NCBI GenBank assembly: GCA_963841125.1
Contig: CAWJBH010000010.1
Coordinates: forward strand, 161,049-225,048
Origin: an uncultured Acidobacteriaceae bacterium
Lineage (GTDB): Bacteria; Acidobacteriota; Terriglobia; Terriglobales; Acidobacteriaceae
Length of the DNA: 64,000 nucleotides
Direction of reading: 5' to 3'
Shown: in pieces, positions 1 to 64,000 of the stretch
How the letters are laid out: each line of letters starts with the position of its first letter
How positions within the stretch are numbered: the first letter of the stretch is position 1
Notes under the pieces: model-generated
What the model was told of the DNA's origin: nothing
Seen by the model: the letters and a program-made list of their open reading frames with translations, nothing else
Databases searched by the model: none
Translations under genes and position numbers: made by a program

Positions 1-1
1 G

Positions 2-1293
2 CAGTATGTTTACCTGCGCGAAGCGCTCGGGCCGCTGTGGGGTTTTCTTTACGGCTGGACGCTCTTTCTGGTGATTCAGACCGGGACGATTGCCGCCGTG
101 GGCGTGGCTTTCGGCAAGTTCCTCGGAGTTTTCTTTCCTGCGGTTTCTTCTTCCAATTGGATTCTGCATCTCTGGAAAGTTCCACCGATTCGCCTGGGGC
201 CGATGGTCTTGGGCAACATGGATGTGGGAATCAATACGCAGAATCTGGTCGCCATCCTGCTCGTGGTTTTCCTTTCGGTGGTGAATATCTTCGGCGTTGA
301 AAACCGGAGCGCTCATCCAGAATGTGTTTACTGCGGCCAAGGTCTCGGCGCTGTTGGGACTGGCGTTGTTCGGCATCGCGCTGGGGCGAAATGCGCAGGC
401 GTTGGCCGCAAATTTCAGCGGACATTTCTGGCGGAACGCGGGACTCGGCGCGCAGCACGCCGTTCAGGTGGGAGTGGGCGGTCCGATGGTGATGGTGGGC
501 ACGCTGACGATTCTGGCGGTGGCGCAGGTGGGATCGTTGTTTTCCGCCGACGCCTGGAACAATGTCACGTTCACCGCGGGTGAAGTAAAAAATCCCAGCC
601 GCAATTTGCCGCTATCTTTGGCACTGGGTACGGGCGTGGTGATCGCGCTTTACATCGCGTGCAACTTTATTTATTTGAACTGCGCTGCCGCTGGATGGAA
701 TGCCGGGCGCAGCAACGATTCTGGGGCGCGGAATCAAGTATGCCGCCGAAGAGCGCGTGGGCACCGCGGTCATGACGCAGATGTTTGGCGCTGCGGGCGG
801 ACTGCTGATGGCGGCAGCGATCCTGATTTCCAGCTTCGGCTGCAATAACGGGCTGATTCTTTCCGGCGCGCGCGTTTACTATGCCATGGCGAAGGACGGC
901 CTGTTCTTCCGCAGCGTTGCCAGGCTGCATCCTATCTATAAGACGCCGGCGGTTTCGCTGATGGTGCAGATGGTGTGGGCGTGCCTGCTCTGCGTCTCGG
1001 GCAGCTACGGGCAGCTTCTCGACTACATTATTTTTGCCGTGCTGGTCTTTTATATTTTGACGATTGTGGGATTGTTTGTGCTGCGGCGGACGCGTCCGGA
1101 TGCCCCACGGCCCTACCGGGCGGTGGGTTATCCGGTGCTGCCGGCAATTTATATTGTGATGGCTTTGTTTATCGATGTCGTACTATTGCGCTACAAACCG
1201 CAATTCACCTGGCCGGGGTTGATTGTGGTGCTGCTGGGCATCCCGGTATATTACGCGTGGTCGAAGAAGTCAGGCAGCGCGAGTGCATCTTAG
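2..1293 (+). CDS. APC-family amino acid permease, 5' end cut by window edge; frame switches near 297 and 678
   Basis: Frame from nt 2 reads QYVYLREALGPLWGFLYGWTLFLVIQTGTIAAV. It continues in ORF 297..848 (KTGALIQNVFTAAKVSALLGL...AGEVKNPSRNLPLSL) and ORF 700..1293 (FGCNNGLILSGARVYYAMAKDGLFF...RRTRPDAPRPYRAVGYP). Multi-TM APC permease pattern. Confidence 0.8.
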
Positions 1294-1313
1294 CCCTCAA
1301 GGAGAAACGAAGC

Positions 1314-2807
1314 ATGGCGAACCTGTTCGCGAGAAAAGACCTTCCCACACTGATGAAAGAGGCGGTTGAGGTTGAAGGCGAACAAAGCCTGCGGCGCGCC
1401 CTCGGCCCGCTGAATCTGTTGACCCTGGGCATTGGCGCGATTATTGGCGCGGGAATTTTCGTGATCACCGGTCAGGCCGCGGCGCAGTTTGCCGGACCCG
1501 CCATTGTGATCTCGTTCGTGCTGGCCGGCGTTGCCTGCGCATTCGCGGGACTCTGTTACGCCGAGTTCGCTTCGATGATTCCGATCGCGGGCAGCGCGTA
1601 CACATATTCCTACGCCACGCTGGGTGAATTGGTGGCGTGGATCATTGGCTGGGATTTGATTCTGGAATATGCCTTCGGTGCGGCCACGGTTGCGGTGGGC
1701 TGGAGCGGCCACTTGCGGGCGTTTCTGCACGATCTTGGCTGGAACCTGCCGGCGTTTCCCACTTCTGATTTCGTGCTTTTCGGCATGCCCGTGCATTTGA
1801 AGTATGACTATGTGGGGTTCCTCGTGATCATGGTGATCACCACGATCCTGGTGATTGGCATTAAGGAGTCGGCAAACTTCACCACCGCCGTCGTGATCAT
1901 GAAGGTTGCGGTGGTGTGCATGTTCATCGTTCTTGCTGGAGCGTTTTTGTACTCGCACTCCTGGAAGCCGAACTACTGGCATCCGTTCATTCCCGCAAAC
2001 ACGGGCGAGTGGGGACATTTCGGATGGTCGGGAATTTTGCGCGGAGCCGGCGTTGTCTTCTTCGCCTACATCGGCTTTGACGCGGTTTCGACGGCGGCGC
2101 AGGAGGCCAAGAATCCCAAGAAAGATATGCCCCTGGGCATTCTGGGTTCGCTTGTGATTTGCACGGTGCTTTACATTCTGGTTTCCGGTCTGCTGACCCA
2201 CATCGTGCCCTACCAGCAACTCAACGTTCCCGACCCCGTCGTCGTCGGCATGCGCGTCGCCGGGCAGCAATGGGCTACGTTCCTGGTGGAAATCGGCGCC
2301 CTGGGCGGCTTGGCCACGGTGATGCTGGTGATGTTGCTCGGGCAGTCGCGCGTGTTCTATTCCATGTCGCGCGACGGTTTGCTCTGGCCGTGGGCGGGGA
2401 AGATTCATCCTCGCTTTCGCACGCCGTATCTCAGTTCCATTGTTGTGGGGATTTTCGTCGCGATCTTGGCCACGGTGATTCCGCTCAATGTGCTGGATGA
2501 AATGACGAGCGTGGGCACGCTGCTCGCCTTTGTGCTGGTCAGTGCGGGAGTGTGGGTGATGCGCCGGACGCATCCCGAACTCAACCGGCCGTTCAGGACG
2601 CCGATGGTGCCGCTGGTTCCGATTCTCTCGATTCTTTTCTCCGGGAGCGCTCATCGTTTTCCTTATCTCCGAGCCACGCAGATCCGACTGGTGGTGTGGC
2701 TGGTCATCGGGCTGGCGATTTACTTCACCTACGGACGCAAGCACAGCAAAGTGCAGGCCATGCTGTCGGGATCGAAGACCAACGGAACGTTCATGGCTGA
2801 TCAGTAA
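1314..2807 (+). CDS. APC-family (cationic amino acid transporter-like) permease
   Basis: ATG at 1314 is preceded by GGAGAAAC at 1301. MANLFARKDL...LNLLTLGIGAIIGAGIFVITGQAA...AYIGFDAVSTAAQEAKNPKKDMP is typical of CAT/YfnA-type permeases. The 975 start in the ORF track is an upstream extension overlapping the previous gene. Confidence 0.85.
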   Translation: MANLFARKDLPTLMKEAVEVEGEQSLRRALGPLNLLTLGIGAIIGAGIFVITGQAAAQFAGPAIVISFVLAGVACAFAGLCYAEFASMIPIAGSAYTYSYATLGELVAWIIGWDLILEYAFGAATVAVGWSGHLRAFLHDLGWNLPAFPTSDFVLFGMPVHLKYDYVGFLVIMVITTILVIGIKESANFTTAVVIMKVAVVCMFIVLAGAFLYSHSWKPNYWHPFIPANTGEWGHFGWSGILRGAGVVFFAYIGFDAVSTAAQEAKNPKKDMPLGILGSLVICTVLYILVSGLLTHIVPYQQLNVPDPVVVGMRVAGQQWATFLVEIGALGGLATVMLVMLLGQSRVFYSMSRDGLLWPWAGKIHPRFRTPYLSSIVVGIFVAILATVIPLNVLDEMTSVGTLLAFVLVSAGVWVMRRTHPELNRPFRTPMVPLVPILSILFSGSAHRFPYLRATQIRLVVWLVIGLAIYFTYGRKHSKVQAMLSGSKTNGTFMADQ

Positions 2808-2814
2808 GTCTAGC

Positions 2815-2848
2815 GCCTTCCGCGCGGCGCGGAGGGCCTTTTTGTTTT
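2815..2848 (+). terminator. Rho-independent terminator after the permease
   Basis: 10-bp stem GCCTTCCGCG / CGCGGAGGGC (one G-U pair) with a 3-nt loop, followed by CTTTTTGTTTT. Confidence 0.75.
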
Positions 2849-2856
2849 ATAGTCAG

Positions 2857-2947
2857 TCGTTGGCGCTTCGTCGTTGGTCGTTGCGTCGCTAGGCACTCAT
2901 TTAAACATTTTCGACTACGACTCGACTAACGACCATGATAACGACTG
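2857..2947. repeat. Inverted arrays of a GTCGTTG-type heptamer around an AT-rich centre
   Basis: Left arm has GTCGTTG at 2856, 2870 and 2877 (period 7). Right arm carries CGAC/AACGAC units (2912-2945), less regular. Centre is cactcatttaaacatttt. The element ends 8 nt before the nnr ATG. Confidence 0.5.
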
Positions 2948-2954
2948 GATCATC

Positions 2955-4585
2955 ATGAAAATCGTTATCCGCAGAAGAAATGCGCGCCATCGATCGCGCT
3001 ACCAGCGAGCGCTTCGGCGTGCCTTCGCTCACGCTGATGGAGAATGCGGGCGCTGCGGTGGCGGATTATGTGCTCTCGCATCACGCTGCGGCCGGGCGCG
3101 TCGTGGTTTTCTGCGGCAAGGGAAATAACGGCGGCGATGGTTTTGTGGCGGCGCGGCGGCTGCATCAGCAAGGGGAAAAAAGTTCAGGTGATCCTGCTGG
3201 CGGATCCCGCCGATCTGCGCGGCGATGCGGCAGTCATGTTTCGGGAAGTTGCCGGAGTCGGCCATCGCCGTGCATTCCAGCGAAGAGTTGAAGAGTGAGC
3301 GGGTGCAGCTTTCGCTGCAGGCGGATTTGTATCTGGATGCGGTGCTGGGCACGGGTTTCAAGCCTCCGGTGAGCGGACTCTACGCCGATGCGATCGCGAT
3401 CATGAACGCGAGCCAGGTTCCGGTAATCGCCGTGGATATTCCTTCCGGCGCGGATGCCGATGCGATGGGTCCGCAAGCCGGGACCATTGCCCGCGCCGAT
3501 GCGATCGTCACCTTCACTGCGCCACGTCCGGCGCACGTATTCAGCCTGTTAACCGTCGGGGCCGACGATTGTGGCCGACATCGGCTCGCCGGAGGAAGCG
3601 ATTGTTTCGACGTTGCACTGAATGTGATTACCGCGCGCGATATTGCGCCGCTGGTCGGGCCGCGTCCTGCGGAGTCGAACAAAGGCAACTATGGGCATGT
3701 GCTGGTGGTCGGCGGATCGCTGGGAAAAGCCGGCGCGGTGGCGATGGCGGGGATGGCGGCGCTGCGCGCGGGGGCGGGGCTTTCGACCGTGGCGACAGCG
3801 GAGTCTGTGCTGGCAACCGTGGCGGGATTTCATCCGGAGTTGATGACTGAACCTTTGCCCGAGACGGACGCGGGCACGATTTCAACCGGGGCGCAGGAAT
3901 CGAATCGAGGAGTTGGCGAAAGGGAAGACTGTGCTGGCGATCGGGCCGGGGATTTCGCGAGATCCGCAGACTGCGGAGCTGGTGCGACGCTTGGTTGCGA
4001 AACTTCAGCTTACCCGATGGTCGTGGATGCCGATGGCCTGAATGCGTTTGAGGGCCGCACGGATGAATTGAATGGCAAGGGCCGGACGCTGGTGATCACT
4101 CCGCATCCGGGTGAGATGGCGCGTCTGGTGGGATGCACGATTGCCGAGGTGCAGAAGGATCGATTGGGAGTGGCGCGGAAGTTCGCGCGCGAGCACGAAG
4201 TGATCGTGGTGCTCAAAGGGCCATCGCACGCTGGTTGTGCAGCCGGATGGTGAGGCCTGGGTGAATACGACGGGCAATCCTGGAATGGCGACTGGGGGCA
4301 CGGGAGACATTCTGACGGGGATGGTTGCGGGAATGATCGCGCAGCATCCGAAAGATGCTTTTGCGAGCCGTGCTTGCGGCGGTGCATCTGCACGGACTTG
4401 CCGGCGACGTGATGCGCGAGAGCGTGGGCGAGCATTCGCTGGTGGCGACTGATCTGCTGAAGGGACTGCCGGAGGCGTTCCGGCGCACGCGCGAAATCGG
4501 CGGAGGAAAAACTCGTGCGTTGGTGAGTGGAACGGACTCGCGAGCAAGCATTCCGGCGCCCTGGTATTGTCTTAAAGCTATTTAA
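2955..4585 (+). CDS. nnr: Bifunctional NAD(P)H-hydrate repair enzyme (epimerase + ADP-dependent dehydratase), at least 5 frame switches; 3' end uncertain
   Basis: YjeF_N motifs [28 protein letters not shown] and [21 protein letters not shown]. Dehydratase motifs [46 protein letters not shown] and [22 protein letters not shown]. These are spread over ORFs 2874, 2980, 3044, 3225, 4237 and 4355. Confidence 0.85.
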
Positions 4586-4751
4586 GGGACCGCCGATTCT
4601 TTTAGGCCATTAACGAGTTGATAAACTTCTTGCGATGTGCTTGACACGCGGTAGTTGATCGCTGAAACGCCGCTTCTGGCGCCGGAATCCGGCCATCTGC
4701 TTCCGTAACCTGTTACCCACTCCTGTGCGCATGACATAGTGCAATTAGCTT

Positions 4752-5147
4752 ATGACCCATTTCCCCCAACCGCACTCTTCGCGGCGCGCGGCCCGGGTCC
4801 AGCTAGGCGAATCCGTCCTGGCTGCGATTCGTTTAGAAGATGGCCGGCGCACAAAAGCTAAACTCCAAACCATTTCCACCACTGGTGGACTGTTGCAGTT
4901 GCCACGTCGCTGGGCAACGGCTCGTTCGTCGAACTGGCGTTTCAAACGCAATCGGGGCCGGTGCACGGTATGGCCGAAGTCCTCACTCCGACGCGGAAGA
5001 CGACTGAGGGAGTGCTGCAGCCGTTCCGCTTCGTCGCGCTTGAGGATGACGACAACCGCCGCTTGCGGACATCGCTGGACAACGTGGCGGACCCGAACCA
5101 GCTGGGCCTCAAGTCGAGTGATCCTCAGTGCGACGAGGACGATCTAG
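4752..5147 (+). CDS. Small PilZ-domain protein (c-di-GMP binding type), one frame switch near 4915; 3' end uncertain
   Basis: RRAAR (RxxxR) followed about 30 aa later by QTISTTGGLL (D/NxSxxG-like). Continues in ORF 4961 as VHGMAEVLTPTRKTTEGVLQPFRFVALEDDD. Confidence 0.5.
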   Translation: MTHFPQPHSSRRAARVQLGESVLAAIRLEDGRRTKAKLQTISTTGGLLQLPRRWATARSSNWRFKRNRGRCTVWPKSSLRRGRRLRECCSRSASSRLRMTTTAACGHRWTTWRTRTSWASSRVILSATRTI

Positions 5148-5186
5148 TCGGCTCTCGCTATACTGGTCGTAGTTTCTGCGCACGGC

Positions 5187-5657
5187 ATGACTGCGACCGG
5201 TCGGGAAATGACGCGAGAGATCACCACACAATCGCCGGAGGAGACGATCGCCTTCGGGCGGACGCTGGCGGAGTTGCTGGCGCCGCCGAAGCTGGTGCTG
5301 CTGCGCGGCGATCTGGGCGCGGGGAAAACCACGCTGGTCAAGGGAATCGCCGCGGGGTTCGGAGCGGCGGAGGAAGAAGACGTCACCAGTCCTACCTTCA
5401 CGCTGGTGCACGAGTATCGCGGGCCGCGGGCGAATCTTTATCACATTGATCTTTATCGCATCGATACTCAGCGGGAGTTGGAGACGCTGGGGCTGGATGA
5501 TCTGCGCGCCGAGGGCAGCGTTTTGCTGATTGAGTGGGGAGAGAAGTTTCCGCGATTGCTGCGGGAGCGGGATGTGGAGATTTCTTTGGAACGGGACGAG
5601 GAGAGCGGGCGGCGGATTACGGATTGTAGTAGCGGGCTGAGTGTGGGCGTCGGATAG
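5187..5657 (+). CDS. tsaE: tRNA t6A37 biosynthesis ATPase TsaE
   Basis: Intact 156-aa ORF with LLRGDLGAGKTTLVKG (P-loop), VTSPTFTLVHEY and LYHIDLYR, the YjeE/TsaE signature. Confidence 0.9.
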   Translation: MTATGREMTREITTQSPEETIAFGRTLAELLAPPKLVLLRGDLGAGKTTLVKGIAAGFGAAEEEDVTSPTFTLVHEYRGPRANLYHIDLYRIDTQRELETLGLDDLRAEGSVLLIEWGEKFPRLLRERDVEISLERDEESGRRITDCSSGLSVGVG

Positions 5658-6162
5658 GGTGTCGCGCTCATAAAGCCAGGCGCCTCCACTTGCACCATCG
5701 AGAAGAGGATGGCGGCGGCGAATAGGCAAACGAGCCAATTCGTACGCATACCTTACGTGCCAGACCACGCGTTTCACTTCGGCCCGCGAAGATTCATGTC
5801 CTTTTGAACACCGCAGAATGGGGCCACGAAAAACAAAAATCAGGAGTCGCTGCTTTGGGCATACTTCACCGATATGCGGCGATGCGACTCCATGGATTGC
5901 TTTTCGTCCTGAATGTGCCGCTGTACAACCCCAACAACTCAGTCCCACTGCGCCATTTTCTCCTGTTCGATATTTCCGTCAACACGTCAGCAGGAGGCTC
6001 GTCTACCACTTGAATACCGGGGAAATCTGGGAGGTCCCTGACGTTCTGCGGCAGAGTGCTGTACGCCACTCCACAATCTCCTCAAAGCTCTCGGGATTTT
6101 TGGTGTCGCCCATGAGGCCAACTGCCAGGAGAAGCCGCGAGACTCAAGCATCCGGGAGCCTT

Positions 6163-6933
6163 CTAGAATCCCATAATGTTATAGCCGCAGTCGACATAGA
6201 TCACTTCGCCGGTGATGCCGCTGCTGGCGTCAGAGGCGAGGAAGACTCCGGTCGAGCCGACTTCTGCAATATCGACGTTGCGGCCGAGGGGGGCGTGTTC
6301 GGCGTGGGCTTTCAGCATATCGCCGAAGCCTGAGATGCCGCGCGCGGCGAGGGTTTTCACCGGTCCGGCGGAGATGGCGTTCACTCGAATTTTCTTCTTT
6401 CCCAGATCGTAGGCCAGATAGCGCACGGAGCATTCCAGGCCGGCTTTGGCAACGGCCATCACGTTATAGCGCGGGACGACTTTCTCGGAAGCGTAGTAGG
6501 TCATCGTGATGATCGATCCGCCATCTTCCATGAGCGGTGCGGCCGCGCGCGCGACTGCGACCAGGGAATACACGCTTACATCCAGCGCGATCCGAAAACC
6601 TTCGCGCGTGGTGTTGATGAATTCTCCTTTGAGTTCATCAGCGGGTGCGTACGCTACTGAGTGCACCAGCGTGTGCAGTTTGCCGTAGCGCTCTTTGAGC
6701 GTGGCGAAGAGGCGGTCGATCTCTTCGTCTTTGCTGACGTCGCACATGTAGCCTTCCGCGCCGGGTAGGGACAGAATCAGGTCTTTGGCTTCCTGCTCCA
6801 GGCGCTCGTTCTGGTAGGTGATGGCGAGCTTCATGCCCGCGGCGTGCAGTCCCTGGGCGATGGACCAGGCGATCGAGCGCTTATTGGCGACTCCGAAGAC
6901 GACGGCGTTACGGCCCTGCAGGTCAGAGGACAT
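6163..6933 (-). CDS. fabI: Enoyl-[acyl-carrier-protein] reductase (NADH)
   Basis: MSSDLQGRNAVVFGVANKRSIAWSIAQ...YNVMAVAKAGLECSVRYLAYDLG...IRVNAISAGPVKTLAA...GEVIYVDCGYNIMG is a classic FabI. Start taken at the MSSDL Met, 17 codons inside the track ORF. Confidence 0.92.
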   Translation of the reverse strand: MSSDLQGRNAVVFGVANKRSIAWSIAQGLHAAGMKLAITYQNERLEQEAKDLILSLPGAEGYMCDVSKDEEIDRLFATLKERYGKLHTLVHSVAYAPADELKGEFINTTREGFRIALDVSVYSLVAVARAAAPLMEDGGSIITMTYYASEKVVPRYNVMAVAKAGLECSVRYLAYDLGKKKIRVNAISAGPVKTLAARGISGFGDMLKAHAEHAPLGRNVDIAEVGSTGVFLASDASSGITGEVIYVDCGYNIMGF

Positions 6934-6997
6934 GAGCGCTCCTTGGAATGGGAAAGAATAACAGCGGAAGGCTGGATTTACCACACAGCCATCCCAT

Positions 6998-7601
6998 TCA
7001 GGGTTTCACTAACTCGTCCGAGAGCAAGTGAGCTTTCAGGGCGAGACTGTGGGCGCGGTCGAGGTCTCCGGCGACGGCGGCTGTCTTCGACTGCTCCATG
7101 AACTGGTTGATTTGGTTTTTCATGTCCTGCTGGCTTGGCGTTGAGCTGGCGTCCCTCGATTTTCTTCAGGTTTTCTTCGGTCGCGATTCTGAGTTGTTCG
7201 GTAGAGCTTTTATGTTCGGCGGCCGTGCCGCCTGTGAGTTGGACCGGCGGTTCGTCGGATCCTCCGTTGCGGACAACTTTCTTGCGCGGCGGACAGGGCG
7301 GAGCGGAGGCGGAAGCTTCCCGGGTTAGGCGCAGGTGCGGCCGTCGTGCAATTTGACGTGCTTGCCTTCTTCCGATGGTGGGGTTTCGGAGCGGGCTTGG
7401 GTTGATTCGCGGGGTGATCCGCTGTCCGGCGCGGTGTGCGGGAGCGGGCGAAGATTGATCGGGTGGCGTCTGCGATGAGCCGCCAGACTGGCTTGCGGAG
7501 GTTGAAGAGCTGAAGGACATCGCAGCGGGCAGATTCCGGCAACAATTGTTTGGATGGCCCAGGATCAGAAGACAAACGGCGAGGATTGCAGGGAAAGTCA
7601 T
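6998..7601 (-). CDS. Hypothetical secreted protein, one frame switch near 7130
   Basis: N-terminal hydrophobic signal MTFPAILAVCLLILG. The C-terminal Arg-rich tail of the track ORF is replaced, after removing one C at about 7130, by KQQDMKNQINQFMEQSKTAAVAGDLDRAHSLALKAHLLSDELVKP*. That reads like a real coiled-coil protein end. Confidence 0.45.
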
Positions 7602-7679
7602 CTTTAATTGTCCGTGTTGTGCGGTGAACCTGTTTGATTTTACGCCCTCGGAAAGTCACTGCAGAAATCAGTTTGAGTT

Positions 7680-9566
7680 TTAACATTGCCGGTTCGTCGC
7701 GGGAATCTGCTGTGCGCTCCGCGATCAAGCTTGAGCCAGCGAGCGGAAGGCGGAAGCGGAATGTCGTGCCCTCCCCTTCGCTCGATTCAAATTCCACCGA
7801 GCCGTAGTGCCATTGCAGGATTTGGTAAGTCTGCGCCAGGCCAATGCCGTTGCCGTCCTTCCGGGTGGTGAAATAAAGTTCGAAAATCTTGTCCTGCACA
7901 TCCTGAGCAATGCCCACGCCTTGATCGCGGACTTCGGCGACCACCGCATCTTCCTCACGGCGCGCCGAGATCGTGAGTGGACCGCCGTCAGGCATGGCCA
8001 GGATTCCATTGAGCACCACGTTGAGCAGGGCTTGCTTCATGAAGTCGAGGTCTGCCTTGATGGGTAAGGGCTCTTTGGGCATGTCGCGCTTGATGGTGAC
8101 GCCGTGCTGCTCCGCATCAGGAGCGGCAAGCAGCGCCACGTCGTCGAGCACGCGGCGGAGATCCACTTCCTCCAGGCGAAGCTCGCGGGCTCGCATGAAG
8201 TCCACCAGAGTTTGCACCACGCGGTCGAGCCGGTGAATTTCGCTGCCGATGATGTCCATGTGACGCCGGGTATCAGGATCCAATTGCGCCAGCTTGTTCT
8301 GCAGGAGTTGCAAGTGGAGCACGATGGCATTGATGGGATTCTTCACCTCGTGGGCAACGCCGCCGGTCACGCGACCGCTGGCGGAGAGGCGGCGGGACAT
8401 CTCGATTTCGTCTCCGATGCGCCGGACGGACTCGGCATCGCGCATGATCAGCAGAGCGCCGATTTGAGTGCTTTTCTCCTGCACAAAATCCAGAGAAACC
8501 TGGACCCGCCTGCCGGCGGCGGCGACCAACTCGCGTTGCGAAAGCGGACGCCTGCGTTCAAAAGCTTCGAGCAGCGGCGCGCCGAGGGACGGTCAGCGGG
8601 AAAAAATTCTCGCGACCGGTTCTGCCCAGCAACTCAGCGCGCGGCCTGCCGAGGAAGCGCTCGACCGGGGCGCTCACCAGCACCACGCGGGAATCTCGCG
8701 TGAACAGCATCAGGCCATCCTGCAGCTTCGACATGAGCTGGTCCACGTTGTCTTTCAAGCGCGGAGAAAATTTCCCGGCTGTCGCGCATTTGCCGGCCCA
8801 GGTTGGCAATCTTCAGCGTGACCAGTCCGAGTTCGTCGTGTTCCGATTCGTCTCCCGGAAAGCGCCTCGGTGCGAACCAGAACTGACGTTATCCAAGATT
8901 GCGGCTGATCTCCTTGAGTGGTCCGAGAGCGAGATTGGACACGCCGGCAGCAAGCAGAAGCGAGGCGAAGATCGACGCAATCGAGAAATAGACCGCGTGC
9001 AGCAGGCGAGGCGTGATTTCGCTCTTGAGAAAGACCGTGGAAACACCAATGCGGATGGTGCCGAAAGGCGCTCCGTTCAATTGTAGCGGAGAAGGTGACG
9101 TCGTAAACTGTGGCGGGGCTGTACACCAGGCGAAGTTGCTCCCGGAAGCGGGCTGTCGTGACCGCGCGAAAGTCGGGACGCGGTGGCAACCTGCTTGCCT
9201 ACCAACTGAGGATTGGTATGCAGCAGCGCTTTCCCGTTCGCATCGACCACGGAGGCATCGTAGATGTAGGGCCAAAGCGCGACCGCGGATTCAAGATTGT
9301 TCAAAAGATTAGTATCCATCGGCAGGTATTCGGCAAGCGCCCGCCGCACCGCAACGGGATCATCGGTATCGATGCGAGTGCTGCTCAGATCGGGCAGATC
9401 GTTCTCGGCGAAGTAAGCCAGTTGCTGGGTCAGGCGGCTAGGCGCTTTCGTAGGCATTGGTGATGCGCTGACGAAGGAGCTGCGAGATATAGAGATAGGA
9501 GAACGCAGTCACCATCACGGTCACCATGAAGGTGATGCCGAGTCACGATGATGGCTTTACGTCGCA
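7680..9566 (-). CDS. Sensor histidine kinase (periplasmic sensor, HAMP, PAS, HisKA, HATPase), at least 5 frame switches; 3' end approximate
   Basis: Fragments in ORFs 9430, 9077, 8889, 8755, 8558 and 7210. MRRKAIIV start; TM region; PAS-like LQDGLMLFTRDSRVVLVSAPVERFLGR. H-box GGVAHEVKNPINAI, N-box LLNVVLNGILAM, G-boxes RDQGVGI and GNGIGLAQ. Confidence 0.8.
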
Positions 9567-9577
9567 TGGGAACAGGG

Positions 9578-9681
9578 CTGGTCAGTGAACAGTGGTCAGT
9601 GAGCGTAGTAAAGAGCAACGAACCGAGGACGTTCTTACTGATCACTCGCTGCCACTAGACCACTGACCACTGATTCACTGC
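9578..9681. repeat. Inverted GTGGTCA-heptamer arrays in the response-regulator / kinase spacer
   Basis: Left arm ggtcagtgaacagtggtcagtgagcg. Right arm cgctgccactagaccactgaccactgattcactgcc. The right arm overlaps the regulator stop codon, and the protein ends ...NQWSVV. Confidence 0.7.
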
Positions 9682-11077
9682 CCTGGCTTCCTCAGTTGCC
9701 GCGTCCGCGGCGGTGCTCCCGTACTCCTTAAGCTTATTATGCAGGGTTTTCAAGCTAATGCCGAGGATTTCCGCGGCCTTCGTCTTGTTATTGCTGGTGG
9801 ATTCCAAGGTCTTCAGGATGAGCATTTTTTCCGCCTCGCCGACGGTCGTGCCCACGCCCAGGCGCACTGCGTCCGGGTCATTGGCGGCCGCGCGCACCGG
9901 CGCGTGGCCGAATCCCGGAGGCAGATGTTTGGTTTCGATCATGCCGGTGTCGCAGACAATCACGGCGCGTTCAATCGTATTGCGCAATTCGCGGACGTTT
10001 CCCGGCCAGGAATAATTGTTAAACAGATTCATCACCGCTTCGCTCACAGCGGCAACCTTGCGGGAGTGCTTCGCGCTCATCTCCGACAGAAGAAGCTGCA
10101 CCAGATCGGCAATGTCTTCCTTATGTTCCCGCAGCGGAGGCATGTGGATGTTGAAGACGTTCAGCCGGTAATAGAGATCGTTGCGCAATTCACCGCTGGC
10201 CACAGCATCGTCTGGAACTTTGTTGGTCGCGGCCAGCACGCGCACGTCTACCGAGGTCTCCACTTTGCTTCCCAGCCGGCGCAACTTGTGGTCTTCGAGT
10301 ACGCGAAGTAACTTCGCCTGGGTTCCCACGGGCATCTCGCCAATTTCGTCGAGCAGGATGGTTCCGCCTTCGGCCAGCTCGAAGCAGCCGGTGCGCCGTT
10401 CCAGTGCTCCGGTGAAGGCGCCCTTTTCGTGGCCGAAGATCTCGCTTTCGATCAGCGTTTCTGGAATCGCGGCGCAGTTGATGGCGACGAAGGGCCGGTC
10501 GCGGCGGGGACTCAATTGATGGATGGTGCGGGCCACCAACTCTTTGCCCGTGCCGCTGGCTCCGGTGATCAGTACTGACGCGGTGCTGGGCGCAACCAGT
10601 TCGATGAGGCGGAAAATCTCCTGCATCTTGCGCGATGCTCCCTTGAGTTGGCCCAGGGAACCGGAATCCCGCAGCTTGCGGCGGGCGCTCTCCAGTTCGG
10701 CTCGCGTCCCAAGCAGCGCCGAGGCGTTCTGCAGCATGGTGCGCAGACGGTTCGTGTCGATTGGTTTGGTGATGTAGTCATAGGCTCCCATGCGCATGGC
10801 TTGCACCGCGCTATCGATGGTGCCCTGCGCCGTCACCAGAATTACGGCCATGGCCTGGGACTGCTCGCCCAACCGTTCGAGCAGCTCGATGCCGCCCATG
10901 CGCGGCATCTTGAGGTCCGTAACCACGATGGAGGGACTCCATTGCGCAGCTTTCTCCAGGCCATCCACGCCATCGCGTGCGGTTTCCGCCCGATACCCCC
11001 AGGAGGAAACCAACTCGGCCAGGCCCGGTGCGCTCGTTTTCTTCGTCCTCAACGATCAGTACTTTTTCGTGGCTCAT
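9655..11077 (-). CDS. Sigma-54-dependent response regulator (NtrC family), one frame switch near 11030
   Basis: MSHEKVLIVEDEENERTG (ORF 10811..11077) joins LAELVSSWGYRAETARDG...VVTDLKMPRMGG. AAA+ core VLITGASGTGKELVAR, GAFTGA and ESEIFGHEKGAFTG. C-terminal Fis-type HTH NKTKAAEILGISLKTLHNKLKEY. Confidence 0.9.
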
Positions 11078-11447
11078 CCCTAGGTTTGTGCCCGCTTCTT
11101 CAATAGTTTCTCTACCTGCTGCCGGTCAACACCAAGAGTACAACCATACGCGGCCGGCTTCCCGTGGGGCAAGGTCTTCGGGCCGTCCATGGCCATTTTC
11201 AGCCCATAGCGGTCTGTCGGGGGCAACAAACCTTAATTGAATGTCAATTTGAGACGGACAAAATCTGGAAATTCTAGGTTCAGATTATGCAATTCTTGAA
11301 AATCAGTCTTTCGCTTTAAGATTGCAGTGGGTTAGAATGGCGGCTTCCAAAATGCAGTGCAGTTCAAGCTTTGATCATGCGTCATCTGTTCAGCGCGGCC
11401 GGCGCGCACCCAGCGCGGGCTTAGCGCGTAAATCATTGGAGGACGGA

Positions 11448-13093
11448 ATGTCACTTTGTTCAACCTTCGGAAGGCCCGCATTGCAGTCGGCCTGTTAATT
11501 GCTCTGGCCGTAACGCTTATCTCGAGTCCTGCGCTGGCGCAGAGCGACTCGAATCCTAAATATGACGTATTCGTGGGATACCAATGGCTGCATCCGGGTG
11601 GGACAGTTCCCGCTGCCTTCGGCGATCCCAACAATCCCATTCCCTACGAGGTTCCAGACATGGCGAAGGGATCGGAGCGCAGCCTTCACCTACAATTTCG
11701 ATCCGCATTGGGGACGGGAATCCGACTTCGGTCACAACTGCAGCGGGAGCAGTCCATTGCCGGCTTCGCACGAAACCACAATTTCGATCGGGCCGCGCTT
11801 CATCTGGCGCACCGACAATGGAAATTATTTCTTGCATACTCTGGTGAGTCTGAATCGCGTAAGCGTCAACGGCCTGAACGCGAAGCAACGGCATCGGAGC
11901 CATCCTCGGTGGAGGAATGGATTTGCCATCTACAAGAATATTTCGTGGCGGCTGTTTGAAGCCGACTATGTCTGGGGCCGGCACAACTACTCCGATTTTG
12001 CGGCGCCCGATTTTCCCGATCTGCGCCGTCCTAGCTTCGAAGGAGTGCGCCTGCGCACCGGCGTTGTATTCAGCTTGGGTGGTGCGCCGAGCGCTAACTC
12101 CAGCCGCCAGTTGTTCGGTGCAGCCCACGGAAGTGATGGTGGGCGAGCCCATCACCGCGACCGTCACTGCCAGCAACTTCAATCCCAAGCACACGGTCAC
12201 TTATGCCTGGAGCGGCAACGGAGGTCAGGTCACGCGGGAAAGATACAACTGCGCAGATTGACACCAACGGCGTGGCTCCCGGCAGCTACACGGTCACAGC
12301 CCATGTGACCGATGCTAAAGAGAAAAAGAACAACGAAGCAAGCTGCTCGGCTAACTTCACAGTAAAGCCGCTGCCGCCGAAGAACCCGCCGACCATGAGC
12401 TGCACCGCCAGCCCGTCGAGCGTGCAGGCGGGGGCGAGCGTAACCGTAACCTGCAGCTGCACCAGCCCGGATGGCGTCCCGGTCTCGGTTTCAGACTGGA
12501 CGGCCAGCAGCGGAACTATTTCCGGCAGCGGCAGCGCGGCCACTCTGAACACTACCGGTGCATCTCCGGGTACGATCAGCGTCGGCGCTACCTGCACCGA
12601 CTCGCGCGGTCTGACCGGCCAGGCCACGGCGCAAGTGACGGTGGAGAATCCGCCGCCGCCTCCGCCGAAGGCTTCCAAACTCAGCCAGTGCGACTTCCCC
12701 AACGAGAAGAAGCCCTGGCGCGTCGACAACACCTGCAAGGCTATCCTGGATGACGTGGCCAAGAACCTGCAGCAGAACCCCGACAACAAGCTGGTGATCG
12801 TCGGGAATGCCGAGCCGGCAGAAAAACGGAAGAATCTGGCGGCGGAACGCGCCGTCGATTCCAAGTTCTATCTGACGGAGGGCGAAGCCCAGCAGCACAT
12901 TGATGCCAGCCGCATCGAAGTGCGCACCGGCAGCGGTGGCACCAAGACGGCCGAGTACTGGATCGTGCCTCCGGGCGCGACCTTCGACTCGACCGGCACC
13001 GAACCTGTGGACGAGGCCAAAGTGCCAGCGGTTCCGGATCATCCCAAGCCGATGGCCAAGAAGAAAGCGGCTGCCAAGAAGAAGGGAAACTGA
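11448..13093 (+). CDS. OmpA-family outer membrane protein (N-terminal beta-barrel, Cys-containing Ig-like repeats, C-terminal OmpA-like domain), at least 4 frame switches
   Basis: GGAGGA at 11438 then ATG at 11448. Signal peptide RKARIAVGLLIALAVTLISSPALAQ. Barrel-like YDVFVGYQWLHPGG and FEADYVWGRHNYSDF. Repeats such as SCSANFTVKP and MSCTASPSSVQAGASVTVTCSC. C-terminal ILDDVAKNLQQNPDNKLVIVGNAEP...NLAAERAVDSKFYL. Confidence 0.7.
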
Positions 13094-13116
13094 GATTGCA
13101 GCGAGCAGTCGAAAGG

Positions 13117-13148
13117 GCCGGTCGGCGATGTCGACCGGCTCTTTTTTA
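13117..13148 (+). terminator. Rho-independent terminator after the OmpA-family gene
   Basis: Stem GCCGGTCG / CGACCGGC with a 7-nt loop, followed by TCTTTTTTA. Confidence 0.8.
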
Positions 13149-13237
13149 TGCGTGTCCTTCAGTAACTTGCTGGCGTCGGGATTACCCTGTCAGGCTGGGT
13201 CGAGATCCAACTCTTCTCGGCTTGGGGATGAACCACT

Positions 13238-15240
13238 ATGAAATCTGCTTGGCTTAAGTTGTTGACAATGTTGATGTTAGCTTCCGATGTGCGCGGTGGC
13301 CGCGGGAGCGCGCCAATGGACCGTTCTGGGTCCGGATGGAGGCGATGTCCGCAGTCTGGCCTACGATCCGCATGACCCGAACCGCGTTTTCCTGGGCACC
13401 AGCACGGGGTGATTTTCGTCTCCGAGGATGGTGGCCATACCTGGTCGCGGTTTGCCAAGCTAGGCAGCGGCGACGACTACGTGCTCGATCACATCGCCAT
13501 CGATCCGCACAACTCCAAGACCATTTTCGTTTCCGCGTGGAGCGTGCAGGACCAGAGTGCCGGCGACATTTTCCGCACCCACAACGGCGGCAAGGACTGG
13601 GAAGCTCTGTCCGCGATGCACGGCAAATCGGTCCGCGCCATGGCGATTTCGGCTTCCGACCCAAAGTACGTTAGTGGCGGGCGCCCTGGATGGCGTCTAC
13701 CGCAGCAACGATGGCGGCAAATGACTGGCAGCGAATTTCTCTGAGCGACGGCATTGTCAAGAACATCGAGTCCATCGCGGTCGATCCTAAAGATCCCAAC
13801 GTGGTCTATGCCGGCACCTGGCACCTGGCGTGGAAGACCAGCGACGGCGGCGCCAACTGGCAGCACATCAACAAGGGCATGATCGACGATTCCGATGTCT
13901 TCTCCATCATCGTCAGTTCCGGCGAATCCTTCCGAAGTCTTCGCCAGCGCCTGCTCCGGCATTTACAAGAGCACCAGCGGCGGCGATCAGTTCCAGAAAA
14001 TTCAGGGCATTCCCTTCACCGCGCGGCGCACGCGCGTTCTCAAGCAGGATCCCAGCAACCCGGCTGATCGTCTATGCCGGAACCACCGAAGGTCTGTGGA
14101 AGAGCGTCGACGAGGGCAAGAACTGGAAGCGCGCCAGCAACCCCGAAGTGGTGGTGAATGATGTTCTGATCGATCCGCGCAACTCGCAGCGCGTGCTGCT
14201 CGCGACCGACCGCAGCGGCGTGCTGGCCAGCGACGACTCCGCCGCCAGTTTCTCGACTTCGAACCACGGATACACTCACCGTTACGTCAGCGCGATCCTG
14301 GCTGACAGCAAAGAACCCAACACGCTTTACATCGGTGTGGTGAACGACCGCGAGTTCGGCGGCGTGTTCTTCACCCACGACGGCGGACAAACCTGGCAGC
14401 AGAAAAGCAAGGGTCTGGACGGGCGCGACGTTTTCACGCTGAAACAATCCAGCAACGGAACGCTGGTGGCAGGAACCAACAAAGGCGTGTTTGAACTCGC
14501 TCCGACCTATCTGTACTGGCATCCCATCAACAACGTCGTTGTCGAGAAGACGGTCTCGCGTACGGTGAAGTTGAAGAGCGGGAAAACCAAGACTGTGACT
14601 TCCACCTCCAGCACCCGCTCGATTCTGGAAGGCCGGGTCAGCGATGCTGACCTGCGAATCGAGACACTGGTTTGCGGCAACTTCGGCCGGACTGTTCATC
14701 AGCAAGGACCAAGGCAAGATCTGGATGGGCGGCCCCATCGCAGGTCAGCAGGATTTCGTTTCGGTGCAGGCGCAGGAAGGCCTGGTAGTCGCCGCGACGC
14801 GCTCCAGCGTGCTGGTTTCTCAGCAATGCAGGAGCGGCCTGGCAGCCCGCCGCGCTGGCTTCTTATCCCATTAACGTTCGCAGCGTGACCGTGACGCCGG
14901 ATGGCCAGATCTTCGTCGCCACCCGCGAAGGCGCTTTCCACAGCGCGGATTCCGGCCAGAGCTGGAACCACGTCGTGGCCGGCTTGCCCGACAAGGACAT
15001 CACATCGGTGACCTATGACGGCAGCCATAAACGGTTGCTCGCAACCAGCGGCCAGACCGGCGTCGTGTTCGAAAGCAGCCGATGGTGGCAGCACCTGGCA
15101 GCGTGGACCGGATTCCGGCTTCCCTCTGCGCCACATCAGCGTGGTGCACGGGCGTTACGTTGGCGGCGACTCCGTTTGACGGTGTGATCGCGCAGCCGGA
15201 GAACGAAGCGCAGAGCGCCGATGCCGGCGGTTCCAACTAG
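13238..15240 (+). CDS. BNR/Asp-box repeat beta-propeller protein (sortilin/Ycf48-like), at least 7 frame switches
   Basis: Signal-like MKSAWLKLLTMLMLA. Repeated SxDxGxTW boxes: SEDGGHTWS, THNGGKDWE, SNDGG..W, TSDGGANWQ, STSGGDQFQ, SVDEGKNWK, THDGGQTWQ, SKDQGKIWM, SADSGQSWN. Spread over ORFs 13409, 13690, 13895, 13830, 14644 and 14885. Confidence 0.75.
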
Positions 15241-15267
15241 CACGCAGTTTCTAGCCCGAACCCCGTT

Positions 15268-15302
15268 CGCGGAGAGCGCTAACGCTCTCCGCGATTTGTT
15301 TT
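15268..15302. terminator. Hairpin terminator between convergent genes
   Basis: Perfect 11-bp stem CGCGGAGAGCG / CGCTCTCCGCG with loop CTAA, followed by ATTTGTTTTG. Confidence 0.8.
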
Positions 15303-15338
15303 GCGGCGGCGGGATCGATGGTTTGCTGCGATTCGCCG

Positions 15339-15878
15339 CTATTTTGATTTGCTTTCCCACGCGACTCTCAAGAGTTCGTAGAAGAGCAGGACACGACCGC
15401 TAACCGGAACCTCTTCCTGGCTAACACAGTTGAACCCGAACTTCTGCAAAATGTGTTCTGACGCTGCATTCCCTTGTTCAACGTCGGCCAGAAGACGCAG
15501 CAATTCAAGTCGCGTAAAAGCGACTTCAATAAAGGCCTGCGAAGCCTCCAGGGCAAACCCTCGTCGCTAGTAAGGCCGGGCAAAATAGTATCCGAGGTGC
15601 GCAGATCTCCCGTCCTCGGCCGCCCGAAGGCCACAACACCCTATGTATTTTCCTTCTTCTCTAAGGATCGCGGCCCATAGACCGAAAGTCTCCCTCGGCC
15701 GCCCGAGATATTCATTCCGAAAACGAGACTGCGCCTTTTCCAAAGGCCAAGGTCGCCCTCCCACATAACGCCGCACTTCTGAATCGGTGTGCATGGCAAC
15801 AGAGTTGGCCTTATCCTTTGCCTCCGTGGGCCCTGAAAATAACCGTTCCGTCTCAGAAAAATCATGGTTCGCTCGCAC
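15339..15878 (-). CDS. GNAT-family N-acetyltransferase (RimJ/RimL-like), one frame switch near 15570
   Basis: ORF 15567..15878 ends ...GKYIGCCGLRAAEDGRSAHLGYYFARPY. The next frame gives WRRGFALEASQAFIEVAFTRLELLRLLADVEQGNAASEHILQKFGF, a GNAT motif A/B pattern. Stop at 15339. Confidence 0.65.
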
Positions 15879-16059
15879 TGCATCACTACTCGGCCTCTCG
15901 AGTATCCCACGATGAGCCGAGAAGCTCTCGACGGCGAATCAAGCAACTTCTACACGGATGGTTTGCCCCGCGCCCCGCATCTGCTTGATTCCCTTACTAC
16001 TGCTCTGGTACTTCATTTGCCACTATGAGAGACCAGAAAGCCGCGCGACCATATATGCG

Positions 16060-16715
16060 ATGAAGCGATTCCTTCGATCCCGGCCCGTCTTCGGAGTGCT
16101 TTGCCTGACTCTGGCCCTGAGCGTGAATCAGGATGTGCGCGTCTCCGGACCCTTGCACCGCGGCGATACAGGTTCTCGCCGCCAGCGGACAAAAGCTTCC
16201 GTTCCATCCCGACACCGATCAGGACTCGGCCAGCGAGGGCACACATCCGGCAGTCTCGCCCGAACTCAATGCGACGGGCGCGCTTGCCCTTCCGCGTCGG
16301 ATCGCATAACCATATTTTGCCCTCCGGAACTCTTCTCACGGTTCAACTGGAAGAGGCTCTTTCACCGCGAAGGTTCGTGCCGGCGACCCCTTCGTGGCGC
16401 TCTGTTGCCCCCGCCCTCGCAATTGACGGCGATTCACTCATCGAGCGTGGCGCCATGGCCACCGGGCACATCGAATCCGTGCGCGCGGGCGCGGGCTCTG
16501 GCTATTTCCAGCTGACCTTGACCGCGATCACCGTCGAGGGCAGACCGCTTGCTCTCCAGACGTCAAGCCTGTTTGCCCGGGGTACCGTCCAGCCGCCAGA
16601 CGAGATTAGAGTGCAGAAGGGCCGCCGTCTGACTTTCCGCCTGACGTCGCCGGTCCTGATCGACGAACTCGAAGCTCTGGCTAATCGGCAATTCCCCGGC
16701 TCGAGCAGCCAATAA
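16060..16715 (+). CDS. Hypothetical secreted protein, at least 2 frame switches
   Basis: MKRFLRSRPVFGVLCLTLALSV signal peptide. The C-terminal part (ORF 16101..16715) reads LPSGTLLTVQLEEALS...IERGAMATGHIESVRAGAGSGYFQLTLTAITVEGRPLALQTSSLFARG...GRRLTFRLTSPV. No family name I can give with confidence. Confidence 0.45.
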
Positions 16716-16997
16716 GACGGTCCCATTCCTCGCAATTTTGGCTGTCCGAGCTTTTGAGACTGCAATTGCTTCCCGTATTCCACAGAAAATAAATCACTTC
16801 TAGAGTTTTCCACAGGCAATTCCCAATTTTGAGTGACATCTGCCCTTCGCAACCCCAGATTGACCCTCCTATAGTGGGCTCGAAGTCGGAAGGCGGATGC
16901 AACGGCAGACGCTTTACTCCCGTTTCGGGAACACGGAGGTATCGGATAGCCCATCGTGGGCTTCCTTCCGGGAATCGTCCCGCGCGACAGTAGCTCT

Positions 16998-18249
16998 ATG
17001 AATACCGCAACCCCATTTCCGTGGTCAGACGCTCCGGCAGGAGAGAACCAGGCACTGACTTTCCGCGCTGCCTTCGAAAACGCTCCCATCGCCGTGGCCC
17101 GTTGCAATCCGCAAGGGGTGATCGTCGAGATGAATCCAGCCTTCGAGCGCACTCTGGACCGCAGCGTGGCCGGCCGGCGCAAGTTGCGGCTCTGCGAATT
17201 GGTTCGTCCCCAGGACCGCGACAAAACGGAGCTGCTGCTGCGCGAACTCCTCGATTCCCGGCGCGACCGCATTGCCATCGAAGCCCGAAGTCGCTGGCTA
17301 CTGGGCAGATCAGCGCGAAGTGGATCGCATGGCGTCAGCCCGGATGCGCGAGGCGAGCCCGACCACGCTTTGCTGATGGCAGAGCAAGTCAGCGAGGCGG
17401 TTCCCGTGGAGGAAAGCCCGCTTCAAGCCCAGCGCTGGGAGGCCGTTGGTCGCCTGACCGGAGGCGTGGTCCACGATTTCAACAACCTGTTGACCGGCGT
17501 CATGCTGTATTGCGATCTGCTGCTCTCGAGCCTGGATGTGCGCGACCGCCGGCGCCGCTATGCCGATGAGATTCGCTCCGCCATCGTGCAGGCCACCGGC
17601 TTGGTGCGGCAGTTGCTCGTTTTCGCCCGGCCGCAGCCCACGCCCGCCCGCGTCTTTTCGCCTCAACGAGATCGACCCAGGCCATGCAGGATCTGCTGAC
17701 TCGCCTGATCGGCGAAAACATTGCGCTCGAACTGCATCTCGATCCCGAACTCGGCGCCGGTCAAAATCGACCAGGCGCAGGCCCAGCAGATCCTCCTGAA
17801 CCTGGTCCTGAATGCTCGCGACGCTCTCCCCAGCGGCGGCCGCATCACCGTCGAGACCAGCAACTGCAAGATTCCAACCCGTAGCCGGGACGGTGCCCAG
17901 CCGGCGCCGCCTGCTTTTCCTTGTGTTCTGCTCGTGGTCGGCGACAACGGTTGCGGCATGGACGCAGAAACCCGTCAGCGCCTTTTCGAGCCATTCTTTA
18001 CCACCAAGAACGCGGGCCAGGGCACCGGCTTGGGATTGACTACGGTCCGCAGCATCGTCACCACCAATCGGCGGACTCATCCACTTCGAAAGCGAACCCG
18101 GCCGCGGCACTCGCGTGATGATCTTGCTCCCCCGAGCATCTCAGCCTGCCGAGATTTTTCCGACAGATCCTCTGGATCCTGCCCATCCAGATTCAGGGCC
18201 CGCGTCATCAACACCATTTCACGAAATCAAGAAGGAATCACTCTTATGA
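16998..18249 (+). CDS. PAS-domain sensor histidine kinase, at least 3 frame switches
   Basis: PAS FENAPIAVARCNPQGVIVEMNPAFERTL. H-box GRLTGGVVHDFNNLLTGV, N-box QILLNLVLNARDA, G-box VGDNGCGMD...FEPFFTTK..GQGTGLGL. The reconstructed tail GGLIHFESEPGRGTRVMILLP ends at the TGA at 18247-18249. Confidence 0.8.
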
Positions 18250-18289
18250 CATCAGCCGCCGTAACTCACTCGCATCTGCCACTCCTCAA

Positions 18290-19663
18290 ATGATGGCCGC
18301 CAATTTTCTCAACCTCCTCATCGTCGACGACGAACGCTCCATCCGCGACGCTTGCCGCGAGGTCGCACTATCGCTCGGCTTCATCGCTCATGTTGCCGAT
18401 TCCGCCGAACATGCCTACCGCCTGCTGCAAACCCAGACCATCGACGCCATTCTGCTGGACCTGCGCTTGCCCGGCGCCGGCGGCCTGGAGGCTCTCCGCC
18501 ATATCAAGGCGCAGCGTCCCGAAGCTCTGGTGATCGTGGTGACCGGCTACGGCACGGTGCAGTCCGCCGTGCAGGCCATGAAGAATGGCGCTTACGAATA
18601 CGTCACCAAGCCCTTCAGCATCGACGAACTCAAGCTCTTGCTCGAGCGCGTCTCGAATCACCTCAAGCTGAAAAGCGAGAACCGCATGCTGCGCGAGAAG
18701 CTCAAATCCAAGCAGGGTTACGGCGGCATCGTCGGCCGCGCCCCGGAGATGGAAAAGCTCTACCGCATCATCGCCAAAGCCGCCAACAGCTCCCACCCCG
18801 TGCTGATTCTCGGCGAGAGTGGCACCGGCAAGGAAATGGTGGCGCGCTCCATTCATTACTCCGGACCGTTCCACGACAAGCCGTTCATTCCCGTCGATTG
18901 CGGCTCGCTCGTGCCCACGCTGATCGAGAGCGAACTGTTCGGCTACGTAAAAGGAGCGTTCACCGGCGCCAATCAGGCCAAGGACGGACTGCTCGCTATC
19001 GCCGAAGGTGGAACCGTATTTCTCGACGAAGTCGGCGAACTGCCCGTCGACCTTCAGGCCAAACTTCTTCGCGCCATTCAGGAAAAGGAGATTCGCCCGG
19101 TCGGCAGCACCCGCCGCATTCCCATCAACGTCCGCATCCTCGCCGCCACCAACCGCGTCCTGGAGCAGGCCGTGACTGAAGGCGCATTCCGCCGCGACTT
19201 GTATTTCCGCCTCAACGTCCTCAGCCTGCGCATTCCGCCTCTGCGCGAACGTCGCGAGGATATCCCTTTGCTGATCGCTCATTTTATGGAGCGCTCCTCG
19301 CGCGCCTCCGGCCAGGAAAAAATCCTCACCGACGAGGCCATCAAAGTCATGCTGGCCTATGACTGGCCGGGCAACGTCCGCGAACTGGAAAACTGCCTGG
19401 AGCGCACCTGCGCTTTCACCAGCGGACCGTTGATCCATGTGCCTGACCTGCCTCCGGCCATTGCCGGCGCGCAGATCGCGGCGCCGTCCAACGGGAACGG
19501 ACACAGCCAGACCAAGATCGTTCCCATGGCGGAACTGGAACGGCAGACCATCCTCAGCGCCATCGCCGAACTCAACGGCGACAAGTTGCAAGCCGCCCGC
19601 CTGCTCGGCATCGGCAAGACAACTCTGTACCGCAAGCTGAAAGACTACGCGGCCCAGATTTAG
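18290..19663 (+). CDS. Sigma-54-dependent response regulator (NtrC family), intact
   Basis: 457-aa ORF. Receiver LLIVDDERSIRD...ILLDLRLPGAGG. AAA+ VLILGESGTGKEMVAR, GAFTGA and ESELFGYVKGAFTG. HTH KLQAARLLGIGKTTLYRKLKDY. Confidence 0.92.
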   Translation: MMAANFLNLLIVDDERSIRDACREVALSLGFIAHVADSAEHAYRLLQTQTIDAILLDLRLPGAGGLEALRHIKAQRPEALVIVVTGYGTVQSAVQAMKNGAYEYVTKPFSIDELKLLLERVSNHLKLKSENRMLREKLKSKQGYGGIVGRAPEMEKLYRIIAKAANSSHPVLILGESGTGKEMVARSIHYSGPFHDKPFIPVDCGSLVPTLIESELFGYVKGAFTGANQAKDGLLAIAEGGTVFLDEVGELPVDLQAKLLRAIQEKEIRPVGSTRRIPINVRILAATNRVLEQAVTEGAFRRDLYFRLNVLSLRIPPLRERREDIPLLIAHFMERSSRASGQEKILTDEAIKVMLAYDWPGNVRELENCLERTCAFTSGPLIHVPDLPPAIAGAQIAAPSNGNGHSQTKIVPMAELERQTILSAIAELNGDKLQAARLLGIGKTTLYRKLKDYAAQI

Positions 19664-19863
19664 ACCGTTCTAGATTCGGCGTGAACTAAGGCATGCGTGG
19701 CATCCTTCGGCATTCGACTCGAGATGACACGCGATAAAACGTTCGCTTTTGAAATAAATTCGACCCACGCACGTTCCGTACGGGACAGCGCGATCCGCAT
19801 CACCCTCTAACCCCATCTTTTCAACGCGCCCAACTGTGGTGCGCTGGCGTGCAATAAAGAAGC

Positions 19864-20350
19864 ATGATTCTACTCATAACCCCTTCGGCACGCGGCCAGG
19901 AATGCGCAGCCACTCTAAAAGAGGCCACCGGCGAAGAAACCCACTGGGCGGAGAATCTGCCGCAAGCCGTAGCCCGCCTGCGCGAACAAACCTACTCCGC
20001 CGTGGTTCTCGATCAGTTCCTTTTAGAGAACGAGCCCGCCGAAAGCGACCAGGTGCTCGAGCATCTGGGCACAGCCTTCCCCGTTTACCTGAACTTTGCC
20101 GTCAGCGGCATGGAGCGCCTGCTGCGCGAGGTCCGCTCCGCGCTCCATCGCCGCAAGCGTGAAGAAACCCAGGCCCGCCGCTCCGTCGAGCAACAGATTC
20201 GCAGCGAAATGTGCGAATCACTCACGGTCATGCTGCTCTCCTGCGAACTGGCCATGTCCGTGCCCGGCGTTCCCGCTCCTGCCGCCGAAAAAATCCGCGC
20301 TGATCGACAATCTCGCCCGCGACATGCGCCTGAGACTGGGCGCGAACTGA
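19864..20350 (+). CDS. Receiver-like domain protein with a His-less DHp-like helix, one frame switch near 20300
   Basis: MILLITPS...AVVLDQFLL looks like a degenerate receiver with no acidic pair after beta1. It is followed by RRKREETQARRSVEQQIRSEMCESLTVMLLSCELA. The tail, reconstructed from ORF 20096, is AAEKIRALIDNLARDMRLRLGAN*. Confidence 0.4.
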
Positions 20351-20545
20351 TTCGTCGTTTGAAGACGGGACGTTATCGGTCATATCCGCCACCGCCTTGC
20401 GGACAGTATATGCAAGACTGTGCAGATGCCTCAGTCTCTCCAAGAAAAGTTTTCGCGTTCCTGCCCCATTCGCACTAGAATAGGCCAGCGCCGCACGCTG
20501 GACGCCGCATCCGCTGCGGCATCCCACACACTTCCGGAGGCTCTC

Positions 20546-21668
20546 GTGCACGTTCTGGTCACAGCCGATACCATGTCCGGCTCCTGGACCTACACTCGGG
20601 AACTGGTCACCGGGCTGGTCACTCGCGGTGTCCGGGTCACGCTGGTCAGCTTCGGCGAGATTCCCCTACCCGAGCAAACCGCATGGATGGATCTTCTTCA
20701 CGGCCTCGAGTATCGCCCTACCGCCTTCCGCCTGGAGTGGATGGACGACGCGCCGCAAGATCTTGACCGAGTCCTCGGATTCCTGGCCAGCCTGGTCCGC
20801 GAGGTTCACCCGGACCTGCTTCACCTCCACCAGTTCTGCCACGGCAATCTCCCCGTCGATGTTCCGCGCGTAGTGATGGTCCACGGCGACCTCATCAGTT
20901 GGGCCGAAGCCGTGCAGGGTTGCAGCCGCGTCCCACGCGCTGGCTGAAGTGGTATCGCGAAACCATCGTCCGCGGCATTGCTGCCGCCGATGCCGTAGTC
21001 GCGCCCTCGGCCTGCATGCTCGACACGCTTATCTCCACCTATACCCGCCCCCGACGCGCAGCCATAATCTATCCCGGCCGCAATCCCATCTTCTTTAATC
21101 CCTACGTCAGCAAAGACGATTCCGTGCTCTCAGTCGGCCGCCTGCTCGATGCCGGCAAGCAGGTCTTCCTTCTCACGCAACACACCCATCCGTTCTCCGT
21201 GTGCATCGTGGGCGCGGAGCAAACCGTTCCGATGCCGCAGCATTCCGATCCGCGCGGATGTGAAGGTCTACAACCGATGCAGAGCTGCGTCGCCATCCGC
21301 GGTGCCCAGACCGAAGCTCAATTGCGCAGCTCTCTACAGTCGCGCCGCTATCTATGCGGCCACTTCTCGTTATGAGCCGCTCGGCATGGCTGCGCTTGAT
21401 GCTGCTTTCTCCCGTTGCGCCATCGTCGCTAACGATATTCCCAGCTTCCGCGAAGTTCTGGGGCGACGCCGCCCTTTACTTCCGCACGAACGATGCCCGC
21501 AGTCTGGCTGAGACCCTTAGCCGGCTCGATGCTGACCGCGCCCTGCGCCACGCCTATGCCGATCGCGCCTACACCCGAGCCCGCGAACGCTTCACCACAA
21601 AACGCATGATCGACGACTACCTCGATCTCTACCGCGCCCTGGTTTCCGCCAATTCTTTAGCCGCCTGA
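20546..21668 (+). CDS. Glycosyltransferase family 4 (GT-B fold), at least 3 frame switches
   Basis: GGAGG at 20536 then GTG at 20546. VHVLVTADTMSGSWTYTRELVTGL...HPDLLHLHQF. C-terminal AAIYAATSRYEPLGMAALDAAFSRCAIVANDIPSFREV (the E-x7-E region) and FTTKRMIDDYLDLY. Confidence 0.75.
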
Positions 21669-21696
21669 TGAGGTCTGGACCATTCTGGATCAAGTG

Positions 21697-21737
21697 GGGA
21701 CGGCCGCCTCGGCCGTCCAGACGAGCGTAGCCGGCTC
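21697..21737. repeat. GGACGGCCGCC-TCGGCCGTCC hairpin repeat with GAGCG tail (family also at 37698-37791 and 55138-55177)
   Basis: ggggacggccgcctcggccgtccagacgagcgtagccggctc has a 9-bp stem GGACGGCCG / CGGCCGTCC. It lies directly downstream of the glycosyltransferase stop. Confidence 0.7.
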
Positions 21738-21823
21738 TAACCTATTCTCCGCGACACCCACCCTGGCTTAGTGGTATCTTTCTAGCCTTACTAGAAACCC
21801 GTAAGGTTGGAGGAATCAAAATC

Positions 21824-22054
21824 ATGGCTCAGGTAAAGATCACAGTCCGTCCCAATGGCCCCTACCGCGTAGAAGCAGCTGAAGGCTCGGTTGAACTTGT
21901 CGACGTCAACGGAACCCAGTACGACCTCACCGGCAAGCCTGCGTTTTCTCTCTGCCGTTGCGGCGGCTCGGTGAACAAACCTTTTTGTGACGGTGCGCAC
22001 AGCCGCATCGGATTTCAAGGCGCAGAACTGGCGGTAAAGAAGGCTGAAAGCTAG
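21824..22054 (+). CDS. CDGSH iron-sulfur domain protein
   Basis: Intact 76-aa ORF with CRCGGSVNKPFCDGAH, the CDGSH 2Fe-2S signature. GGAGGA lies 8 nt upstream. Confidence 0.88.
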   Translation: MAQVKITVRPNGPYRVEAAEGSVELVDVNGTQYDLTGKPAFSLCRCGGSVNKPFCDGAHSRIGFQGAELAVKKAES

Positions 22055-22085
22055 AAGCGAGAAGCCAGAAGCCAAGAGCTCTCAC

Positions 22086-24013
22086 ATGAGCGACCTAAAC
22101 GACCGCGAACTGGGAATGAAGCGCAATATCACGCGCCGTGACTTCCTCAACGGCGTGGCTGTGACCGCGGGCGCTGCGCTCATGCCGTGGCAGGTGTTCG
22201 GCTGCGGGCGATGTCGATCCCGAAAAATCTCAGGACTACTATCCGCCCGCGCTCACCGGACTGCGGGGCAGTCACGCCGGCTCCTTCGATGCTGCGCACG
22301 CTTTGCGCGACGGCTCTTTCTGGGACTCGGCCGGTACGCCCCAAGACACAGGTGAAACCTACGACCTCGTGATCGTTGGAGGCGGCATCAGCGGCCTTTC
22401 GGCGGCGCACTTCTATCGCAAGCTGCAGGTGTGAACGCGCGCATTCTTATCCTCGACAACCATGACGACTTCGGGGGACACGCCAAGCGCAACGAGTTTC
22501 GGGTGGGCCAGCGAACTCTACTGGGCTACGGCGGAACGTACTCCATCGAGAGCCCGGAGCCTTATAGCGATGTCGCCAGGGGCGTGATTGAGGAATTGGG
22601 AATCGATGTAACCAGCTTCCCGAAATATCTGGAGAGAGATCTCTACGGTTCCATGGGAAGAGTTCCGAAAATCTTCTTCGACAAGGAAACTTTCGGCAGC
22701 GACAAGCTCGTGGACGATCCATACCCTTTTCCTGGCGGCGAGACTTACGATCTGGCAGTCGCCGGGTCCGATGCGTGGACGCATTTCATGGCCGAAGCCC
22801 CGATTGCGGAGCAGGCGCGTAAGGATATTTCGCGCTTATGCCGGGAGAAGAAAGATTATCTTCCCGGACTAAGTGGCGATGAGCAAAAGGCGCGTCTGGC
22901 GCGCATCAGCTATGCCCAGTTCCTGACCGAACAGGCGGGCGTGCATGCGGACGTTATCCGCCTCTACCAGACAATCTCTCAGCCTCTATTTGGTGTGGGC
23001 ATCGAAGCTGTCTCCGCGCTGGATGCAGCGGAGTCAGGCTATCCGGGCTTCAGCGGAATGGATATTGTCCCGGAAGGGCGCTGAGCCAACGAACGGAAAT
23101 ATTTCTTCCACTTTCCCGATGGCAACGCGAGCATCGCGCGGTTGCTCGTCCGCAAGCTGATCCCGGAGTCCATGCCGGGCAATTCGGCGACCGATGTGGT
23201 CACCGCCAAGTGCGAACTACGCCAAGCTCGATGAAAAAGGATCGCCCGTGCGCATCCGATTGAACAGCACGGCGGTGCGGGTGAAGCATCTGGGTGATCC
23301 AGCGCGGGCCACCGAAGTTGAGGTAGCCTACGCCCGCGGCGGCAAGGTGTATACGGTCAGAGCGAAGCACGCAGTCCTGGCCTGCTGGAACATGATGATT
23401 CCGTACCTGTGCGAAGACCTGCCGGATACTCAGAAAGAGGCGCTGGCCTTCGCGCAGAAGGTGCCGCTGCTTTATACCAATGTGCTGTTGCGCAACTGGA
23501 CTGCATTTCAGAAGCTGGGAGCGAATTCCATCTACGCACCCGGCGGCTACCACACGCACGTCGACCTGGACCTGCCGGTTAGCATCGGGGAGTATCGCTG
23601 CCCACGCACGCCCGACGAGCCAACTGTGGTGCACATGAGCAAGTCTCCTTGCCGCGCAGGCCGGCCGGCGCGGGATCAACACACCGCCGGCCGCATCGAA
23701 CTCTACAACACGACTTTTGAAACCATGGAGCGCAAGATTCGCGAACAGTTGCTCCGGACCCTTGGGCCGGGCGGTTTTGATCCTGCACGCGACATCCTGG
23801 CCATCACAGTCAACCGCTGGCCTCACGGCTACGCCTACGAGTACAGCAGCCTCTGGGACAAGTTTGTGCTGGAAGGCGGCGAGACGCCGTGTGAGCGCGC
23901 GCGGAAAACCTTTCGGACGGATCGCGATCGCGAACTCCGACGCCGGCGCTCTCGCTTATACAGATGAGGCGATCAATCAGGCTTGGCGGGCGGTGGGGGA
24001 GTTGAAGAGCTAG
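22086..24013 (+). CDS. Tat-exported NAD(P)/FAD-dependent amine oxidoreductase (spermidine dehydrogenase-like), at least 4 frame switches
   Basis: Twin-arginine signal NITRRDFLNGVAVTAGAALMP. Dinucleotide fold YDLVIVGGGISGLSAAHFY, then ILILDNHDDFGGHAKRNEF. The rest lies in ORFs 22431, 23194 and 23717, ending LAYTDEAINQAWRAVGELKS*. Confidence 0.7.
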
Positions 24014-24082
24014 TTGTGAGTACCTGGTACCTGACAGAGCGAACGCCTCTGACGGCCATCTCATATATTGATTGCTGTCAAT

Positions 24083-25009
24083 CTAGCGGACAGTTCGCGG
24101 ATTTGATCTTCTCTGAATGGGAACGCTTGCTGGAAGGTTCGCGGAGCGCTCGAAATTCACTCGCCCAAAGCGCAGCGGCACGCCGTAGTGATGAGCGGTC
24201 CCGATGGCGCCGCCTGCCAGGGCGAGAATCACGACAACGAAGACAGCGAGGCGGCGGGGGGCTTGCTCTTGCCGCGGGGCGATGAGCGCGATCAGCGCGC
24301 CGACGATTAATCCCGTGATCAGGCCGCCGATATGCGCCGTGTTGTCGATGCCTGGGAGCGCGAATCCGAAGATCAGGTTATAGACCACAAATGCGCCGAG
24401 GCTGCGCAGCGTGCCTGAGAGCGCGGCGCGCGGCACGGAGAACTCTCCTAACTTGAAAGCGGCGATGAGCGCGCCGGCTAGACCGAAGATGGCTCCAGAG
24501 GCTCCGACGCTGGGTACATAGGGATGCCACGCCGCGCTGGCCAGACTGGCTCCCACGCCGCAGATCAGATAGATGGCGGCGTAGGTCCAGCGTCCGTAGA
24601 GCGATTCGCACAGTGCGCCCAGATTCCACAGACACCACATATTGAAGGCGATGTGGAGAAGACCTCCGTGAACGAAGACGTTGGTCAGGAGCCGCCACCA
24701 TTCGCCCGAGAGCGTGAGCGCGCCCGCGTTTGCGCCCCAGGCTATGAGTTCGCGCCCGGGGAAGTCCATGACGGTGGAGCTGGAGAGCGCCATGCCGAGG
24801 AACACGGCAGCGTTGATGCCGAAGATGATCTGAGTGAGACCGATAGTGGATTCACTGCGGCGGACCCAGGGAGTGGGCATGACGGTTTGCGGCGCGTCGT
24901 CGGCGAGTTCGCCGCGCTGCGCGGCCTCGTGCTGCACGCACCACTGGCAGATCTTCTTGCCGAAGGTTAAGCCAGGAAGCTGGCGGCCGCATCGAATGCA
25001 ATTTGCCAT
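24083..25009 (-). CDS. Rhomboid-family intramembrane serine protease with N-terminal zinc-ribbon
   Basis: Intact 308 aa. MANCIRCGRQL...CQWC ribbon. WRLLTNVFVHGGLLHIAFNM (HxxxxHxxxN) and GASGAIFGLAG (catalytic GxSG). Confidence 0.88.
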   Translation of the reverse strand: MANCIRCGRQLPGLTFGKKICQWCVQHEAAQRGELADDAPQTVMPTPWVRRSESTIGLTQIIFGINAAVFLGMALSSSTVMDFPGRELIAWGANAGALTLSGEWWRLLTNVFVHGGLLHIAFNMWCLWNLGALCESLYGRWTYAAIYLICGVGASLASAAWHPYVPSVGASGAIFGLAGALIAAFKLGEFSVPRAALSGTLRSLGAFVVYNLIFGFALPGIDNTAHIGGLITGLIVGALIALIAPRQEQAPRRLAVFVVVILALAGGAIGTAHHYGVPLRFGRVNFERSANLPASVPIQRRSNPRTVR

Positions 25010-25089
25010 GAATATTAAAGAGTATCAGCAGGGACGAGAAAAATCTTCAACACGAGGACACGGAGCAGGGTATGGCCCTAGATTCCTGC

Positions 25090-26328
25090 TCAGTGGATCG
25101 TCTTCGTCTTGCGCGACATGTAATCCATCAGCAGGTATTGGCCTAGCGTATACGGGGTGGTGAAGTAGGCTTTGCCGCGGCACATCTCGGTTACTTTCTG
25201 GACGAATTGCACCAATCCATAATCTGACGCGAGCATGAAGGTGTTGATGAGGACGCCGGCGCGCTTGCACTTCGAGACTTCTTCCAGCGTCTGGCTCACT
25301 ACTAGCGGGTCGAGGCCGAAGGCGTTTTTGTAGATGCGTCCGTCTTCGAGAGTCAGGGCGGAGGGTTTGCCGTCGGTGATCATGACGATCTGCTTCATGT
25401 CTTTTCTTTGGCGCTGCAGGATTCTTTGCGCCAGGCGCAGGCCTTCGCGCGTGTTGGTGTAATAAGGGCCGACCTTGACGCGGGCTAGCTGCGAGAGCGG
25501 GACTTCTTCGGCGGAGTCGTGAAAGAGCACGAGCGAGAGCGAGTCGCCGGGATACTGCGTGCGGATCAGATGCGAGAGCGCCATGGCAACTTTTTTCGCG
25601 GGAGTGAAGCGGTCTTCGCCGTAGAGGATCATCGAGTGCGAGCAGTCGAGCATCAGCACCGTCGCGCAGGAAGATTGATACTCGCACTGGTGAACTTGCA
25701 GGTCGCGGTATTCGATGTTGAGCGGCAGCGCGAGGCCTTCGCGCTGGATCGCGCTCGAGAGCGTGGCGGTGATGTCGAGGTTGAGCGTGTCGCCGAACTC
25801 GTAGGTGCGGGAAGCGCCGCTGGCTTCGATGCCGGTGGCGAGGTCGCGGGTGTCGTGGCGTCCAAAGCTGGATTTGCCGAGCGAGCCGAGCAGATTGCGC
25901 AGCGATTTGAAGCCGAGGAAGTCGAGGCTCTTGTCGGTGATTTCGAATTTCGCTTGCTGCTGGTTTTCGCCGACCTGGCCGCCCACGCTGGATGGTCGCG
26001 ACGGGTCAGGCGGTTGGTCGATTGAGATGTAATCTTCCTGCTGCATGCGCTCGATCAGCTTTTCGATGAGTTCGTCGAGTTCACCGTCCGCCGCCATTTG
26101 CTGCAGGCGCTCGCGCATGTCTTCGTCGAACTGATCGCCTTCCATCAGAGCTTGTTCGATGGCGCGGCGAAGGTCGTCGAGAGTCTGCTCGCCCTCAGGC
26201 ATTTCGTACCACATGTCGCTCTGGAAGCCGCTCTGCAGCAGGTAGTCGGAGAGCGCGCCGAGCAGGTCTTCCAGGCTCATTTCGCCGGCGGGGTCGGGAA
26301 CGTATTTGGAGTAGCGGATGCGTTTCAT
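25090..26328 (-). CDS. VWA-domain protein (partner of the upstream AAA+ ATPase)
   Basis: Intact 412 aa. MIDAS-like [20 protein letters not shown] and FHDSAEEV fit a VWA fold. Acidic N-terminal region. Confidence 0.75.
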
Positions 26329-26331
26329 AAG

Positions 26332-26431
26332 CAGTGGTTAGTGGTCAGTGGTCAGTGAAATCAGTGGCCAGCAAGGCCTCACTGGCCGATTAGCTACTAC
26401 TACTAATCACTGACCACTAGCCACTGACCAC
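26332..26431. repeat. Inverted GTGGTCA-heptamer arrays filling the AAA+ / VWA spacer
   Basis: Left arm cagtggttagtggtcagtggtcagtga. Right arm tcactgaccactagccactgaccact, a near-perfect complement. Loop of about 47 nt. The element occupies essentially the whole 104-bp gap. Confidence 0.8.
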
Positions 26432-26432
26432 T

Positions 26433-27941
26433 CTAGTTAAACTGTCTTCTCTGCCGGTACGGTGGTTCTTCTTTCTCGAAACTCTTTTCGCGCTGCGGTT
26501 CGGGCTTTTTTTCTCCGGCTTTGAACACTCGTTCTTCATTGCGGCCGATGCGTTTGTGCGCGTGCAGGCCTTCGAGAATAAATTCCGCGGCGGAGACCTG
26601 CTGCTCGGGACTTTCTTTTGCGAGACACTTCAGCGGGCCGAGTTTGTCGATCAGGCCCTGAATCTCTTTCAGGTTTTCGAGAGCTTCCAGCGGCGGAGAC
26701 CGAATCCGACAACTGAATCTCACCGCCCAGGTCGAACCACTGCACGATCTGCTGCACGTTGGCGCCGGTGAAATATTCGTCGTAGGTCTTCGCGATGGCG
26801 GCGCGGATCAGTTCGCGGCCCACGTAGTCTGCGCCTTTCATCTCGCCTTCGTATTCGAGTTCGAGTTTGCCGGTGATCGCGGGCAGCGCGGCATAGACGT
26901 CGCTGACGCGGGGCACGACCAGTTTTTCGTCATTGCGCAGAGCGCGGCGCTCGGCGTTCGAGATGACGTTCTCCATGGCAGTGATCGGCAGGCGCTGGCT
27001 CACGCCGCTGCGCTTGTCGATTTTCTTGTCTTCGCGGGCGGCGAAGGCGATGCGCTCGATCACTTCCTGAATGTAGGTGGGCAGGTGCATCGCTTGCGCT
27101 TCGCCTTGACTGCGCGCTGGTCCAGGCTTCCTGCGCGGTGATGGCGATGCCTTCATCGACCGTTGCGGGATAGTGCGTGCGAATCTCGGAGCCGATGCGG
27201 TCTTTGAGCGGGGTGATGATTTTTCCGCGGGCGGTGTAGTCTTCGGGATTCGCGCTGAAAACGATGGCAACGTCAAGCGGGAGGCGAATGGGATAGCCCT
27301 TAATCTGCACGTCGCCTTCCTGCATGATGTTGAACAGGCCGACCTGAATTTTTCCGGCGAGGTCGGGAAGTTCGTTGATGGCGAAGATGCCGCGATTGGC
27401 GCGGGGCAGCAGGCCGTAGTGAACGGTGAACTCGCTCGAAAGTTCGTGACCGCCGCGGGCGGCTTTGATGGGGTCGATGTCGCCGATGAGGTCGGCGATG
27501 GTGACGTCGGGCGTGGCAAGTTTTTCCACGTAGCGATCGTCGGGCGTGAGATAGGCACTGGGAGTGTCGTCGCCGAGGCGCGCGACTTCTTCGCGGCAAC
27601 GGCGGCAGATAGGGGCGTAGGGATTGTCGCGAATCTCGCAGCCCGGCGAGGTAGGGCATGTGAGGATCGAGCAGCGTCGTCAGGGCGCGCAGGATGCGGC
27701 TTTTGGCCTGGCCGCGCAGGCCGAGCAGAATGAAATTGTGCCGCGAAAGAATAGCGTTCACGATCTGCGGCACGACCGTGTCTTCATAGCCGACGATGCC
27801 GGGAAAAATGCCGGAGTCGTCGTGGTCACGCAGGCGGGCGATGAGGTTGTCGCGGAGTTCATCCTTCACGCGGCGGGTGCGCAGGCGTTCTTCGGAAAAA
27901 GCACTGCGGCGCAATTCGCCTAGCGTGCGCGGAAGACACAT
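26433..27941 (-). CDS. AAA+ ATPase of the Mg-chelatase ChlI/BchI-like (sigma-54-interaction type) family, at least 4 frame switches
   Basis: [13 protein letters not shown]...[38 protein letters not shown] (Walker A-like). [11 protein letters not shown] (Walker B-like). [26 protein letters not shown]. Fragments in ORFs 27300, 26930, 26536 and 26433. Confidence 0.75.
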
Positions 27942-28088
27942 GAGGAACCCCCAGAGGAACTTCTCTGGATTATACGCGGAAGAGCGGGCTTCGGCTCGTT
28001 CGGGCTTCGGCCGCAACAATCGCTCAAGCGACAATCTGTCGCGCTGAGGGCTTTCGGTTTGCCGAAGCCCGAAGCCCGAAAGCCGCCC

Positions 28089-28698
28089 TTAGTGCACGTG
28101 GCCGTTGCCGCCGGCTTTTTCGCGGGCGGTGGCGGCGCGGCGGAGATTGGAGATGAGGATTTCGAGATAGCTGATCAGCAAGGACAGACGCTCCGGTTCG
28201 GAGCGCAGGGCGAGCAGCTTTTGTTTGAAATCCAGATCGAGAGGCAGGGAGCCGGCCAGATAGAAAGAAAGCAACGAAAGGTCGGCGGCCGAGAGATCTT
28301 GTTTCGCGCCGGCGATGCGCCAGCAGTTCGGAGTGCAACTGGATTGCGCGAGAGGTGTCTTCCGGCGGCGGCGGTTCCGGGTTCGTCGTTGATCATGAGA
28401 ACTTCGGCTTGCAGGAAGGAACGTTCCTGGTTGACGCGCACGACTTCGAAACGCTGCGGCCTTCGGTGACGAGGTCGAGGCGGCCGTCAGGATACTCTTT
28501 CACGACGGTGACGATTTCGGCCGTGCATCCCACATCGGCCAGACCCTGCCCGAGGGCGCGCACCACTCCGAAGGTGCGATGCTCGGCGAGGCATTCGCCA
28601 ATCATTTCTTTGTAGCGCGGCTCGAAGATGTGCAGGGGCAGGGGAGTGCCGGGGAAGAGGACGACATCGAGCGGGAACAAGGGCAGAAGGGCGTCCAA
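28089..28698 (-). CDS. LON N-terminal (substrate-binding) domain protein, at least 3 frame switches
   Basis: MDALLPLFPLDVVLFPGTPLPLHIFEPRYKEMI...FGVV...GCTAEIV...PDGRLDLVTEG is the Lon N-domain signature. The tail lies in ORF 28089..28274. Confidence 0.75.
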
Positions 28699-28793
28699 GC
28701 AGTCTCCGGTGGGTGAGTGCGAAACGCAGCGCGCCGTCCCTGATTGTATCGCAGGGCTTGACTTAACAAGTTGATGAGGAATAAAAGCGCGCT

Positions 28794-29581
28794 ATGGATC
28801 TTTCAGGGAAAGTTGTAGTGGTGACGGGCGCTTCCATGGGAATCGGGGAAGCGATCGCGAAGATTTTTGCCGATCACGGCGCCAGCGTGGTGATGCTCTC
28901 GCGCGATGCGGGCCGGGTGGACGCGGCGCGCGGGCGCGTAGGGCAGGGCGAGCGAACGCTGGCGATGGCTTGCGACGTGCGGCACCGCGAGGATGTTGAC
29001 CGCGCGATCGGGCTGACGCTGCATCATTTCAAGAGAATCGATGTTTGGGTGAACAACGCGGGGCATGGGCTGCTGGATTCGGTGGCGCAGATGGATATGG
29101 CGGCGTGCCGGGAAATGTTCGACACGAATTTGTTTGGAGCGGTGGGGGCGATGCAGGCGGTGATTCCGGTGATGCGGCAGCAGGGCGGCGGGACGATTAT
29201 CAATATATCGAGCGTGGCCGGGCATATTCCGATCCCGTTCCATGCGGCTTACAGCGCGACCAAGTTTGCGCTGAATGCGATGGGCAAGGCTGCCGGCGTG
29301 GAGTTGAAGAAAGATGGGATTCATGTGCTGACGGTTTGTCCCGGGATATGTGCGGACGGCGTTTGGCAAGAATGCGATTCAGGGGAATGAGTTGAAGCGA
29401 GTGCGTCCGGATCGGTGAGGGGGATTACTGCCGAGCGGGTGGCGCGGGCCACGCTGCGGGGATATTTGAAGCGCAAGAGGGAAGTGATTGTGCCCTGGAC
29501 CATGTACGTGCCGCAGAAGATTTATCAGATTTTCCCGGCTGTGGTGGAGTGGGCGATGGGGAGGATGGCGGGCGTAAGTGA
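28794..29581 (+). CDS. Short-chain dehydrogenase/reductase, at least 2 frame switches; 3' end approximate
   Basis: VVVVTGASMGIGEAIA (TGxxxGIG), VNNAG, ISSVAG, YSATKFAL (YxxxK). Continues as CPGYVRTAFGKN after a shift, then ORF 29415. Confidence 0.8.
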
Positions 29582-29612
29582 GCTTGTAACACAGGACACT
29601 GGGTCACAGGTC

Positions 29613-29927
29613 TTACGAATTACCCAACTCCGCCAGCATGGCTTCCATCTCGCCCTGCGCGTGGAGGTTGCCGGTGCGGCGGGCGGAGGCAATGCCGTCG
29701 GTGAGCATGGTCTTTGGCTTCGGCGATTCGGTCGGCGCGCGCCAGGGTTTGGGCGGCCATGAAGTAGCCAGGAGTGTAGTCGGGACTGGTCTTGAGCAGG
29801 AGGAGAATTCGGCAAGCGAACGATCAAAGTCTCCCTGCTTGGAATATTCCATCGCCAATCCGTAGCGGGCGAAGGCGTCGTTCGGATTCTGAGTGAGGAC
29901 GTCGTTGAGAGCGGCGATGCGGTCCAT
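29613..29927 (-). CDS. Small TPR-like protein; the ORF stays open but appears to hide a compensating pair of frame switches
   Basis: MDRIAALNDVLTQNPNDAFARYGLAMEYSKQGDFDRSLAEF (TPR-like) and the C-terminal GNLHAQGEMEAMLAELG. The middle SSCSRPVPTTLLATSWPPKPW is low-complexity. The alternative frame gives TSPDYTPGYFMAAQTLARADRIAEAK. Confidence 0.5.
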   Translation of the reverse strand: MDRIAALNDVLTQNPNDAFARYGLAMEYSKQGDFDRSLAEFSSCSRPVPTTLLATSWPPKPWRAPTESPKPKTMLTDGIASARRTGNLHAQGEMEAMLAELGNS

Positions 29928-29980
29928 AGGCGGTGTCAGTAGCCGGTTCAGGATGAGATTACTACAACTTCACTTCCACC

Positions 29981-30121
29981 GCCCAAATTGCCGGTAGTGG
30001 TGCAGTTTGGCTTTTGTACACTTTGTCATCCTGAGTGTAGCCGTTTCTCAGGCGTAGCGAAGGATCTCCAGCTTAAGCGGACCAAAGCGTAGCCAAACCG
30101 CACCACTGCCCAAATTGCGGG
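29981..30121. repeat. MITE-like element: 17-bp terminal inverted repeats flanked by a 14-bp direct duplication
   Basis: Direct repeats gcccaaattgccgg (29981-29994) and gcccaaattgcggg (30108-30121). TIR agtggtgcagtttggct (29996-30012) versus agccaaaccgcaccact (30091-30107), 16 of 17 complementary. The core carries gtcatcctgag...gcgaaggatct. Confidence 0.6.
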
Positions 30122-30723
30122 AACTGGCAGAGGCTTCGGGGACTGATTACAATGGCAGCTCCTCGATTCCACAATTCGAGTTCAGATCGGAAGGTTTGCG
30201 ATTGGCTTGTCCGTTTTTCATGCCAGTGGAGAAGTTGGAGAATGCAACGTGGCTGCATGCGGGGCGGCTTCCGCTGGGATGCGGATGGAGCGGGCGCTGC
30301 ACCGCGCCCGGACACGAGGGTGAACTTCCATCCCAGGAAGAACTGCGGGAGTTCTGCAACCTAGGGTATGCCGAGGGTTGTGGAAAGTTGCCGCGGGAGC
30401 GAGTTGGGATTCCGTGCGGTTCGCGGCTCGAACCGTGGGCGGTGAAGGGAAGAGTGCTCGCGGACGCATTCAGATTCGCTACGTCTGCGAGCGTGGGCAT
30501 CGCCCTGCGGAGCACGGGACGCTGGAGTTTGATGCCGTTGACGCGCAGTGGGTAGGAGCCGCATCGCGACCGCCGCGTGCAGCGCATGGCTGAGTGTTTT
30601 CTGGAGTCGTTCCTGGAGAAGAAGAAGGCACGGAAGCGATGCGTGCGGCAGCCAGCTAGAGACGCCCTTCGGCTCCCCAAGTTTAAGACTTGCGATCGAC
30701 AGAAAGAGGAAAGACAAGTATGA
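30115..30723 (+). CDS. Cys/His-rich conserved hypothetical protein, at least 2 frame switches; start uncertain
   Basis: CPFFMPVEKLENATWLHAGRLPLGCGWSGRCTAPGHEG...EELREFCNLGYAEGCGKLP. Then (ORF 30378) IQIRYVCERGHRPAEHGTLEFD. Then MAECFLESFLEKKK. The last frame ends at a TGA overlapping the next gene's ATG (ATGA at 30720). Confidence 0.45.
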
Positions 30724-31221
30724 GCGAAGAGATGCTGATGCCGCGGCCGGTGCGGGACTCGCAGTCGGAGATGGCCGAGATTGTTCTGCCCAATGATGCC
30801 AATCCGCTGGGCGCACTGCTTGGTGGCCGGTTGATGCATTGGATCGATCTGGCGGGAGCGATGGCAGCCCATCGCCATTCGCGGAGTTACGCGGTGACAG
30901 CTTCGGTGGATCACATTGATTTCCTCGTGCCAGTGAGGGTGGGGGATCTGGTGATTCTGCGCTCCTCGGTGAACCGCGTGTTCCATACGTCGATGGAAAC
31001 TGGAGTGAAAGTTTTCGTAGAGAACTACATCGCGGACACGGCGCGACATGTTGCGTCGGCCTACCTGACGTTTGTGGCGGTGGATGGCTAAGGGAACCAA
31101 CGTGCGAGTCGCGCCGGTGATTCCCGAGACCGCGGAGCAGCAGCGGCGCTACGACGATGCTGGGCGTCGGCGCGAGATCCGGCGGGCGGAGCTGGAGCGG
31201 CGAAGGAAGGCAAAACGATAG
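30720..31221 (+). CDS. Acyl-CoA thioesterase (hotdog fold, YciA-like), one frame switch near 31088
   Basis: SEMAEIVLPNDANPLGALLGGRLMHWIDLAGAMAAHRH...VTASVDHIDFLVPVRVGDLV. After the shift, KGTNVRVAPVIPETAEQQRRYDDAGRRREIRRAELERRRKAKR*. Confidence 0.8.
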
Positions 31222-31241
31222 CGATTTTTCTTAGGAGCATA

Positions 31242-31457
31242 TTGGCGGGAATTGTCGCGGTGGTAGTAACGGCCATCGCTTCACTGTTCGTTATTGGGAT
31301 CTATTTATCGATCCACCATCCGGTGGACACGGGAGCGGACACTGGGGCAGTAGGATGGGATCCGATCTCTCTAACAAAACCTGCGACGTGGCTTCTCGTC
31401 CTTGGGATATTTCTGGCTGGGTCCGTTTGGGAGTTTCTTCGTGCAATTCGAAAGTAG
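31242..31457 (+). CDS. Small two-TM membrane protein (hypothetical)
   Basis: 71-aa ORF with two hydrophobic segments, GIVAVVVTAIASLFVIGIYLSI and ATWLLVLGIFLAGSVWEFL. No family recognised. Confidence 0.4.
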   Translation: MAGIVAVVVTAIASLFVIGIYLSIHHPVDTGADTGAVGWDPISLTKPATWLLVLGIFLAGSVWEFLRAIRK

Positions 31458-31591
31458 CCCGCGGCCGGGCTTCGCCTAGTCCTGACAGCCGAGGCGGCTG
31501 TCTCCTCATGGGCATCGTTGTCTCGCTCTGTATAATCAAGGGTTAAGCCATCCTGCATTGATCCTTGGAGTGTGATCCTTTGAATGCACAT

Positions 31592-32432
31592 ATGCCGTCT
31601 CATCCCGGGCAAGCCGCGCCGGGGCCGCAACCGTTGCCGGGAGTTGACGCCATCATTGCCGTGGGTTCGGGCAAGGGCGGAGTGGGCAAGACCACGCTGT
31701 CGGTAAACCTGGCCGTGGCTCTGGCCAAGATGGGGCACAAAGTCGGCCTGCTCGATGCCGATGTGTATGGGCCGAACGTGCCGCTGATGCTGGGCGTGAG
31801 CGGGCAGCCGAAGATGGTCGGCGAAAATCGCATCGAGCCGCTGGAGGCGTTTGGGCTGAAGGTGATTTCGGTGGGATTTCTGAATCCCGGCGACAAGCCC
31901 ATCATCTGGCGCGGTCCCATGCTGCACCAGATCGTGAAGCAGTTTCTGGGACTGGTGGAGTGGGGACATCTCGATTACATGGTCGTCGATCTGCCGCCGG
32001 GGACGGGCGATATCGCGCTGTCGCTGGTGCAGTCGGTGCCGCTGACGGGCGCGGTGGTGGTTTCGACTCCGTCTGATGTTTCCTTGCAGGATGCGCGCAA
32101 GGCCATCGAAATGTTCCGCCAGATGAAGGTCGATCTGGTGGGCGTGGTCGAGAACATGAGCTATTTCACGTGTCCGCACTGCAATCACGAGATCGATATT
32201 TTCTCGCGCGGCGGCGCGGAGAAGATGGCGGCGCATTTCAGCGTGCCGTTTCTCGGAAGCATCGAGCTTGACCCGGAAGTGCGCAAGTCCGGCGACGGCG
32301 GAAAGCCGATCGTGCTGGAGGGCGAGAATTCGCCGCACGCCAAGTCGATCTTTGCAGTTCGCGCGGAAGGTCGCGGCGCGGGTGGGAGAGATCAAAGCAG
32401 GCGAGTCGGCCAGCGTGATTCAGATTCAGTAG
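31592..32432 (+). CDS. Mrp/NBP35-family Fe-S cluster carrier ATPase (ApbC-like), one frame switch near 32350
   Basis: IAVGSGKGGVGKTTLSVNLA (deviant Walker A), LDADVYGPNVP, VVDLPPGTGD, and YFTCPHCNHEIDIF (CxxC). Reconstructed tail ARKVAARVGEIKAGESASVIQIQ*. Confidence 0.88.
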
Positions 32433-32443
32433 GAAGATCATTT

Positions 32444-32518
32444 ACCACGCGCGACACAAGGGAACACGAGGGTAAAACTCTGCGTGACTACCCGTGTAGC
32501 CTCTGTGTCCCCCGTGGT
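32444..32518. repeat. Imperfect 75-nt palindrome between convergent genes
   Basis: ACCACG..GACACA..GGGAACACGAGGGT...ACCCGTGTAGCCTC..TGTGTC..CGTGGT, with outer and middle arms perfectly complementary. A related taccccgtgt tandem lies at 52118-52140. Confidence 0.6.
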
Positions 32519-32590
32519 CAAGATTTTGGCTGTCTCGCTGAGAAAATCGCGACAGCCGCCAACACGCGTCGGCTTCGCCATCCTTCAGAA

Positions 32591-33684
32591 TCAATCCGCC
32601 ATCATCTCTCCTAGCGCCGGCCCGTGCTTGAACCCGTGCCCGGAGCCGCCGCCTAGCAGCCAGACATTATTCATTCGAGGATGGCGATCCACGATGAAGT
32701 GGCTGTCGGCAGTCTGCTCATACTGGCAGACGCGCGTCTCGATCAGCGGAGCATCTTTCATCGCGGGGAAGCGAAAGGCGATATATTCGCGAACGCGCTT
32801 CAGCGTCGCCTGACTGACGACTCGCTCGCCCGAAGTGGGATCGAAGTCGGCCACCGCGCGTGTCGTCGGCCACTTTGAATCCGCGGCGGTCGCTGCCGGG
32901 GATGCCGTAGAAGAAATCGGTCCGCCGTGATCGCCCCACACGGGAAGATGCGTCGTCGGTGAAGCGCGAGTCTCCGGCGGGTGTGCCGAAGAAAAAGATG
33001 TCCTGTTTGGTGGAGCGAATCAACGTCGCCCAGAGTCTCCGGGAACAGCTTGCCCAGCCACGGACCGCAGGCAAAGACGTAGTAATCGGCTTTGAGCCGC
33101 GAGCCGTCCGAGAGCTTAAGTTGCGCAGAGCGCGCCGCTCTCCAGCCCATCGGCTGAGACTGCGACCTGTCGATATATCGCCGCCTTCGGCGACGAAAGC
33201 ATCGACCACGGCCTGGCAACTGGCGCGGGCATCAAGGTATCCGCATTCGGGCTCGAAGATTCCCCAACGGACGCCTGCGAAGTTGATCTGCGGCCAGCGT
33301 TTTTTCATCTCGGGTGTGGAGAGTTCCTGAAACTTGATCCCGGCTCGGCGCAGCACCTGCGAGCGAGCCGCCGATTCATGCTCGAATGAATCATCGCGGT
33401 GCTGACCATCCAGAGAACTCCGGTGCGATGCAGAAATTGCCGTTTCCAGCGCCGTTCGTATTTCGGCCACAGCGTCAGAGCGCGTGCGGCCAGTTCGGTG
33501 TAAGGCTGGCCGGGGCCGTAGGTGCCGCGCATGATGCGGGTTTCGCCGCCAGAAGATGCGCGCGAGTTGCCGGACCCCAGGCGTCGAGCAGGGTGACGCG
33601 GGCTCCGCGCTTCAAGAAGATGAAGGGCGGTCCAGCCGCCGAAGGCGCCGGCACCGACGACAGCGATGTGGGGTTGGATTTCAT
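32591..33684 (-). CDS. FAD-dependent oxidoreductase (DAO / sarcosine-oxidase-like), at least 4 frame switches
   Basis: Reconstructed N-terminus [57 protein letters not shown], a Rossmann GxGxxG. C-terminal FIVDRHPRMNNVWLLGGGSGHGFKHGPALGEMMAD. Confidence 0.75.
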
Positions 33685-33861
33685 CCTGAACGACCTACCG
33701 AATGTCGAGGTTGAGGATACGCGGGGACCGCAATAGAGGGAAGATGTAGATGGAGCTTCCAGCAGAATCGGTTGTTGCGCCCGGCACCCGTGCCTTCGGC
33801 GTCCTTGACAGGAAGATGGAGCGTTCCTAGAATCCAAGCAGGACGCGGGTTTGCGTCCTAA

Positions 33862-33890
33862 GCTAAGTTTCTGCATCTAAAATACTTAGC
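33862..33890. promoter_or_regulatory. Inverted repeat GCTAAGT-N15-ACTTAGC 46 bp upstream of hrcA (candidate operator, not canonical CIRCE)
   Basis: Perfect 7-bp arms, 9 of 10 if extended. The half sites contain the TTAGC/GCTAA pentamers of CIRCE, but in everted order and with a longer spacer. Confidence 0.35.
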
Positions 33891-33935
33891 TGGAGACTTG
33901 GAGCGGTAAGCCCGGATTATTCCCCACAATACGAA

Positions 33936-34977
33936 ATGCCATCTGATCCCAATATCGGCAAGCGGGAACGCGAAGTCCTGACCGCGATCGTGGAGACTTT
34001 TATTTCCACGGGCGAGCCGGTCGGTTCGCGCACGCTGGCGCGGTCGAACCGGGAAGGGCTTGAGCCCGGCGACGATTCGCAACGTGATGGCGGATCTTTC
34101 AGATGCCGGATTCCTGGAGCAGACGCATTCCTCGTCGGGACGCATCCCGACCACCGAGGCATACCGCTATTACGTGGAGCAGATCACGGGAACGGCGAAG
34201 CTCGCGCCGCAGGAAGAGAACATGATTTCCGATTCGCTGGCAGGCATCAGCGACGTGCAGGAGTTCATGGAGCGGACCTCGCACGTGCTGTCGCTGATCT
34301 CGCGCAACGTGGGCGTGACCGTGGCTACCAGCGGCGCCAAGAACGCGCTGGAGCATGTTTATTTCTCGCGCCTGGGAGATCAGAAGGTGCTGGCGGTATT
34401 GGTGACGCGTTCCGGGTTGGTGCGAGACCGGGTGTTGCGGCTCGATCTGCCGCAGGCGGAACTCGATCTGGCCGCGCGCTATATCAACGAGAATTTTCGC
34501 GGCTGGACCATGGAATCGATGCGCGCCGAACTGGCGCGGAGGATCGAACAGGAACGCAGCGAATACGACCGCCTGATGAATTCCATCGAACAACTCTACA
34601 AGCAAGGCGCGCTGGCCGCTGAAGCCGGCACCCAGGTGGTTTTCGTGGAGGGCGCGGCCAATCTGGTGACCGGTCAGGAAGATCGCAAGCGTCTGCAGGA
34701 GATGCTGAAGACGCTGGAGGAGAAAGAGAAAGTCGCGCAACTTCTCGGAGCCTATCTCGACGTGAAGCAGGAGGCGGTGAGGGTCGTGATCGGGCTGGAT
34801 GATGCGTTGCCCTCGATGCAGAATTTTGTGCTGATCGGAGCGCCGGCGCGGTCCGGCACCGACATGGTCGGATCGCTGGCGGTAATCGGGCCCACCCGGA
34901 TGGATTATCAGCACACCATGACCGCGGTTTCTTACATTGCGCGCCTCTTCGACAAAATCTTGAATGAATCGGAGTAA
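33936..34977 (+). CDS. hrcA: Heat-inducible transcription repressor HrcA, one frame switch near 34055
   Basis: REREVLTAIVETFISTGEPVGSRTLARS joins (ORF 34060) SPATIRNVMADLSDAGFLEQTHSSSGRIPT...GSLAVIGPTRMDY. Confidence 0.92.
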
Positions 34978-34989
34978 TCATAGGTTTTT

Positions 34990-35618
34990 ATGGGAAAAGT
35001 GAACGGCAAGTCGGAAGCAAAGAATGCAGGGCTGGATTTGGATCACGAACTGCCGCCGGGCGATGGGGATGAAACCACGGTCGCGGAGGCGGCGACGGGA
35101 ATCCTCCGGCTCGGAATCGGAATTGCAGAAGCTGAAGGCAGAGCGCGACTCGTTGCTCGACCGGCTGGCGCGGGCGCAGGCGGAATTTGAAAACGCCCGG
35201 CGGCGAGCAATCAAGGAACAGCAGGATTTTCGCGACTACGCGGTCGCCGATGCGATCAAGTCTTTGCTGCCGGTGATCGACAGCCTGGAGCGCGCATTGC
35301 AGGTGAAATCGGACGCGGCGGAGTTCCGCGGCGGAGTGGAACTGATTTACAAGCAACTGCAGGCTGCGCTCGCCAAGCTGTCGGTGCATCCCATCGTGTC
35401 GAAGGGCGAAGCTTTCGATCCGCAGCTTCCACGAGGCCATCGAAATGGTGGAAACCACCGACGCCCCCGATCATCAGGTACTGGAGGAGTTGCAGCGCGG
35501 CTACAAGTTCAAAGACCGCCTGCTGCGGCCCGCGATGGTGAAGGTGGCGAAGAAATCCCGGAAGGTAAGTTTCTGTCCCGAGAGCGCTTTACATCGTCTT
35601 ATAACATTGTCTTCTTGA
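34990..35618 (+). CDS. grpE: Nucleotide exchange factor GrpE, at least 2 frame switches; 3' end approximate
   Basis: [60 protein letters not shown]. After a shift, [46 protein letters not shown]. Confidence 0.9.
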
Positions 35619-35637
35619 TTACGGAAAGGCGCCTATT

Positions 35638-36768
35638 CTGGCCACGAACGCAAAACGCGATTATTACGAAGTATTGGCGTGAGCCGCACGGCGACCGAAG
35701 TTGAACTGAAGAGCGCCTATCGCAAGCTTGCCATGCAGTACCATCCCGACCGCAATCCGAACAATCCGGATGCGGAAGAGCGGTTCAAGGAAGTCACCGA
35801 GGCTTACGCGATCCTCGCTGACTCGGAGAAGCGGTCTCTCTATGATCGCTACGGCCACGCCGGCGTGGGCAGCGCGGCCAGTGCCAGGCGGAGGTTTCGA
35901 TGCCACAGCCTTCCAGGATTTCGGCGAAATCTTCGGCGAGTTCTTCGGTTTTGGCGACGCCTTCGGAGGCGGCGGGCGCCGCCGCAGCCGGGTGCAGCGC
36001 GGCGCGGATTTGCGCGAAGACCTGACCATCGAATTCGAAGAGGCTGCTTTCGGCACCGAGACGCGCGTCATGGTGCGCCGTCACGAAGCCTGCGAAGACT
36101 GCCGCGGCTCGGGAGCTGCGCCGGGCAAAGGCCCGACCACCTGCCGCGCCTGCAATGGCCGGGGGCAGGTGCGATATCAGCAGGGATTTTTCAGTATCGC
36201 GCGCACTTGCTCTACCTGCCAGGGAACGGGCAGCGTGATTACCGATCCTTGCCCGAAGTGCAAAGGCGAAGGCCGGCTTCTGCGCCAGCGCGCGGTGGAT
36301 GCGAAAATTCCAGCCGGCGTGGAAGATGGAACGCGGATCCGGTTTACCGGCGGCGGCGAGGCTGGGCCGTTCGGCGGGCCGGCGGGCGATCTTTACGTGG
36401 TGCTGCACGTGAAGGAGCATCCATTTTTTGTCCGGGAAGGGAATGATCTGCACTGCGCCGTCCCGCTTTCGGTGACGCAAGCGGCCATGGGCGCGGAGAT
36501 TCGAGTCCCCACGCTCGAAGGCGAGCATACTCTCAAGATTCCCGATGGCACGCAGCCCGGCACCACATTCCGCATCCGCAACAAAGGCGTGCCCGTGCTG
36601 AATGGACACGGCAAGGGCGATCTCTACGTCGAAGTGCGCGTGCACATTCCGACCAAGCTAAGCAAGCGCCAGAAGGAACTGCTCCAGGAATTGGAAACGA
36701 CCGCGAAAGTGGACAACCAGCCGATGATGCAGTCGCTGCTGGGCAAGGTGAAAGACATGTTCGGGTAG
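35638..36768 (+). CDS. dnaJ: Molecular chaperone DnaJ, 2 frame switches (about 35678 and 35880); apparent CTG start
   Basis: (L/M)[40 protein letters not shown] (J domain, HPD). G/F region [15 protein letters not shown]. Four CxxCxGxG zinc motifs: [39 protein letters not shown] lies 8 nt upstream of the CTG at 35638. Confidence 0.92.
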
Positions 36769-36940
36769 CAGAAACCAGGATCGACCGGACTCGGAATTTG
36801 TATCAGAGACTCGCACCACGGATTCGCAAGGATTACAGATTGCAACAGGATTCGCACGATTCGTATCAGGATATGCCTTCAGGCACATCGTAACATCCGC
36901 ACATCGATCGCGCCTTCAGGCGCTGCACTTCTCCATTCTC

Positions 36941-37660
36941 ATGACCCGCCGCCGTTTCATCGCCGACGAAGTCTCAGGTGATCGCGCGGCCTTGGTCGGC
37001 GAGCACGCGGATCATCTGTCGCGCGTGCTCCGTGCGCGCGTGGGCCAGGATTTCGACATCGCTGTTGCGAACTCCGTCCGCCGCGGACGAATTACACTTG
37101 TGGAAAACGACCGCGTCGAGTTTGAGTTGGGTGAAGAAGTCCCCGCAGCCAGCCTCTCCGAGATCACCCTGGTTCTCGCAGTATTCAAGTTCGACCGCAT
37201 GGAGTGGGCAATCGAGAAGTGCACCGAGCTTGGCGTCGCACGGATCGTACCCGTAATCGCGCGGCGAACCGACTCCCATCTGGCCGCCGCCTCGACGACA
37301 ACGGGTCGAGCGCTGGCAGCGTATTGCCCGCCAGGCATCCGAGCAGTCGCGTCGCGCATCTCCGCCGGAGATTCCACGCCGGTAAAGGTTGCAGAAGCGT
37401 TGAGTCTGCAAGCGGCCTTGCGGATCGTGCTTGCGGAATCGGAACAGCAAACGTTGCTGCGCGACGTTGTGAAATCGAAGACAACGGACAAAGGAATTGC
37501 TCTAGCGGTCGGCCCCGAGGGCGGCTGGACCGAAGATGAGCTGCAGTCGTTCCTGCAAGCCGGATGGATTTCAGCCTCGCTCGGCAACACCATCCTCCGT
37601 GCCGAGACGGCCGCAATGGCCGCCACCGCGATTGTCGCGTCCGCCCTGTGCTCGCTTTAA
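36941..37660 (+). CDS. rsmE: 16S rRNA (uracil1498-N3)-methyltransferase RsmE; the ORF is open but has an internal out-of-frame stretch (about 37298-37372)
   Basis: MTRRRFIADE...ITLVLAVFKFDRMEWAIEKCTELGV...LAVGPEGGWTEDEL...ISASLGNTILRAETAAMAA. The expected RVERWQRIARQASEQSRRASPPEI is found only in the third frame. Confidence 0.88.
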   Translation: MTRRRFIADEVSGDRAALVGEHADHLSRVLRARVGQDFDIAVANSVRRGRITLVENDRVEFELGEEVPAASLSEITLVLAVFKFDRMEWAIEKCTELGVARIVPVIARRTDSHLAAASTTTGRALAAYCPPGIRAVASRISAGDSTPVKVAEALSLQAALRIVLAESEQQTLLRDVVKSKTTDKGIALAVGPEGGWTEDELQSFLQAGWISASLGNTILRAETAAMAATAIVASALCSL

Positions 37661-37697
37661 GCTTTTCCGCTCGACTCCGCGATGCGGAACGATTCCT

Positions 37698-37791
37698 GAG
37701 GACTGCCGTCCCGGTAGTCTAATCGAGCGAAGCCCGAGGTGTATGTGAGGACAGCCGCCCTCGGCTGTCCAATCGAGCGAAGCTCGACGCC
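37698..37791. repeat. Two tandem copies of the GGACAGCCGCCCTCGGCTGTCC-AATCGAGCGAAGC hairpin repeat
   Basis: gaggactgccgtcccggtagtctaatcgagcgaagcccgagg, then gaggacagccgccctcggctgtccaatcgagcgaagctcgacgcc. Same family as 21697-21737 and 55138-55177. Confidence 0.75.
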
Positions 37792-37833
37792 TTTCCTGCG
37801 CGCTCCTGATGGTCGATGGTATTCTGACCCGCA

Positions 37834-40822
37834 ATGGCTGTTTCCAGATCGCAACCTCAATTCCAGTTCGTTCCCGACGATCGCCAGCGCGAAGCGATTG
37901 ATCACGTCCACGGACCCATGCTCGTCGTAGCGGGTGCAGGCACAGGCAAAACCTCCGTCCTGATCCACCGCATTGCCCGGCTCGTCCAACAGGGCCACGC
38001 GAAGCCCGAGGAATTGCTCGCCCTCACCTACACCGTGGCCGCCGCCGGCGAGATGCGCGATCGCGTGAGCGCGCAGCTGGGCAAACCAATTCATTCCGCA
38101 ACATTCCACGATTATTGCCTCGACTTGCTGAAACGCGCTGGAAAAGACTTCGGCGTGCTTGACGAAAAAGATCTGTGGATTTACCTGCGCAAAAGAATCC
38201 ACGAGCTGCATCTGGAACACTACGTTCGGGCGGCGAATGTAGCGCAGTTTCTCAACGATTTACTCAGTTTCCTGAGCCGCTGCCACGATGAACTGGTCAC
38301 GCCCGAAAAGTATGCGGAGTACGTTGCGAGCCTGGAACGCGGGGAAGTACCCGTGCCCCGCGTTGTGAAATCAAAAGATGAACTGAGTGACGCCGAGGTC
38401 ATCGGACGCTGCCAGGAAATTGCCCGCGTGTTTGCCACCACGGAAAAGTGGCTGCGCGAAGAAAATCTGGGCACCTTTGGCCATATGATCACACGCGCGC
38501 ACGAACTGCTCACCACGCGACGAGAAGCTGCTGGCCGCGGAGCGAGCCCGCGCCCGCTTCATGCTCGTCGACGAATTTCAGGATGCCAACTTCGCGCAGA
38601 TCGAGATTCTCGCTGCGCTGGCGGGAACCGAGGCCAACATCTTCGCCGTCGGCGATCCCGATCAATCCATCTACCGTTTCCGCGGAGCATCCAGCGCCGC
38701 GTTTCAACTCTTCCGCCGTCATTTTCCTCAAGCCGGGCTGGTAGTGCTCGGTAAGAACCGGCGCTCAACCACTCCGATTTTGCAGTGTGCTTTTGCAGTC
38801 GTCGACAAGAACCCTCCGGTCTTTGCCGCGCGCGAGCGCGCATTTGCCTACCGGCGAGTTCCTCTTCAGTCGGCGCGGGAAGACGACGCAAAGAACGAAG
38901 GAAGAACGCTGGCCGCATTCCCAGTGGAAGCGATTTCGTTTGCCGGCAAGGATGCGGAGGCACCGGATGTCGCCCGCATCATCGAGGAGACCAAGCGCCG
39001 CTTGCGTTGCCAGTGGAAAGACTTCGGCGTCCTCTACCGTTCGCACGTTCACCGCGATCACGTCGCGCAGGAACTGGCCGAGCGGGAAATTCCGTTCTCC
39101 ATCGAGAACATGGACGTGAGCGATACGCCCGCAGTGCGCGATTTGTTTGCCTGTGTCGCGGCGGTGGTGGATCTGACCTCCGATGCCAGTCTTTTTCGGG
39201 TGGCGGCATTGCCGCAGTTCGACGTGGATCCGCTGCAACTGCAGGGCCGCGCTGCGTGCCATAGCGAAGGACTCGCGGGAAGGAATCGTCGTTCCGCTGG
39301 CCTCGGTTCTCGGCACGGTCACAGGTGGCCACGCGGTAATGGAGTGCGTCCGTCAGGCGCGCGATGAGGTCAACCGCAGGCAGGCCAACGCGCGCGCGGC
39401 TCTGGAGTTGATCGGGAAACATTTCCGGCTTGAACTCAATTCCGCAATCCTGCGGGCCGCGTTGAAGTTTGCCGGAGACTGGGAGAAGAAGGCCACCACC
39501 AAAACGAAAGAACTCGGCGAGTGGATCGAGTACCTGAACTACTTTCGCGAGGCCGGCGGAGTGATTCCAATGACCTCGAACGGGGATGAGGACGCAGTGC
39601 GCCTGATGACCGCGCACGTAGCCAAGGGTCTGGAGTTTGCCCACGTTTTCATTTTGCGCGCGACCAGCGGTTCGTTCCCGGCCAATTACCGTGAGACGCT
39701 GGTCGAGTTTCCGCGCGAGTTGCGTGATCCGGATTCCGCCGCGGCAGCCGATGACAAAACGCTCTACGATCAGGAGGAACGCCGCCTTTTCTACGTGGCG
39801 ATGACGCGAGCTAAAGATTCGCTGCACATCTATGGCAAGCAGGGAATCGGTCGCGACAAAACTCCCGCGGGACTCATGCGCGAACTCATCAGCAATGCCG
39901 GTTTGCAGACTTGGCTCAGATCACGGCCGGCGCTGCCTTCGCAACCCGAATTGATTGAGATCGCTGCCGCTGCGGACCCGGCCCATCCCGAGGGCTCGCG
40001 CTTGCCGGCGTGGCTTGAGCTTCCTGCGATCGAAGGGCTGGGCGCGACTCTGAGCGCTTCCGCCGTGGAGACGTATGAGACTTGTCCCCTCCAGTTCAAG
40101 TTTGAACGCGAGTGGAAGATTGTCGCGCCAGGTCCACGCCGCCATGCAGTACGGTGCCGCCATGCACCGCGTGCTTCGCACCTACTATGATTCCGTCCGC
40201 CTGGGCAGAACCAAGACGCGACGACGAATTGCTGCAGCTGTTTCGTGACGACGAAGGCATGTCGGAGATTCAGGACGAATATCAGCGGGGCTTGTACATG
40301 AAGCAGGGACTGGCAGCAATTGCAGGACTTCCTGGCGGCCACGCGCTCAGCCTCTCCACCGCAGGTTCTGCACACGGAAGAATGGTTTGATGTGCAGATT
40401 GCCGGCACCAAGGTCGCCGGACGAATCGACCGCATGGACCGCGCGCCCGGACGGCAGCGTGAACATCGTCGACTACAAGACCGGGCAAAGCTCGATCGCA
40501 GGAGGATGCCGACGAGAGCCTGCAGCTTTCCATCTATGCCATGGCCGCGCGCGAGAAGTGGGGATACCGCGTGGGCGCGTTGCTGTTTCATAATCTCGAA
40601 GGCAACGTTCCTGTTTTCTCCAAGCGTACAGAGTTTCAACTGGAAGAAGCGCGTGAGCGAGTGCTGGCTGCGGCGCGCGGCATCGCCGACGGGAATTTCA
40701 AGCCCAAGCCTGGCTTCTACTGCAACTTTTGCGCGTTCCGTGGACTATGCCCGGCCCAGGAAAAGCGGGTCCCGAATCTGGCTGGCAATTCTGAGAAGCG
40801 CGGAGGGAAGCCACTGGATTAA
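37834..40822 (+). CDS. UvrD/PcrA-type SF1 helicase fused to a C-terminal PD-(D/E)XK (Cas4/AddB-like, Cys-cluster) nuclease, at least 7 frame switches
   Basis: LVVAGAGTGKTSVL (motif I), LVDEFQDANFAQ (II), VGDPDQSIYRFRGA (III), TAHVAKGLEF (V), LFYVAMTRAK (VI). Nuclease part: LSASAVETYETCPLQFKF, NIVDYKTG, FYCNFCAFRGLCP. Confidence 0.8.
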
Positions 40823-40858
40823 ACGCCGGACCACATCAGACTTGCGCGCAAAAACTTA

Positions 40859-40887
40859 GGGGACGCTTTCGGCGTCCCCCTTATTTC
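40859..40887. terminator. Hairpin terminator after the helicase-nuclease gene
   Basis: Stem GGGGACGC / GCGTCCCC with a 5-nt loop, followed by CTTATTTC. It also sits just 3' of a 13-codon minus-strand ORF. Confidence 0.65.
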
Positions 40888-41326
40888 GACTTCGTACTGA
40901 CTTCTTAATGCTTCTTTTTCTTTTTTGCCTTTTTCTTGGTTGCCATTGGTTCTATTCTCCCTTCCATTTTTCATGGAAAAATCTGCAACGATCAAATGTT
41001 GCAACTAATTGATTGTATAGAGTTAATGAAAAATGAAGTCAAGAAAAAAATGCACGAGGTGAACGAGCGGTGTTGTACCAAAGTCACTGCGAGAGACGAG
41101 AGTGAACAAGAAAAGTTCATCCTCGCGCTGCGAAACAAAGTCGGCAATGCGCAATTGCGACCGATGAAGAAATAACGTCGACGCACCCTGCAAAGGTTCA
41201 CGCTGCACTGTCCGCACGATTCGCACACAGGCCGATAGCCCACTCAACGATTCGCGGAAGTTCATCATTCTTGCGCTCCCGCTGCATCTATAATGAAGTT
41301 GCGAAATCTTCGCGGGAGCATGATCA

Positions 41327-42525
41327 ATGGCGGCTTTCGATGATGTTGTCATCATTTCCGGTTGTCGTACGGCGGTAGGAAAATTTCAGGGCAGTCTCAC
41401 TGATTTCAGCGCTCCGCAACTCGGCGCAGTCGTTGTGCGCGAGGCGGTGAAGCGCGCCGGCGTCACCCTCCGATCAGGTTGACGAGTGCATTATGGGCAA
41501 CGTTCTTCCTGCGGGCCTCGGACAAAATCCCGCGCGGCAAGCAGCAATCTTCGGCGGATTGTCTCCGGCGACAGGTGCCATGACAATCAACAAAGTTTGT
41601 GGCTCAGGATTGAAAGCAGTCGCTCTCGCCGCGCAAGCGGTGCAAACCGGAAACAGTTCCATCGTCGTCGCCGGCGGCATGGAATCGATGACCAACGCTC
41701 CTTATCTGCTGCCTCAAGCGCGCAAGGGATACCGCCTCGGGCAACGGCAAGGTGATCGATTCCATGGTGCACGACGGGCTCTGGGATATTTACAACGACT
41801 ACCACATGGGCATCACTGGCGAGAACGTTGCCGAGAAATACGGCATCACGCGCGAAGAGCAGGATGAGTTCGCCGTGCACTCCCACCGCAAGGCGATCGC
41901 CGCCTGGAAAGAATGCCGCTTCAAATCGCAGATCGTCCCCGTGGAAATTCCTGCGAAGAAGAAGGGCGAAGCTCCAGTGCTGTTCGAGAAAGACGAATCC
42001 CCACGCGAGGATACGACCATCGAAGTGCTGCGCGCGTTGAAGCCCGCTTTCAAGAAAGATGGAACCGTCACCGCCGGCAACGCCCCTGGAGTGAACGACG
42101 GCGCGGCAGCCGTCGTAGTGACCAGCGCGAAGCGAGCGAAAGACCTTGGCGCGCAACCCATGGTTCGAATCGTGGCGCAGGCCACCAGCGGAGTCGAACC
42201 GAAGTGGGTGATGATGGCGCCGGTCGACGCAGTGAAGAAGATTTGGGAGAAGACCGGCTGGAAGAACGACGACGTTGATCTCTATGAACTCAACGAGGCT
42301 TTCTCGGTACAGGCGCTGGGCGTGATGCGCGAACTGCGGCTCGACCCCAACAAAGTCAACGTAAATGGCGGCGCAGTCGCCATCGGACATCCCATCGGTG
42401 CCAGCGGCGCGCGCGTGCTGGTCACTTTGATTTATGAGATGACTCGCCGCAACGCCAAACGTGGAATCGCCGCGTTGTGCTTAGGCGGAGGCAACGCCGT
42501 GGCCATGGCCGTCGAAAGAGATTAG
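41327..42525 (+). CDS. Acetyl-CoA C-acetyltransferase (thiolase II), 2 frame switches (about 41470 and 41750)
   Basis: [36 protein letters not shown] (active-site Cys), [44 protein letters not shown]. Confidence 0.9.
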
Positions 42526-44658
42526 CTAAACACTCGCGCTTGCAGAAGAAGCTGCCCGCAGCGTAACCGTGAACACCGCTCCGCCTCCGGGCGCATTAGC
42601 GGCTTCAATCGTGCCGTTGTGTTCCTTCATCACCGATTTGCAGATGCTCAAGCCCAGTCCGGTTCCGCGCCCCGGCCGCTTGGTCGTGTAGAACGGATCG
42701 AAGATGCTCGGCAGTGTGTCGGAGGGAATCCCCGGTCCGTCATCGTGAAAAGATGCCCAAACAGACTCCCCGGTATTTCCCAGGCGGATGCGTAACGTTC
42801 CGCGGTCGCGAGCTTCGCGGATCGCCTGCTCCGCATTCAGGATCAAGTTCAGGAAGACTTGCATCAACTGGTGCGGGTCGCCTTCCACGTAGGGCAGTCC
42901 CGGCTCGCGCAAAAAATCGACGGTGATGCTGTTCTTCCGCAACGAATAAGCGTGCAGATTGAGCGTGCGTTCGACAACCTCCCCAAGATTGACGGGAGTT
43001 TTCCCCGGCGCCGGCGGCCTCGAGAAATAAGTCAGGTTATGAACAATCTCGGCGGCCCGTCGCGCCTGCTGCTGCAGTATGCCGATCTGCTTGCGCGCCG
43101 CGTCCGTAGTCTGACTATCCTGCAGAAGTTCGCTGACTCCCAGAATGCTGGTCAGAGGATTATTAAGTTCGTGGGCCACGCCTCCGATCATCGCGCCCAT
43201 GGCAGCCAAACGCTCGCTCTGTATGATCTGCTGCTCCAGCTTCTTTTCCGTCGTAATGTCGCGCACGGAGACGATCACGCCGGCCAGCTTGGCGTCCGCG
43301 TCAAAGAGCTGGCTGGCGGAAGCGCGCATCGTACGCCAGCTCCCGTCGCGGTGACGAGCGCCGTATTCTGCAGATCCAAATATTCTGATGCCAGATACCA
43401 CGTCGTGGTAGAGTGCCGCCAGTTCCGGCGAGTGATCCTCGGTTTCCGAAATCTTTTTCCCCAACAGATCCTCGGGCTGGTATCCCAGAAGATCGCGTAC
43501 CCGGAAGCTCACAAATGTATAGCGCTCTTCGAGATCGATCACCAGAATCAGGTCGGGGAAGCTCTCGAGCAAGCGCCGCCGGAATTCCTCCTGCTGCAGC
43601 AGTTGCCGTTCAAGTTTGCGCCGCTCCGTGACGTCGACCAGCGTGCCCTGGTAACGAATCAGCTTGCCCGAAGAATCCCAAACAGCGCGCGAGGACTCGA
43701 GAAAAACGGCGGCGGTTCCATCTTTCTTGCGGAGCATGATCTCGCGCGCCCGCACGCCACCGCGGTCATCGGCAGCGCGGCCCAGCGCTGGCGACTCCGA
43801 GGGATTGACATTCAGCCGGGCGGGGTCAAGCGCCAGCAACTCTTCCTTCGTGACATAGCCCAGAATGCTGACCAGCGCGGGATTCGCGTCCAGCAGTCTG
43901 CCCTCCGGCGTGCTGAAATACGCGCCCTCCTGCAGGGTCTCGAACAGCTCAGTAAAGCGAAGCTCTTTTTCGTGCTGCCCGGTCACATCGCGTCCCAGCA
44001 CGCTTGCCCCAACCACCTCGCCACTCTTTACAATCGCATTCAGAACGCAATCGAAGTAGAGCGGCCGTCCATCATTCTTCAAACGCAAGCGAACCGTGCC
44101 CGCCCAGTGCCGCTTCTCCAGAAAGCGCGCCAGTCCGGTTTCTACACTGCTGCGGGTCGGTTCTTCGACGAAGTCGAACAATTTCTGCCCCACGATCGCG
44201 GTATAAGGCAGCCCCAGAAGGTCGCTGACACTTTTGTTGACCGTGCGCAAAGTGCCATCCAGAGATACAGCGCAGGCGGCATCTTCGAACGAGTCAATCA
44301 GTTCCTTAAAACTGCGCTGAGAGCGCGCAATCATTTCGGAGAGCTGGTCGAGTTGCTCCTCAGACGGAGCGGCGCCCACATGCTCCTGCAAATTCTGCAG
44401 CAACACTTTGAGTTCGCTGACTTCCTTCCGCCGGCCGTACGCATAGACCGCCAGAAGAATCGACAAGAGCAGTACGCCCAACGCCATCGGGCCCAAATGA
44501 TAAGGCAAACTCTCGAGACGCTCCCAGGCGAGCGCGGCGAAGCCCGCCGCCAGCAGAACCATGAACAAAAGAATCCACCGCCACAGCTGAGATTCTTCGC
44601 GCTCAAGTTTATGCGGCGGGCGGGATTGCTGCGGCGCACCGGAAGAGCCCTGGGTCAT
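42526..44658 (-). CDS. Multi-PAS sensor histidine kinase, intact
   Basis: Start taken at MTQGSSGAP (44658). Two TM segments, three PAS-like blocks, H-box AHELNNPLTSILG, N-box QVFLNLILNAEQA, G-boxes HDDGPGIP and GRGTGLGLS. Its stop codon abuts the thiolase stop (tag|cta at 42523-42528). Confidence 0.88.
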   Translation of the reverse strand: MTQGSSGAPQQSRPPHKLEREESQLWRWILLFMVLLAAGFAALAWERLESLPYHLGPMALGVLLLSILLAVYAYGRRKEVSELKVLLQNLQEHVGAAPSEEQLDQLSEMIARSQRSFKELIDSFEDAACAVSLDGTLRTVNKSVSDLLGLPYTAIVGQKLFDFVEEPTRSSVETGLARFLEKRHWAGTVRLRLKNDGRPLYFDCVLNAIVKSGEVVGASVLGRDVTGQHEKELRFTELFETLQEGAYFSTPEGRLLDANPALVSILGYVTKEELLALDPARLNVNPSESPALGRAADDRGGVRAREIMLRKKDGTAAVFLESSRAVWDSSGKLIRYQGTLVDVTERRKLERQLLQQEEFRRRLLESFPDLILVIDLEERYTFVSFRVRDLLGYQPEDLLGKKISETEDHSPELAALYHDVVSGIRIFGSAEYGARHRDGSWRTMRASASQLFDADAKLAGVIVSVRDITTEKKLEQQIIQSERLAAMGAMIGGVAHELNNPLTSILGVSELLQDSQTTDAARKQIGILQQQARRAAEIVHNLTYFSRPPAPGKTPVNLGEVVERTLNLHAYSLRKNSITVDFLREPGLPYVEGDPHQLMQVFLNLILNAEQAIREARDRGTLRIRLGNTGESVWASFHDDGPGIPSDTLPSIFDPFYTTKRPGRGTGLGLSICKSVMKEHNGTIEAANAPGGGAVFTVTLRAASSASASV

Positions 44659-45215
44659 GGGGGAAGCCACCTGGTTTCGCCTTCGCAAGAACGAAGAACG
44701 GCGGAACCGAACACACTGCACACACCGTAACCATACTAACCGCACGCCCCAATCGTGGTTATTGGAGAATCTGGTACGCCCAGGTCGATTTTGGGCAGAA
44801 ACCGCGCCGCCGGCCGATATCAATTGATTCGGAACCGATGCAGGAGGCTCTTGTCGAGGGTTGGCCGGATTCCGTTTCGGACATTGCTTGGCTCTTCCCA
44901 ACCGATCGGCGGGTCCTCATCCCATTTCGTCAGGTGTTGGTCATTCGATTTCCCAGTGCATTCGCTGAACTTCTATCACTTGCTGAACCTCTGTTAGGAG
45001 TCACACCGGTCGTCGCGCGGCCCTTTTCGGACGATAGCCCTTTTCGGAACTGAGAATGACGAAAACTTCAGAAATGAGCAGTTTCGCACAGAGCCCAAAT
45101 CGTCCGAGAGAGCACACTATTTGCTTGCTGTGTAAAGGATCTTCGTCCCACGCCTTCTTGGCAGCGCTGGGCTGAACTCTGGTTCCAATGTCCGAATGAA
45201 CGCACGGGAGGCCGT

Positions 45216-46457
45216 GTGCACAAGCGAAGTCTCAGCCTGCTCTTTCTGTATCTGTGTTTCCAGGTGGGCCAAATCACTCTGGAGGCACAAGAGTTCAAAC
45301 TTCTGGACCGTACCGTCCAAGTGCATGGCTTCGTCTCGCAGGGATTCATCTATACCGACGACAATAACTGGCTGACCATGAAGACCAACTCGGGCAGCGC
45401 CGCCTTCACCGATTTTGGTTTGAATATGTCGTCTCAGGTCACGGATAAATTCCGGATCGGGGCGCAAGGCTACGACCGCAACCTTGGCCAACTCGGCCAA
45501 TACCATCCATCACTCGATTGGGCGGTAGCCGATTACCGCTTCAAGAGCTGGTTCGGGGTTCGTGGTGGGAAGGTTAAGACCACGCTCGGCCTCTATAACG
45601 ACACTCAAGACGAGGATTTCCTTTACACTTTTGCCCTGCTTCCGCAAAGCGTGTATCCCACCGATCTCCGCGACGCCACCATCGCTCACCTGGGCGCGGA
45701 TATCTACGGAAATATTTCACTCAGACACCGGCTCGGAGTTCTTTCCTATACCGCCTATGCCGGGCATCGGAGCGACAGCATGTACAGCGGCTATCCCTAT
45801 TACTTAAGCAGTTTCGGAGCGCTGATCAAAAGCTTTGGTGGGCTGCAGTATGGCGCCGATCTTCGCTGGAACACTCCGCTAAGGGGTCTACTGATCGGAG
45901 CATCGCGTCTGAATGAGGACCTCACCGCCAAGGGCTCAGTGATAGACCCATTCAACCCTGGCGCCGGGTTAGTGCCATACTCTGAGACCTCAAAAGCCGA
46001 CTGGGTCAATCAATTCTATGGCGAGTACACCGTGGGCAGATTGCGGATTGACGCGGAGTATCGCCGTTACTGGCGCAACCAGGAACTCTCCGGCGGAACT
46101 TCCGAAAGCTTCGCCGACGTGCGCGGCTGGTACGTCTCCGGCGCCTACCGGATTTGCAAACGCCTTCAAATCGGGTCCTACTACTCTCGCTACACGATCA
46201 CGAACATCGTAGCCGGCGCGCTCTCCGTCTTTTATCCTTCGGCAACTGACACCAATCTGCCTGCCGATCACGATTACGACAAAGTCATTACGGGGCGGGT
46301 TGACCTCAACAAGTTCTGGAACGTCAAAGTGGAAGCTCACTTCATGAATGGCTATGGCAGCGGTCCGTACCCGAACGGATTCTATACACAGGTTAATCCA
46401 AGCGGGTTTGCGCCGAATACAAACGCGCTGGTCCTGAAGACCAGCCTGAATTTCTAA
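45216..46457 (+). CDS. Outer-membrane beta-barrel (porin-like) protein, intact
   Basis: GGGAGG then GTG. Signal peptide LSLLFLYLCFQVGQITLEAQE. Alternating aromatic/hydrophilic beta-strand pattern. C-terminal ...LVLKTSLNF ends in the terminal Phe typical of OMPs. Confidence 0.6.
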   Translation: MHKRSLSLLFLYLCFQVGQITLEAQEFKLLDRTVQVHGFVSQGFIYTDDNNWLTMKTNSGSAAFTDFGLNMSSQVTDKFRIGAQGYDRNLGQLGQYHPSLDWAVADYRFKSWFGVRGGKVKTTLGLYNDTQDEDFLYTFALLPQSVYPTDLRDATIAHLGADIYGNISLRHRLGVLSYTAYAGHRSDSMYSGYPYYLSSFGALIKSFGGLQYGADLRWNTPLRGLLIGASRLNEDLTAKGSVIDPFNPGAGLVPYSETSKADWVNQFYGEYTVGRLRIDAEYRRYWRNQELSGGTSESFADVRGWYVSGAYRICKRLQIGSYYSRYTITNIVAGALSVFYPSATDTNLPADHDYDKVITGRVDLNKFWNVKVEAHFMNGYGSGPYPNGFYTQVNPSGFAPNTNALVLKTSLNF

Positions 46458-46487
46458 CTGAGCGAGGCCTCGAAACACGAGAACGCG

Positions 46488-47174
46488 ATGAAGAACCCCA
46501 GACTACTTCCCTTGGTCGCTGTCGTTGTTATCTTCGCCCCAGTCTGCGTTAGTGCGGCCGACATCAAGGTGATCGCCAATGGAAGCGTCAAAGCGGACGT
46601 GATTTCCGCGAATGACGTCAAAAGCATATTTCTGGAGGAGTGCAACTCGCTCAAAGACGGCACCCATGTCGAACCAGTACTCGAAAAGGATGGGCCGGCG
46701 CACGAAGCCTTCCTGCATGAATACCTCGGGGGAACCGACGATGACCTGCAGAACTACTATCGCGCTCTGGTGTTCTCCGGCAGAGGCTCTATGCCAAAGC
46801 AACTTGGCTCCGACGCCGAGGTCGTGGTTTATGTGGCTAGGACGAAAGGTGCGATCGGATATGTGAGCGCCGAGACCATTGCCGAAGACGTGAAGACTCT
46901 AACCATCGTCCGCAGCGGCAACGGCCCCGAAAGAAGATTAATCACCCGCGTCGAGCCGGAATACCCGGACACCCTCAAGCGCCTGAATATTGGAGGGACT
47001 GTACGCCTCCAACTCACGATCGGGCCCAATGGGAATGTGGAGGCCGCCGAAGTGTTGGGCGGCAATCCGATCCTGGGAGAGTCTGCCGTGGCGGCGGTAA
47101 AGCAATGGGTCTATAGCGCCAACCATTCGCGCACCATTGAGAAACTTAGCATCCCTTTCGGTTCGCACCGTTGA
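46488..47174 (+). CDS. Secreted fusion of a PstS-like periplasmic-binding half-domain and a TonB C-terminal domain, intact
   Basis: Signal peptide LLPLVAVVVIFAPVCVSAA. IKVIANGSV...GAIGYVSAETIAEDVKTLTI (PBP-like). RVEPEYPDTLKRLNIGGTVRLQLTIGPNGNVEAAEVLGGNPILGESAVAAVKQWVY (TonB_C). No Pro-rich linker and no TonB N-terminal anchor. Confidence 0.6.
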   Translation: MKNPRLLPLVAVVVIFAPVCVSAADIKVIANGSVKADVISANDVKSIFLEECNSLKDGTHVEPVLEKDGPAHEAFLHEYLGGTDDDLQNYYRALVFSGRGSMPKQLGSDAEVVVYVARTKGAIGYVSAETIAEDVKTLTIVRSGNGPERRLITRVEPEYPDTLKRLNIGGTVRLQLTIGPNGNVEAAEVLGGNPILGESAVAAVKQWVYSANHSRTIEKLSIPFGSHR

Positions 47175-47345
47175 ACGACTGGACATACTGAAGGGCCTTC
47201 GCCCTTTATCCACAGGCCAACCCTGTGACATCCATCACAGCCAGCACCGTCCCCGCCAGCGTACTCTAGCTAAATTCCGGAATCAGGCCTTAGTGTGCCG
47301 ACGGCGGCACGAAACGAAACGAAGACTGTCGTCGCCCGGACCACC

Positions 47346-48894
47346 ATGCTCTACAAGACCCTAAGCGCCGCCGTCTACGGCATCGACGCCAACATTATTC
47401 AGGTCGAAGTCGACTGCTCCGGCATCAAGACCGATCAGGACCACTTCCACACCGTAGGCCTTCCCGACGCCGCCGTGCGCGAGAGCCGTGACCGCGTGCG
47501 CGCCGCACTGAAAAACTGCGGCTACGACATTCCGCCCACGCACATCACCATCAACCTCGCTCCCGCCGACATCAAGAAAGAAGGTTCAGGATTCGATCTC
47601 CCCATGGCGCTAGGGATCGTAGGCGCCTACGGCGGCCTCACACAAAAAGAAATCGACGACTGCCTCTTCATCGGCGAGTTAGTCCCTCGACGGCGGCGTT
47701 CGCGGCATCCGCGGCACCCTCCCCATCGCTCTTGAAGCCCGCACCCGCAAGATTTCAAAGCTGGTAGTTCCCGAAGCCAACGCCCGCGAGGCCGCCATGG
47801 TCGGCGGAGTCGATGTCTATCCGGTCAAGTCGCTGCTGGATGTAATCCACTTCGTAAACTCCGGCAACGGAATCCTCCCGCTGAAAGCCGATGGCGACGC
47901 CTTGCTGAAAGAATCGCAGGAATTCCTCGTAGACTTCAAAGACGTTCGCGGCCAGCAGACCGCCAAGCGCGCCATCGAAATCTCCTGCGCCGGAGGCCAC
48001 AACATCCTCATGATCGGCCCGCCCGGCTCCGGCAAAACCATGCTCGCCAAGCGCATGCCAACTATCTTGCCGCCGCTTACTTTCGAAGAAGCGCTCGAAA
48101 CCACCAAGATTCACAGCGTAGCCGGAGTCCTCGATCCCGGCAGCGGCCTGGTCGGCAAGCGCCCCTATCGTTCGCCGCACCACACCATCTCCGACGCCGG
48201 TCTCATCGGCGGAGGCGTGATCCCGCGCCCCGGCGAAGTCTCGCTGTCCCACAACGGCCTGCTCTTTCTCGACGAACTCCCCGAGTTCCCCCGCAACGTC
48301 CTCGAAGTCCTGCGCCAGCCGCTCGAAGACGGATCAGTCACCATCGCCCGCGCCGCCATGGCGCTAACTTTCCCCGCGCGCTTCATGCTCGCCGCCGCCA
48401 TGAATCCCTGTCCCTGCGGCTTCCGCAACGACCGCACCCGCGAGTGCCAGTGCACCACGCCCATGATCCAGCGCTACATCTCGAAAATTTCCGGCCCGCT
48501 CATGGACCGCATCGACATCCACATCGACGTTCCCGCCGTGAACTACAAAGAAATGCGCTCCACCAACGAACCCGAAAGCTCGGCCAAGATTCGCGAGCGC
48601 GTCATGCGCACCCGCCAAAAGCAACTCGACCGCTTCGCATCGTCCCGCGAAAAAATCTATTGCAACGCGCAAATGTCATCCCGCCACATCCGCACCCACT
48701 GCGAACTCTCCGCCGACTGCGAACGCCTGCTCGAACGCGCCATGACCCAGCAGGGACTAAGCGCCCGCGCCCACGACCGCATCCTCAAAGTCGCCCGCAC
48801 TATCGCCGACATCGAAGAGACTCCCCAGATCGAACCCAAACACATCGCCGAAGCCATCCAGTACCGCTCGCTGGACCGCACCTACTGGACCTGA
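47346..48894 (+). CDS. YifB/ComM-family Mg-chelatase-like ATPase, one frame switch near 47685
   Basis: [23 protein letters not shown]...[14 protein letters not shown]...[11 protein letters not shown]. Then [30 protein letters not shown]-type [19 protein letters not shown], and [15 protein letters not shown]. Confidence 0.9.
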
Positions 48895-48974
48895 AATAAG
48901 GACGGCGGAGCAGGCCTTCAGCCCGCGTCAAGAGTTGGCATTTGAAGGCGTTGGCTCAGCTTCGAATTTCTTGT

Positions 48975-49094
48975 GGCGTCATCCCGAGCGGAGCCGCTTT
49001 TCAGGCGGAGCGAAGGATTCTCCGCACCGCGCATGCGTTTGTTCACGCGGGATCCCTCACCCAGCTGGACTGCGCCGGGTTTCGGGATGACGCC
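48975..49094. repeat. 120-bp inverted-repeat element of the GTCATCC(C/T)GAG family
   Basis: GGCGTCATCCCGA (48975-48987) is the exact complement of TCGGGATGACGCC (49082-49094). The interior carries gagcgaaggattct. Related cores lie at 30024-30068 and 54764-54804. Confidence 0.7.
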
Positions 49095-49289
49095 TCGCAA
49101 AGAAGACAATTCAAACTGAGCCACTACCCATTTAAATCGGGCTTCTAGCTCCGAGGTTCCCAACTAGGAACAAAAACCGCAAATGCACCCTGGTTGGTCT
49201 CCGCCGGAAACCGCCAGCCGAACCCCGACTTTCACGCCTCCCGATCGGAACTGTTACCAGCAAAGGCGCGTAAAGCCCCGTAAAATATG

Positions 49290-49318
49290 TTGACCTACCC
49301 CCCTTTTCCGGATACATT
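49290..49318 (+). promoter_or_regulatory. Sigma-70-type promoter candidate (TTGACC-17 nt-TACATT)
   Basis: TTGACC at 49290-49295, a 17-nt spacer, then TACATT at 49313-49318. It lies in a 400-bp ORF-free region upstream of the small ORF and rho. Confidence 0.45.
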
Positions 49319-49591
49319 GTGTTGTTCCACGGACCTCCGAAGTCTCTAGGTCTTATTCTGAGATACCTCGACCTGTAAGCCCAAATCAGGAAAAACGAGC
49401 ATCTTTGGGGTCCGGTCGCGCATCTATTCTGGGTAGGAATTGCGCTAACTCCTTTACAAACCTTAGTGGAATCAATGGCTTAGGGCACTGTGGACTTTCG
49501 GCCAGTTCCCGGGCTAAATAGTTTCCTGGGGTAAGAAAAGGACAGGGGCGAAGGCGAAATGCCCATACATATAAGGAAGGAGCATACAGAC

Positions 49592-49807
49592 ATGCGCTCT
49601 GATCGTGTGTTTGACGCTTTACAGACATTGCGGAATCGTTATATGCTTTGTCAGCTCGCCTCCAAGGCCACGCGGAAGTTCCATCGGCCCAGCACCAGAA
49701 TCCAGGAAACAATGAACGGTGTTTTGGACCGGATCGCAGGCAAGGAGCGGCAGGAAGTTCTGTCGGAGCCAGAGAATTTTGCTGAGGCACAACGGCGGGC
49801 TGCTTAA
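49592..49807 (+). CDS. Small hypothetical protein upstream of rho (weak RpoZ-like NRYxLxxxAxKA motif)
   Basis: AAGGAAGGAG upstream. MRSDRVFDALQTLRNRYMLCQLASKATRKFHRPSTRIQETMNGVLDRIA. The resemblance to the omega-subunit motif NRFxLxxxAxxRA is weak. Confidence 0.4.
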   Translation: MRSDRVFDALQTLRNRYMLCQLASKATRKFHRPSTRIQETMNGVLDRIAGKERQEVLSEPENFAEAQRRAA

Positions 49808-49836
49808 CGGCAGCCCTGTCCGCCCGCCTCGCAGTT

Positions 49837-49891
49837 TTTTGGATCTGATATTTTGGATCTTTAGTTTTTTGGATCTAGTATTTTTGGATTT
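49837..49891. repeat. Four phased TTTTGGAT(C/T)T boxes between the small ORF and rho
   Basis: Copies start at 49837, 49851, 49867 and 49882 (spacing 14, 16, 15 nt). Three of them contain GATC. They are preceded by the hairpin GGGCTGC / GCAGCCC and a T6 run. Confidence 0.7.
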
Positions 49892-49975
49892 GTTGTCTTC
49901 CCTGAATACCCTCCTTTGAAAATCTCCCGCAGTAACGCTAACGGATACGTTTAAGTGACCGGGTTTAGGTGAATC

Positions 49976-51229
49976 ATGACCATTGCTGAACTGAAAGAAA
50001 AGAACATTACCGAGCTCACCAAGATCGCAAGGACCTTGGAGCTGCCCGGCGCCAGCGGACTGCGCAAGCAGGATCTCATCTTCAAAATCCTGCAGGCCCA
50101 GAGCGAAAAAGAAGGCCACATCTTCGCCGAAGGCGTCCTCGAAATCCTGCCCGATGGCTACGGTTTCCTCCGCTCCCCCGATTACAACTACCTCCCCGGC
50201 CCCGACGATATCTACGTCTCGCCCTCGCAAATCCGCAAGTTCGACCTGAAAACCGGCGACACCATCAGCGGACAGGTCCGCCCTCCGCACGAAGGCGAAA
50301 AATACTTCGCGCTGGTGAAGATCGAAGCCGTCAACTTCGAATCGCCCGACGAAGCCCGCAACAAGATCCTGTTCGACAACCTCACGCCCCTCTATCCCGC
50401 AGGAGCGCCTCAAGCTCGAAACCACGCGCGAGAACTGCCAGCGCCCGAGTAATGGATTTGCTCACTCCGCTGGGCAAAGGCCAGCGCGGCCTCATCGTCT
50501 CTCCGCCCCGCGCCGGCAAAACCATGCTGCTGCAAAACGTCGCCAACTCGATCACCACCAACCATCCCGAAGTCGTGTTGATGGTTCTCCTGATCGACGA
50601 GCGCCCCGAAGAAGTCACCGACATGCAGCGCTCGGTGAAAGGCGAAGTGATTTCCTCCACCTTCGACGAGCCCGCCGCCCGCCACGTCCAGGTCGCCGAA
50701 ATGGTGATCGAAAAAGCAAAGAGATTAGTCGAGCACAAGCGCGACGTAGTAATCCTGCTCGATTCCATCACGCGCCTGGCCCGCGCCTACAACACCATCG
50801 TTCCGCCCTAGCGGCAAAGTCCTCTCCGGCGGCGTCGATTCCAACGCCCTCCAGCGCCCCAAACGTTTCTTCGGCTCCGCCCGCAACATCGAAGAAGGCG
50901 GCTCGCTCACCATCATCGCCACCGCACTGATCGACACCGGCTCCCGCATGGACGACGTGATCTTCGAAGAATTCAAAGGCACCGGCAACTCCGAAATCAT
51001 CCTCGAGCGCAAGTTGGTCGATAAGCGCGTATTCCCCGCCATCGACATTCAGCGCTCGCGGCACGCGTAAAGAAGAGCTGCTGATCCCCCGCGAAGACCT
51101 GCCGAGATCTGGGTCCTGCGCAAAGTCCTGAACCCGCTCTCCCCAGTAGAAGCCATGGAATTGCTGATCGACAAACTAAGCAAAACCAAATCCAACGGCG
51201 AGTTCCTCTCCAACATGAGCGCCCTGTAA
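49976..51229 (+). CDS. rho: Transcription termination factor Rho, at least 4 frame switches
   Basis: [85 protein letters not shown] (Walker A), [27 protein letters not shown]. After shifts, [35 protein letters not shown] and RVFPAIDI. Confidence 0.93.
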
Positions 51230-51252
51230 ACCGAAGCGAATTAGAAGCGGGC

Positions 51253-51300
51253 GCCCCGTCCTCGTCTCTCCGGTTTTTGGAGAGACAGGGCGGGGCTTTT
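51253..51300 (+). terminator. Long imperfect hairpin + T-run after rho
   Basis: GCCCCGTCCTCGTCTCTCC ggttttt GGAGAGACAGGGCGGGGC followed by TTTT. Confidence 0.7.
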
Positions 51301-51325
51301 GACTTCCCCAAGTGTTGAATTTGCT

Positions 51326-51500
51326 CGTGTGGAGCGGACACTCCTGTCCGCTGCTTTTGACGTTGCCTTTGCCCTTGCTTTTGAAGTTGCCCGTGTGGAG
51401 CGGACACTCCTGTCCGTTGCTTTTGACTTTGACTTTGCTTTTGAATTTGAGTCGAATCAAAGCGGCACAACCGTGGAAGAGCGGCGCTTCAGCGCCGCGT
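51326..51500. repeat. Block of hairpin repeats: two AGCGGACA-CTCC-TGTCCGCT units plus one GCGGCGC-TTCA-GCGCCGC unit
   Basis: cgtgtggagcggacactcctgtccgctgcttttgac at 51326 and a near copy at 51391. ccgtggaagagcggcgcttcagcgccgcgtaa ends at 51500. The same modules occur at 51995-52032 and 55993-57390. Confidence 0.8.
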
Positions 51501-51572
51501 AAAGCCCCACAATGAATCAGGGGCTTCAGCCCCAGTGGTCAAATATCCCCCACTTTCCGAACGATTCCCAAA

Positions 51573-51987
51573 GTGTCATACTTCCAGAAGCACAAACCGC
51601 CCGTCTTCGAGGACACCGTGCGACATCTACCGCATTAGCGCTCTCTATCTGCGTACTGTCCGCAATCTCCGCCCCTGCCCAGCAAAACCACACCCCCCAG
51701 GCCCGCCGCCGATGCTGAACCAGGGTCCGCCGCCGTCGACCCAAGGGAAGGTGGGGGCGCCGACCAGGCCCAGCAACTCGGCTCACGACATGGCCAAGAA
51801 AGCCAACCTGCAGCGCCAGGCCTCGCTCAAGGCCGATACCGACAAGCTTCTCAAACTCGCAGAGGAGCTGAAAGATTCCGTCGACAAGTCAAACGAAAAC
51901 GTCCTGTCGGTGGACGTCCTGAAAAAGGCCGAAGAAATCGAAAAACTGGCCCACAGCGTAAAAGACAAAATGAAAGGCCCAAACTAA
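51573..51987 (+). CDS. Small secreted coiled-coil protein (hypothetical), frame switches in the 5' part; start uncertain
   Basis: Well supported C-terminal part MAKKANLQRQASLKADTDKLLKLAEELKDSVDKSNENVLSVDVLKKAEEIEKLAHSVKDKMKGPN. A signal-like ALALSICVLSAISAPAQQ lies in another frame upstream. Confidence 0.45.
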
Positions 51988-52223
51988 AGCAACGCCCGTG
52001 TGGAGCGGACACTCCTGTCCGCTGCCTTTGACTTTGTATTTGATTCTGCTCTTGAGTGTGGGTGAAGCTGAGCCTCAGCCCAAAAGACGAACCGGAAACC
52101 CCACAAAAGTCCAGGTGTACCCCGTGTTTACCCCGTGTACCCCTTGGTAAAGATTTAGAACTAAGCCCAGATACAGAAAAAGCCATCCGTGAAAAACCGG
52201 ATGGCGCTTGAAATAAACCAACC

Positions 52224-54704
52224 CTACGCCCCACTCCGAATCCGCATCCCATAAAACGACCGGTAAACAAAGAAGAACGAAACCAGAAAGAAACCCAAAG
52301 CCAGCACATTGGTGATCATCGGCCCCTGGTTATTGGTAAGCGTAACCGCCAACTCCACCGCCAGCAATCCAAACAAGGTAGTGAACTTGATGACCGGATT
52401 CAAAGCCACCGACGAGGTATCCTTGAACGGATCGCCCACCGTATCGCCAATCACAGTAGCGTCGTGCAGCGGAGTCCCTTTCTGCTTCATCTCCACTTCC
52501 ACAATCTTCTTCGCGTTGTCCCAGGCTGCACCGGCGTCGGCCATAAAGATTGCCTGATAGAGACCGAAGATCGCAATGGAAATCAGATAGCCGATGAAGA
52601 AGAACGGCTCCACGAAGGCGAAAGCCAGCGTGCCGAAGAACACCGCGATAAAGATGTTCAACATCCCCTTCTGCGCATACTTCGTGCAGATCTCGACCAC
52701 CTTCTTGCTGTCCGCCACCGAAGCCTTCACCACGCCATCCAGCTTGATGTTCGCTTTGATGAACTCAACCGCCCGGTAGGCCCCGGTAGTAACCGCCTGC
52801 GTAGAAGCTCCAGTGAACCAGTAAATCATCGCGCCGCCCGTAATCAATCCAAGAAAGAACGGAGCGTGCAATAGCGAGAGCTTGTTTACGTCCGCGGTAA
52901 GGCCGCTGGTGAGCGCCATGATGATGGAAAAAATCATCGTGGTAGCGCCCACCACAGCCGTGCCGATCAACACCGGCTTGGCCGTGGCCTTGAACGTGTT
53001 CCCCGCGCCATCATTGGCCTCGAGCAGGTATTTCGCCCGCTCGAAGTTCACTCCCATGTTGTAATCCTTCTTGATTTCCGCCTCCACGTTCGGCACCGAC
53101 TCGATCAAAGAAAGTTCATACACCGATTGCGCATTGTCGGTAACCGGCCCATAAGAATCCACCGCAATGGTCACCGGACCCATGCCCAGAAATCCAAAAG
53201 CCACCAGCCCAAAAGCAAACACCGCCGGAGCCAGCATCGTCGCCGCCCCCGCCAGTCCCATCGTGCTGAAGTAATAAGCCACCGACATCAGCAGGACCAT
53301 CGACAGCCCCAGGTAGTAGCACGAAAAATTTCCCGCCACAAACCCCGAAAGAATTCCCAGCGACGCCCCGCCTTCCTCCGCCGAAGTAACTACTTCCTTC
53401 ACATGCCGCGATTCCGTCGAAGTAAACGACTTCACCAGCTCCGGAATCAGCGCTCCCGCCAAGCGTTCCGCAGGAAATAATCACCGCCAGTTTCCACCAC
53501 TGAGAAATGTCCCCACCCAGCTCCGGAATAATGAAGTAAGACACCAGAAACGTCAGCCCGATCGAAACAATCGAAGTCAGCCATACCAGCGTCGTAAGCG
53601 GCGTCTCGAAATTCATTTCATTCGCGCTGCCAAACCGCGCCTTCGCGATAGTCGCATTCAGGAAGTACGAAACCGCGCTCGCCACCAGCATCATCACGCG
53701 CATCACAAAAATCCAAACCAGCAACTGCACTTGCACCGTAGGACTCTTCACCCCCAGCAGAATAAAAGTAATCAGCGCCACGCCCGTGACCCCATAAGTC
53801 TCAAACCCGTCCGCCGAAGGCCCCACCGAATCCCCAGCGTTGTCGCCAGTGCAATCGGCAATCACGCCCGGATTCCGCGCGTCGTCTTCCTTGATCTTGA
53901 AAACAATCTTCATCAAGTCCGACCCAATATCGGCAATCTTCGTAAAAATGCCGCCCGCAATCCGCAGCGCCGCCGCCCCTAAAGATTCGCCAATGGCAAA
54001 TCCAATAAAGCAAGGCCCGGCATAATCGCCCGGAACGAACAGTAAAATGATCAGCATGATCAGCAATTCCACGCTGATCAGCATCATGCCAATGCTCATG
54101 CCCGGCCTCCAGCGGAATCTGATAAACCGGAAACGGTTTCCCCGGCAAAGCCGCAAACGCGGTCCGCGAATTCGCAAACGTGTTCACCCGAATGCCAAAC
54201 CACGCCACGCCATAGCTTCCGCCAATCCCCACCAGGCTGAATCCCAAAATAATCGCAACCCGCATCGCTTCCATATGCTGCAGCACGCCAAAATAAAGCA
54301 GAATGATGACCGCAATAAACGCCCACAGCAGCAAAATGAATTTCCCCTGCGTCACCAGATAGGTTTTGCAAGTCTCATAAATCAGCTCTGAAATCTCCCG
54401 CATCGACCGATGCACCGGAAGATTCTTCAGCCGCATATAAATGACCATGCCAAACCCCAGCCCGAAGATGCAGAACAGAATCCCAATCATCAACAGCCGA
54501 TGCCCGTCGATCGCCCACTGCAAAAACGGCACCGACGAAAGGTCAGGAAGTTTCAGCGAAGCCTCGCCGCCGGCCTCGCCAGGGCTGGGCCCAAGCCCGC
54601 CCGGCGCCCAATCCCACGAGCGCCGCCAGTCCCAAAGTCTTCCCCACCACTCCGGACGCCGCGCGGCATCCTTCAAACGCAGCAGTAGCCAGCCAAGTAC
54701 GCAT
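52224..54704 (-). CDS. hppA: Membrane-bound H+-translocating pyrophosphatase, at least 3 frame switches
   Basis: GGAGG 7 nt upstream of the ATG at 54704. GGIFTKIADIGSDLMKIV, DDARNPGVIADCTGDNAGDSVGPSADGFETYG, DSYGPVTDNAQ, NTFKATAKP, AGAAWDNAKK, and GDTVGDPFKDTSSVALNPVIKF. Confidence 0.93.
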
Positions 54705-55029
54705 AATGAGTCCTCCAAATGATTTCGGTTTTTTCAGGAATACTGAAGCGGTGTTGTGTGATTGTCATCCTGAGCAAGCGTTCCGGCGACGCCGCGAAGG
54801 ATCTGAGCGAGCCGCGCGAAGTGTCGCGTTCGTTGCGACACAATAATCGCGCGTTTGGCTCGCTTCCCTGAATTCCGAACACGCTTCCACCGCAAAACAA
54901 GAACGGAGTGTTGGAGCTTGGCCGCGTCGGAGGTAAAGCGCCCGAGCCGGAAAATAAACTCCGCCCGGACACACGACCTCAAAACAGGCGTTTATAACAC
55001 TTTCGCAACAAACGGGTCAATCGGGGAAC

Positions 55030-55292
55030 CAGTGGTCAGTGGTCAGTGGTCAGTGGACAGAAAAAACAGGCAGCAGTATCAAGCACCAGAGATCCTAAAT
55101 GTGGGAACAGGATGTGGGGAATGGGAACAGGATGTGGGGACAGCCGCCCTCAGCCGTCCGGCCGAGCAAAGCTCGCCGTTTTGTGACTTACCCTCCCAAC
55201 CCCGAAATCCACCACGGAGATCTGCTCCGCCCCCCAGCGCTTTTCACTGACCACTGACCACTGACCACTGACCACTAATCACTGACCACTGC
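55030..55292. repeat. Composite element: (GTGGTCA)n array, 185-bp interior, inverted (TGACCAC)n array
   Basis: Left cagtggtcagtggtcagtggtcagtggacag (55030-55060). Right cactgaccactgaccactgaccactgaccactaatcactgaccact (55245-55292). The interior holds a 19-bp direct repeat tgggaacaggatgtgggga x2 (55102-55140) and a GGACAGCCGCC hairpin (55138-55177). Confidence 0.8.
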
Positions 55293-55750
55293 CTACCCCA
55301 GCCACTCCCAAGCCTCCCGATACCCCTCCCACCGCGGATTCCGGCTCTTCAAATCCGGAAAAAATCTCAAACTCTTCACCCCTACAAAAGCCGCGATCGG
55401 CAGCAGATACCAGACTTCTTTCTCTTCCGCAATCACATGCGCCGCCAGCACATCAATATCGCTCGCCGTATAAGTTTTCTTCCCCTCGCCCCGCGTAGAA
55501 TAAACCGGCTGCACATCATATCCCCCGCGATACAACCGCCCCGTACCCTTAACCTGCACCCGCAAAACCGCCCGCCCGGCCGCGCCCACACGATAAAGTC
55601 ACACTTCTCGCTGTCTCCCCAAGGCACCGCCAACCCAAACCCCAACGCCTGCGCCCGCACCAAAAACGCCCCCTGCGACAACTCCCCCATCCGCTTAGGA
55701 TTCCCCCAAGCCCGCTCCCACCACCGCCCATCCGGATCCTCCACCGCCAT
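55293..55750 (-). CDS. Small stand-alone PD-(D/E)XK nuclease (group-I-intron-endonuclease-like family), one frame switch near 55575; start uncertain
   Basis: NPKRMGELSQGAFLVRAQALGFGLAVPWGDSEKCDFIVW joins VLRVQVKGTGRLYRGGYDVQ...YTASDIDVLAAHVIAEEKEVWYLLPIAAF...LRFFP. D...(Q/E)VK nuclease core. Confidence 0.6.
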
Positions 55751-55992
55751 AATCCAGGAAACAAATCCCGGCACCCCTCCATCCCCGCCGCCATCCGCTC
55801 GCCGCCATTCCAACGCATCGACATTCCGAATCCTCCCTGCACCCATGACCAACATGAAAAGCATAAGCCCTTCCCATTTCGGACCCATGTGACATCCAAC
55901 CATCCCAACCCTGTGGAAATAACCAAGAATCGTGTGGAGGATGTGTGGAAGCGGGCGCACCCGCCCGCTGTTCGTTGCCTTCGATCGCCTTG

Positions 55993-57495
55993 CCCGTGTG
56001 GAGCGGACACTCCTGTCCGCTGCTTTTGACGTTGATTTTGACTCTGCCTTTTGACTTTGATCCAGACTGCAGGGGAGCGAAGATTCGTATCAGCGTATGC
56101 CTTCAGGCATACCGAAAGCCAACACCACCGTGGAAGAGCGGCGCTTCAGCGCCGCGCAAAGCCACCCTAAATTAACCCTTGTCATTCCGAACAGGGCCAA
56201 AGGCCCGGTGAGGAACCTGCTGTTGACTTTCGCCGCCACCCCGCACCCGTGTAGAACGGACACTCCTGTCGTTGCCTTTGACGTTGATTTTGCCTTCGAC
56301 TGCGACCGCACCCTCCTAGACGGGGTGCCCCATTTCTCGCGTCCTTTGCGAGAAGTGGGAACCACGGATGCCCGCAGCGCCGTTCTTGAAGTTGATGCTG
56401 CCTTTGACCTGGAAAACTCGTATCAGGATATGCCTTCACGCATACCGAACCCCAACACCCCCGCGGAAGAGCAGCGCTTCAGCGCCGCATAAAGACACCC
56501 TAAATTAACCTTTGTCATTCCGAACAGGGCCGCAAGGCCCGGTGAGGAACCTGCTGTTGACCTTCGCCACCACCGCGCCGCCCGCGTGGAACGGACACTC
56601 CGTCAGTTGCTTTTGACGTTGATTCAGGATTCGTATCAGCGTATGCCTTCAGGCATACCGAAAGCCAACACCACCGTGGAGAGCGGCGCTTCAGCGCCGC
56701 GCAAAGCCACCCTAAATTAACCCTTGTCATTCCGAAAAGGGCCAAAGGCCCAGTGAGGAACCTGCTGTGATGTTCGCCGCCACCCGCACCCGTGTAGAAC
56801 GGACACTCCTGTCGTTACCTTTGACGTTGATTTTGCCTTCGACTGCGACCGCACCCTCCTAGACGGGGTGCCCCATTTCTCGCGTCCTTTGCGAAAAGTG
56901 GGAACCACGGATGCCCGCAGCGCCGTTCTTGAAGTTGATGCTGCCTTTGACCTGGAAAACTCGTATCAGGATATGCCTTCACGCATACCGAACCCCAACA
57001 CCCCCGCGGAAGAGCAGCGCTTCAGCGCCGCGTAAGGCCCACCAAACCCCAGCCGCAAAGCGGCGAAAGAATGCAGCCCACGGCGCAAGCCGTGGGTAAA
57101 GCAGAAAAAGAGAAACGAGCCCCGCAGGGGCGGCAGAGAAATCGCCCGTGTGGAACGGACACTCCTGTCCATTACCCTTGACGTTGACTTTGAATTCGAC
57201 CGCACCCTGATCAGAAGAGGGTGCCCCATCTTTCGCGTCTTTTGCGAAAGGTGGGAACCACGGAAGCCCGCAGCGCCGTTCTTGATGTTGATGTCGCTTT
57301 TGACCTTGAACAATTCGTATCAGGGTATGCCTTCAGGCATATCGAAACCCGGCACCACCGTGGAAGAGCGGCGCTTCAGCGCCGCGTAAGGCCCACCAAA
57401 CCCTAGCCGCAAAGCGGCGAAAGAATGCAGCCCACGGCGCAAGCCGTGGGTAAAGAGAAAAGGGAACAACCAAGTCCCGTAGGGACGGAAGAGAC
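55993..57495. repeat. 1.5-kb ORF-free mosaic of nested and tandem hairpin repeats
   Basis: Near-identical direct copies at 56082-56488 and 56628-57031 (offset 546 to 543 nt, about ten differences by eye). A diverged third module lies at 57145-57390. gcccaccaaaccc.agccgcaaagcggcgaaagaatgcagcccacggcgcaagccgtgggtaaag is duplicated at 57036 and 57389. All listed ORFs here translate repeats. Confidence 0.85.
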
Positions 57496-57496
57496 G

Positions 57497-57973
57497 CTAG
57501 GCATCGTCATCCTCAGCGTCCTCAGGATTCGGCACTCCGCTCGTGTCCTCTCTCCCAGTCAGCATCAGGGCCTGCATCTTGTTTATCAGCTTAGCCGCTC
57601 CACGGTCCAGGCGTGCTTTCACAAACTTGGGCTGCGAACTGTTCGCTGTGGGCATAGATGAAATCAAGATGGCCTCTACTTCATCCCGATGAGAGGAGTC
57701 CTTGATGTGAAAGGCGGAGAAGTAGTTCCAAAAGTTATACCGTCGAGCATTAGGCTTTAGCGCGTGATTACGAAGGCGTTTAAGGAGTGTCGTACCTGTC
57801 TTGCCGATGTAATAAGGCACGTCGTCACGATAGAGAACGTACACTCCTGGCTCGTCGAGATTCTTCTCGAGAATAGGTTTCCCATCCTTCATGTGAAACA
57901 ATGCTCGAGGCCACATTCTGAGAAACTGGCTAGCTTTGAATTTTGGCTTCATCGGAAAACCCTCCATTCGCAC
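57497..57973 (-). CDS. Small GIY-YIG nuclease-superfamily protein, intact, low G+C
   Basis: GVYVLYRDDVPYYIGKTGTTLLKRLRNH (GIY...YIG...R) and downstream RDEVEAILISS (Glu). Acidic tail. Two 60-nt lines I counted (57661-57780) are 45-48% G+C. Confidence 0.65.
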   Translation of the reverse strand: MRMEGFPMKPKFKASQFLRMWPRALFHMKDGKPILEKNLDEPGVYVLYRDDVPYYIGKTGTTLLKRLRNHALKPNARRYNFWNYFSAFHIKDSSHRDEVEAILISSMPTANSSQPKFVKARLDRGAAKLINKMQALMLTGREDTSGVPNPEDAEDDDA

Positions 57974-58006
57974 TGCCGCTACGCGCTGTGACCCTAATAA
58001 TCTTGC

Positions 58007-60139
58007 TCACTTCACCCCCAACTGCCACCACAAAAACGAATACATATCCGTCAACTCCTCAATCCGTTTCCCCAAAGGCATCCCCTCCCCATGCCCACCC
58101 TTCGATTCCACCCGCAACAAAACCGGCCGCTTCGAAACGCTCTGCATCAAAGCCGTCATCTTGAAAGCATGCATAGAATCCACCCGTGAATCCGAATCCG
58201 CCGTAGTAAACAAAACCGCCGGATACTCCACTCCCGCGCGAACATGGTGATAAGGAGAATAAGCATAAAGCCACTTAAACTGCTCCGGATTCTCCGCGCT
58301 CCCATACTCAGAAATCCAAAGCCGGGCAATCTGAAAATTCTGATAGCGCAGCATATCGAGCAAAGGCACCGAACAAACCACAGCCCGAAACAGCTCCGGA
58401 CGCTGCGTAATCATCGCCCCCATCAGCAACCCGCCGTTCGATCCACCCTCAATAGCCAGATGATTCGCGTCAGTATATTTCTCGGAAATCAAATACTCCG
58501 CAGCCGCAATCATGTCGTCAAAAACATTCTGCTTCTTGTCGAGCATCCCAGCCCGATGCCAGTCCTCCCCAAACTCCGCACCCCCGCGCAAGTTGGCAAC
58601 GGCGTAAACCCCGCCACGCTCCAGCCAAAGATAAATGTCGCTCGAGAACGAAGGCGTAAGACTGATGTCAAACCCTCCATACCCGGTCAAGAGAGTCGGA
58701 TTCAGCCCGTCCTTCTTCAATCCTTTCTTGTGCACCAGAAACATAGGCACGCGAGTCCCGTCCTTCGAGTGAAACCACTCCTGCTCAACTTCATAGGCTG
58801 AGGGATCAATCCCCGGCGCGTCCACCTTGGCCCAAAGTGAAGTAGATCCTTTCTCCAAATCGTAACGGTAAATCGAAGGAGCAACCGTGAATGACTCGAA
58901 TCCATAGAACATTTCATCATGATCCCACTTGCCGCCAGAGCCAAAAATAGTCCCGATCGCCGGCAGAGCGAGATTGCGAACATTCTTGCCCTCAAGATCG
59001 AAAACTTTCAATTCCGAACTCGCATTCTGTTCGTACTGCGCGAAAATCTTTCCGCCCCAAAGTTCCGCATCTTTCAAAACCCCGCCCGTCTGCGGAATGA
59101 TCTCTTCCCAATCGTCGCGGTCGTACTCACCCGCCTCCGTCACGAACATCCGGAAGCGCGGAGCATCTTCATTCGTAACGATGTAAACCCGCCCGTTATA
59201 AACCGACGCGCTATATAGAAAATTCTTCCCGGTAGTGATGCGCGTGGGCGGCGTGCCTTTCTTCAAATCCATCAGGAACAACTCGGTCTTGGTCCAGCCC
59301 TGCGAAACCGTGATCAGCAGCATCCGCCCATCGTTGTCGAGGCGAACCTCCGGCCAATCCTCCGCATCACGCCCTTCCCCAAAGATCTTCTGATCGCTCT
59401 CGGCATCAGTCCCCAGTTCGTGAAAAAACACGCGCCGGTTGTACTGTTCTTGTCCCTCGGGAACATCCCCCTTTTTCGGATAACGTGTGTAATAAAAACC
59501 AGAGTTGTTGGGCATCCATGCAATGCTGGCCGCGCGAGTCTGTCCAATCGTGTCCGGCAACAGATTCCCCGTCTTGGTCTCAATGACGTGCAAAGTGCTC
59601 ATCTCCGATCCACTCGAAGAAGTCCCATAAGCAACATACTTCCCGTGGACCGCAGGCTCGAACCAGTCCAGAGCAACAGTTCCATCAGCCGCAAGCAAGT
59701 TCACATCGACCAGCACGCGGTCTTTCCCGTCAATCCCTTCCCGCACATAAAGCACAGGCTGATTCTGCAATCCGTCCCGCCGCGTATAGAAATAATATTT
59801 CCCGCCAATCCGCGGCACCCCAATGTCGCCGATATGAAGCAGGGAAGTAAGCCGCGCATGAATCGCCTCCCGCCCCGATAGCGGATCAAGCAATGCCCGC
59901 GTATAAGCCATCTCCTCCCCAACCCACTTCCGAGTCTCCGGACTAGTCGAGTCCTCCAGCCACCGATATTTATCGCTAACCTTCGTCCCGAAGTAAGTCT
60001 CCTCCAGCGGCCGCACCTCAGCCCGAGGAGGACCACCCGAGGCAGCCCCAACCGGCCCAGAACCCTGCCCCCCCGCGCCCCCACAAACCGCCAAAACAAA
60101 AACCACCAAAGCCAACAACCAACCACCTCCGCCGCCCAT
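58007..60139 (-). CDS. Prolyl oligopeptidase (S9A family), intact, probable lipoprotein
   Basis: Start taken at MGGGGGWLLALVVFVLAVCGG. DKYRWLED, beta-propeller region, IEGGSNGGLLMGA (GxSxGG nucleophile elbow), DSRVD, and GGHGEG. Confidence 0.9.
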   Translation of the reverse strand: MGGGGGWLLALVVFVLAVCGGAGGQGSGPVGAASGGPPRAEVRPLEETYFGTKVSDKYRWLEDSTSPETRKWVGEEMAYTRALLDPLSGREAIHARLTSLLHIGDIGVPRIGGKYYFYTRRDGLQNQPVLYVREGIDGKDRVLVDVNLLAADGTVALDWFEPAVHGKYVAYGTSSSGSEMSTLHVIETKTGNLLPDTIGQTRAASIAWMPNNSGFYYTRYPKKGDVPEGQEQYNRRVFFHELGTDAESDQKIFGEGRDAEDWPEVRLDNDGRMLLITVSQGWTKTELFLMDLKKGTPPTRITTGKNFLYSASVYNGRVYIVTNEDAPRFRMFVTEAGEYDRDDWEEIIPQTGGVLKDAELWGGKIFAQYEQNASSELKVFDLEGKNVRNLALPAIGTIFGSGGKWDHDEMFYGFESFTVAPSIYRYDLEKGSTSLWAKVDAPGIDPSAYEVEQEWFHSKDGTRVPMFLVHKKGLKKDGLNPTLLTGYGGFDISLTPSFSSDIYLWLERGGVYAVANLRGGAEFGEDWHRAGMLDKKQNVFDDMIAAAEYLISEKYTDANHLAIEGGSNGGLLMGAMITQRPELFRAVVCSVPLLDMLRYQNFQIARLWISEYGSAENPEQFKWLYAYSPYHHVRAGVEYPAVLFTTADSDSRVDSMHAFKMTALMQSVSKRPVLLRVESKGGHGEGMPLGKRIEELTDMYSFLWWQLGVK

Positions 60140-60261
60140 AAGCACCTCACAAGACCCAGCCCCAGCGCACGCTCCGCGATACACACACAATATTTTCAGA
60201 CCGCACACCAGGATGCTATGATAAACAAAACAAGCGCGCGCTCCGCGCGCGCTTCACAACA

Positions 60262-60337
<76 letters not shown>

Positions 60338-60841
60338 TTTCATTTCGGAGAGTTAGTGCATTGTGACGTTCTCCATCTTCGCTGGCTTTTTTTTAAGGGT
60401 CCCGAACGAATATCGAACTCCTCGCTGACGTCTGAGAACACTCAGTTGTTGCTTAAGTTGCTTAAGCTGAAAAACTGCACGAGGTCCGACACGGGATTTT
60501 TCGCTTCCCCAAACAGTTAGTTGCTGAAGCATCGACCAGCCGGTTTTTCGCATCTCAGTTGGTCAACATGAGGGCGCTTCTTTCCATCCTGATCGCTTTA
60601 GTTCTTCTTCCCGCCCAGGGTGATGCCAAATAACAAAAACCGACGACGAAGCGATAGCGTTGGCGCGTCTGTTCGAGAATCGTGAGGCCGGTGGGTTAGA
60701 ATACATCCATTCGGGCCATAATCGCAGTCTTACCCTAGGAGGATGATAGCGACGACAGAGCGGGCGAGAGGTTCGTCAGGTTCGAGCTTCTGCTTGAGAT
60801 CTGTTTCGCGACACAGACAGCGCGCTTTGATCCCAACCCTT

Positions 60842-62113
60842 ATGCGCTCCAGCTACTTTCGAATATTCGCCCCGGCGGCGATCTCTTTCCTGCTGCTAGC
60901 AGGAACCGCTGGCGGGCAGAGTACGACGCTGATCAGTCTGGACCAGGCAATTGATCTGGCGCTGGCGCACAACCATTCCATCAAGGCTACGCGAACTCTG
61001 ATTCTTCAAAATCAGGCGCAGGAGATTACCGCGAACCTGCGTCCCAATCCGACTCTGGGAGCTGACAGCCAGTTCGTGCCATTTTTCAGTCCGCAAGATT
61101 TCTCCGGCGACAATCTGAATGAAACTCAGCAGTTCGATGTTGGGATCGGATACCTGTTCGAACGCGGCCACAAACGGCAGCGGCGCCTGCAGGCTGCCCG
61201 CGACCAGACGGCCGTAACACGTGCGCAAGTCACCGACGCTGAGCGAACCCTGGCTTTCAACGTGGGCCAGCAGTTCGTCAGCGTTTTGCTGGCGGAATCC
61301 ACTCTACAGTTCGCGCTCCAGGACCTGAAGGGCTTCCAGCAGACGGTCGACATCAGCGAGACGCAACTCAAAGCCGGATACATTGGGGAAGGCGACTATC
61401 TTAAGATCAAGCTGCAGCTTCTGCAGTTTCAGACCGATGTGTCCTCGGCCCGGCTGGCGAAGGTGCAGGCGCTGGTTAGCCTGCGCGAGTTTCTGGGCTA
61501 CAACGCGGTGCCCGCCGATTTTGACGTGATTGGCGATCTGGCATACCAGCCCCTCAAGGCGAATCTGGAAGACATGCAGGCGAAGGCACTGCGCGAGCGC
61601 CCCGATTTTCGTGCTGCGGAGCTGGGGATGACGGCGGCGCAGAGCCAAATCCTTTTGGCCAAAGCGAACGGCAAGGTGGACGTAAACGGTACGTACGACT
61701 TTACTCATGTTTCCGGCGAGAACACTGCTTCGATCTTTGTGAATTTTGAGTTGCCGATCTTCAACCGCAATCAAGGAGAGATTGCACGTACGGGTTATGC
61801 GCTCACGCAGGCGCAAGAGCAGCAACAGGCGGCCAGCGATACGGTTCTCTCCGATGTGGCGAATGCTTATGAGGCGGTGAGGAGCAATGACGAAGTGGTG
61901 CAGCTCTATACTTCCGGATACCTCAAGCAGGCGCAGGATTCACGTGACATCAGCGAGTATGCGTATAAGCGCGGCGCCGCCAGCCTGTTGGATTTTCTTG
62001 ACGCCGAGCGCAGCTACCGGTCCGTTCAGTTGGCTTACCGTCAGGCGCTGGCCTCTTATATGACCGCTCTTGAGCAACTGAAGGAAGCTGAGGGAACGAG
62101 GAATCTGCCATGA
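60842..62113 (+). CDS. TolC-family outer membrane efflux protein (CzcC-like), intact
   Basis: Start taken at MRSSYFRIFAPAAISFLLLAGTAGGQ. SLDQAIDLALAHNHSIKA, two repeats of the OEP pattern, and GAASLLDFLDAERSY. The ATGA overlaps the next gene. Confidence 0.85.
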   Translation: MRSSYFRIFAPAAISFLLLAGTAGGQSTTLISLDQAIDLALAHNHSIKATRTLILQNQAQEITANLRPNPTLGADSQFVPFFSPQDFSGDNLNETQQFDVGIGYLFERGHKRQRRLQAARDQTAVTRAQVTDAERTLAFNVGQQFVSVLLAESTLQFALQDLKGFQQTVDISETQLKAGYIGEGDYLKIKLQLLQFQTDVSSARLAKVQALVSLREFLGYNAVPADFDVIGDLAYQPLKANLEDMQAKALRERPDFRAAELGMTAAQSQILLAKANGKVDVNGTYDFTHVSGENTASIFVNFELPIFNRNQGEIARTGYALTQAQEQQQAASDTVLSDVANAYEAVRSNDEVVQLYTSGYLKQAQDSRDISEYAYKRGAASLLDFLDAERSYRSVQLAYRQALASYMTALEQLKEAEGTRNLP

Positions 62114-63276
62114 GCGTGCACAATCGTTGGCGGAGGCTGGCTGCATTGGCCGCCCTATTGGCGATCATGCTGGTGCTGGCCGGCTGCCAGGGCTCGGGGT
62201 CGAATGGCGCCGCTAACGCTGGCAGCGCAAACAACTCGAGCAATCCCGAGCTGTTTACGATTCCGCAAGATCAAATGTCGCATGTGCAGGTGCTGACGGT
62301 GCAGCCCACAACGCTGACTCGATCTCTGCGGCTGACGGGGGCCGTGGCGTACAACAGTTTTCGTACTACGCCGGTCATCACGCAGGTGAGCGGACCGGTG
62401 AGCAGGGTAGTGGTGGTGCCGGGGCAGAAAGTGAGTCAGGGCGAGCCCATGCTGTACGTGGCGAGTCCCGATTACTCGCAGCTTCGTTCCAACTACTTGA
62501 AGGCGAAGGATGTCTACCTATTGGCACAAAAGGCCAACACTCGCGCCAAGGATTTATACGAGCATCATGCGATTGCCGAACAAAACGTGGAGCAGGCGGA
62601 GTCGGCCGAGGTGCAGGCCAGCGGCGACCTGGTGTCCGCGCAGGCGGCTTTGAAAGTTATGGGAGTCACCGATCCTGATGCGCTGGTGAAAGCTCCGCCT
62701 TCATTTGAGGTTCCCGTGAAAGCGCCGATTGGCGGGCTGGTGGTTGAGCAGGATGTTTCCGCGGGACAACTTATTCAACCTGGCACCACGCAATGTTTCA
62801 TGATTTCCGATATCAGCACGGTCTGGGTGCTGGTCAATGTCTATCAAAAGGACTTGCCTTACGTGCGCGTTGGGGATCAGGTCTCCATTCAGACAGATAC
62901 TTATCCGGAAGCGTTCCACGGGCGCATTGCGTATGTGGCAGCATCGCTCGATCCGAGCACGCGCACGCTGCAGGCGCGCATCGAGACCAACAATCCCGGC
63001 GAAAAACTGAAGAAAGACATGTACGTGGTTGCGACGGTAAACGCAGGCACGATCCAAAATGCCATTGCGCTTCCGGATGCGTCTGTGTTGCGCGATAGCG
63101 AGAACCAGCCTTTTGTTTATGCCGCGGCATCTGCGAACCAGTTTGGAAGACGCTCGGTCACGCTCGGAGAAAGCCTGAACGGAAAGACAGAAATTACCAG
63201 CGGGCTAAAGCCGGGGGACCAAGTGGTCGGGAATGGAAGTTTGTTCCTGCAGTTTGCGAACTCACTGCAGCGCTAG
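62110..63276 (+). CDS. RND efflux periplasmic adaptor (membrane fusion protein, CzcB/CusB-like), intact
   Basis: Lipobox LVLAGCQG. GAVAYNSFRTTPVITQVSGPVSRVVVVPGQKVSQGEPMLYVASPD (lipoyl/hairpin region). VWVLVNVYQKDLPYVRVGDQV. Confidence 0.85.
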   Translation: MSVHNRWRRLAALAALLAIMLVLAGCQGSGSNGAANAGSANNSSNPELFTIPQDQMSHVQVLTVQPTTLTRSLRLTGAVAYNSFRTTPVITQVSGPVSRVVVVPGQKVSQGEPMLYVASPDYSQLRSNYLKAKDVYLLAQKANTRAKDLYEHHAIAEQNVEQAESAEVQASGDLVSAQAALKVMGVTDPDALVKAPPSFEVPVKAPIGGLVVEQDVSAGQLIQPGTTQCFMISDISTVWVLVNVYQKDLPYVRVGDQVSIQTDTYPEAFHGRIAYVAASLDPSTRTLQARIETNNPGEKLKKDMYVVATVNAGTIQNAIALPDASVLRDSENQPFVYAAASANQFGRRSVTLGESLNGKTEITSGLKPGDQVVGNGSLFLQFANSLQR

Positions 63277-63343
63277 CCAGATCGGGCAGGCTTTGAGCAA
63301 GCGTTTCAAACACTTTGGCAAGGATAGTGTCCACCACATCTGA

Positions 63344-64000
63344 ATGATCCACCGAATAGTCCAAGCGGCGCTGCGTCAAAGGTTTCTGGTGCTGATGCTG
63401 ACCGCTTTCATCACGGTCGGAGGAATCCTGTCTTTTCAGCGGATGCCTGTGGACGCCTATCCCGACCTCTCGCCTCCGCAGGTTGAAATCATCACCCAGT
63501 GGCCCGACCACGCGGCTGAAGAAGTCGAGCGGTTGGTCACGCTTCCTCTTGAACTTGAAATGAACGGCGTCCCGCACATGGTGGTGATGCGTTCGATCTC
63601 GCTTTATGGGCTGTCGGATCTCATCCTGACCTTCGAGGACAGCACCAACGATTACTTTGCGCGGCAAATCGTTTTTGAGCGGCTGGCGCAAGCTACGTTG
63701 CCGACGGCCGTGACTCCGAGCCTCGCGCCTCTGTTCAGTCCGAGTGGACTGGTGTATCGCTATGTTCTGGAAAGTCCCGACCGCAGTCCGCAGGAACTGA
63801 AAACAATTGAGGACTGGGTGATTGAGAGAGCTTATCGTTCCGTGCACGGCGTGGCTGACGATTCAGGCTTCGGCGGAACGGTGATGCAATATCAGGTGCT
63901 GCTCGACCCGGCGCGTATCTACGGGTATCACCTGACTATTCCACAAGTCAATGCAGCTCTAGCGGCGAATAACTCGAATGCCGGCGGTGGATTTTATTCT
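63344..64000 (+). CDS. RND efflux permease, CusA/CzcA (heavy-metal efflux) family, 3' end cut by window edge
   Basis: An open frame runs from the ATG at 63344 to the window end. MIHRIVQAALRQRFLVLMLTAFITVGGILSFQRMPVDAYPDLSPPQVEIITQWPDHAAEEVERLVTLPLE...SLAPLFSPSGLVYRYVL. It is absent from the ORF track only because it has no stop. Confidence 0.88.
   Translation, partial: MIHRIVQAALRQRFLVLMLTAFITVGGILSFQRMPVDAYPDLSPPQVEIITQWPDHAAEEVERLVTLPLELEMNGVPHMVVMRSISLYGLSDLILTFEDSTNDYFARQIVFERLAQATLPTAVTPSLAPLFSPSGLVYRYVLESPDRSPQELKTIEDWVIERAYRSVHGVADDSGFGGTVMQYQVLLDPARIYGYHLTIPQVNAALAANNSNAGGGFYS

What the first reader, a model, noticed from the sequence alone, without database searches (positions are those of the whole stretch)
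9578..9681. GTGGTCA-heptamer palindrome in the operon spacer between a sigma-54 regulator and its kinase, supplying the regulator's C-terminus
Arrays of the 7-nt unit GTGGTCA and its complement form two arms of about 26-35 nt separated by about 45 nt. The right arm overlaps the last codons and stop of the regulator, whose protein ends ...NQWSVV. The kinase ATG follows at 9566. A structure of this size between two cotranscribed genes would be expected to affect mRNA processing, stability or relative expression, like REP/BIME elements. The heptad-array construction is not something I can assign to a described family.
Basis: seen in the sequence. Interest (0 to 1): 0.65.

Follow-up and report, generated by a model that had tools for sequence, protein, structure and literature searches.

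The report
Seven-base-repeat hairpin between two operon genes
The feature is real: a hairpin built from 7-base repeats between a regulator gene and its kinase gene, one copy of a common, fast-changing repeat class already known from cyanobacteria and Xanthomonas, so it is a new example, not a new kind.

Summary
The palindrome is real. On the coding (-) strand, (CAGTGGT)n and (ACCACTG)n arms at 9573-9685 fold at -65.9 kcal/mol (z = -5.45).

It is not unique. The window holds two more hairpins with the same unit, two with other 7-nt units, and one solitary 7-nt array.

(CAGTGGT)n arrays occur in at least 120 loci from several phyla. The paired hairpin form is found mainly in Acidobacteriota. All 41 pairs read G/T-rich arm first.

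These pairs have no target-site duplications and no shared core. Of the 40 scored for context, they abut stop codons and avoid divergent spacers (25 tandem, 10 convergent, 2 divergent).

Thirteen related regulator-kinase spacers carry the element at the same place, with varying unit number and centre. More distant relatives carry other 7-nt units there, and many carry nothing.

Best reading: a heptanucleotide-repeat hairpin of the cyanobacterial STRR / Xanthomonas GGGAATC kind. It grows by slippage and sits where REP elements sit. It folds so that the upstream stop and downstream start lie together at the stem base. Its function is inferred, not shown, and it is dispensable.

The "QWSVV" C-terminus is unreliable. 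The window is full of 1-nt insertions, and relatives end at CAG-TGA in the first unit.

Verdict: a new member of a known kind, of moderate interest.

The parts
9652..9685 (-). 5' arm of the hairpin as read on the mRNA. It is G/T-rich and made of heptads: CAGGGCAGTGAAT CAGTGGT CAGTGGT CTAGTGG. It contains the regulator's stop codon.
   Evidence: sequence; period 7, 3.0 units at 9652-9673; pairing with 9573-9601.
9602..9651 (-). Centre of the palindrome. It holds degenerate heptads (CAGCGAG TGATCAG TAAGAAC) that form an inner imperfect stem closing on a 7-nt loop.
   Evidence: minimum-free-energy and centroid structures. One search shows the centre is partly alignable only with the closest relatives, for example L132.
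9573..9601 (-). 3' arm of the hairpin. It is A/C-rich and made of heptads: CACTGAC CACTGTT CACTGAC CAG CCCTG. It ends 5 nt before the kinase ATG.
   Evidence: (period 7, 3.3 units at 9579-9601).
9655..9657 (-). Stop codon (TAG) of the NtrC-type regulator as the window reads. It lies inside the 5' arm.
   Evidence: Orthologues whose DNA was read stop earlier, at CAG-TGA in the first unit.
9565..9567 (-). Start codon of the histidine kinase (MRRKAIIV...). It is predicted to be base-paired at the foot of the extended stem.
   Evidence: conserved ATGCGACG[C/T]AAA in orthologues. One search gives the structure; the region -12..+3 is 80% paired, with 93% of the pairing partners in the regulator's last codons.
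9686..9699 (-). Outer extension of the stem into the regulator's last codons. GGAA at 9691-9688 pairs with UUCC at 9572-9569.
9655..11077 (-). Sigma-54-dependent NtrC-family response regulator (receiver, AAA+ and HTH_8 domains). Its frame is broken by an extra base near 11028.
7700..9567 (-). Cognate histidine kinase (HisKA and HATPase_c domains). It is broken by several single-base insertions, and its 3' end is only approximate.
26330..26434 (-). Second hairpin with the same unit, between an AAA-type ATPase gene and a vWA-domain gene. The upstream stop (TAA 26439-26437 or TAG 26435-26433) abuts the 5' arm. The 3' arm ends 3 nt before the ATG at 26328.
55030..55291 (-). Third hairpin with the same unit. 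Its arms have 4.4 and 6.7 units around a centre of about 185 nt that contains other repeats. The 5' arm begins 1 nt after the stop of a 98-aa ORF (55293-55589). It lies upstream of the H+-pyrophosphatase gene.
2853..2947 (+). Heptad hairpin with a different unit (GTCGTTG ... CGACTAA/CGAC), between an amino-acid permease gene (followed by its terminator) and yjeF. Relative L121 has only 1-2 units at this site.
27984..28088 (.). Heptad hairpin with a third unit (GGGCTTC ... GAAGCCC). The same spacer in relative L067 holds a GTCGTTG-type hairpin instead.

Best explanation
This is one copy of a family of heptanucleotide-repeat hairpins. They are of the same kind as cyanobacterial STRR hairpins and the Xanthomonas GGGAATC inverted pairs. 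They populate the transcribed spacers of this Terriglobia (Acidobacteriota) genome and its relatives.

Each element has two inverted arrays of a 7-nt unit, always with the G/T-rich array first and the A/C-rich array second on either strand. The centre is variable.

**Shown.**
- The element has sat in this regulator-kinase spacer across a clade of related species. The number and spelling of its units, and its centre, have changed over that time.
- It has no target-site duplication and no conserved core, and no transposase was seen beside the arrays examined.
- At another window locus the array has visibly grown from 1-2 units in a relative to 4.6 units here.

**Inferred.**
- It arises and changes mainly by replication slippage in a 7-nt register, with the two arms kept complementary.
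- It persists because it folds out of the way. In the polycistronic mRNA it forms a long stem-loop whose base brings the regulator's stop codon and the kinase's start codon together, much as in a short spacer.
- In this copy the stem also buries the kinase AUG against the regulator's last codons. Kinase translation would then depend on ribosomes finishing the regulator (translational coupling and a low kinase:regulator ratio).
- The stem-loop could also protect the upstream mRNA from 3' exonucleases, as REP elements do.

Many orthologous operons lack the element, so any such effect is modulatory, not essential.
For: **Anatomy and non-randomness:**

**A family, not a singleton.**
- Three same-unit copies, two other-unit hairpins and one solitary array in 64 kb.
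- At least 120 loci with (CAGTGGT)n in public genomes. The paired form is mostly in Acidobacteriota, including an isolate where arrays lie between atp operon genes.

**Fixed polarity.**
- 38:1 in public loci plus 3 of 3 in the window.
- 14 of 16 elements when scored without regard to unit.

**Not cut-and-paste.**
- Apparent target-site duplication lengths among the 40 pairs with enough flank to test: 0 nt in 26, 1 nt in 13, 3 nt in 1. That is chance level.
- Only 3 centres of the 41 pairs are related.
- Genes flanked by arrays are housekeeping genes.

**Residence with turnover.** Thirteen orthologous spacers align with the element in the same place, with variable unit counts and partly homologous centres.

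**In-situ growth.** L121 against the window at the permease-yjeF spacer.

**Position.**
- 25 tandem, 10 convergent and 2 divergent contexts.
- Stop codons lie about 3 nt from the 5' arm. Start codons lie 0-7 nt from the 3' arm in at least 10 of 26 tandem cases.
- Convergent and divergent gene pairs are equally frequent on a circular chromosome. A 10:2 split gives a one-sided binomial p of 0.019 (my arithmetic from the counts).

**Burial of the kinase start:**

**Literature for the same kind and the same proposed roles:** PMC2670836, PMC4692102, PMC4679880.
Against: **No functional data exist.**

**Tests for RNA-level selection were negative or inconclusive.**
- Sense and antisense folds are equally stable across orthologues.
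- An arm pairs with arms of other elements about as well as with its own partner (own -52.1, foreign -50.1 kcal/mol, permutation p = 0.085).
- Burial of the kinase start by the regulator's codons is strong in the window copy but not general. It is absent in L121, L129 and L134, and mean accessibility barely differs between long and short spacers (0.42 against 0.45).

**Slippage alone leaves things unexplained.**
- The same unit recurs at unlinked loci.
- The same spacer holds a different unit family in a relative whose flanks are 85-89% identical (window 27984-28088 against L067).
- The fixed polarity has no explanation. Self-structure of the G/T-rich arm does not account for it.

**Window quality.** The window is indel-ridden, so the exact stop position in this copy is uncertain.
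Confidence: 0.6

Rival explanations
1. A REPIN- or MITE-like non-autonomous mobile element. On this view, heptad-array hairpins are copied to new stop-codon-proximal sites by an enzyme encoded elsewhere in the genome (for example a RAYT/IS200-type HUH transposase, which leaves no target duplication). Each unit spelling would then be one element family.
For: - The same unit and build occur at three unlinked window loci and at many loci in relatives.
- Unit families are shared between genomes at different loci. GTCGTTG is at window 2853 and in L067.
- An orthologous spacer holds different families, or nothing, in relatives with 85-89% flank identity.
- The strict polarity is what terminal inverted repeats would give.
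- REPINs likewise lack target duplications and sit in extragenic space (PMC3116915).
Against: - There are no sharp ends and no conserved core or size class. Arms vary from 2 to 7 or more units, and only 3 centres of 41 are related.
- Arms are tandem heptads, not a REP unit that is itself a palindrome.
- The element is vertically inherited at the regulator-kinase spacer with gradual change.
- In-situ growth is seen at the permease-yjeF spacer.
- Genes bracketed by arrays are housekeeping genes, not transposases.
Confidence: 0.2
2. An operator array. On this view the repeated heptads are binding sites for a trans-acting RNA-binding protein or small RNA that controls translation of the downstream gene. 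This was proposed for TAACTGA repeats upstream of start codons in Beggiatoaceae.
For: - The A/C-rich arm abuts the downstream ATG (0-7 nt away) with no Shine-Dalgarno sequence in many copies.
- There is a precedent hypothesis in PMC4679880.
- The reverse complement of TAACTGA (TCAGTTA) resembles units seen here, such as TCAGTGG and TCAGTTC. This is my own comparison of units.
Against: - The unit spelling at the same spacer differs between lineages: CAGTGGT, GTTCTCA, GGTTTCA, GGTCTCA, CGATTGC and others.
- Several unrelated units coexist in one genome.
- Ten of 40 pairs lie between convergent genes, where there is no downstream start codon.
- In the hairpin, the proposed site would be double-stranded.
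Confidence: 0.08
3. An intrinsic transcription terminator or attenuator between the regulator and the kinase.
For: - It is a long, stable stem-loop at the 3' end of a gene.
- The family is enriched at gene 3' ends and in convergent spacers.
- Flanks are mildly T-rich: a mean of 2.5-3.2 T in the first 8 nt, against 1.7 expected.
Against: - No terminator-like site is found at 9300-9900, and the 3' arm here is followed by GUUCCCAUG, not a U-tract.
- Only 2 of 26 tandem flanks and 4 of 20 convergent flanks have at least 5 T in 8 nt.
- At window 2809-2848 a canonical terminator sits immediately before a heptad hairpin, so the hairpin is not the terminator there.
Confidence: 0.05
4. A chance palindrome or an assembly artefact of an error-prone assembly.
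For: The window carries many single-base indels.
Against: - Shuffle controls are never reached.
- The same element is at the same spacer in independent assemblies from ENA, NCBI and JGI, including short-read assemblies and isolate genomes.
Confidence: 0.02

Closest known systems
Cyanobacterial STRR sequences (short tandemly repeated repetitive heptanucleotides), including the hupS-hupL intercistronic STRR hairpins
   Same: - 7-nt units in tandem, dispersed through the genome and non-coding.
- Able to form a hairpin in the spacer between co-transcribed genes.
- Function unknown, with transcript stabilisation or translational coupling proposed (PMC2670836).
- From my memory of Mazel et al. 1990, one STRR unit (TTGGTCA) differs from GTGGTCA by a single base. 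I could not verify this in the held library.
   Different: - The host phylum is Acidobacteriota (also Planctomycetota, Chloroflexota and others) rather than heterocystous cyanobacteria.
- The unit spelling differs.
- Here the inverted-pair form with fixed polarity, tight against the stop codon, is the rule. Nostoc arrays are mostly unpaired (PMC4692102).
Xanthomonas GGGAATC heptamer repeats (Rehm et al. 2015, PMC4692102)
   Same: - Intergenic heptamer arrays of 2-26 units.
- 70-75 cases per genome of two arrays close together in 'convergent' orientation, G-rich first on each strand. That is the same polar inverted-pair build.
- Position is conserved between related species while length varies.
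- The arrays are transcribed.
   Different: - The Xanthomonas units are G-quadruplex-forming, and that was the authors' proposed structure. CAGTGGT has no G-tracts.
- The host differs.
- No turnover of units between lineages was reported there.
REP / BIME / REPIN elements of proteobacteria
   Same: - Repeated, extragenic, palindromic and transcribed.
- Placed at 3' ends of genes and inside operons, and rare between divergent genes.
- Form stem-loops.
- From my own knowledge, REPs stabilise upstream mRNA, and REPs within about 15 nt of a stop codon reduce expression through ribosome stalling and tmRNA (Liang, Rudd and Deutscher 2015). That paper is not in the held library.
   Different: - REPs are fixed 20-40-nt units with a conserved consensus, and they are linked to a RAYT transposase (PMC3116915).
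- Here the arms are variable-length tandem heptads with no fixed consensus length, and no RAYT link was found.
TAACTGA heptamer direct repeats of marine Beggiatoaceae, cyanobacteria and Bacteroidetes (MacGregor 2015, PMC4679880)
   Same: - Heptamer arrays lie within a few nucleotides upstream of start codons, in regions without canonical ribosome-binding sites.
- The distribution across phyla is scattered.
- The complement TCAGTTA resembles TCAGTGG and TCAGTTC.
   Different: - Those are almost all direct repeats (169 direct sets against 1 inverted set), so they do not form hairpins.
- They are not tied to stop codons.

Membership tests
Heptanucleotide long simple-sequence repeats / STRR-type hairpins | Head-to-tail tandem copies of a 7-nt unit (about 3 or more) | tested here: met
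   - Tandem Repeats Finder gives period 7 with 3.3 and 3.0 units at the finding, and up to 6.7 units at 55245-55291.
- Strict period-7 segments number 5 against 0.2 in shuffles. Periods 8-11 give none.
Heptanucleotide long simple-sequence repeats / STRR-type hairpins | Non-coding and dispersed at many loci in the genome | tested here: met
   - At least 5 hairpins and 1 solitary array lie in intergenic spacers of the 64-kb window.
- A whole-genome count was not possible.
Heptanucleotide long simple-sequence repeats / STRR-type hairpins | Two arrays in inverted ('convergent') orientation able to form a stem-loop, as described for hupS-hupL STRRs and Xanthomonas pairs | tested here: met
   - (z = -5.45).
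- 41 pairs with a G/T-rich first arm against 1 apparent exception.
Heptanucleotide long simple-sequence repeats / STRR-type hairpins | Array length varies between related genomes at a conserved position | tested here: met
   - Alignment of 13 orthologous spacers.
- L121 against the window at the permease-yjeF spacer.
Cyanobacterial STRR in the strict sense (STRR1-3) | Cyanobacterial host and the published unit sequences | tested here: not met
   - The closest proteins are named Candidatus Sulfotelmatobacter (Acidobacteriota).
- The unit is CAGTGGT. The exact string was not found in the searched literature.
REP / REPIN | Repeated, extragenic, palindromic, at 3' ends of genes or within operons | tested here: met
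   (25 tandem, 10 convergent, 2 divergent; stop codon about 3 nt away).
REP / REPIN | Fixed-length REP unit with a conserved consensus; a REPIN is two such units at a conserved spacing | tested here: not met
   Arms are 2 to 7 or more heptads. The distance between arms ranges from 7 to 374 nt, and centres are unrelated in 38 of 41 pairs.
REP / REPIN | Association with a RAYT (Y1 transposase) gene flanked by the repeats | not testable with these tools
   - Only 64 kb of the genome is available.
- Genes bracketed by arrays in the fetched loci are atpA, atpG, an aldehyde dehydrogenase and a response regulator, judged from their N-terminal sequences.
- The window's ORFs were not all scanned for transposase domains.
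MITE | Target-site duplication flanking terminal inverted repeats | tested here: not met
   Apparent duplication lengths among the 40 pairs with enough flank to test: 0 nt in 26, 1 nt in 13, 3 nt in 1.
MITE | Conserved internal sequence and size within a family | tested here: not met
   An all-against-all BLAST of centres relates only L001, L077 and L113 to each other.
Intrinsic terminator | G+C-rich stem with a short loop, followed by a U-tract | tested here: not met
   - No site is found at 9300-9900.
- The tail after the 3' arm is GUUCCCAUG.
- Only a minority of family members have T-rich tails.
Any Rfam RNA family | Covariance-model match at or above the gathering score | tested here: not met
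   - The gathering-threshold scan of the window finds nothing here.
- The permissive scan of 9450-9800 gives only a chance mir-181 hit at 19 bits against a gathering score of 45.5.

The most novel reading that the evidence does not exclude
Polar heptad-array hairpins could be a distinct class of operon 'punctuation' spanning several phyla, with its own unknown way of spreading.

On this reading, unit families (CAGTGGT, GTCGTTG, GGGCTTC and others) are written into, and replace each other at, sites next to stop codons by a dedicated enzyme. They are then kept because the stem base bridges the upstream stop to the downstream start, giving termination-reinitiation coupling across a long spacer.

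The G/T-first polarity would ensure that the C-rich arm is never exposed as a Rho loading site.

This would give a mechanism and a function to heptamer repeats, which were first described in 1990 (my memory of Mazel et al.; not verified here) and whose function was still called unknown in the papers read here.
Probability: 0.12. Interest if true: 0.7.

Novelty: new member of a known kind. Interest (0 to 1): 0.35.

Why it matters
Heptanucleotide repeats are the commonest long simple repeats in many bacterial genomes. The papers read here (2009 and 2015) still called their function unknown.

This window and its relatives offer a tractable comparative set:
- the same operon spacer with the hairpin, with a differently spelled hairpin, or empty;
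- a strict arm polarity;
- a stop/start-bridging geometry.

These turn vague proposals (transcript stability, translational coupling) into specific experiments. On present evidence, however, this copy is an ordinary and dispensable member of that class. It is not a new system, and it does not reliably contribute protein sequence.

Tried and rejected
1. **Sense against antisense folding.** I compared fold energies across about 70 orthologous spacers, looking for G-U pairs that favour the mRNA strand. There was no consistent bias among the heptad hairpins (differences from -11.7 to +10.5 kcal/mol).

2. **Own against foreign arm pairing.** I tested whether the two arms of an element co-evolve. 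Own -52.1, foreign -50.1 kcal/mol, p = 0.085. This is inconclusive.

3. **Self-structure of the G/T-rich arm as the cause of polarity.** There was no general difference between unit x6 and its complement x6, with either RNA or DNA parameters.

4. **Target-site duplications and conserved cores.** Neither was found.

5. **Terminator scan and T-tract count.** Not terminator-like at this copy, and only weakly so in the family.

6. **Rfam.** Nothing at either the gathering or the permissive threshold.

7. **Transposases between paired arrays.** Only housekeeping genes were found.

8. **Literature search for the exact repeat string and for Acidobacteria heptamer repeats.** Nothing relevant.

9. **Verifying the STRR unit sequences and the REP/stop-codon/tmRNA paper.** Neither is in the held library. 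Both are cited from memory only.

10. **Accessibility of the kinase start in long against short spacers.** The difference was negligible overall (0.42 against 0.45). The coupling model therefore rests on geometry and on this copy's fold, not on a family-wide signal.

Full report
**1. The observation**

On the coding (-) strand the region reads 5'-CAGGGCAGTGAAT CAGTGGT CAGTGGT CTAGTGG ...centre... CACTGAC CACTGTT CACTGAC CAG CCCTG-3'.

Repeat and structure calls:
- Tandem Repeats Finder gives period 7 at 9579-9601 (3.3 units) and 9652-9673 (3.0 units).
- The repeat finder gives complementary arms of 16 nt (88%) and 12 nt (100%).
- RNA folding of 9560-9700(-) gives -65.9 kcal/mol against -43.6 +/- 4.1 for shuffles, z = -5.45.
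- The centre is also largely paired, leaving a 7-nt loop.
- The stem continues outward: GGAA in the regulator's last codons pairs with UUCC just before the kinase AUG, and the AUG is in the stem.

The motif is far above chance. There are 19 matches to CAGTGGTCAGTG (up to 2 mismatches) against 3.3 expected.

Two coordinate points:
- The regulator's stop (TAG, 9657-9655) is inside the 5' arm.
- The kinase ATG is at 9567-9565.

**2. It is not a singleton**

Those 19 matches fall in three places: the finding, 26332-26433 and 55030-55291. All three have (CAGTGGT)n first and (ACCACTG)n second. Their centres are unrelated (about 50, 50 and 185 nt).

The window also holds hairpins built from other 7-nt units:
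- GTCGTTG/CGACTAA at 2853-2947;
- GGGCTTC/GAAGCCC at 27984-28088;
- a solitary (GAAGCCA)n array abutting the ATG at 22086.

With strict criteria, period-7 segments number 5 against 0.2 in shuffles. Periods 8-11 give none.

**3. Distribution and architecture elsewhere**

The hosts include:
- Acidobacteriota (Acidobacteriaceae, Terracidiphilus, Pyrinomonadaceae and isolate AB60);
- Planctomycetota, Chloroflexota and Verrucomicrobiota;
- some cyanobacteria, Bacteroidales and one Streptomyces.

In these loci I found 196 arrays, 77 of them in inverted pairs no more than 400 nt apart. Most of the pairs whose host I could read are in Acidobacteriota. Long solitary arrays dominate in Chloroflexota and Planctomycetota.

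Polarity was 38:1. The one exception is two neighbouring elements with a gene between them. With the window copies that makes 41 pairs reading 5'-(CAGTGGT)n...(ACCACTG)n-3' on either strand. Scored without regard to unit, 14 of 16 elements have the G/T-rich arm first.

Tests against a cut-and-paste origin:
- Apparent target-site duplications, among the 40 pairs with enough flank to test, are at chance: 0 nt in 26, 1 nt in 13, 3 nt in 1.
- Only three centres of the 41 pairs are related.
- Genes bracketed by arrays are ordinary ones, such as atpA and atpG in isolate AB60.

Context of the 40 pairs scored:

| Context | Pairs |
|---|---|
| Tandem genes | 25 |
| Convergent genes | 10 |
| Divergent genes | 2 |
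| Unresolved | 3 |

- The upstream stop codon typically lies about 3 nt from the 5' arm.
- In at least 10 of 26 tandem cases the downstream ATG lies 0-7 nt from the 3' arm, often as ...CCACTG(C)TTATG with no Shine-Dalgarno sequence.
- Convergent and divergent gene pairs are equally frequent on a circular chromosome. A 10:2 split is a one-sided binomial p of 0.019 (my arithmetic).

This is the placement known for REP elements.

**4. History at this locus**

The regulator has many close orthologues (86-96% identity), some named Candidatus Sulfotelmatobacter. I fetched 87 orthologous loci.

In 13 of them the element lies at exactly the same place. The arms are alignable, the unit number and spelling vary (CAGTGGT, CAGTGAT, CAGTGGC), and the centres are homologous only among the closest relatives.

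More distant relatives carry hairpins of other heptads in the same spacer:
- GTTCTCA (L195)
- GGTTTCA (L200)
- GGTCTCA (L207)
- CAGGTCT (L202)
- CGATTGC (L158)
- TTAGCTx (L180)

Some have other palindromic repeats nested in the loop (L136, L202). Many orthologues have a plain spacer of 14-50 nt (L126, L135, L142-L145, L149, L176). The element is therefore long-resident, fast-changing and dispensable.

Two further comparisons:
- At the permease-yjeF spacer, L121 has 1-2 GTCGTT units where the window has 4.6. This is growth in place.
- At window 27984-28088, relative L067 (85-89% identical flanks) has a GTCGTTG hairpin where the window has GGGCTTC. L067 also has a CAGTGGC hairpin where the window (about 29575-29625) has none. 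Some replacement or dispersal process therefore also exists.

**5. The C-terminus claim**

Orthologues have a variable acidic tail of 11-25 residues after ...HNKLKEY. None of the 120 ends in QWSVV, and 26 end in Q. The orthologues whose DNA I read end at CAG-TGA or CAG-TAA, which is itself the first CAGTGAx unit.

The window reads through that TGA in another frame. The window's regulator and kinase contain many frame-breaking single-base insertions relative to L121 and L128:
- near 11028 in the regulator;
- near 9543, 9435, 9094, 8896, 8850, 8756 and 8618 in the kinase.

Other genes are also split, for example the H+-pyrophosphatase gene.

One base fewer in the G-run at 9681-9683 would give ...EEARQ-TGA. 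The tail may therefore be an artefact, and it cannot be taken as a biological contribution of the element.

**6. How it probably works**

*Shown.* It is a heptad-repeat palindrome, placed like a REP element, with the stop and start codons at its foot. It is inherited vertically with turnover of its units.

*Inferred: origin and persistence.*
- It grows and shrinks by slippage in a 7-nt register.
- It is tolerated in operon spacers because the hairpin loops out and restores the closeness of the stop to the start.

*Inferred: effects in this copy.*
- The kinase's initiation region (-12..+3) is about 80% paired, and 93% of its partners lie in the regulator's last codons.
- Ribosomes finishing the regulator would therefore open it. 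This is translational coupling, and it would keep the kinase at or below the regulator's level.
- A REP-like barrier to 3' exonucleases, or a slowing of termination, is also plausible.

*Limits of the functional inference.*
- There is no sense-strand folding bias.
- There is no significant arm-arm co-evolution.
- There is no family-wide burial of the start codon.
- There is no terminator signature at this copy.

I put about 0.6 on the identity and origin, and about 0.3 on any specific regulatory effect.

**7. Comparison with what is known**

- Heptanucleotides are the most abundant long simple repeats in many prokaryotes, and polymerase slippage has been proposed as the cause (Mrazek 2007, via PMC4679880).
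- Cyanobacterial STRR 7-bp repeats form hairpins between hupS and hupL, with stability or coupling roles proposed (PMC2670836).
- Xanthomonas has 70-75 convergent inverted pairs of GGGAATC arrays per genome. Their position is conserved and their length varies between species (PMC4692102).
- TAACTGA repeats sit just upstream of start codons in Beggiatoaceae (PMC4679880).
- REPINs differ in having fixed REP units and RAYT partners (PMC3116915).

No paper found in the held library describes the CAGTGGT unit or heptad hairpins in Acidobacteria. Rfam has no match.

**8. Verdict**

This is a new member of a known kind.

As far as my searches go, the following are new:
- the host range;
- the strict polarity across different units;
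- the abutment to stop codons;
- the replacement of unit families at orthologous spacers.

These make it a useful lead on an old open question, but this copy is not a new system. Interest: 0.35.

Noticed in passing
window 7700-11077 (-), 52224-54718 (-) and elsewhere: Many genes are broken by single-base insertions relative to close relatives. Examples are the regulator near 11028, the kinase near 9543, 9435, 9094, 8896, 8850, 8756 and 8618, and the H+-pyrophosphatase gene, which is split over three frames. This points to either an error-prone assembly or widespread pseudogenisation.
   Followed up: partly
window 26330-26434, 55030-55291, 2853-2947, 27984-28088, 22048-22074: There are four more heptad-array hairpins, two with the CAGTGGT unit and two with other units. 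There is also a solitary (GAAGCCA)n array ending about 12 nt before the ATG (22086) of a gene with a Tat-type signal (RRDFL).
   Followed up: yes
window 56789-57461; 57051-57096 and 57405-57450 (-): Two copies of the Rfam Acido-Lenti-1 RNA (48.7 bits each) lie inside a 354-nt tandem duplication. A related 66-nt tandem repeat at 51315-51438 shares the GGACACTCCTGTC and TTGACGTTGAC motifs.
   Followed up: no
window 55136-55154 and 37747-37765; L019, L025, L188: A separate dispersed palindromic motif, GGGGACAGCCGCCCTC(R)GC, occurs twice in the window. One copy lies inside the centre of the third heptad hairpin, next to a 20-nt x2 tandem at 55102-55140. The motif also occurs in other Acidobacteriaceae loci and fills the regulator-kinase spacer of L188.
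   Followed up: partly
L136, L156, L202 (regulator-kinase spacers): Another palindromic repeat family (...GCGCGGCTT[TC]AGCCGCGCC...GGGC[CT]TTAGCCCC...) fills the regulator-kinase spacer of L156. In L136 and L202 it is nested between the heptad arms, so hairpin loops may be insertion hot spots.
   Followed up: no
L031:6972-7756: In a deltaproteobacterial MAG, seven CAGTGGT arrays of 26-43 nt lie on the same strand at spacings of about 103-211 nt. They look like a larger tandem repeat that embeds the heptads.
   Followed up: no
L039:376-3338 (Acidobacteria bacterium AB60, an isolate): Heptad arrays occupy the spacers flanking atpA and atpG in the ATP synthase operon. The elements therefore sit inside highly expressed essential operons.
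   Followed up: partly
regulator orthologues, tail codons about 30-40 nt upstream of the kinase ATG (e.g. L130, L131, L142): The otherwise variable acidic tail keeps a G-K-E-E motif encoded by GGCAAGGAGGAA, which looks like a strong Shine-Dalgarno sequence. When a hairpin is present, it would bring this motif close to the kinase AUG.
   Followed up: no
window 2809-2848: A canonical terminator-like hairpin with a T-run (GCCTTCCGCGCGGCGCGGAGGGCCTTTTTGTTTT) follows the amino-acid permease gene. It directly precedes the GTCGTTG heptad hairpin and is conserved in L121.
   Followed up: partly

Follow-up and report, generated by a model that had tools for sequence, protein, structure and literature searches.

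The spacer between an AAA+ ATPase gene and the gene of its VWA-domain partner is filled by two facing arrays of 7-nt units, which together form a palindrome. We favor the view that this element, at positions 26333-26432 of the window (the whole 64-kb stretch of DNA analyzed here), is a slippage-prone and occasionally mobile DNA repeat of the STRR/heptanucleotide simple-sequence-repeat class, which is tolerated at this site and is not an operon-specific regulatory device; we put the probability of this reading at about one half. Its main competitor is an intercistronic RNA structure kept by selection. In the following, we describe the element and its relatives in the window, at the orthologous junction and in other genomes, and weigh the explanations for its persistence.

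The element between the ATPase and VWA genes

The genes and the parts of the element all lie on the minus strand, and sequences are given in transcript sense:

25090-26328, minus strand: gene for a 412-aa VWA-domain protein (VWA_2), matching the VWA part of BchD/cobaltochelatase-like proteins
26326-26328, minus strand: ATG of the VWA gene, with no Shine-Dalgarno-like motif upstream
26333-26358, minus strand: 3' arm, TCACT GACCACT GACCACT AACCACT; the VWA ATG follows 4 nt (GCTT) further on
26359-26406, minus strand: center of 48 nt, with a TAG-rich run and a small hairpin (26366-26387)
26407-26432, minus strand: 5' arm, AGTGGTC AGTGGCT AGTGGTC AGTGA, starting at the first base after the ATPase stop
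26433-26435, minus strand: TAG stop of the ATPase gene; the C-terminus ...RQRRQFN is conserved in relatives
26433-27941, minus strand: AAA+ ATPase gene, BchI/ChlI-like, with a broken frame

The preliminary description of this DNA held that facing heptamer arrays fill the spacer, and the computed arms bear this out. The element is an inverted repeat with arms of 26 nt each (26333-26358 and 26407-26432), which are period-7 arrays of 3.7 copies of CAGTGGT and 3.6 copies of CACTGAC, its complement; Tandem Repeats Finder reports the same period and copy numbers (3.7 and 3.6) at 26332-26357 and 26408-26432. Where the arms had been called near-perfect complements around a loop of about 47 nt, the inverted repeat stands, with measured values of 23 complementary positions out of 26 (88%) and 48 nt between the arms. 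Likewise, the proposed limits hold on the VWA side, where the element ends 4 nt before the ATG, and need correction on the ATPase side, where the gap after the stop codon is 0 nt instead of 2. The unit itself is strongly over-represented: the 18-mer AGTGGTCAGTGGTCAGTG, which covers 2.5 units, has 15 matches in the window with up to three mismatches, against 0.02 expected.

As transcript-sense RNA, the element has a predicted folding energy of -55.8 kcal/mol (z = -6.6), and none of 200 shuffled sequences was as stable. In this fold, the first base after the UAG pairs with the fifth base before the AUG. The arms are direct repeats without self-complementarity, and the CAGTGGT unit has no run of three G residues and hence no G-tract for a G-quadruplex. 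A CRISPR-like array was considered and rejected on account of the period and the absence of spacers. A scan against Rfam returned no match to the element at the gathering score, and the sole match at E ≤ 1 is a meaningless microRNA hairpin of 17 bits. Consensus scans for terminators and promoters called neither at this position; relative to an intrinsic terminator, the element has a 48-nt loop region and a GCUUAUG tail with no U-tract.

Compared with an intact 498-aa ortholog from a close relative (L001), which resembles BchI/ChlI-type AAA+ ATPases, the ATPase frame in the window contains three +1 frameshifts, i.e. single-base insertions, near 27644, 27115 and 26691. Other genes of the window also look fragmented, namely a histidine kinase at 7210-9457 and the ORF runs at 19864-21668 and 49619-51470, and these breaks are probably assembly errors. 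If the break in the ATPase frame were real, it would make translational coupling moot at the window locus. The ATPase-VWA pair is syntenic in every relative examined. The host is a Candidatus Sulfotelmatobacter-like acidobacterium, to which Acido-Lenti-1 RNAs are one pointer.

Other palindromes in the window

The window contains five intergenic elements of three unit families, three of them CAGTGGT palindromes (9579-9673, 26332-26432 and 55030-55291) and two built from other heptamers, so that the earlier count, which had the ATPase-VWA copy as the second case in the window, was too low. The four further elements are:

2853-2947, no strand assigned: degenerate GTCGTTG/CAACGAC palindrome (third unit); an ATG lies 7 nt past its end
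9579-9673, no strand assigned: CAGTGGT palindrome with a 56-nt center; the stop codon of a sigma-54 response regulator (9655-9657) lies inside an arm
27986-28088, minus strand: GGGCTTC/GAAGCCC palindrome in the next spacer upstream of the ATPase gene
55030-55291, no strand assigned: CAGTGGT palindrome with a 184-nt center; the stop codon of a minus-strand ORF (55293-55295) lies 1 nt from its end

Each of the three CAGTGGT copies thus has the stop codon of an arriving gene inside an arm or at most 1 nt away from it. The fragmented histidine-kinase ORF begins about 120 nt beyond the 9579-9673 copy. The GGGCTTC/GAAGCCC palindrome starts at the first base after the TAA of a gene for a Lon-substrate-binding-domain protein, while its other end lies before a conserved promoter-like box of the ATPase operon, GCGTATAAT. 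The center at 26359-26406 is unrelated to the centers of other copies, and for the centers of the three CAGTGGT copies in the window we found no relatives in 1.42 Mb of collected loci, barring an unrelated 44-nt repeat.

The orthologous junction in relatives

We compared the spacer from the ATPase stop to the VWA ATG at 77 loci, comprising three long contigs, 73 metagenome contigs and the window. VWA protein identity at these loci ranges from 83% to 98%, and the VWA DNA of the nearest relative is 92.6% identical. In the close relative L001, the spacer is empty and just 7 nt long (TAG AGCTATT ATG), and three further spacers are short (20, 35 and 46 nt) and have no palindrome. Nearly all other spacers among the 77 (44-173 nt) are heptamer-array palindromes, built from at least ten different units. 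In a common register, these read TCAGTGG, TTGGTCG, TCAGCCG/CTG/CTA, TCAGGTC, TCAGTTC, TCAGCAG, CTAGTGG, CTAGCTT, TGAGCAA, CGAGCCC and TCGGGCT. The unit types are patchy on the VWA tree, and the closest relatives that carry an element (L002 and L003) have GTCGTTG arms, not CAGTGGT arms. The units at the junction are joined by single-base steps that are also seen as variants within arrays (for example TCAGTGG, TTAGTGG, TTAGTCG, TTGGTCG). Furthermore, two loci with 98.75% identity in VWA (L143 and L152) have arrays that differ by whole 7-nt units.

A few loci depart from this architecture: three (L147, L139 and L153) have a small extra ORF between the arms, one (L191) retains the 3' arm only, and two (L137 and L123) contain an ORF without clear arms.

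With one and the same detector, palindromes were found in 55 of 77 ATPase-VWA spacers, as opposed to 12 of 43 spacers between the Lon-domain gene and the ATPase gene and 7 of 73 positions after the VWA stop, which makes the ATPase-VWA junction special. This high occupancy fits either selection or 'trapping' at the site.

Polarity, core and stop-codon register of the units

When all collected loci were searched without bias for palindromes of period 7, 70 pairs in 37 unit families emerged. These have a common polarity: in 22 of the 37 families, the 5' arm contains YAG and lacks CTR, and the reverse occurs in none (p = 5e-7); when CAGTGGT-like units are left out, the numbers are 11 and 0 (p = 0.001). 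CAG was counted 19 times, compared to a single CTG. Richness in G and T was rejected as the basis of this polarity, given that units such as CAGCCAT are not G+T-rich; it is YAG that defines it. When the units are aligned by rotation, a T-C-A-G core emerges with 4.5 bits, compared to 3.42 ± 0.17 bits for shuffled units (z = 6.4; z = 2.6 without CAGTGGT-like units).

The arrays are also in register with stop codons. Since the C-terminus of the ATPase is conserved, its stop codon is at its native place. Where this stop is TAG, the unit core starts 1 nt before it in 11 of 16 alleles, so that [T/C]TAG stands for TCAG, and the same register is seen in 3 of 3 cases at the neighboring spacer; where it is TGA, core and stop begin together (TGAG) in 6 of 8 alleles. 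Among the matches listed, which come from many genomes, we examined 93 ends of CAGTGGT arrays, and in most of them the stop coincides with the CAG or the TGG of the unit register (p = 2.5e-11). The p-value is 2e-4 when only ORFs of 150 aa or more with a stop ahead of the first array base are counted.

Occurrence and dynamics across genomes

An exact scan for AGTGGTCAGTGGTCAGTG in one genome per species retrieved at least 119 stretches. Among the matches listed, the hosts are Acidobacteriota (many), Planctomycetota, Chloroflexota, Verrucomicrobiota, Bacteroidota, a few others and Cyanobacteria. The cyanobacterial cases include AGTGGTC palindromes in Nostoc NIES-4103 (L106) and in a Calothrix MAG (L111), and they are accompanied by ATTGGTC-type units.

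In the matches listed and the window, a GT-rich array is followed by its complementary AC-rich array within 350 nt in 47 pairs, compared to two pairs in the reversed order, and about 110 arrays have no partner arm. The centers of the paired arrays range from 4 to 184 nt and are almost all unrelated, and some (L059, L047 and L022) have further heptamer palindromes nested inside them. The termini of most copies are fixed in phase as 5'-CAGTGG...CCACTG-3'.

A whole element, i.e. arms and center, can occur at unrelated loci: two Pyrinomonadaceae MAGs (L004 and L100) have the arms and a 56-nt center in common at 87.5% identity, while their flanks are unrelated even by tblastx. The case for mobility rests on this pair and not on the copy at 26333-26432. 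Around the copies, we found no consistent direct repeat that would indicate a target-site duplication, and the flanks beside the empty site of L001 have diverged. Likewise, no transposase was found between arm pairs that are more than 1 kb apart; these enclose ordinary genes, such as those for an ABC ATPase and for flagellar proteins, and an autonomous element was rejected on this account. In one locus (L043), tandem small-RNA-like units with a heptamer-array body lie between a promoter-like box and a hairpin.

Placement relative to genes

We scored placement with crude ORF calls on 47 CAGTGGT palindromes from many genomes, taken from the matches listed and the window. Of these, 25 lie between co-directional, 11 between convergent and 3 between divergent genes; the remainder are located inside probably spurious ORFs (3) or at the edges of the loci (5). 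Co-directional, convergent and divergent spacers make up 57%, 20% and 22% of the intergenic bases, respectively, and therefore operon spacers are not preferred; the only deviation is a depletion between divergent genes.

Their position within these spacers is far more distinctive. In 40 of the 47 palindromes (85%), the stop codon of an arriving ORF lies within 13 nt of an outer end, whereas random intergenic positions scored alike give 21%, or 7.5% with a stricter, greedy gene set. In 24 of the 47, both ends are within 13 nt of a gene boundary, even though spacers of up to 25 nt account for only 0.8% of the intergenic bases. Where unpaired arrays lie near a gene boundary, it is at the 5' end of their GT-rich strand 30 times and at the other end 10 times. 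In view of this adjacency to gene ends, the filling of spacers is a general trait of the CAGTGGT family.

The preliminary description had read the ATPase-VWA case as non-random placement in intra-operon spacers and proposed a census of intra-operon, convergent and divergent spacers. On the 47 palindromes, placement is indeed strongly non-random (40 at stop codons), but the census (25, 11 and 3) reveals a depletion between divergent genes and no preference for operons. As for the selection or targeted insertion that it took such placement to suggest, neither is demonstrated, and two tests for selection on RNA pairing, described below, were negative.

RNA pairing and translational context

If pairing in the sense transcript were under selection, mismatches in the stem might be expected to favor G.U over A.C. 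At the orthologous junction, we counted 37 G.U and 49 A.C mismatches next to 1056 Watson-Crick pairs and found no such bias, in a test of modest power. In a mirror test of similarly modest power, variant units were not mirrored between the two arms, which mismatch at a rate of 0.136 compared to 0.142 after permutation (p = 0.10). What pairs here are two arrays from one unit family, not reverse-complement copies kept in step, and the complementarity of the arms follows from unit identity alone.

The two start codons differ in their context: Shine-Dalgarno-like motifs are the rule before the start of the ATPase gene (42 of 43 loci) and the exception before that of the VWA gene (6 of 74). The 5' arm begins 0-5 nt after the ATPase stop in most alleles, and between 2 and 12 nt (mostly 4-8 nt) separate the 3' arm from the VWA ATG, so that the unpaired distance between stop and start is close to the 7 nt of the empty allele. 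The linker between the 3' arm and the ATG is pyrimidine-rich, and 37 of 74 loci have TTT within 8 nt of the 3' arm. It is established that coupling by termination and reinitiation requires very short distances (PMC10666635). Given this geometry, the hairpin presumably keeps translation of the VWA gene dependent on that of the ATPase gene.

Origin and maintenance of the element

How would such arrays come to lie flush against genes, and why would they persist there? We infer two processes from the geometry described above, a deletion-regrowth ratchet acting on the DNA and an unmasking of the VWA start by ribosomes. In the ratchet, arrays would regrow by replication slippage, which the adjoining unique non-coding DNA cannot do, and this flanking spacer would consequently be lost by deletion until the array meets the nearest constrained bases. 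These would be the stop codon on one side and, on the other, either a promoter or the final few bases ahead of the start codon. The element at 26333-26432 would in this way have come to occupy a former translational-coupling spacer of about 7 nt. In a bicistronic mRNA, its stem-loop of about 26 bp would bring the UAG and the AUG together at its base, with just four unpaired nucleotides between them. Translating ribosomes unwind RNA structure in their path, and one that terminates at the ATPase stop could thus melt the outer stem and free the VWA AUG. As the VWA gene has no Shine-Dalgarno motif of its own, it would then still be translated by the ribosomes that finish the ATPase, so that the insertion would be tolerated and hard to lose. 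Persistence at this junction could accordingly reflect a hairpin that is nearly neutral for the coupled pair and whose loss would take a very precise deletion; a regulatory effect, if there is any, would be secondary.

Several points speak against this reading or parts of it. Slippage alone does not explain the identical unit in distant phyla, the TCAG core or the strict polarity, and a high occupancy with changing sequence and constant architecture is also expected from structural selection. The latter is the basis of the main rival, in which the element is a selected RNA stem-loop of the ATPase-VWA operon, such as an attenuator, a stabilizer of the ATPase 3' end or a processing site, that sets the ratio of ATPase to VWA protein and whose sequence is free to vary as long as the hairpin is kept. 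The retention of the architecture in the 77 relatives while at least ten units alternate, an occupancy far above that of the neighboring junctions, the strong folding, and a terminator-like TTT no more than 8 nt past the 3' arm in half of the relatives all suit such an element. We nonetheless consider it rather unlikely, as G.U mismatches are not favored over A.C (37 vs 49), unit variants are neither mirrored nor compensated between the arms, and the complementarity already follows from the unit that both arms share. Moreover, the window copy lacks a U-tract and was not called as a terminator, like elements also occur in convergent spacers and beside the ends of many unrelated genes, and at least one relative does without. 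The phase-fixed termini and the strict polarity direct attention to mobility instead: a transposase encoded elsewhere might read the 5'-CAGTGG...CCACTG-3' termini of a MITE- or REPIN-like non-autonomous element and insert it at stop-codon-like tetranucleotides. Such a process would account for the whole element at unrelated loci in L004 and L100, the empty site in L001, the nested insertions and the register of the arrays with stop codons. It is hard to reconcile with the lack of a visible target-site duplication, centers that are unrelated in almost all copies, some 110 arrays without any partner arm, and distant arm pairs that enclose ordinary genes and no transposase; the arms are also direct repeats and thus unlike the small palindromes of REPs. 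On balance, we regard this origin as unlikely.

The conservation of the TCAG core across unit families and the identical unit in distant phyla would also be understandable if the arrays were putative multivalent DNA or RNA binding sites for a protein that recognizes TCAG-type heptamers, with the palindrome being secondary. The tandem small-RNA-like units of L043, built on a CAGTGGT-type heptamer array, are in line with this, and a binder of the S1, Csp or CsrA type has been proposed for the TAACTGA arrays described below (MacGregor, 2015; PMC4679880). Yet no candidate protein was found, and the families of a single genome differ without constraint at three of the seven positions of the unit, for which reasons we consider this explanation distinctly improbable. 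The same features permit a more far-reaching conjecture, which we think is unlikely to be correct: TCAGNNN arrays may constitute one pan-bacterial system whose polarity is fixed and whose register is tied to stop codons, served by a dedicated activity (templated repeat addition, a TCAG nickase or similar) or by a conserved nucleic-acid-binding reader, and their stems may be kept at coupling junctions for the passage of ribosomes across the foot of the hairpin. If this were true, stems of the ATPase-VWA type would amount to ribosome shunting in a bacterial form. A chance inverted repeat or an assembly artifact, finally, has a negligible probability. The frameshifted genes may raise doubts about the assembly, but like elements occupy the ATPase-VWA junction in dozens of independent short-read metagenome contigs, and together with the 15 matches against 0.02 expected and the z-score of -6.6 for the fold, these junction elements rule it out.

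Whichever of these explanations is correct, the ATPase-VWA junction is available as some 77 natural alleles that retain the hairpin architecture but vary in their 7-nt unit. It offers a functional setting, with a start codon that lacks a Shine-Dalgarno motif at the foot of a stem, across from the upstream stop. It also provides rules that any mechanism must meet, namely the 5'-YAG/3'-CTR polarity, the TCAG core, and arrays that are flush and in register with stop codons. Even if they are neutral, the arrays mark how non-coding DNA is shaped beside self-regenerating repeats, and in practice they cause assemblies to break and gene ends to be mis-called in Acidobacteria, Planctomycetes and Chloroflexi.

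Comparison with known repeats

In most bacterial genomes, heptanucleotide repeats reportedly outnumber all other classes of long simple repeats. Although they were first described in 1990, there is to our knowledge no accepted account of their origin or function. In the literature on them, we found no description for Acidobacteria, nor did we find a published account of the polarity rule, the TCAG core, the anchoring and register at stop codons, or the turnover of units at one junction. Heptamer arrays in cyanobacteria, inverted pairs in Xanthomonas and start-proximal TAACTGA arrays across phyla, on the other hand, are already known.

The cyanobacterial repeats are the STRR heptanucleotides of heterocystous species, said to go back to Mazel et al. 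1990, and the heptanucleotide 'long simple sequence repeats' reportedly treated by Mrazek et al. 2007. STRR2, which we take to be TTGGTCA, is one mismatch away from the window unit. Like the elements of the window, these repeats consist of head-to-tail 7-nt units, are intergenic and occur as several unit families per genome, and like the family at large, as seen in L143 and L152, they change in length in 7-nt steps. The window's own unit even forms palindromes in Nostoc NIES-4103 and the Calothrix MAG. The elements described here differ in that their host is an acidobacterium (Ca. Sulfotelmatobacter-like) and in that the arrays are short (3-4 units) and form inverted pairs.

With respect to such pairs, the closest parallel is the GGGAATC heptamer repeat of Xanthomonas, of which 70-75 occur as convergent inverted pairs; heptamer arrays are reported from Nostoc in the same study (Rehm et al., 2015; PMC4692102). 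In both cases, two close intergenic arrays lie on opposite strands and are capable of forming a stem-loop or cruciform, and in both, species agree in whether the arrays are single or inverted and differ in array length. The Xanthomonas unit is G-rich and has been studied as a G-quadruplex former, whereas CAGTGGT has no G-tract, and an anchoring at stop codons, as seen here, is not reported for it (PMC4692102).

At the gene ends, dispersed repeats of the REP/REPIN (RAYT) type also come close, as they are extragenic hairpin repeats found at the 3' ends of genes and within operons, with several families per genome and a hairpin in the mRNA. However, REP arms are small imperfect palindromes (20-40 nt) with a conserved 5' tetranucleotide, and REP centers are conserved within a family, whereas the arms described here are direct heptamer arrays and their centers are unrelated. 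With MITEs, most CAGTGGT copies share terminal inverted repeats with defined ends, but their internal sequence is not conserved among copies, with the exception of L004 and L100.

Finally, direct repeats of TAACTGA are found in marine Beggiatoaceae, Cyanobacteria and Bacteroidetes, where the arrays lie a few nucleotides upstream of start codons and show 7-nt indels between strains (MacGregor, 2015; PMC4679880). They are mostly direct, with 169 direct sets and one inverted (PMC4679880), whereas the arrays here are paired, and TAACTGA differs from our unit (CCACTGA/ACCACTG) at two of seven positions. Otherwise, the likeness extends to several features: a sense array containing CTGA, which corresponds to the CCACTGA-type 3' arm, is located a few nucleotides before a start that lacks a canonical ribosome-binding site; arrays in reverse orientation lie just after stop codons; and the distribution crosses phyla without a known vehicle. 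Judged by its sequence, the TAACTGA of Beggiatoaceae would fit our polarity rule as a unit of the 3'-arm type.

Spacers around the ATPase gene

Upstream of the ATPase gene, a promoter-like box, GCGTATAATC, is conserved about 30 nt 5' of the start (window about 27955-27985) and occupies the same position in 43 related loci. It is followed by a G-rich, Shine-Dalgarno-like GGGGGTT, and the heptamer palindrome upstream, in the spacer between the Lon-domain gene and the ATPase gene, never reaches it.

In some relatives, the spacers are enlarged to 380-780 nt and carry a small additional ORF, mostly between the heptamer arms:

ATPase-VWA spacer with a small additional ORF: L147, L139, L153, L191, L137 and L123
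Lon-ATPase spacer with a small additional ORF, on the opposite strand: L183 and L170

In these, the palindrome centre seems to be a site of DNA insertion. Two loci, L161 and L156, have an identical Lon-ATPase spacer of 121 nt, yet their VWA genes are only 93% identical and the heptamer units at their ATPase-VWA junctions differ, which suggests between-lineage recombination within this region.

Frameshifted and apparently split genes

Relative to an intact orthologue, the ATPase gene (window 26433-27941) contains three +1 frameshifts. Several further genes appear to be split into overlapping ORFs on the same strand (window 7210-9457, 19864-21668 and 49619-51470), among them the histidine kinase downstream of the sigma-54 regulator. 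Rather than pseudogenes, the frameshifts and the split ORFs look like the result of indel errors in a long-read assembly.

Other repeats in the window

The centre of the third CAGTGGT palindrome contains a perfect tandem duplication of 20 nt, TGGGAACAGGATGTGGGGAA x2 (window 55102-55140). It also contains a stretch of about 44 nt (window 55132-55175) which is found again in L028, L001 and L036 and is thus another small dispersed repeat. Two Acido-Lenti-1 RNA matches, each scoring 48.7 bits against a gathering score of 37, are enclosed by a tandem duplication of 354 nt; a related, 66-nt tandem repeat lies elsewhere in the window:

51315-51438: related tandem repeat of 66 nt
56789-57461: tandem duplication of a 354-nt unit, 1.9 copies
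57051-57096, minus strand: Acido-Lenti-1 RNA
57405-57450, minus strand: Acido-Lenti-1 RNA

CAGTGGT arrays at other loci

A number of the CAGTGGT arrays are embedded in long ORFs, or can be read as putative seven-residue peptide repeats (QWSVVSG-like), at the following and other loci:

L025: 2967-7064
L011: 572-872
L105: 4586-5011

In L043 (6940-7800), from a MAG of an uncultured delta proteobacterium, a unit of 105-118 nt is repeated in at least seven tandem copies, each with a promoter-like GATAAT box, three to five CAGTGGN heptamers and a terminator-like hairpin. The arrangement resembles a set of clustered small-RNA genes in which the heptamer array makes up the body.

Follow-up and report, generated by a model that had tools for sequence, protein, structure and literature searches.

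A putative IS1-family MITE between two divergent genes of an acidobacterium, and the repeat family to which it belongs

Short, non-coding, self-complementary repeats that lie between genes in many copies are known from bacteria as the Correia/NEMIS, ERIC, RUP and REP/BIME sequences, and in all these traits, as in their length of about 50-200 bp, they resemble the MITE described here. We know of no sequence similarity between any of them and the present family. Correia elements duplicate TA; REPs, which are associated with RAYT (IS200/IS605-like) enzymes, have neither a terminal inverted repeat (TIR) nor a target-site duplication. Transposition of IS6/IS26 elements proceeds through cointegrates. 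Members of the IS1 family make target duplications of 8-9 bp (ISfinder table). A terminal signature, GGnnnTG, has been noted for both IS1 and IS6/IS26 (PMC6807381, citing Siguier et al. 2015).

Here we analyse one locus in a 64-kb stretch of DNA, referred to throughout as the window, for which an initial annotation had proposed a MITE-like element with 17-bp TIRs and a 14-bp flanking duplication. We conclude that the sequence at 29993-30110 is very probably an IS1-family MITE, one of a large Acidobacteriota (Terriglobia) family with 8-9-bp duplications. The apparent anomaly, a 14-bp duplication hinting at an unknown transposase, thereby gives way to an ordinary duplication of 8-9 bp.

The element, its ends and its insertion site

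The features of the locus are as follows.

29613-29927, minus strand: left neighbour, a gene, starting at 29927 and interrupted by single-base indels, for a small TPR protein
29984-29992, no strand assigned: left copy of the target-site duplication, CAAATTGCC, adjoining the left TIR and present as a single copy in the empty sites of relatives
29993-30110, plus strand: the whole MITE, 118 nt, with no ORF
29993-30012, plus strand: left TIR, GGTAGTGGTGCAGTTTGGCT, with a GGnnnTG tip
30025-30069, plus strand: internal hairpin module, GTCATCCTGAG...GCGAAGGATCTCC, a cargo of the MITE common to other element types
30091-30110, minus strand: right TIR, AGCCAAACCGCACCACTGCC, complementary to the left TIR at 18 of 20 positions
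30111-30119, no strand assigned: right copy of the target-site duplication, CAAATTGCG, matching the left copy at 8 of 9 positions
30124-30153, plus strand: promoter-like site CTGGCA-18-TACAAT of the Cys-rich gene, from a consensus scan, its function putative
30196-30660, plus strand: right neighbour, a gene coding for about 152 aa (a conserved Cys-rich hypothetical protein) that starts at 30196 or 30220, has an approximate end coordinate and is interrupted by single-base indels

The strings reported earlier are all present where they had been placed. Two direct repeats, gcccaaattgccgg (29981-29994) and gcccaaattgcggg (30108-30121), agree at 13 of 14 positions, and between them the inverted repeats agtggtgcagtttggct (29996-30012) and agccaaaccgcaccact (30091-30107), matching at 16 of 17, enclose a core of 78 nt (30013-30090). 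The direct repeats had been described as lying immediately outside the TIRs; this holds on the right, while on the left an extra 't' at 29995 separates the two. Nor is 17 bp the full length of the TIRs at this locus, since a repeat search of the window extends the inverted repeat to 20 nt per arm (29993-30012 and 30091-30110, 18/20), beginning with GG; about 17-18 nt are what is common to the autonomous elements considered below. Over its initial 17 nt the left arm does not differ from the consensus of the family or from that of the IS units, and the consensus arm of the family, about 20 nt long, is GGTAGTGGTGCAGTTTGRC, with the terminus string GGTAGTGGTGCAGTTTG. Within the window, the 17-nt TIR occurs at these two sites only when up to three mismatches are allowed (0.13 chance matches expected), and every other match to the 14-mer direct repeat is at least three mismatches away.

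The string GG(T/C)AGTGG starts both ends of the element and also a copy at an unrelated locus, L007, and a profile of 43 family copies likewise opens at GG. The GG of the left 14-mer and the GCC of the right one therefore belong to the element. As in other MITEs, the sequence is short, non-coding and framed by terminal inverted repeats (20-nt arms, 18/20); 118 nt are too few for a transposase. The single-strand fold of the region is strong (-61.9 kcal/mol, z = -5.2), which merely reflects the long arms together with the internal hairpin, and an Rfam search over 29800-30300 gave no family beyond chance (E at least 6.2) at gathering and permissive thresholds alike.

The flanking genes allow the locus to be compared with its relatives. 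Rebuilt across frameshifts, the Cys-rich protein has more than 1400 homologues, the best of them 87% identical, and those that are named come mostly from 'Candidatus Sulfotelmatobacter' MAGs. Orthologous loci were fetched for five of these homologues and 12 sequences were compared. In the relatives the genes follow one another in a conserved order, SDR / TPR / Cys-rich / 4HBT thioesterase, but the spacer between the TPR and Cys-rich genes, about 268 nt long in the window, measures 143-184 nt in the 12 relatives, and the element at 29993-30110 is absent from all 12 orthologous intergenic regions. The two closest lineages (L001; L008/L009) align across the junction with one CAAATT(A/G)CC each, CAAATTACC in L001 and CAAATTGCC in L008/L009, within the junction strings ...CTCTCCGCCCAAATTACCCGAAACTGGCAGAGG... 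and ...CTCTCCAAATTGCCGGGAAACTGGCGGAGG..., respectively. These are the empty sites in related genomes that the initial annotation had predicted and that a MITE should have. Since each holds one copy, about 127 nt of the window are a real insertion, with duplicated pre-existing sequence on its flanks. The element is thus a genuine miniature transposon insertion between two divergent genes, and the proposal is borne out that it is MITE-like, non-coding, bounded by TIRs and accompanied by a target-site duplication.

The same evidence bears on a quite different reading, namely that the region is an immobile, locus-specific regulatory palindrome or an operator-like pair of 25-nt direct repeats between divergent promoters. 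The 14-mer repeat can indeed be stretched to 25 nt (21/25), giving units at 29976-30000 and 30103-30127 that lie 127 nt apart and are each quasi-palindromic, and the divergent genes and the strong fold (z = -5.2) would suit such a role. The stretched repeat nevertheless overlaps the inverted-repeat tips, so that its extension consists of TIR tips plus flank bases; moreover, the feature is missing from every orthologous locus, and more than 100 unrelated loci with unrelated flanks carry the element. We regard this reading as extremely unlikely, and a function of the pair as operators or in looping was discarded in view of the empty sites and the dispersed family.

As to consequences for the miniature transposon's neighbours, the promoter-like CTGGCA-18-TACAAT starts 4 nt past the right duplication, remains intact despite the insertion and is kept in relatives, whose orthologous sequences read TTGGC/CTGGC ... 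TAGAAT/TACAAT. The element would accordingly sit in the non-transcribed spacer of the divergent genes, a short way upstream of the right gene's -35, leaving both putative promoters intact and presumably being neutral for them. That neither promoter is disrupted is probably why the insertion was tolerated.

Several other observations were made around the locus. The genes at 28780-31300 (SDR, TPR, Cys-rich, thioesterase) are interrupted, in comparison with both L001 and L008, by 10 or more single-base indels; in the approximately 2.5 kb around the element, the rate is about one per 250 nt against the two relatives. A noisy long-read assembly explains this better than pseudogenes would, and it makes conclusions from single bases in the window unsafe, junctions included. 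Relative to both closest relatives there is also a 30-nt insertion at 29571-29600, in the convergent SDR-TPR spacer. Just upstream of the TPR start, some relatives have heptamer tandem repeats, CAGTGAT three times in L003 (2817-2880) and CAGTTCT two to three times in L002 and L017; number and sequence vary among the relatives (L012 too), and the window has none. The tract, in what would be the TPR gene's leader or promoter, may be of a contingency type or prone to slippage. Finally, two matches to the Rfam family Acido-Lenti-1 lie on the minus strand at 57051-57096 and 57405-57450. The two are separated by 354 nt and both score 48.7 bits, where the gathering score is 37. Together with the protein matches, they place the window in Acidobacteriota.

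A dispersed family and the length of its duplications

Copies of the element are widespread in soil and peat. A pattern made of the core and the inner right arm, which made no demand on the TIR tips, was found at no fewer than 120 metagenomic loci from these habitats, and most of the copies so retrieved are elements of about 120 nt with both arms present. With nhmmer, 78 of 140 matches were full length. From 43 non-redundant full-length copies out of soil and peat metagenomes we derived a 120-nt consensus, GGTAGTGGTGCAGTTTGGCTTTTACACGACTTTGTCATCCTGAGCGTAGCCGTTTTTCAGGCGTAGCGAAGGATCTCCCGCTTAACCGGCCTAACGCGTAAGCCAAACTGCACCACTACC. The element at 29993-30110 matches the corresponding profile over positions 1-119 (E 8e-32) and is identical to the consensus at 107 of 120 positions. 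A strict pattern, requiring the terminus and subterminal bases, retrieved from the genome collection a single unrelated locus, L007, in an uncultured Acidobacteriota MAG; it has the same terminus and core, and two family copies lie there. The strict pattern matched nothing in the metagenomic contigs, for which it was too strict, and no match was obtained in the plasmid collection with the consensus as query or in the viral collection with the core pattern. Multiple dispersed copies, a further hallmark of MITEs, are accordingly seen at 120 or more metagenomic loci, two or three times in the window and twice in L007. Our search of the literature found no description of the family and no paper with its sequence strings, and the family itself is probably undescribed, though no new kind of element.

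The two further members of this TIR class in the window are these.

48947-49128, plus strand: second element, 182 nt, with two hairpin modules and the TIRs GGCGTTGGCTCAGCTTCGAA and TTCAAACTGAGCCACTACC
about 54744-54891, plus strand: third element, older, its interior different and its arms decayed, coordinates approximate

Other copies of the gtcatcctgag repeat in the window had been thought to lack TIRs, and this needs correction, as the second element possesses them and the third retains decayed arms. The second is flanked by an 8-bp duplication, CATTTGAA (48939-48946) and CATTTAAA (49129-49136). The third can be aligned from end to end with an element of 143 nt whose TIRs are good (L106 9512-9654), and no recognisable duplication was found beside it.

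The termini also bound non-autonomous elements of 49, 352 and 514 bp (L040, L154 and L155). The smallest of these, at L040 2786-2834, comprises nothing but a short loop and two 20-nt arms that match perfectly (variant GGTAGTGCCTCAGTTTGAAA), and it is flanked by 8-bp duplications, CCTGATGA and CCTGATCA; the arms alone thus appear sufficient for insertion. Not all copies are complete. That at L007 5120-5210 has one recognisable arm, which makes it unusable for measuring duplication length. In L031, L033, L091 and L112 the left arm is missing and two to three tandem repeats of 10-20 nt that include GTCATCC take its place, and in L141 a copy without the left arm is flanked by a 24-nt direct repeat. 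Such copies suggest that the hairpin can also be rearranged or duplicated by a second route, one that does not involve the transposase.

The search for further TIR-bounded copies, called for by the initial annotation, thus yielded many, and they are flanked by duplications. Scoring was confined to copies with both arms recognisable. Among these, 26 non-redundant family copies have flanking 8-bp repeats with at least 7 of 8 positions matching, 18 of the 26 being perfect; by our own calculation about 0.2 such repeats would be expected by chance in 48. All the duplicated sequences are different, so that the duplication length is fixed for the family while the sequence is unrelated from site to site, as is usual for MITEs. 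Duplications of 8 bp also flank the 49-nt element of L040, the 352-bp element of L154, the 514-bp element of L155, the element at 48947-49128 and three transposase-bearing units. In sum, the duplication is 8 bp at 33 other elements bounded by these termini and exceeds that length at none of them.

Read directly, the duplication at 29993-30110 is CAAATTGCC/CAAATTGCG, 9 nt with 8/9 matching, and in its length it differs from every other scored case, all of 8 nt. A duplication of 8 bp plus one 1-nt indel is an equally simple reading, made plausible by the error rate of the assembly.

How the 14 bases first reported arise can be traced base by base. From left to right they comprise GCC (3 nt), the 9 nt of the true duplication and GG (2 nt). 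The GCC is flank on the left and TIR tip on the right, the GG is TIR tip on the left and flank on the right, and both flank strings are already found in the empty sites of the relatives, so that the five extra matches are a coincidence in a genome of 60% G+C. A MITE with 17-bp TIRs and a genuine 14-bp target duplication, made by an unusual transposase with a 14-nt stagger, would explain the 13/14 agreement of the 14-mers and the single copy in relatives, and the agreement would even become 14/14 if a 1-nt deletion were assumed in the right copy (L008 has GCCGGG). Yet both ends of the element in the window, the copy in L007 and the 43-copy profile begin with GG, the 33 other elements have 8 bp and none more, and GCC and GG pre-exist in the empty sites. 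A preference for CC...GG was also looked for in the flanks of the family's insertion sites and was not found. A 14-nt stagger is therefore very unlikely, and the apparent 14-bp duplication, described as unusually long, is a misreading of the element's ends.

Two other origins of the flanking repeats were weighed together, site-specific integration at an att-like core and an artefact of the noisy long-read assembly. The GCCAAAC(C/T)GC of the TIR does resemble the target GCCCAAATTGC at 7-8 of 11 positions, but the duplicated sequences differ at all of the 26 or more insertion sites and hence share no core. Likewise, an assembly with about one single-base indel per 250 nt invites suspicion, but the element matches an independently sampled family from end to end. 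Either origin is hardly credible, and transposition with an 8-9-bp duplication remains the preferred reading.

Units with the same termini that carry transposase genes

A terminus-only scan of viral contigs returned 17 loci and led to longer, transposase-bearing units. The same 17-nt termini and 8-bp duplications bound units of 2.2-4.6 kb at three independent sites, and every one of them codes for a Terriglobia transposase of the IS1 family.

L145 354-3780: IS1-type unit of 3427 bp, both termini perfect, flanked by the perfect 8-bp duplication GAAACGCG
L159-L166: IS1-type unit of P0192, 4576 bp, with identical termini, GGTAGTGGTACAGTTTG, and the duplication GTCACGCG
L167: IS1-type unit of P0164, 2225 bp, with related termini and the duplication GGCACGTT/GGCACGTA

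Termini common to transposase-encoding elements, again expected of a MITE, are therefore found on three units, and their GGTAGTG ends with 8-bp duplications, at these three as at 26 MITEs, are of the GGnnnTG and 8-9-bp type characteristic of IS1. In L145, the sole transposase-like gene consists of two ORFs separated by a -1 shift, an orfA/orfB arrangement, and once the two halves are fused the match to transpos_IS1 runs unbroken across the shift (E 2.6e-15). At least 8000 homologues of this fused protein exist; the best 120 are mostly of about 274 aa and, where named, are called 'IS1 family transposase' and come from Terriglobia or Acidobacteria MAGs. Following up two of these homologues, P0192 and P0164, led to the units in L159-L166 and L167.

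The partner transposases contain the DDE_Tnp_IS1 catalytic domain. Against Pfam PF03400, with its gathering score of 24.1 bits, P0192 scores 33.4, P0164 24.3, P0121 28.8 and the fused L145 protein 28.0 bits. The best NCBIfam family is transpos_IS1 (NF033558), with 46-65 bits (E 4e-12 to 6e-18), although the curated equivalog cut-off of 100 bits is not reached. A best match by a wide margin that nonetheless falls below the cut-off indicates a distant branch of IS1.

Mobilisation of the same MITE by an IS6/IS26-family transposase deserves consideration here, since 9 of the 14 positions of the consensus GGTTCTGTTGCAAA recur in the TIR, among them the conserved G1, G2, G7 and G10, and since members of that family make 8-bp duplications (PMC6807381). 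The transposases within these termini also give weak matches to the IS6 model NF033587, but these, at 22-28 bits, are far from the cut-off of 125, and matches to Pfam DDE_Tnp_IS240 stay below its gathering score, so that the proteins are not of IS6 type; the same proteins do far better against IS1, at 46-65 bits and with DDE_Tnp_IS1 above gathering. In addition, a tblastn search with Tnp26 produced nothing significant in 0.9 Mb of loci, and the cointegrate route fits poorly with hundreds of simple 120-bp insertions. We therefore consider an IS6/IS26 enzyme very unlikely and favour one of the IS1 family. A weak Tnp26 match in L110, considered as a transposase, proved to be an unrelated gene.

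In the 64-kb window itself, tblastn detected no transposase and the TIR scan no longer element with these termini. Pairs of TIRs 0.3-5 kb apart in the metagenomic loci were considered as autonomous units and rejected, being adjacent MITEs or solo arms with no transposase. A short remnant resembling the C-terminal part of an IS1-family transposase (71% over 28 aa) is present in the Acidobacteriota MAG of L007 (1095-1178), where a decayed MITE copy lies about 0.8 kb away, at 1900-2006.

Besides transposases the units carry other genes: an N6_N4 DNA methyltransferase and unknown ORFs in L159-L166, a Fic-domain protein in L167 and a predicted membrane protein in L145. Judged from their sequences, they appear to behave as small cargo-carrying transposons with clean 8-bp duplications. 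The MITE and the IS1-type units have only the terminal 17-18 nt in common, which makes the MITE a case of IS1-type ends around foreign cargo rather than a simple deletion derivative.

From these termini we infer mobilisation in trans by an IS1-family transposase. An IS1-family DDE transposase encoded elsewhere in the genome would bind both termini, excise or copy the element and join it to a target cut with a stagger of 8-9 nt. Repair of the stagger would then give the flanking duplication CAAATTGC(C).

The hairpin interior and the place of the family among known systems

The hairpin core of the family (consensus positions 34-78) is about 97% conserved among the 43 copies, against about 66% for the linker at 18-33, figures that are partly biased by the scan pattern. 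The core contains a direct repeat, GCG(T/G)AGC twice, and two mutually exclusive stems, ATCCT/AGGAT and CCTGA/TCAGG. The module recurs within other element architectures. The initial annotation had suggested that TIR-bounded elements mobilise such hairpins, and the core does travel inside them, so that a vehicle has been identified for the widespread GTCATCCTGAG...GCGAAGGATC hairpin.

Because of its conservation of about 97% and its recurrence in other architectures, the hairpin may have a function of its own. More specifically, it might be a functional cis-module (a host-factor site, a terminator or insulator, or a transposition requirement) spread by IS1-type termini, a reading that we hold to be doubtful. 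In the same vein, this IS1 branch might carry cargo of any kind, from 49 nt to 4.6 kb in length and including methyltransferase and Fic genes.

No new mechanism is revealed by the MITE family. What is gained is a definition of an abundant acidobacterial repeat family by a 120-nt consensus, its termini, an 8-bp duplication and an IS1-family partner. This should be useful in annotating genomes and MAGs of soil Acidobacteria, in repeat masking and in reading assembly breaks.

Among described systems, IS6/IS26 shares with the family the GG...G7...G10 termini, with 9 of 14 positions agreeing with GGTTCTGTTGCAAA, and the 8-bp duplication. It differs in that the associated transposases are closer to IS1 and in that a cointegrate-only mechanism does not suit simple MITE insertions.

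The IS1 family as represented in ISfinder, which includes single-ORF and cargo-carrying members of the ISMhu11 type, is alike in the GGnnnTG ends, in the duplication of 8-9 bp, in the DDE_Tnp_IS1 domain of the units' transposases and in the orfA/orfB -1 shift of L145. From IS1 of Escherichia coli the transposases of the units are distant, being single ORFs of about 274 aa below the NCBIfam IS1 cut-off, and the autonomous units found here all carry cargo, be it a methyltransferase, a Fic protein or unknown ORFs. With these units the MITE has only its termini of 17-18 nt in common, and its interior is an unrelated, conserved hairpin module.

Follow-up and report, generated by a model that had tools for sequence, protein, structure and literature searches.

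Cyanobacteria reportedly carry STRR heptanucleotide repeats with the units CCCCAGT, TTGGTCA, and CAACAGT, which Mazel et al. are said to have described in 1990. Other heptamer arrays have been surveyed in genomes. TAACTGA repeats are found in Beggiatoaceae, Cyanobacteria, and Bacteroidetes, where they are intergenic, often end a few nucleotides from start codons, and are patchily distributed across phyla; nearly all arrays are direct, with one inverted case among 170 sets (MacGregor 2015, PMC4679880). In Xanthomonas, (GGGAATC)n arrays are paired and convergent, and their positions are kept while their lengths vary between species (Rehm et al. 2015, PMC4692102). The latter report also describes heptamer SSRs as over-represented in many bacteria and proposes slippage as the cause. 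Among non-heptameric intergenic repeats, REPs stabilize upstream mRNA and are targeted by IS elements for insertion (Tobes and Pareja 2006, via PMC4692102), and ISPpu9 inserts in REPs.

We analyzed a 64,000-nucleotide stretch of the genome of an uncultured Acidobacteriaceae bacterium (GenBank assembly GCA_963841125.1, contig CAWJBH010000010.1; referred to here as the window) that contains a long palindrome built from heptamer arrays. The hppA-proximal arm, at 55030-55060, is a period-7 array of 4.4 copies with 95% matches according to TRF, reading (CAGTGGT)n on the plus strand and (TGACCAC)n in the sense of the adjacent genes. The nuclease-proximal arm, at 55245-55291, was detected by both TRF and a repeat finder and contains 6.7 copies with 90% matches; it reads (CACTGAC)n on the plus strand and (GTGGTCA)n in the direction of the flanking genes, and it includes a single variant unit, CACTAAT. 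Neither arm was assigned a strand. These copy numbers agree with a preliminary description of the locus, which had counted four GTGGTCA units on the left and at least six complementary units on the right. The two arrays are separated by a gap of 184 nt (55061-55244; 185 in that description) and so do not form a simple hairpin. The repeat finder aligned 55031-55066 with 55241-55276 at 92% complementarity across 36 nt, and the stem is lengthened by an A-run and a T-run at the loop edges (GAAAAAA, 55060-55066; GCTTTTC, 55238-55244), an extension that is present in most orthologues. The two-unit 14-mer GTGGTCAGTGGTCA occurs 9 times in the window with at most one mismatch, compared to an expectation of 0.02 (0/100 shuffles). 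Read in the sense of the genes, the order is stop codon, (GTGGTCA)n, AAAA, loop, TTTTT, (TGACCAC)n, 9 nt, and TTGACC. The element measures 263 bp and has no coding capacity.

This architecture resembles several of the described systems. The STRR2 unit TTGGTCA is one base apart from GTGGTCA, and STRR and TAACTGA arrays have a CAGT/ACTG core in common with the window element. Inverted pairs make up 42% of the GTGGTCA arrays among the matches listed, compared to nearly none of the TAACTGA arrays. With the Xanthomonas pairs, the element shares 7-nt tandem units, an intergenic position, and convergent arms on opposite strands, the 5' arm being the G-rich one on either strand; in both systems gene context is kept, length and sequence are variable, and a site usually remains of one type, either single or an inverted pair. 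The element thereby has the features of a paired heptameric SSR, namely, period-7 arrays that converge on opposite strands and keep their position with a variable number of units. It differs from the Xanthomonas pairs in phylum and heptamer, and GTGGTCA is unable to form a G-quadruplex. The gathering of other dispersed repeats in the loop, presented below, is not described in PMC4692102. Like the REP/BIME and REPIN elements of proteobacteria, the element is an intergenic palindrome following a stop codon, but its arms are tandem heptamers, whereas a REP is a unique 20- to 40-nt palindrome. It resembles MITEs in its small size, inverted ends, and noncoding content and differs from them in having neither a target-site duplication nor a second copy in the window or L001-L142 and in having arms that stay while the interior changes. 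A literature search found no mention of tandem GTGGTCA/TGACCAC in the bacterial papers covered. Convergent heptamer pairs in Xanthomonas and STRR-like arrays are already known; what is added here, loop turnover and polarity across phyla, is modest.

The palindrome lies between two minus-strand genes, with a nuclease gene upstream and hppA downstream. The nuclease gene (55293-55840, 5' end approximate) encodes a PD-(D/E)XK endonuclease (PDDEXK_5) identified by a match to Pfam PF11645. Its stop codon, TAG (55293-55295), is separated from the right array by a single base, in agreement with the preliminary description, which had placed the end of the right arm at this stop. hppA, encoding a membrane H+-pyrophosphatase, spans 52224-54704 with its ATG at 54704 and is represented by three open reading frames (ORFs) that match the H_PPase profile. 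A generic promoter scan missed the minus-strand hppA promoter at 54991-55020, which has a -35 box, TTGACC, at 55015-55020, an 18-nt spacer, and a -10 box, TATAAA, at 54991-54996, preceded by TGT. Of 93 distinct metagenome loci, 71 have the arrangement TTGACC-N17-TATAAA and 12 more have an 18-nt spacer. With the promoter mapped beside the arm, at a distance of 9 nt from the start of the -35 box, the palindrome is seen to fill the interval from the nuclease stop to 9 nt short of the -35 box.

RNA folding of 55020-55300 gave -144.3 kcal/mol (z = -6.3), in a structure where the arms pair with each other and the interior folds separately, and the arms are predicted to form 18- to 40-bp duplexes in 7/7 complete orthologues. 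At this site all seven orthologues have a sense RNA duplex that exceeds the antisense duplex in stability, since mismatched positions form G·U pairs in the sense strand. The same advantage was found at 4/15 other loci, where gene orientation was taken from crude stop-to-stop ORFs; as the bias is not general, we did not count it as evidence of selection, and it may be inherited rather than selected. The left arm does not pair best with its own right arm, the arms being too alike between relatives for any signal of cognate coevolution to be detectable. No U-run follows the outer stem, where the next sequence is GGUUCCCCGAUUGACC and the T-run is internal, preceding the 3' arm; the palindrome is therefore not a canonical intrinsic terminator. 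A scan for a canonical terminator or promoter within the element returned terminator-like matches at background level and zero promoters, and the only terminator candidate was a weak 5-bp stem inside the REP-like element described below, on the opposite strand. A search of 54650-55350 against Rfam gave no match better than E = 4.5, and at the gathering score the whole window contained one tRNA and two Acido-Lenti-1 copies, all elsewhere than the element.

Orthologous sites were collected from contigs bearing homologues of the frame-corrected nuclease and from contigs bearing a conserved 24-mer of the hppA leader. Among related Acidobacteriaceae, 11 contigs have heptamer arms immediately before the hppA promoter, and in 10 of these the arms directly follow the nuclease stop; both arms are kept in 9/11, and in the L140 and L142 contigs the arm seen is the nuclease-proximal one. 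That arm is at the same place in L122, L139, L140, L141, L142, L146, L151, L173, L175, and L183, the hppA-proximal arm is at the same place in L122, L139, L141, L151/L183, and L173, and the DNA on both sides of the palindrome can be aligned across the orthologous loci. Local drift is apparent in the orthologous arrays as the unit variants GTGGCTA, GTGGTCG, and GTGGCCA.

The interior behaves differently. At least six different interiors are found between the persisting arms. The shortest is in L139, where both arms enclose a 34-nt loop and form a near-perfect hairpin (-61 kcal/mol, z = -5.5). In L151/L183 the interior of approximately 150 nt is collinear with that of the window minus 33 nt, and in L140 the sequence after the nuclease-proximal arm is that of the window up to the contig end. 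L141, whose two arms are degenerate, has a REP-like hairpin and distal part in common with the window, and the remainder of its interior differs. Both arms of L122 enclose an interior of approximately 350 nt that is wholly different from that of the window, and those of L173 enclose approximately 110 nt that differs again. Other repeat families fill the interiors of L142, in which the nuclease-proximal arm is seen before the contig end, and of L146/L175, in which the arm proximal to the hppA promoter has been lost. L146 and L175 have 5 and 11 units, respectively, in a junction that is otherwise identical over the compared length (276 nt in L175). In L121, three genes separate the nuclease from hppA and the palindrome remains with the hppA promoter; its left arm has 7 units, its hppA-proximal right arm is reduced to CCAGTGGCCACTG, and its interior is yet another one. 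The interiors of L122 and L142 are made up of repeat families that recur at numerous other positions, both in other loci and in the window, where copies lie at 51388-51502, 55991-56046, 56127-56156, 56586-56625, and 57008-57390. Other cargos, which the preliminary description had suggested looking for, were found at this site in L122, L142, L173, L146/L175, and L121. An empty site was not: every relative with the nuclease-hppA junction keeps at least the nuclease-proximal arm, no site that lacks both arms was found among them, and L139 is "empty" of the interior only. Where the nuclease has other neighbors, GTGGTCA arms are absent in L137/L138, and L124 and L129 carry GGGCTTC after the stop.

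The window's own loop, the 184 nt at 55061-55244 (no strand assigned), was delimited from the sequence, the RNA fold, and the homologous interior in L140, L151/L183, and, in part, L141. It contains the two features that had been noted in the preliminary description. The first is a direct repeat of 19 bp, TGGGAACAGGATGTGGGGA, found at 55102-55120 and 55122-55140 (0 expected), which belongs to a 20-bp tandem duplication at 55102-55140 (TRF period 20, 2.0 copies, 100%). The duplication results from a window-specific expansion of 33 nt at 55106-55138 (no strand assigned) that has no counterpart in L141 and L151/L183: these contigs read CCCCACAT followed by TAG(A/G)ATC at this position, with CCACAT directly joined to TAGGATC in L151/L183. 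The expansion reiterates ATGTGGG-AACAGG, a pattern expected of slippage and not of transposition. It overlaps the 5' end of the second feature, a REP-like double hairpin on the plus strand at 55132-55177 with the structure ATGTGG-GGACAGCCGCCCTCAGCCGTCC-GGC-CGAGCAAAGCTCG-CC. GGACAGCCGCCCTCAGCCGTCC, at 55138-55159, has a sister copy, GGACAGCCGCCCTCGGCTGTCC, at 37749-37770, with 2 mismatches between the two. The hairpin resembles REPs in being short, GC-rich, palindromic, and dispersed, but it has only 2 copies in the 64-kb window; others are found in L020, L068, L140, and L141, with a shared consensus of 45 to 55 nt. The family is real but small within the window. In a search of the window and L001-L142, only this REP-like part of the interior matched nonorthologous places, and nothing else of the interior was found apart from the orthologous L140/L141 and the REP-like copy in L020. 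Its presence in the window, L140, L141, and L151/L183 indicates that the REP-like hairpin entered the loop before these lineages diverged.

We consider it likely that the element is a vertically inherited heptamer palindrome whose loop turns over, with no transposing unit, and we infer for it a role as an RNA hairpin. This reading agrees with the second of two possibilities raised in the preliminary description, a nested insertion into a heptamer palindrome, which is supported by the 34-nt loop of L139, the L151/L183 interior lacking 33 bp, and the unrelated repeats at the other sites. The palindrome would have started with a short loop, comparable to the 34 nt of L139 and to the median of approximately 55 nt elsewhere, although the short loop of L139 could instead be a secondary deletion and not the ancestral state. 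Comparison of the orthologues places the entry of the REP-like double hairpin, with accompanying sequence, in a lineage ancestral to the window, L140, L141, and L151/L183. The window alone later acquired the 33-nt local reduplication that gave rise to the 20-bp tandem repeat, and whole units were added to or dropped from the arms by slippage. In other lineages, different dispersed repeats entered the same loop.

The same reading includes a possible account of how the element works. Upon transcription of the upstream gene, the arms would pair into a stem of 25 to 40 bp. In the manner of REP/BIME hairpins, this stem could protect, define, or process the 3' end of the upstream transcript and could keep read-through from reaching the hppA promoter and leader. 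Probably, the palindrome acts as an RNA hairpin, and the upstream transcript is ended or insulated by it. In DNA, a palindrome of this length might extrude as a hairpin or cruciform, leaving a loop that would be single-stranded and selectively neutral. Such a loop would favor and tolerate the insertion of small repeats that transpose through single strands, as well as slippage, and small repeats would collect there for this reason. The site provides an unusually clear natural series, with one orthologous hairpin in about a dozen relatives having either a 34-nt loop or one of at least six small-repeat fillings. The series shows that a long repeat palindrome can serve as a fixed landmark while its loop acts as a hot or safe spot for small-repeat insertion and slippage.

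A competing explanation, which we regard as unlikely though by no means negligible, is that the arrays arise and persist by replication slippage and that the inverted pair and its loop are neutral, functionless by-products. The over-representation of heptamer SSRs in many bacteria, for which slippage has been proposed (PMC4692102), is in keeping with this idea, as are the whole-unit length polymorphism (5 versus 11) and the loss of one arm in L146/L175, the lack of detectable coevolution between cognate arms, and the failure of the sense bias to generalize (4/15). The distribution of GTGGTCA arrays at large is harder to accommodate. An exact search for three consecutive GTGGTCA units in one genome per species found at least 120 loci in at least six phyla, including Acidobacteriota, Planctomycetota, Verrucomicrobiota, Chloroflexota, Cyanobacteria, and Bacteroidota; Nostoc, Calothrix, and Microcoleus are among the matches listed. 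A complementary array (at least 17/21 matches) lies within 600 nt downstream of 48 of the 113 perfect arrays with enough flank among these matches and upstream of 2; under a stricter definition the counts are 26 and 1. The arrangement 5'-(GTGGTCA)n..(TGACCAC)n-3', which is also that of the window site, therefore accounts for 26/27 strict and 48/50 relaxed pairs among the matches listed. Because this arrangement is strand symmetric, with the G/T-rich arm 5' on whichever strand is read, the polarity is real. By itself, slippage accounts neither for the strict polarity of the pairs across phyla (48 versus 2 among the matches listed), nor for the retention of both arms in 9/11 contigs, nor for palindromes that directly adjoin stop codons, start codons, and the -35 box. 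Loops among the matches listed are mostly 10 to 140 nt, with a median of approximately 55 nt, which places the 184 nt of the window in the upper tail. A crude survey of flanking genes found 29 palindromes between codirectional, 13 between divergent, and 7 between convergent genes (n = 49), with no depletion between divergent genes (13/49). As a separate observation, the (TGACCAC)n 3' arm contains TGA in every frame and the 5' arm contains no stop. In L140 (750-796) and L142 (700-750), the nuclease has no stop of its own; the ORF enters the array and ends at the TGA of a CAGTGAT unit.

The first possibility raised in the preliminary description, a nonautonomous, MITE-like mobile element in which the heptamer arrays are terminal inverted repeats and the arms and interior moved in as a unit, is in our view improbable. 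The inverted arms, the absence of coding capacity, the size of 263 bp, and the presence of the same heptamer across phyla would all suit such an element, as would four Pyrinomonadaceae genomes with a common loop of approximately 65 nt and no flank homology. In the lineages compared here, however, it is the arms that are fixed, in 11 contigs, while at least six interiors, including one of 34 nt, come and go between them; we therefore reject, for the present copy, a reading in which terminal inverted repeats surround a cargo. The interior of the window is found at the orthologous site only, the REP-like part excepted (window and L001-L142), and the three GTGGTCA palindromes of the window have loops unrelated to one another. 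Target-site duplications were looked for at the outer edges of the element, and none was found in the window or in the aligned orthologues; instead, the outer flanks, GGGGAAC and CCTACCCC, are inverted-complementary rather than direct, and the palindrome continues into them. The local drift of the arm units is likewise expected of resident arrays. Inverted ends alone are thus insufficient for calling MITEs.

Finally, that two independent arrays flank ordinary single-copy DNA is exceedingly improbable: solo GTGGTCA arrays are indeed common, 58% of those among the matches listed having no partner within 600 nt, but the arms are 92% complementary and fold together, the short-loop orthologue in L139 is a plain hairpin, and the relatives present the opposite of the pattern named in the preliminary description as decisive for this explanation (a conserved interior in relatives lacking the arrays), with conserved arrays, a variable interior, and no conservation of the interior in array-free relatives.

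A broader interpretation can be entertained, one that is speculative and, in our judgment, doubtful: GTGGTCA-type palindromes might form a cross-phylum, polar, intergenic class, always with a G/T-rich 5' arm and an A/C-rich 3' arm on either strand and often flush with stops, starts, and promoters, that is read by a conserved single-strand RNA- or DNA-binding protein that counts heptamers. Their loops would be protected landing pads for small mobile repeats, and in Pyrinomonadaceae the whole hairpin would be mobile. In the four Pyrinomonadaceae genomes, the GTGGTCA arms surround the loop TGATTGAGATGTCAAGCATAAAGTTGAACGTCAATG in either orientation (L001:1659-1839, L061:7458-7601, L090:7443-7625, and L110:2865-3050), and every copy adjoins a start codon, directly upstream. 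Neither blastn nor tblastx detected flank homology among the four copies. The common loop without flank homology indicates that heptamer-armed units can be dispersed in other lineages, and the Pyrinomonadaceae unit is possibly a dispersed heptamer-armed element, either mobile or a portable 5' cassette. By analogy, a mobile origin of the present copy in the distant past is possible.

The window contains other heptamer elements. Two further GTGGTCA palindromes, at 9577-9673 and 26328-26434, lie between codirectional minus-strand genes and have loops of approximately 50 nt. A distance of 3 nt separates the end of the latter from the ATG at 26328, which has no Shine-Dalgarno sequence, and this adjacency to a start codon, like that of the four Pyrinomonadaceae copies, recalls the TAACTGA arrays. 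In palindromes of the heptamers GTCGTTG (2856-2940) and GGGCTTC (27980-28085), too, the G/T-rich arm is the 5' one. An unpaired (AGAAGCC)n array at 22040-22075 lies approximately 10 nt upstream of the ATG at 22087. L055, a contig from the metagenome-assembled genome of an uncultured Acidobacteriaceae bacterium, is syntenic with 27012-32607 of the window at 82 to 89% identity; between 29935-30702 and L055:4264-5390 the two are unrelated, with GTGGTCA arrays in L055 (4959-4979 and 5302-5390) and none in the window. From this alignment, it looks as though heptamer palindromes have been gained or lost between the window and this close relative. In L129 (4546-4690), a (GGGCTTC)n array is interrupted by an insert of approximately 100 bp between direct copies of GGGCTTCGGGCTTCGG (compare L124:5564-5620), which reads as a further case of a heptamer array that has taken up an insertion.

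A repeat thicket upstream of the nuclease gene, at 55960-57461, contains several families of small repeats that recur in the palindrome loops of relatives. It includes a 354-bp tandem duplication at 56789-57461, 87% identical, with Acido-Lenti-1 RNA at 57051-57096 and 57405-57450. Loop filling may help explain the buildup of such dense repeat thickets in the intergenic regions of Acidobacteria.

The genes on both sides of the palindrome look decayed in this genome. The three hppA ORFs span H_PPase profile positions 1-114, 108-315, and 314-644, and relative to the intact hppA of L122 (88% identity), the gene has three frame-breaking indels: a loss of 2 or 3 nt near 54575-54582 and gains of 1 nt near 54100 and near 53464. 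The nuclease gene, whose homologues are approximately 180 amino acids long with 87% identity, is frameshifted by a 1-nt deletion near 55590, as judged from three-frame translation and alignment to L183, and the hppA leader is altered at 54745-54870. Because the other long genes of the window are intact, these lesions suggest pseudogenes rather than general assembly error. With its flanking genes damaged, the palindrome may be functionless in this genome.

The 5' leader of hppA, approximately 250 to 300 nt (54705-54990, minus strand), is strongly conserved across many Acidobacteria contigs. An alignment of 74 loci from L143-L262 (A3) contains the conserved blocks CCGACGCGGCCAAGCT, TTGCGGTGGAAGCGTGTTCGGAATTCCGG, GCCTAAACACGTT, and ATTCCT..GGAGGA..ATG; the loci were fetched via the 24-mer, so the 24-mer block is invariant by construction. 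RNAalifold pairs the first bases of the leader, GUUUUGC, with the Shine-Dalgarno region and includes one covarying pair (GC 28, GU 19, AU 19), and there is a second covarying pair (AU 26, CG 26). The leader has no match in Rfam, and none of the papers searched deals with an RNA leader of hppA in Acidobacteria; a riboswitch-like leader not described before is one possibility. In the window, the leader does not contain the GCCTAAACACGTT block and carries the dispersed repeat GGGAAGCGAGCCAAACGCGCGATTATTGTGTCGCAA...GGATGACAATCA, which in L121 and L141 is an insertion between duplicated copies of TCCTGAAAACCG.

Follow-up and report, generated by a model that had tools for sequence, protein, structure and literature searches.

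A probable REP/BIME-type mosaic of co-oriented hairpin modules in a Terriglobia intergenic gap

What kind of DNA fills a hairpin-rich intergenic gap between the genes for a PD-(D/E)XK endonuclease and a small GIY-YIG-domain protein in an acidobacterium? We addressed this question in a 64-kb window (the whole stretch of 64,000 nt that was analysed, from an uncultured Acidobacteriaceae bacterium). An earlier note on this DNA had read the gap as a non-coding chain of ordered hairpin modules starting at 55993. The region reads as described, but its left limit does not stand, since the non-coding stretch spans 55942-57496 and includes an extra A-type hairpin at 55950-55969. The 131-aa ORF at 56097-56492 had no Pfam match and the array copies differ from one another in single-base indels that would disrupt a reading frame; the region is non-coding as claimed, and we discarded a coding or pseudogene reading. 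The array had no blastn match among PLSDB plasmids. The flanking genes are:

55299-55765, - strand: PD-(D/E)XK endonuclease gene (PDDEXK_5), in two frames; orthologues are annotated PF11645
57497-57973, - strand: gene for a small GIY-YIG-domain protein (Pfam PF01541; annotated form 151 aa)

Alignment with MAFFT resolved the array into five co-linear composite units, placed head-to-tail and every one on the + strand, in the layout A-B-C-D, A-E-B-C-D, A-B-C-D, A-E-B-C-F, A-E-B-C-F plus the one extra hairpin. All seven module types of the earlier note were recovered, bearing out its description of ordered hairpin modules:

55942-55992, + strand: additional REP variant of the A type (A*), where the cluster begins on its left side by hairpin census; head TGTGGA, hairpin AGCGGGCG-CACC-CGCCCGCT at 55950-55969 and a short T/G-rich tail
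55993-56245, + strand: unit U1 (A B C D); module A is CCCGTGTGG + AGCGGACA-CTCC-TGTCCGCT with its hairpin at 56002-56021, then a tail with TTG every 6 nt; B from 56083, C from 56128, D at 56176-56222
56246-56580, + strand: unit U2 (A' E B C D), A' being a decayed REP; module E is GCACCC..GGGTGC, then GGGGTGCCCC + CCCATTTCTCGC..GCGAGAAGTGGG
56581-56788, + strand: unit U3 (A'' B C D), A'' being a decayed REP
56789-57143, + strand: unit U4 (A' E B C F)
57144-57496, + strand: unit U5 (A E B C F), adjoining the GIY-YIG stop codon

The B-C-D part of U3 is 94.6% identical to that of U1, and the A'..C part of U4 is 98% identical to U2. U5, which confirms the diverged third copy reported before, shares 82-85% identity with U2 and U4 and appears to be the oldest copy. 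Tandem Repeats Finder (TRF) detected a 354-nt period across 56789-57461. The A core matched the window five times at ≤3 mismatches versus 0.00 expected, and six A-type copies lie in the array region, with three more elsewhere in the 64 kb. Because whole units, including their linkers, are repeated without unique spacers, the locus is not a CRISPR array, in agreement with the earlier note; among the proteins of five flanking genes (51.5-60.2 kb), none had a Cas-family Pfam match. A MITE was likewise rejected, as the only inverted repeats are matches between palindromic B cores of different units, and neither terminal inverted repeats nor a target-site duplication surround a unit.

The array bears the mark of a recent segmental duplication:

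56082-56488, + strand: copy 1 of the duplication
56628-57031, + strand: copy 2 of the duplication

The two copies are identical in 398 of 407 alignment columns (97.8%; 6 mismatches and 3 gap columns) at a period of 543-546 nt, and a 65-nt tail at 57036 recurs at 57389 with 95.5% identity, so that the tandem duplication, its recent amplification and the duplicated tail all hold as first described. Similarity continues through module borders and linkers, and for this reason segmental duplication would explain the growth of the array better than the repeated insertion implied by a hotspot for REP-like elements, as the earlier note had suggested. We propose that unequal recombination, or slippage during replication, between repeated modules made the array grow and shrink; the most recent such event would be a 543-nt duplication, with the two segments listed above as its core of about 405 nt.

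Alternatively, the composite unit A-(E)-B-C-(g/D)-F may be a non-autonomous mobile element, with the array built by repeated site-specific insertion of whole units side by side rather than by recombination. The strict co-orientation and order of modules at unrelated loci, the behavior of B-C as one conserved 83-nt block and the presence or absence of clusters between close relatives are all consistent with this model, as is the insertion of IS200/IS605-type elements, whose Y1 enzymes act in a single orientation beside specific short sequences (PMC3333891). Against it, neither terminal inverted repeats nor target duplications bound the unit, module order has exceptions (E comes before A in L134 and L046 and after A in the array here), and different internal modules are missing from different units. 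Moreover, the youngest event covers parts of two units and not one whole, which is a signature of unequal crossover. We consider whole-unit insertion quite improbable and retain growth by segmental duplication.

Comparison of copy number among related genomes, which the earlier note had proposed, identified one unit at the same site upstream of PDDEXK_5 in L121, three in L134 and four in L140. Unit content varies freely among close relatives, and single A modules are present or absent between relatives that are 90% identical. The occurrence of the array at the same site with 1, 3 or 4 units argues that it is real, old and unstable, and the ancestral state at this site may have been a single A-C-F unit between convergent genes. 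These findings also bear on the concern that repeat expansion or mis-joining during assembly created the tandem structure. Frameshifts interrupt several genes of the window (rho, comM, hppA and PDDEXK_5, the last recovered as two tblastn HSPs in different frames and thus frameshifted or affected by a sequencing indel), suggesting an indel-prone assembly; however, substitutions distinguish the copies (6 in the youngest pair, about 15% in older pairs), and multi-unit arrays recur at this site in relatives whose metagenome assemblies are independent, with L140 and L135 in agreement. An artefact of this kind is highly improbable. We also dismissed a specific association of the array with the GIY-YIG gene: the 324 homologues of the GIY-YIG protein lie in varied neighborhoods, and the closest relative, L140, has the array without GIY-YIG. 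PDDEXK_5 often adjoins arrays and RayT genes, but REPs are common in every intergenic gap, so that we take this adjacency as an observation and not as a specific link.

By the published definition, a REP is a GC-rich imperfect palindrome, 20-40 nt long, with a GT(A/G)G head on its immediate 5' side (PMC2817692). Module A has this arrangement, with a GT(A/G)G head directly abutting a GC-rich palindrome whose stem is AGCGGACA/TGTCCGCT; the form in the window is GTGG + AGCGGACA-CTCC-TGTCCGCT, and GTAG-headed variants adjoin RayT in L077. The exact 22-nt A core was found in more than 119 Terriglobia contig stretches among the matches listed. In related genomes, A-type hairpins flank RayT-type Y1 transposase genes, within about 200 nt of the gene, at six of six distinct loci, comprising L077 and L085 as well as four (L146, L152, L158 and L160) that were retrieved via protein similarity alone, independently of A. 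The transposase homologues carry the JGI name 'REP element-mobilizing transposase RayT', and the A stems at these loci carry genome-specific compensatory variants. A cognate RayT gene flanked by REPs is therefore found in the relatives, while tblastn detected neither a RayT nor a TIRYT gene in the 64-kb window, which counts against the REP/BIME reading; that the source organism encodes a cognate RayT/TIRYT enzyme is therefore our inference. Judged by its sequence, module A is a genuine REP, which lends support to the REP-like reading in the earlier note. The hairpin families would then have spread around the genome through RayT/TIRYT activity, although we know of no enzyme or mechanism for modules B, C, D, g and F. 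The 22-mer, identical across species and forming convergent pairs behind genes, had raised the idea of a DNA uptake sequence, which we dropped after the RayT association emerged.

The single modules reported elsewhere in the window (at 36856, 51324, 51390, 51463 and 51995) are real:

36856-36925, + strand: solitary B, then a C-like hairpin GCGCC-TTCA-GGCGC
51324-51535, + strand: small A-A-C-g cluster downstream of rho, comprising A (51324 and 51390), C (51463) and the g hairpin GGGGC-TTCA-GCCCC (51516-51529)
51995-52047, + strand: solitary A module, 8 nt past the stop codon of the + strand gene 51535-51987

The solitary A module at 51995-52047 is missing from the same site in the 90%-identical relative L140, in which the A* stem variant also occurs after the rho stop codon.

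Classical BIMEs alternate in orientation, and REPINs are inverted doublets. The array resembles the REPs and BIMEs of Escherichia coli and other Gammaproteobacteria in several respects. Its palindromes are short, imperfect and GC-rich, with a GT(A/G)G head; they are apparently multi-copy and probably extragenic, join other short conserved motifs in a mosaic open to tandem amplification, lie at gene 3' ends and, in relatives, are associated with a REP-flanked cognate RayT gene. It differs in its host, an acidobacterium, and in its REPs, which are all direct (+ strand) whereas those of BIMEs alternate. It also includes at least six further hairpin families in polar order, and its units of 210-355 nt contrast with the short linkers of BIMEs. 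The exact 22-nt core is common to many species, in contrast to classical REPs, which are for the most part confined to single species. As in the REPIN/RAYT system of Pseudomonas fluorescens (Bertels & Rainey 2011, PMC3116915), the REPs are tied to a single-copy-type RayT gene, and A modules elsewhere in Terriglobia often form convergent doublets 33-173 nt apart. Unlike REPINs, the array is without inverted doublets, the doublets are unevenly spaced and a TTG-periodic tail serves as the spacer in place of a conserved sequence.

A second link to transposases comes from module E, which matches inverted hairpins around Acidobacteria-type TIRYT transposase genes and shares the 'GGGTGCCCC + hairpin' structure of the repeats beside these genes; the closest described system is the TIRtrons/TIRYT of Acidobacteria (Di Nocera et al. 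2013, PMC3733652). The TIRYT-like genes of L067 and L040 have inverted repeats of this type on either side:

L067, 371-406 (+ strand) and 1109-1145 (- strand): E-type repeats
L040, 6051-6085 and 6675-6710: E-type repeats

Together with L161, where an E-type hairpin lies only downstream of the TIRYT-like gene and an IS lies upstream, the match to TIRtrons rests on three loci. In contrast to a TIRtron, E is single and internal to a larger unit, not paired around a gene, and it has no exact match to the published TIR consensus GGGGWSAS (PMC3733652).

Module F, in turn, corresponds to an annotated RNA family, Rfam RF01687 (Acido-Lenti-1), with two matches above the gathering threshold of 37 bits:

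57051-57096, - strand: Acido-Lenti-1 match in module F of U4 (48.7 bits)
57405-57450, - strand: Acido-Lenti-1 match in module F of U5 (48.7 bits)
57474-57486, - strand: terminator-like hairpin GTCCC-TAC-GGGAC, then a T-rich run, 10 nt past the GIY-YIG stop codon

Like Acido-Lenti-1 (Weinberg et al. 2010, PMC2864571), F has two covarying hairpins, and the original alignment of that family includes tandem copies 200 nt apart (PMC2864571). Unlike a free-standing sRNA, F closes the mosaic as its terminal module, both in this array and in the 13 other copies that we examined. It is antisense to A/B/C in every case and usually comes after a small terminator-like hairpin; an equivalent of GTCCC-TAC-GGGAC precedes most Acido-Lenti-1 copies at other loci. 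Placement of the Rfam-strand F copies after a co-oriented gene is mixed (about half of the copies). The terminal, antisense setting of F behind a small hairpin would suit a repeat-element module more than an sRNA gene that stands alone. The earlier note's view that the array is not a known IS thus needs qualification: it is a REP-like mosaic, but not one without known relatives, given the identity of F with RF01687, the A modules flanking RayT and the similarity of E to TIRYT hairpins. By the same three links, its own counter-proposal, that the modules are fragments of a known mobile element, proved partly right.

The Acido-Lenti-1 matches also invite a reading of the array as a non-coding RNA locus, that is, one long transcript with structure or small-RNA genes in tandem (Acido-Lenti-1 among them) whose hairpins act at the RNA level, for instance in protein binding or sponging. 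In keeping with this, both matches exceed the threshold of a family with covarying stems, the + strand of U5 folds far better than shuffles (z = -6.5), and hairpin stems favor G:T over A:C on the A strand (42:21). The loops (TTCA) and unpaired flanks (TTCGTATCAG) of B and C are nearly invariant between species, and the array is kept at the same site in several of them. However, a sigma-70-like promoter is absent inside the array (the one site in 3.5 kb is on the - strand, within the GIY-YIG gene, and not above shuffles), and the A-tail/B-head junction is without a -35/-10 pair; a promoter composed of the A tail (TTGAC) and the B head (TATCAG) was excluded by its wrong spacing in all 21 junctions examined. 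Furthermore, the same modules are found singly at the 3' ends of many unrelated genes, unit content is free to differ between close relatives, folding and G:T counts favor the strand opposite to the Rfam strand of F, and no second Rfam family matched the array even at E up to 5. A CsrA-type sponge RNA on the - strand, conceivable from GGA in the reverse-read A and E loops, was discarded as well, as A is sense-oriented behind genes and the G:T bias favors the + strand. The long structured RNA locus considered in the earlier note is therefore unlikely, and the case for a dedicated structured RNA is weak.

Across about 1 Mb of other genomes, unlike neighboring modules are co-oriented in 73 cases and anti-oriented in 2, and their order is polar (A→C 19:2, B→C 12:0, A→B 7:1, D→A 5:1). 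By this pattern, the families B, C, D, g and F, which are dispersed hairpins as well, accompany A with fixed polarity and in largely fixed order. Such strict polarity and order are not expected from simple REP biology and count against the REP/BIME reading. Pneumococcal BOX elements (boxA-boxB(n)-boxC) are modular, polar intergenic repeats with three module types and a variable number of internal modules, and to our knowledge they have no transposase link; they would share the modular polar layout of the array but are unrelated in sequence.

The position of the modules relative to genes would suit a role at transcript ends. Of 106 placed A copies, 66 lie behind a co-oriented ORF (median distance 31 nt); the ORF calls behind these statistics are crude, and 30 of 166 copies lie inside called ORFs. 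Neighboring A modules are convergent in 23 cases and divergent in 2. The 54.6-58.1 kb region contains 11 terminator-like sites versus 4.3±2.2 in shuffles. With a hairpin energy of -13.9 kcal/mol and a tail (GCUUUUGAC) of only 3-4 consecutive U residues, module A was not called as a terminator by a simple consensus scan, and within the array the A modules are antisense to both flanking genes. Nevertheless, the array hairpins probably serve as terminators. The A hairpin and its U-rich tail would end or stabilise transcripts of a co-oriented upstream gene, the hairpin at the F end would do likewise for a gene arriving on the other strand, and the cluster may thereby act as a redundant two-way terminator or insulator rather than as a dedicated gene.

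That several species retain an array at this one site could be a sign of functional selection, which counts against the REP/BIME reading. On a further reading, the mosaic would be more than REP debris, and the polar composite A-(E)-B-C-(g/D)-F would be kept as an array at a conserved site upstream of the PD-(D/E)XK gene for a function there, as a multi-hairpin two-way terminator or insulator or as a structured transcript, which we regard as unlikely. If the composite element were functional, the Acido-Lenti-1 'sRNA' would be the terminal module of an element and not a gene, and the near-invariant TTCA loops and TTCGTATCAG flanks of B and C would be putative protein-binding sites.

Taken together, we think it likely that the locus is a REP/BIME-type mosaic of short co-oriented hairpin modules filling an intergenic gap in Terriglobia (Acidobacteriota), seeded by transposase-linked hairpins and enlarged by unequal recombination. 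As selfish or regulatory intergenic DNA it belongs to a known kind, with a layout that is unusual; it is not a new locus type and reveals no new class of genetic system. REPs and RayT have been characterised almost only in Gammaproteobacteria, and here a clear REP-RayT pairing appears in Terriglobia, which are abundant but poorly studied soil bacteria. Unlike in classical BIMEs and REPINs, the REPs are joined with at least six further hairpin families in strictly polar mosaics. An orphan Rfam family, Acido-Lenti-1, may be re-read as a repeat-element module, and the modules would account for many spurious 'hypothetical proteins' (…GQECPLHT, …EERRFSAA, …REKWGTP) in the annotation of Acidobacteria.

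Multiple alignment resolved the array at ~55.9-57.5 kb into five composite units arranged head to tail, all on the + strand, where A to F and g denote hairpin module types and A' and A'' decayed forms of A. It is bounded by the stop codon of a GIY-YIG gene on one side and the upstream side of a PDDEXK_5 gene on the other; genes for a prolyl oligopeptidase and an H+-pyrophosphatase lie beyond these.

Composite units of the array and adjoining genes (window positions)
55299-55765, - strand: PD-(D/E)XK endonuclease gene (PDDEXK_5), spread over two frames
55993-56245, + strand: unit U1, A B C D
56246-56580, + strand: unit U2, A' E B C D
56581-56788, + strand: unit U3, A'' B C D
56789-57143, + strand: unit U4, A' E B C F
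57144-57496, + strand: unit U5, A E B C F
57497-57973, - strand: small GIY-YIG-domain gene

The earlier note had described this stretch as a non-coding hairpin mosaic, and sequence inspection agreed, with direct-repeat and tandem-repeat tools giving the same families. Its location stood, but the cluster begins ~50 nt to the left of the reported edge because a sixth A-type hairpin lies at 55950-55969 (AGCGGGCG-CACC-CGCCCGCT). The proposed duplication of 56082-56488 at 56628-57031 was recovered at 398/407 identical positions (6 substitutions and 3 gap columns), the diverged third copy corresponds to U5 (82-85% identical to U2 and U4), and the two copies of the 65-nt tail are 95.5% identical. The A core matched five times versus 0 expected by chance, and terminator-like sites numbered 11 versus 4.3±2.2 in shuffles. 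The folding z-score of U5 was -6.5 for the + strand and -2.1 for the - strand; a dedicated RNA gene, put forward previously as a long structured RNA locus, is a weak alternative. The longest ORF (131 aa) had no Pfam match, and single-base differences in length between the repeat copies (indels) would disrupt a reading frame, bearing out the absence of a credible ORF, although these indels should not be over-read because several genes in the window are frameshifted.

Frameshifts interrupt comM, rho, hppA and PDDEXK_5, each of which occupies two or three reading frames (47295-48894, 49976-51229, 52224-54718 and 55299-55765, respectively), which points to an indel-prone, possibly long-read, assembly or to unusually many pseudogenes. 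The small GIY-YIG and PDDEXK_5 genes are recurrently adjacent in loci from other genomes (L121 10001-11636, L127 402-1991, L159 100-1350, L160 1-2576), recurrently adjoin genes of toxin-antitoxin type (BrnA, PIN) and at two loci adjoin the gene for RayT, the REP-associated Y1 transposase. The region looks like a variable, REP-rich island of nuclease-type genes.

The corresponding site was then compared among relatives.

Module content at the corresponding site in related loci
L121-L126 (GIY-YIG 91% aa, DNA ~74%): GIY-YIG, F-like, C-like, A, BrnA, PDDEXK_5
L140 and independent contig L135 (flanking genes 90% nt): [A D][A E C D][A E B C D][A F]
L134/L141 (PDDEXK_5 81.7% nt): [B C][E A B C][E A C F] beside PDDEXK_5
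L144, L138 (PDDEXK_5 ~80% nt): other module combinations

A single unit with convergent genes on either side occupies the site in L121-L126, and the L140/L135 array lies between the oligopeptidase gene and PDDEXK_5, the GIY-YIG gene being absent. Because relatives carry arrays of differing units at this site, sequence comparison indicates that the array is real, predates these species splits and varies both in how many units it has and in what they contain. Polymorphism extends to solitary modules: in L140, the A at 51995 and the A-A-C-g cluster that follows rho are missing or have been replaced. Separately, L116 (3040-3500, partly N-masked) holds four or more [C + g] units in tandem, repeating every ~105 nt, so such amplification also occurs outside the window.

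Module A is a canonical REP: GTGG (GTAG in some variants) directly abuts its stem, as in the definition of a REP as a GT(A/G)G head plus a GC-rich palindrome (PMC2817692). Over 154 copies, its conserved part reads cGTGT-GGAGCGGACACTCCTGTCCGCT-GCCTTTGAC, with a tail carrying TTG every 6 nt (103, 75, 52, 37, 25 and 13 copies at offsets 4, 10, 16, 22, 28 and 34). The exact 22-mer GGAGCGGACACTCCTGTCCGCT occurred in more than 119 stretches among the matches listed from the species-representative genome collection, nearly all in MAGs labelled Acidobacteriaceae, Terriglobales, Sulfotelmatobacter or Acidoferrum. Exact A cores were also seen in contigs assigned to other phyla or classed as viral, namely L018, L093 (Dormiibacterota MAG), L044 (Limisphaerales MAG), L103 (Bryobacteraceae MAG) and L001 (IMG/VR contig), with C and D modules besides in L093 and L001; these are likely mis-binned Terriglobia DNA, horizontal spread being the alternative.

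Using acidobacterial RayT-like proteins (PMC3733652 supplement) as tblastn queries against the collected loci, including the window, we found four Y1 transposase genes in related loci and none in the 64-kb window. The gene in L077 has a triplet of A-type hairpins on each side, several with a GTAG head, and that in L085 is similarly bracketed. As both loci had been chosen through A, we countered the selection bias with a search on the L085 protein, which yielded 2480 matches, many of which JGI names 'REP element-mobilizing transposase RayT'. Four homologues (69-93% identity) were retrieved on protein identity alone (L146, L152, L158, L160), and in 4/4 A-type hairpins lay on both sides within ~200 nt of the RayT gene, with genome-specific compensatory stem variants (AGCGGACA/TGTCCGCT, GTCGGACA/TGTCCGAC, GACGGACA/TGTCCGTC). 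Pfam Y1_Tnp scored these proteins at 20-23 bits, just under the cut-off of 23. The A-flanked RayT gene of L146 has a group II intron reverse transcriptase beside it (1-1293).

Modules C, D, E, F and, seldom, B each recurred as separate short matches in ~1 Mb fetched around A 22-mer loci. By its sequence, module E matches hairpins flanking genes for TIRYT, the Acidobacteria-type RayT-like transposase, at three loci, a weaker link than that between A and RayT. Inverted GGGGTGCCCC + CACTTCTCG…CGAGAAGTGGG elements flank the L067 gene, at 92 nt on the upstream side and 35 nt on the downstream side, a degraded TIRYT-type gene in L040 sits between inverted GGGTGCCCC + GTCCAAGC…GCTTGGGC elements, and L161, retrieved via protein, has an E-type element downstream and an IS on the upstream side. 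An E-type hairpin also lies in frame within the TIRYT gene (L067 800-836, L161 ~1300-1340), encoding DPTSRK(T/A)REVGHP in a loop where other family members have a gap; the transposase seems to have its own repeat built in as a conserved insertion.

Module F is Rfam Acido-Lenti-1 (RF01687), found twice on the - strand (48.7 bits versus a threshold of 37); no other Rfam family matched in the array region, even at E up to 5. Weinberg et al. 2010 (PMC2864571) listed 89 representatives without an assigned function; their alignment has Lentisphaera copies in tandem, 200 nt apart, and they noted a location near group II introns in Lentisphaerae. We suggest that Acido-Lenti-1 belongs to this repeat system as one of its modules.

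Further hairpin families were observed in the window. A D-like element at 54750-54810, upstream of the pyrophosphatase gene (GTCATCCTGAGC…GAAGGATCTGAGC), shares the module D design of a variable inner hairpin within conserved outer arms. A second REP-like family with a GTG(G/A) head (GGACAGCC-GCCCTC-GGCTGTCC) occurs at the following sites, at two of which a CGAGC-GAA-GCTCG hairpin comes next:
21698-21718
31484-31502, reverse
37743-37789
55132-55178
Arrays of the heptamers (CAGTGGT)n and (CACTGAC)n, mutual reverse complements at 55030-55060 and 55245-55291, enclose a 185-nt segment that includes a REP-like hairpin. The whole resembles a MITE with inverted ends composed of heptamers, and there is a second copy at 26.3 kb (further coordinates 26332-26432 and 9576-9608).

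Module order proved polar in non-redundant loci outside the window. Unlike neighbours within 300 nt were co-oriented in 73 cases versus 2 anti-oriented, with A→C 19:2, B→C 12:0, A→B 7:1 and D→A 5:1; E preceded A in 6 cases and followed it in 3. C lay downstream of the nearest A in matching orientation in 18/18 cases within 600 nt, and A-A neighbours were convergent (23 versus 2 divergent). B-C forms one 83-nt block with nearly invariant loops (TTCA) and flank (TTCGTATCAG) and one compensatory stem change. The Rfam strand of Acido-Lenti-1 is antisense to A-, B- or C-type modules sharing its cluster, of which it forms the downstream end in most cases. A small GC hairpin and a T-rich run usually come before it.

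On crude ORF calls, 66/106 placed A copies lay behind a co-oriented ORF, the median distance being 31 nt, as opposed to 166 nt when the upstream ORF was on the opposite strand. The window A at 51995 begins 8 nt past a stop codon, the L121 A 2 nt past the BrnA stop, and the array hairpin at 57474-57486 (- strand) lies 10 nt past the GIY-YIG stop. Stem G:T versus A:C on the A strand was 42:21. A was not called by a consensus terminator scan, and its U-tract is short. Placement and stem bias are compatible with a role at transcript 3' ends without proving one.

The REP-like, non-CRISPR reading of the earlier note held, and modules of the array have known relatives, A being a REP and F Acido-Lenti-1. 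A CRISPR array, a MITE and a coding remnant were all rejected for the array. The cluster resembles a BIME but lacks the alternating orientation of one, and is therefore a BIME-like variant. RayT and TIRYT enzymes would spread the hairpins, which may serve as transcript ends or insulators, and the array could alter via unequal recombination or slippage, as supported by the youngest duplication, which covers portions of two units. The locus works like REP/RayT systems, with module A a member; such elements are already known, and the array is a variant layout of them.
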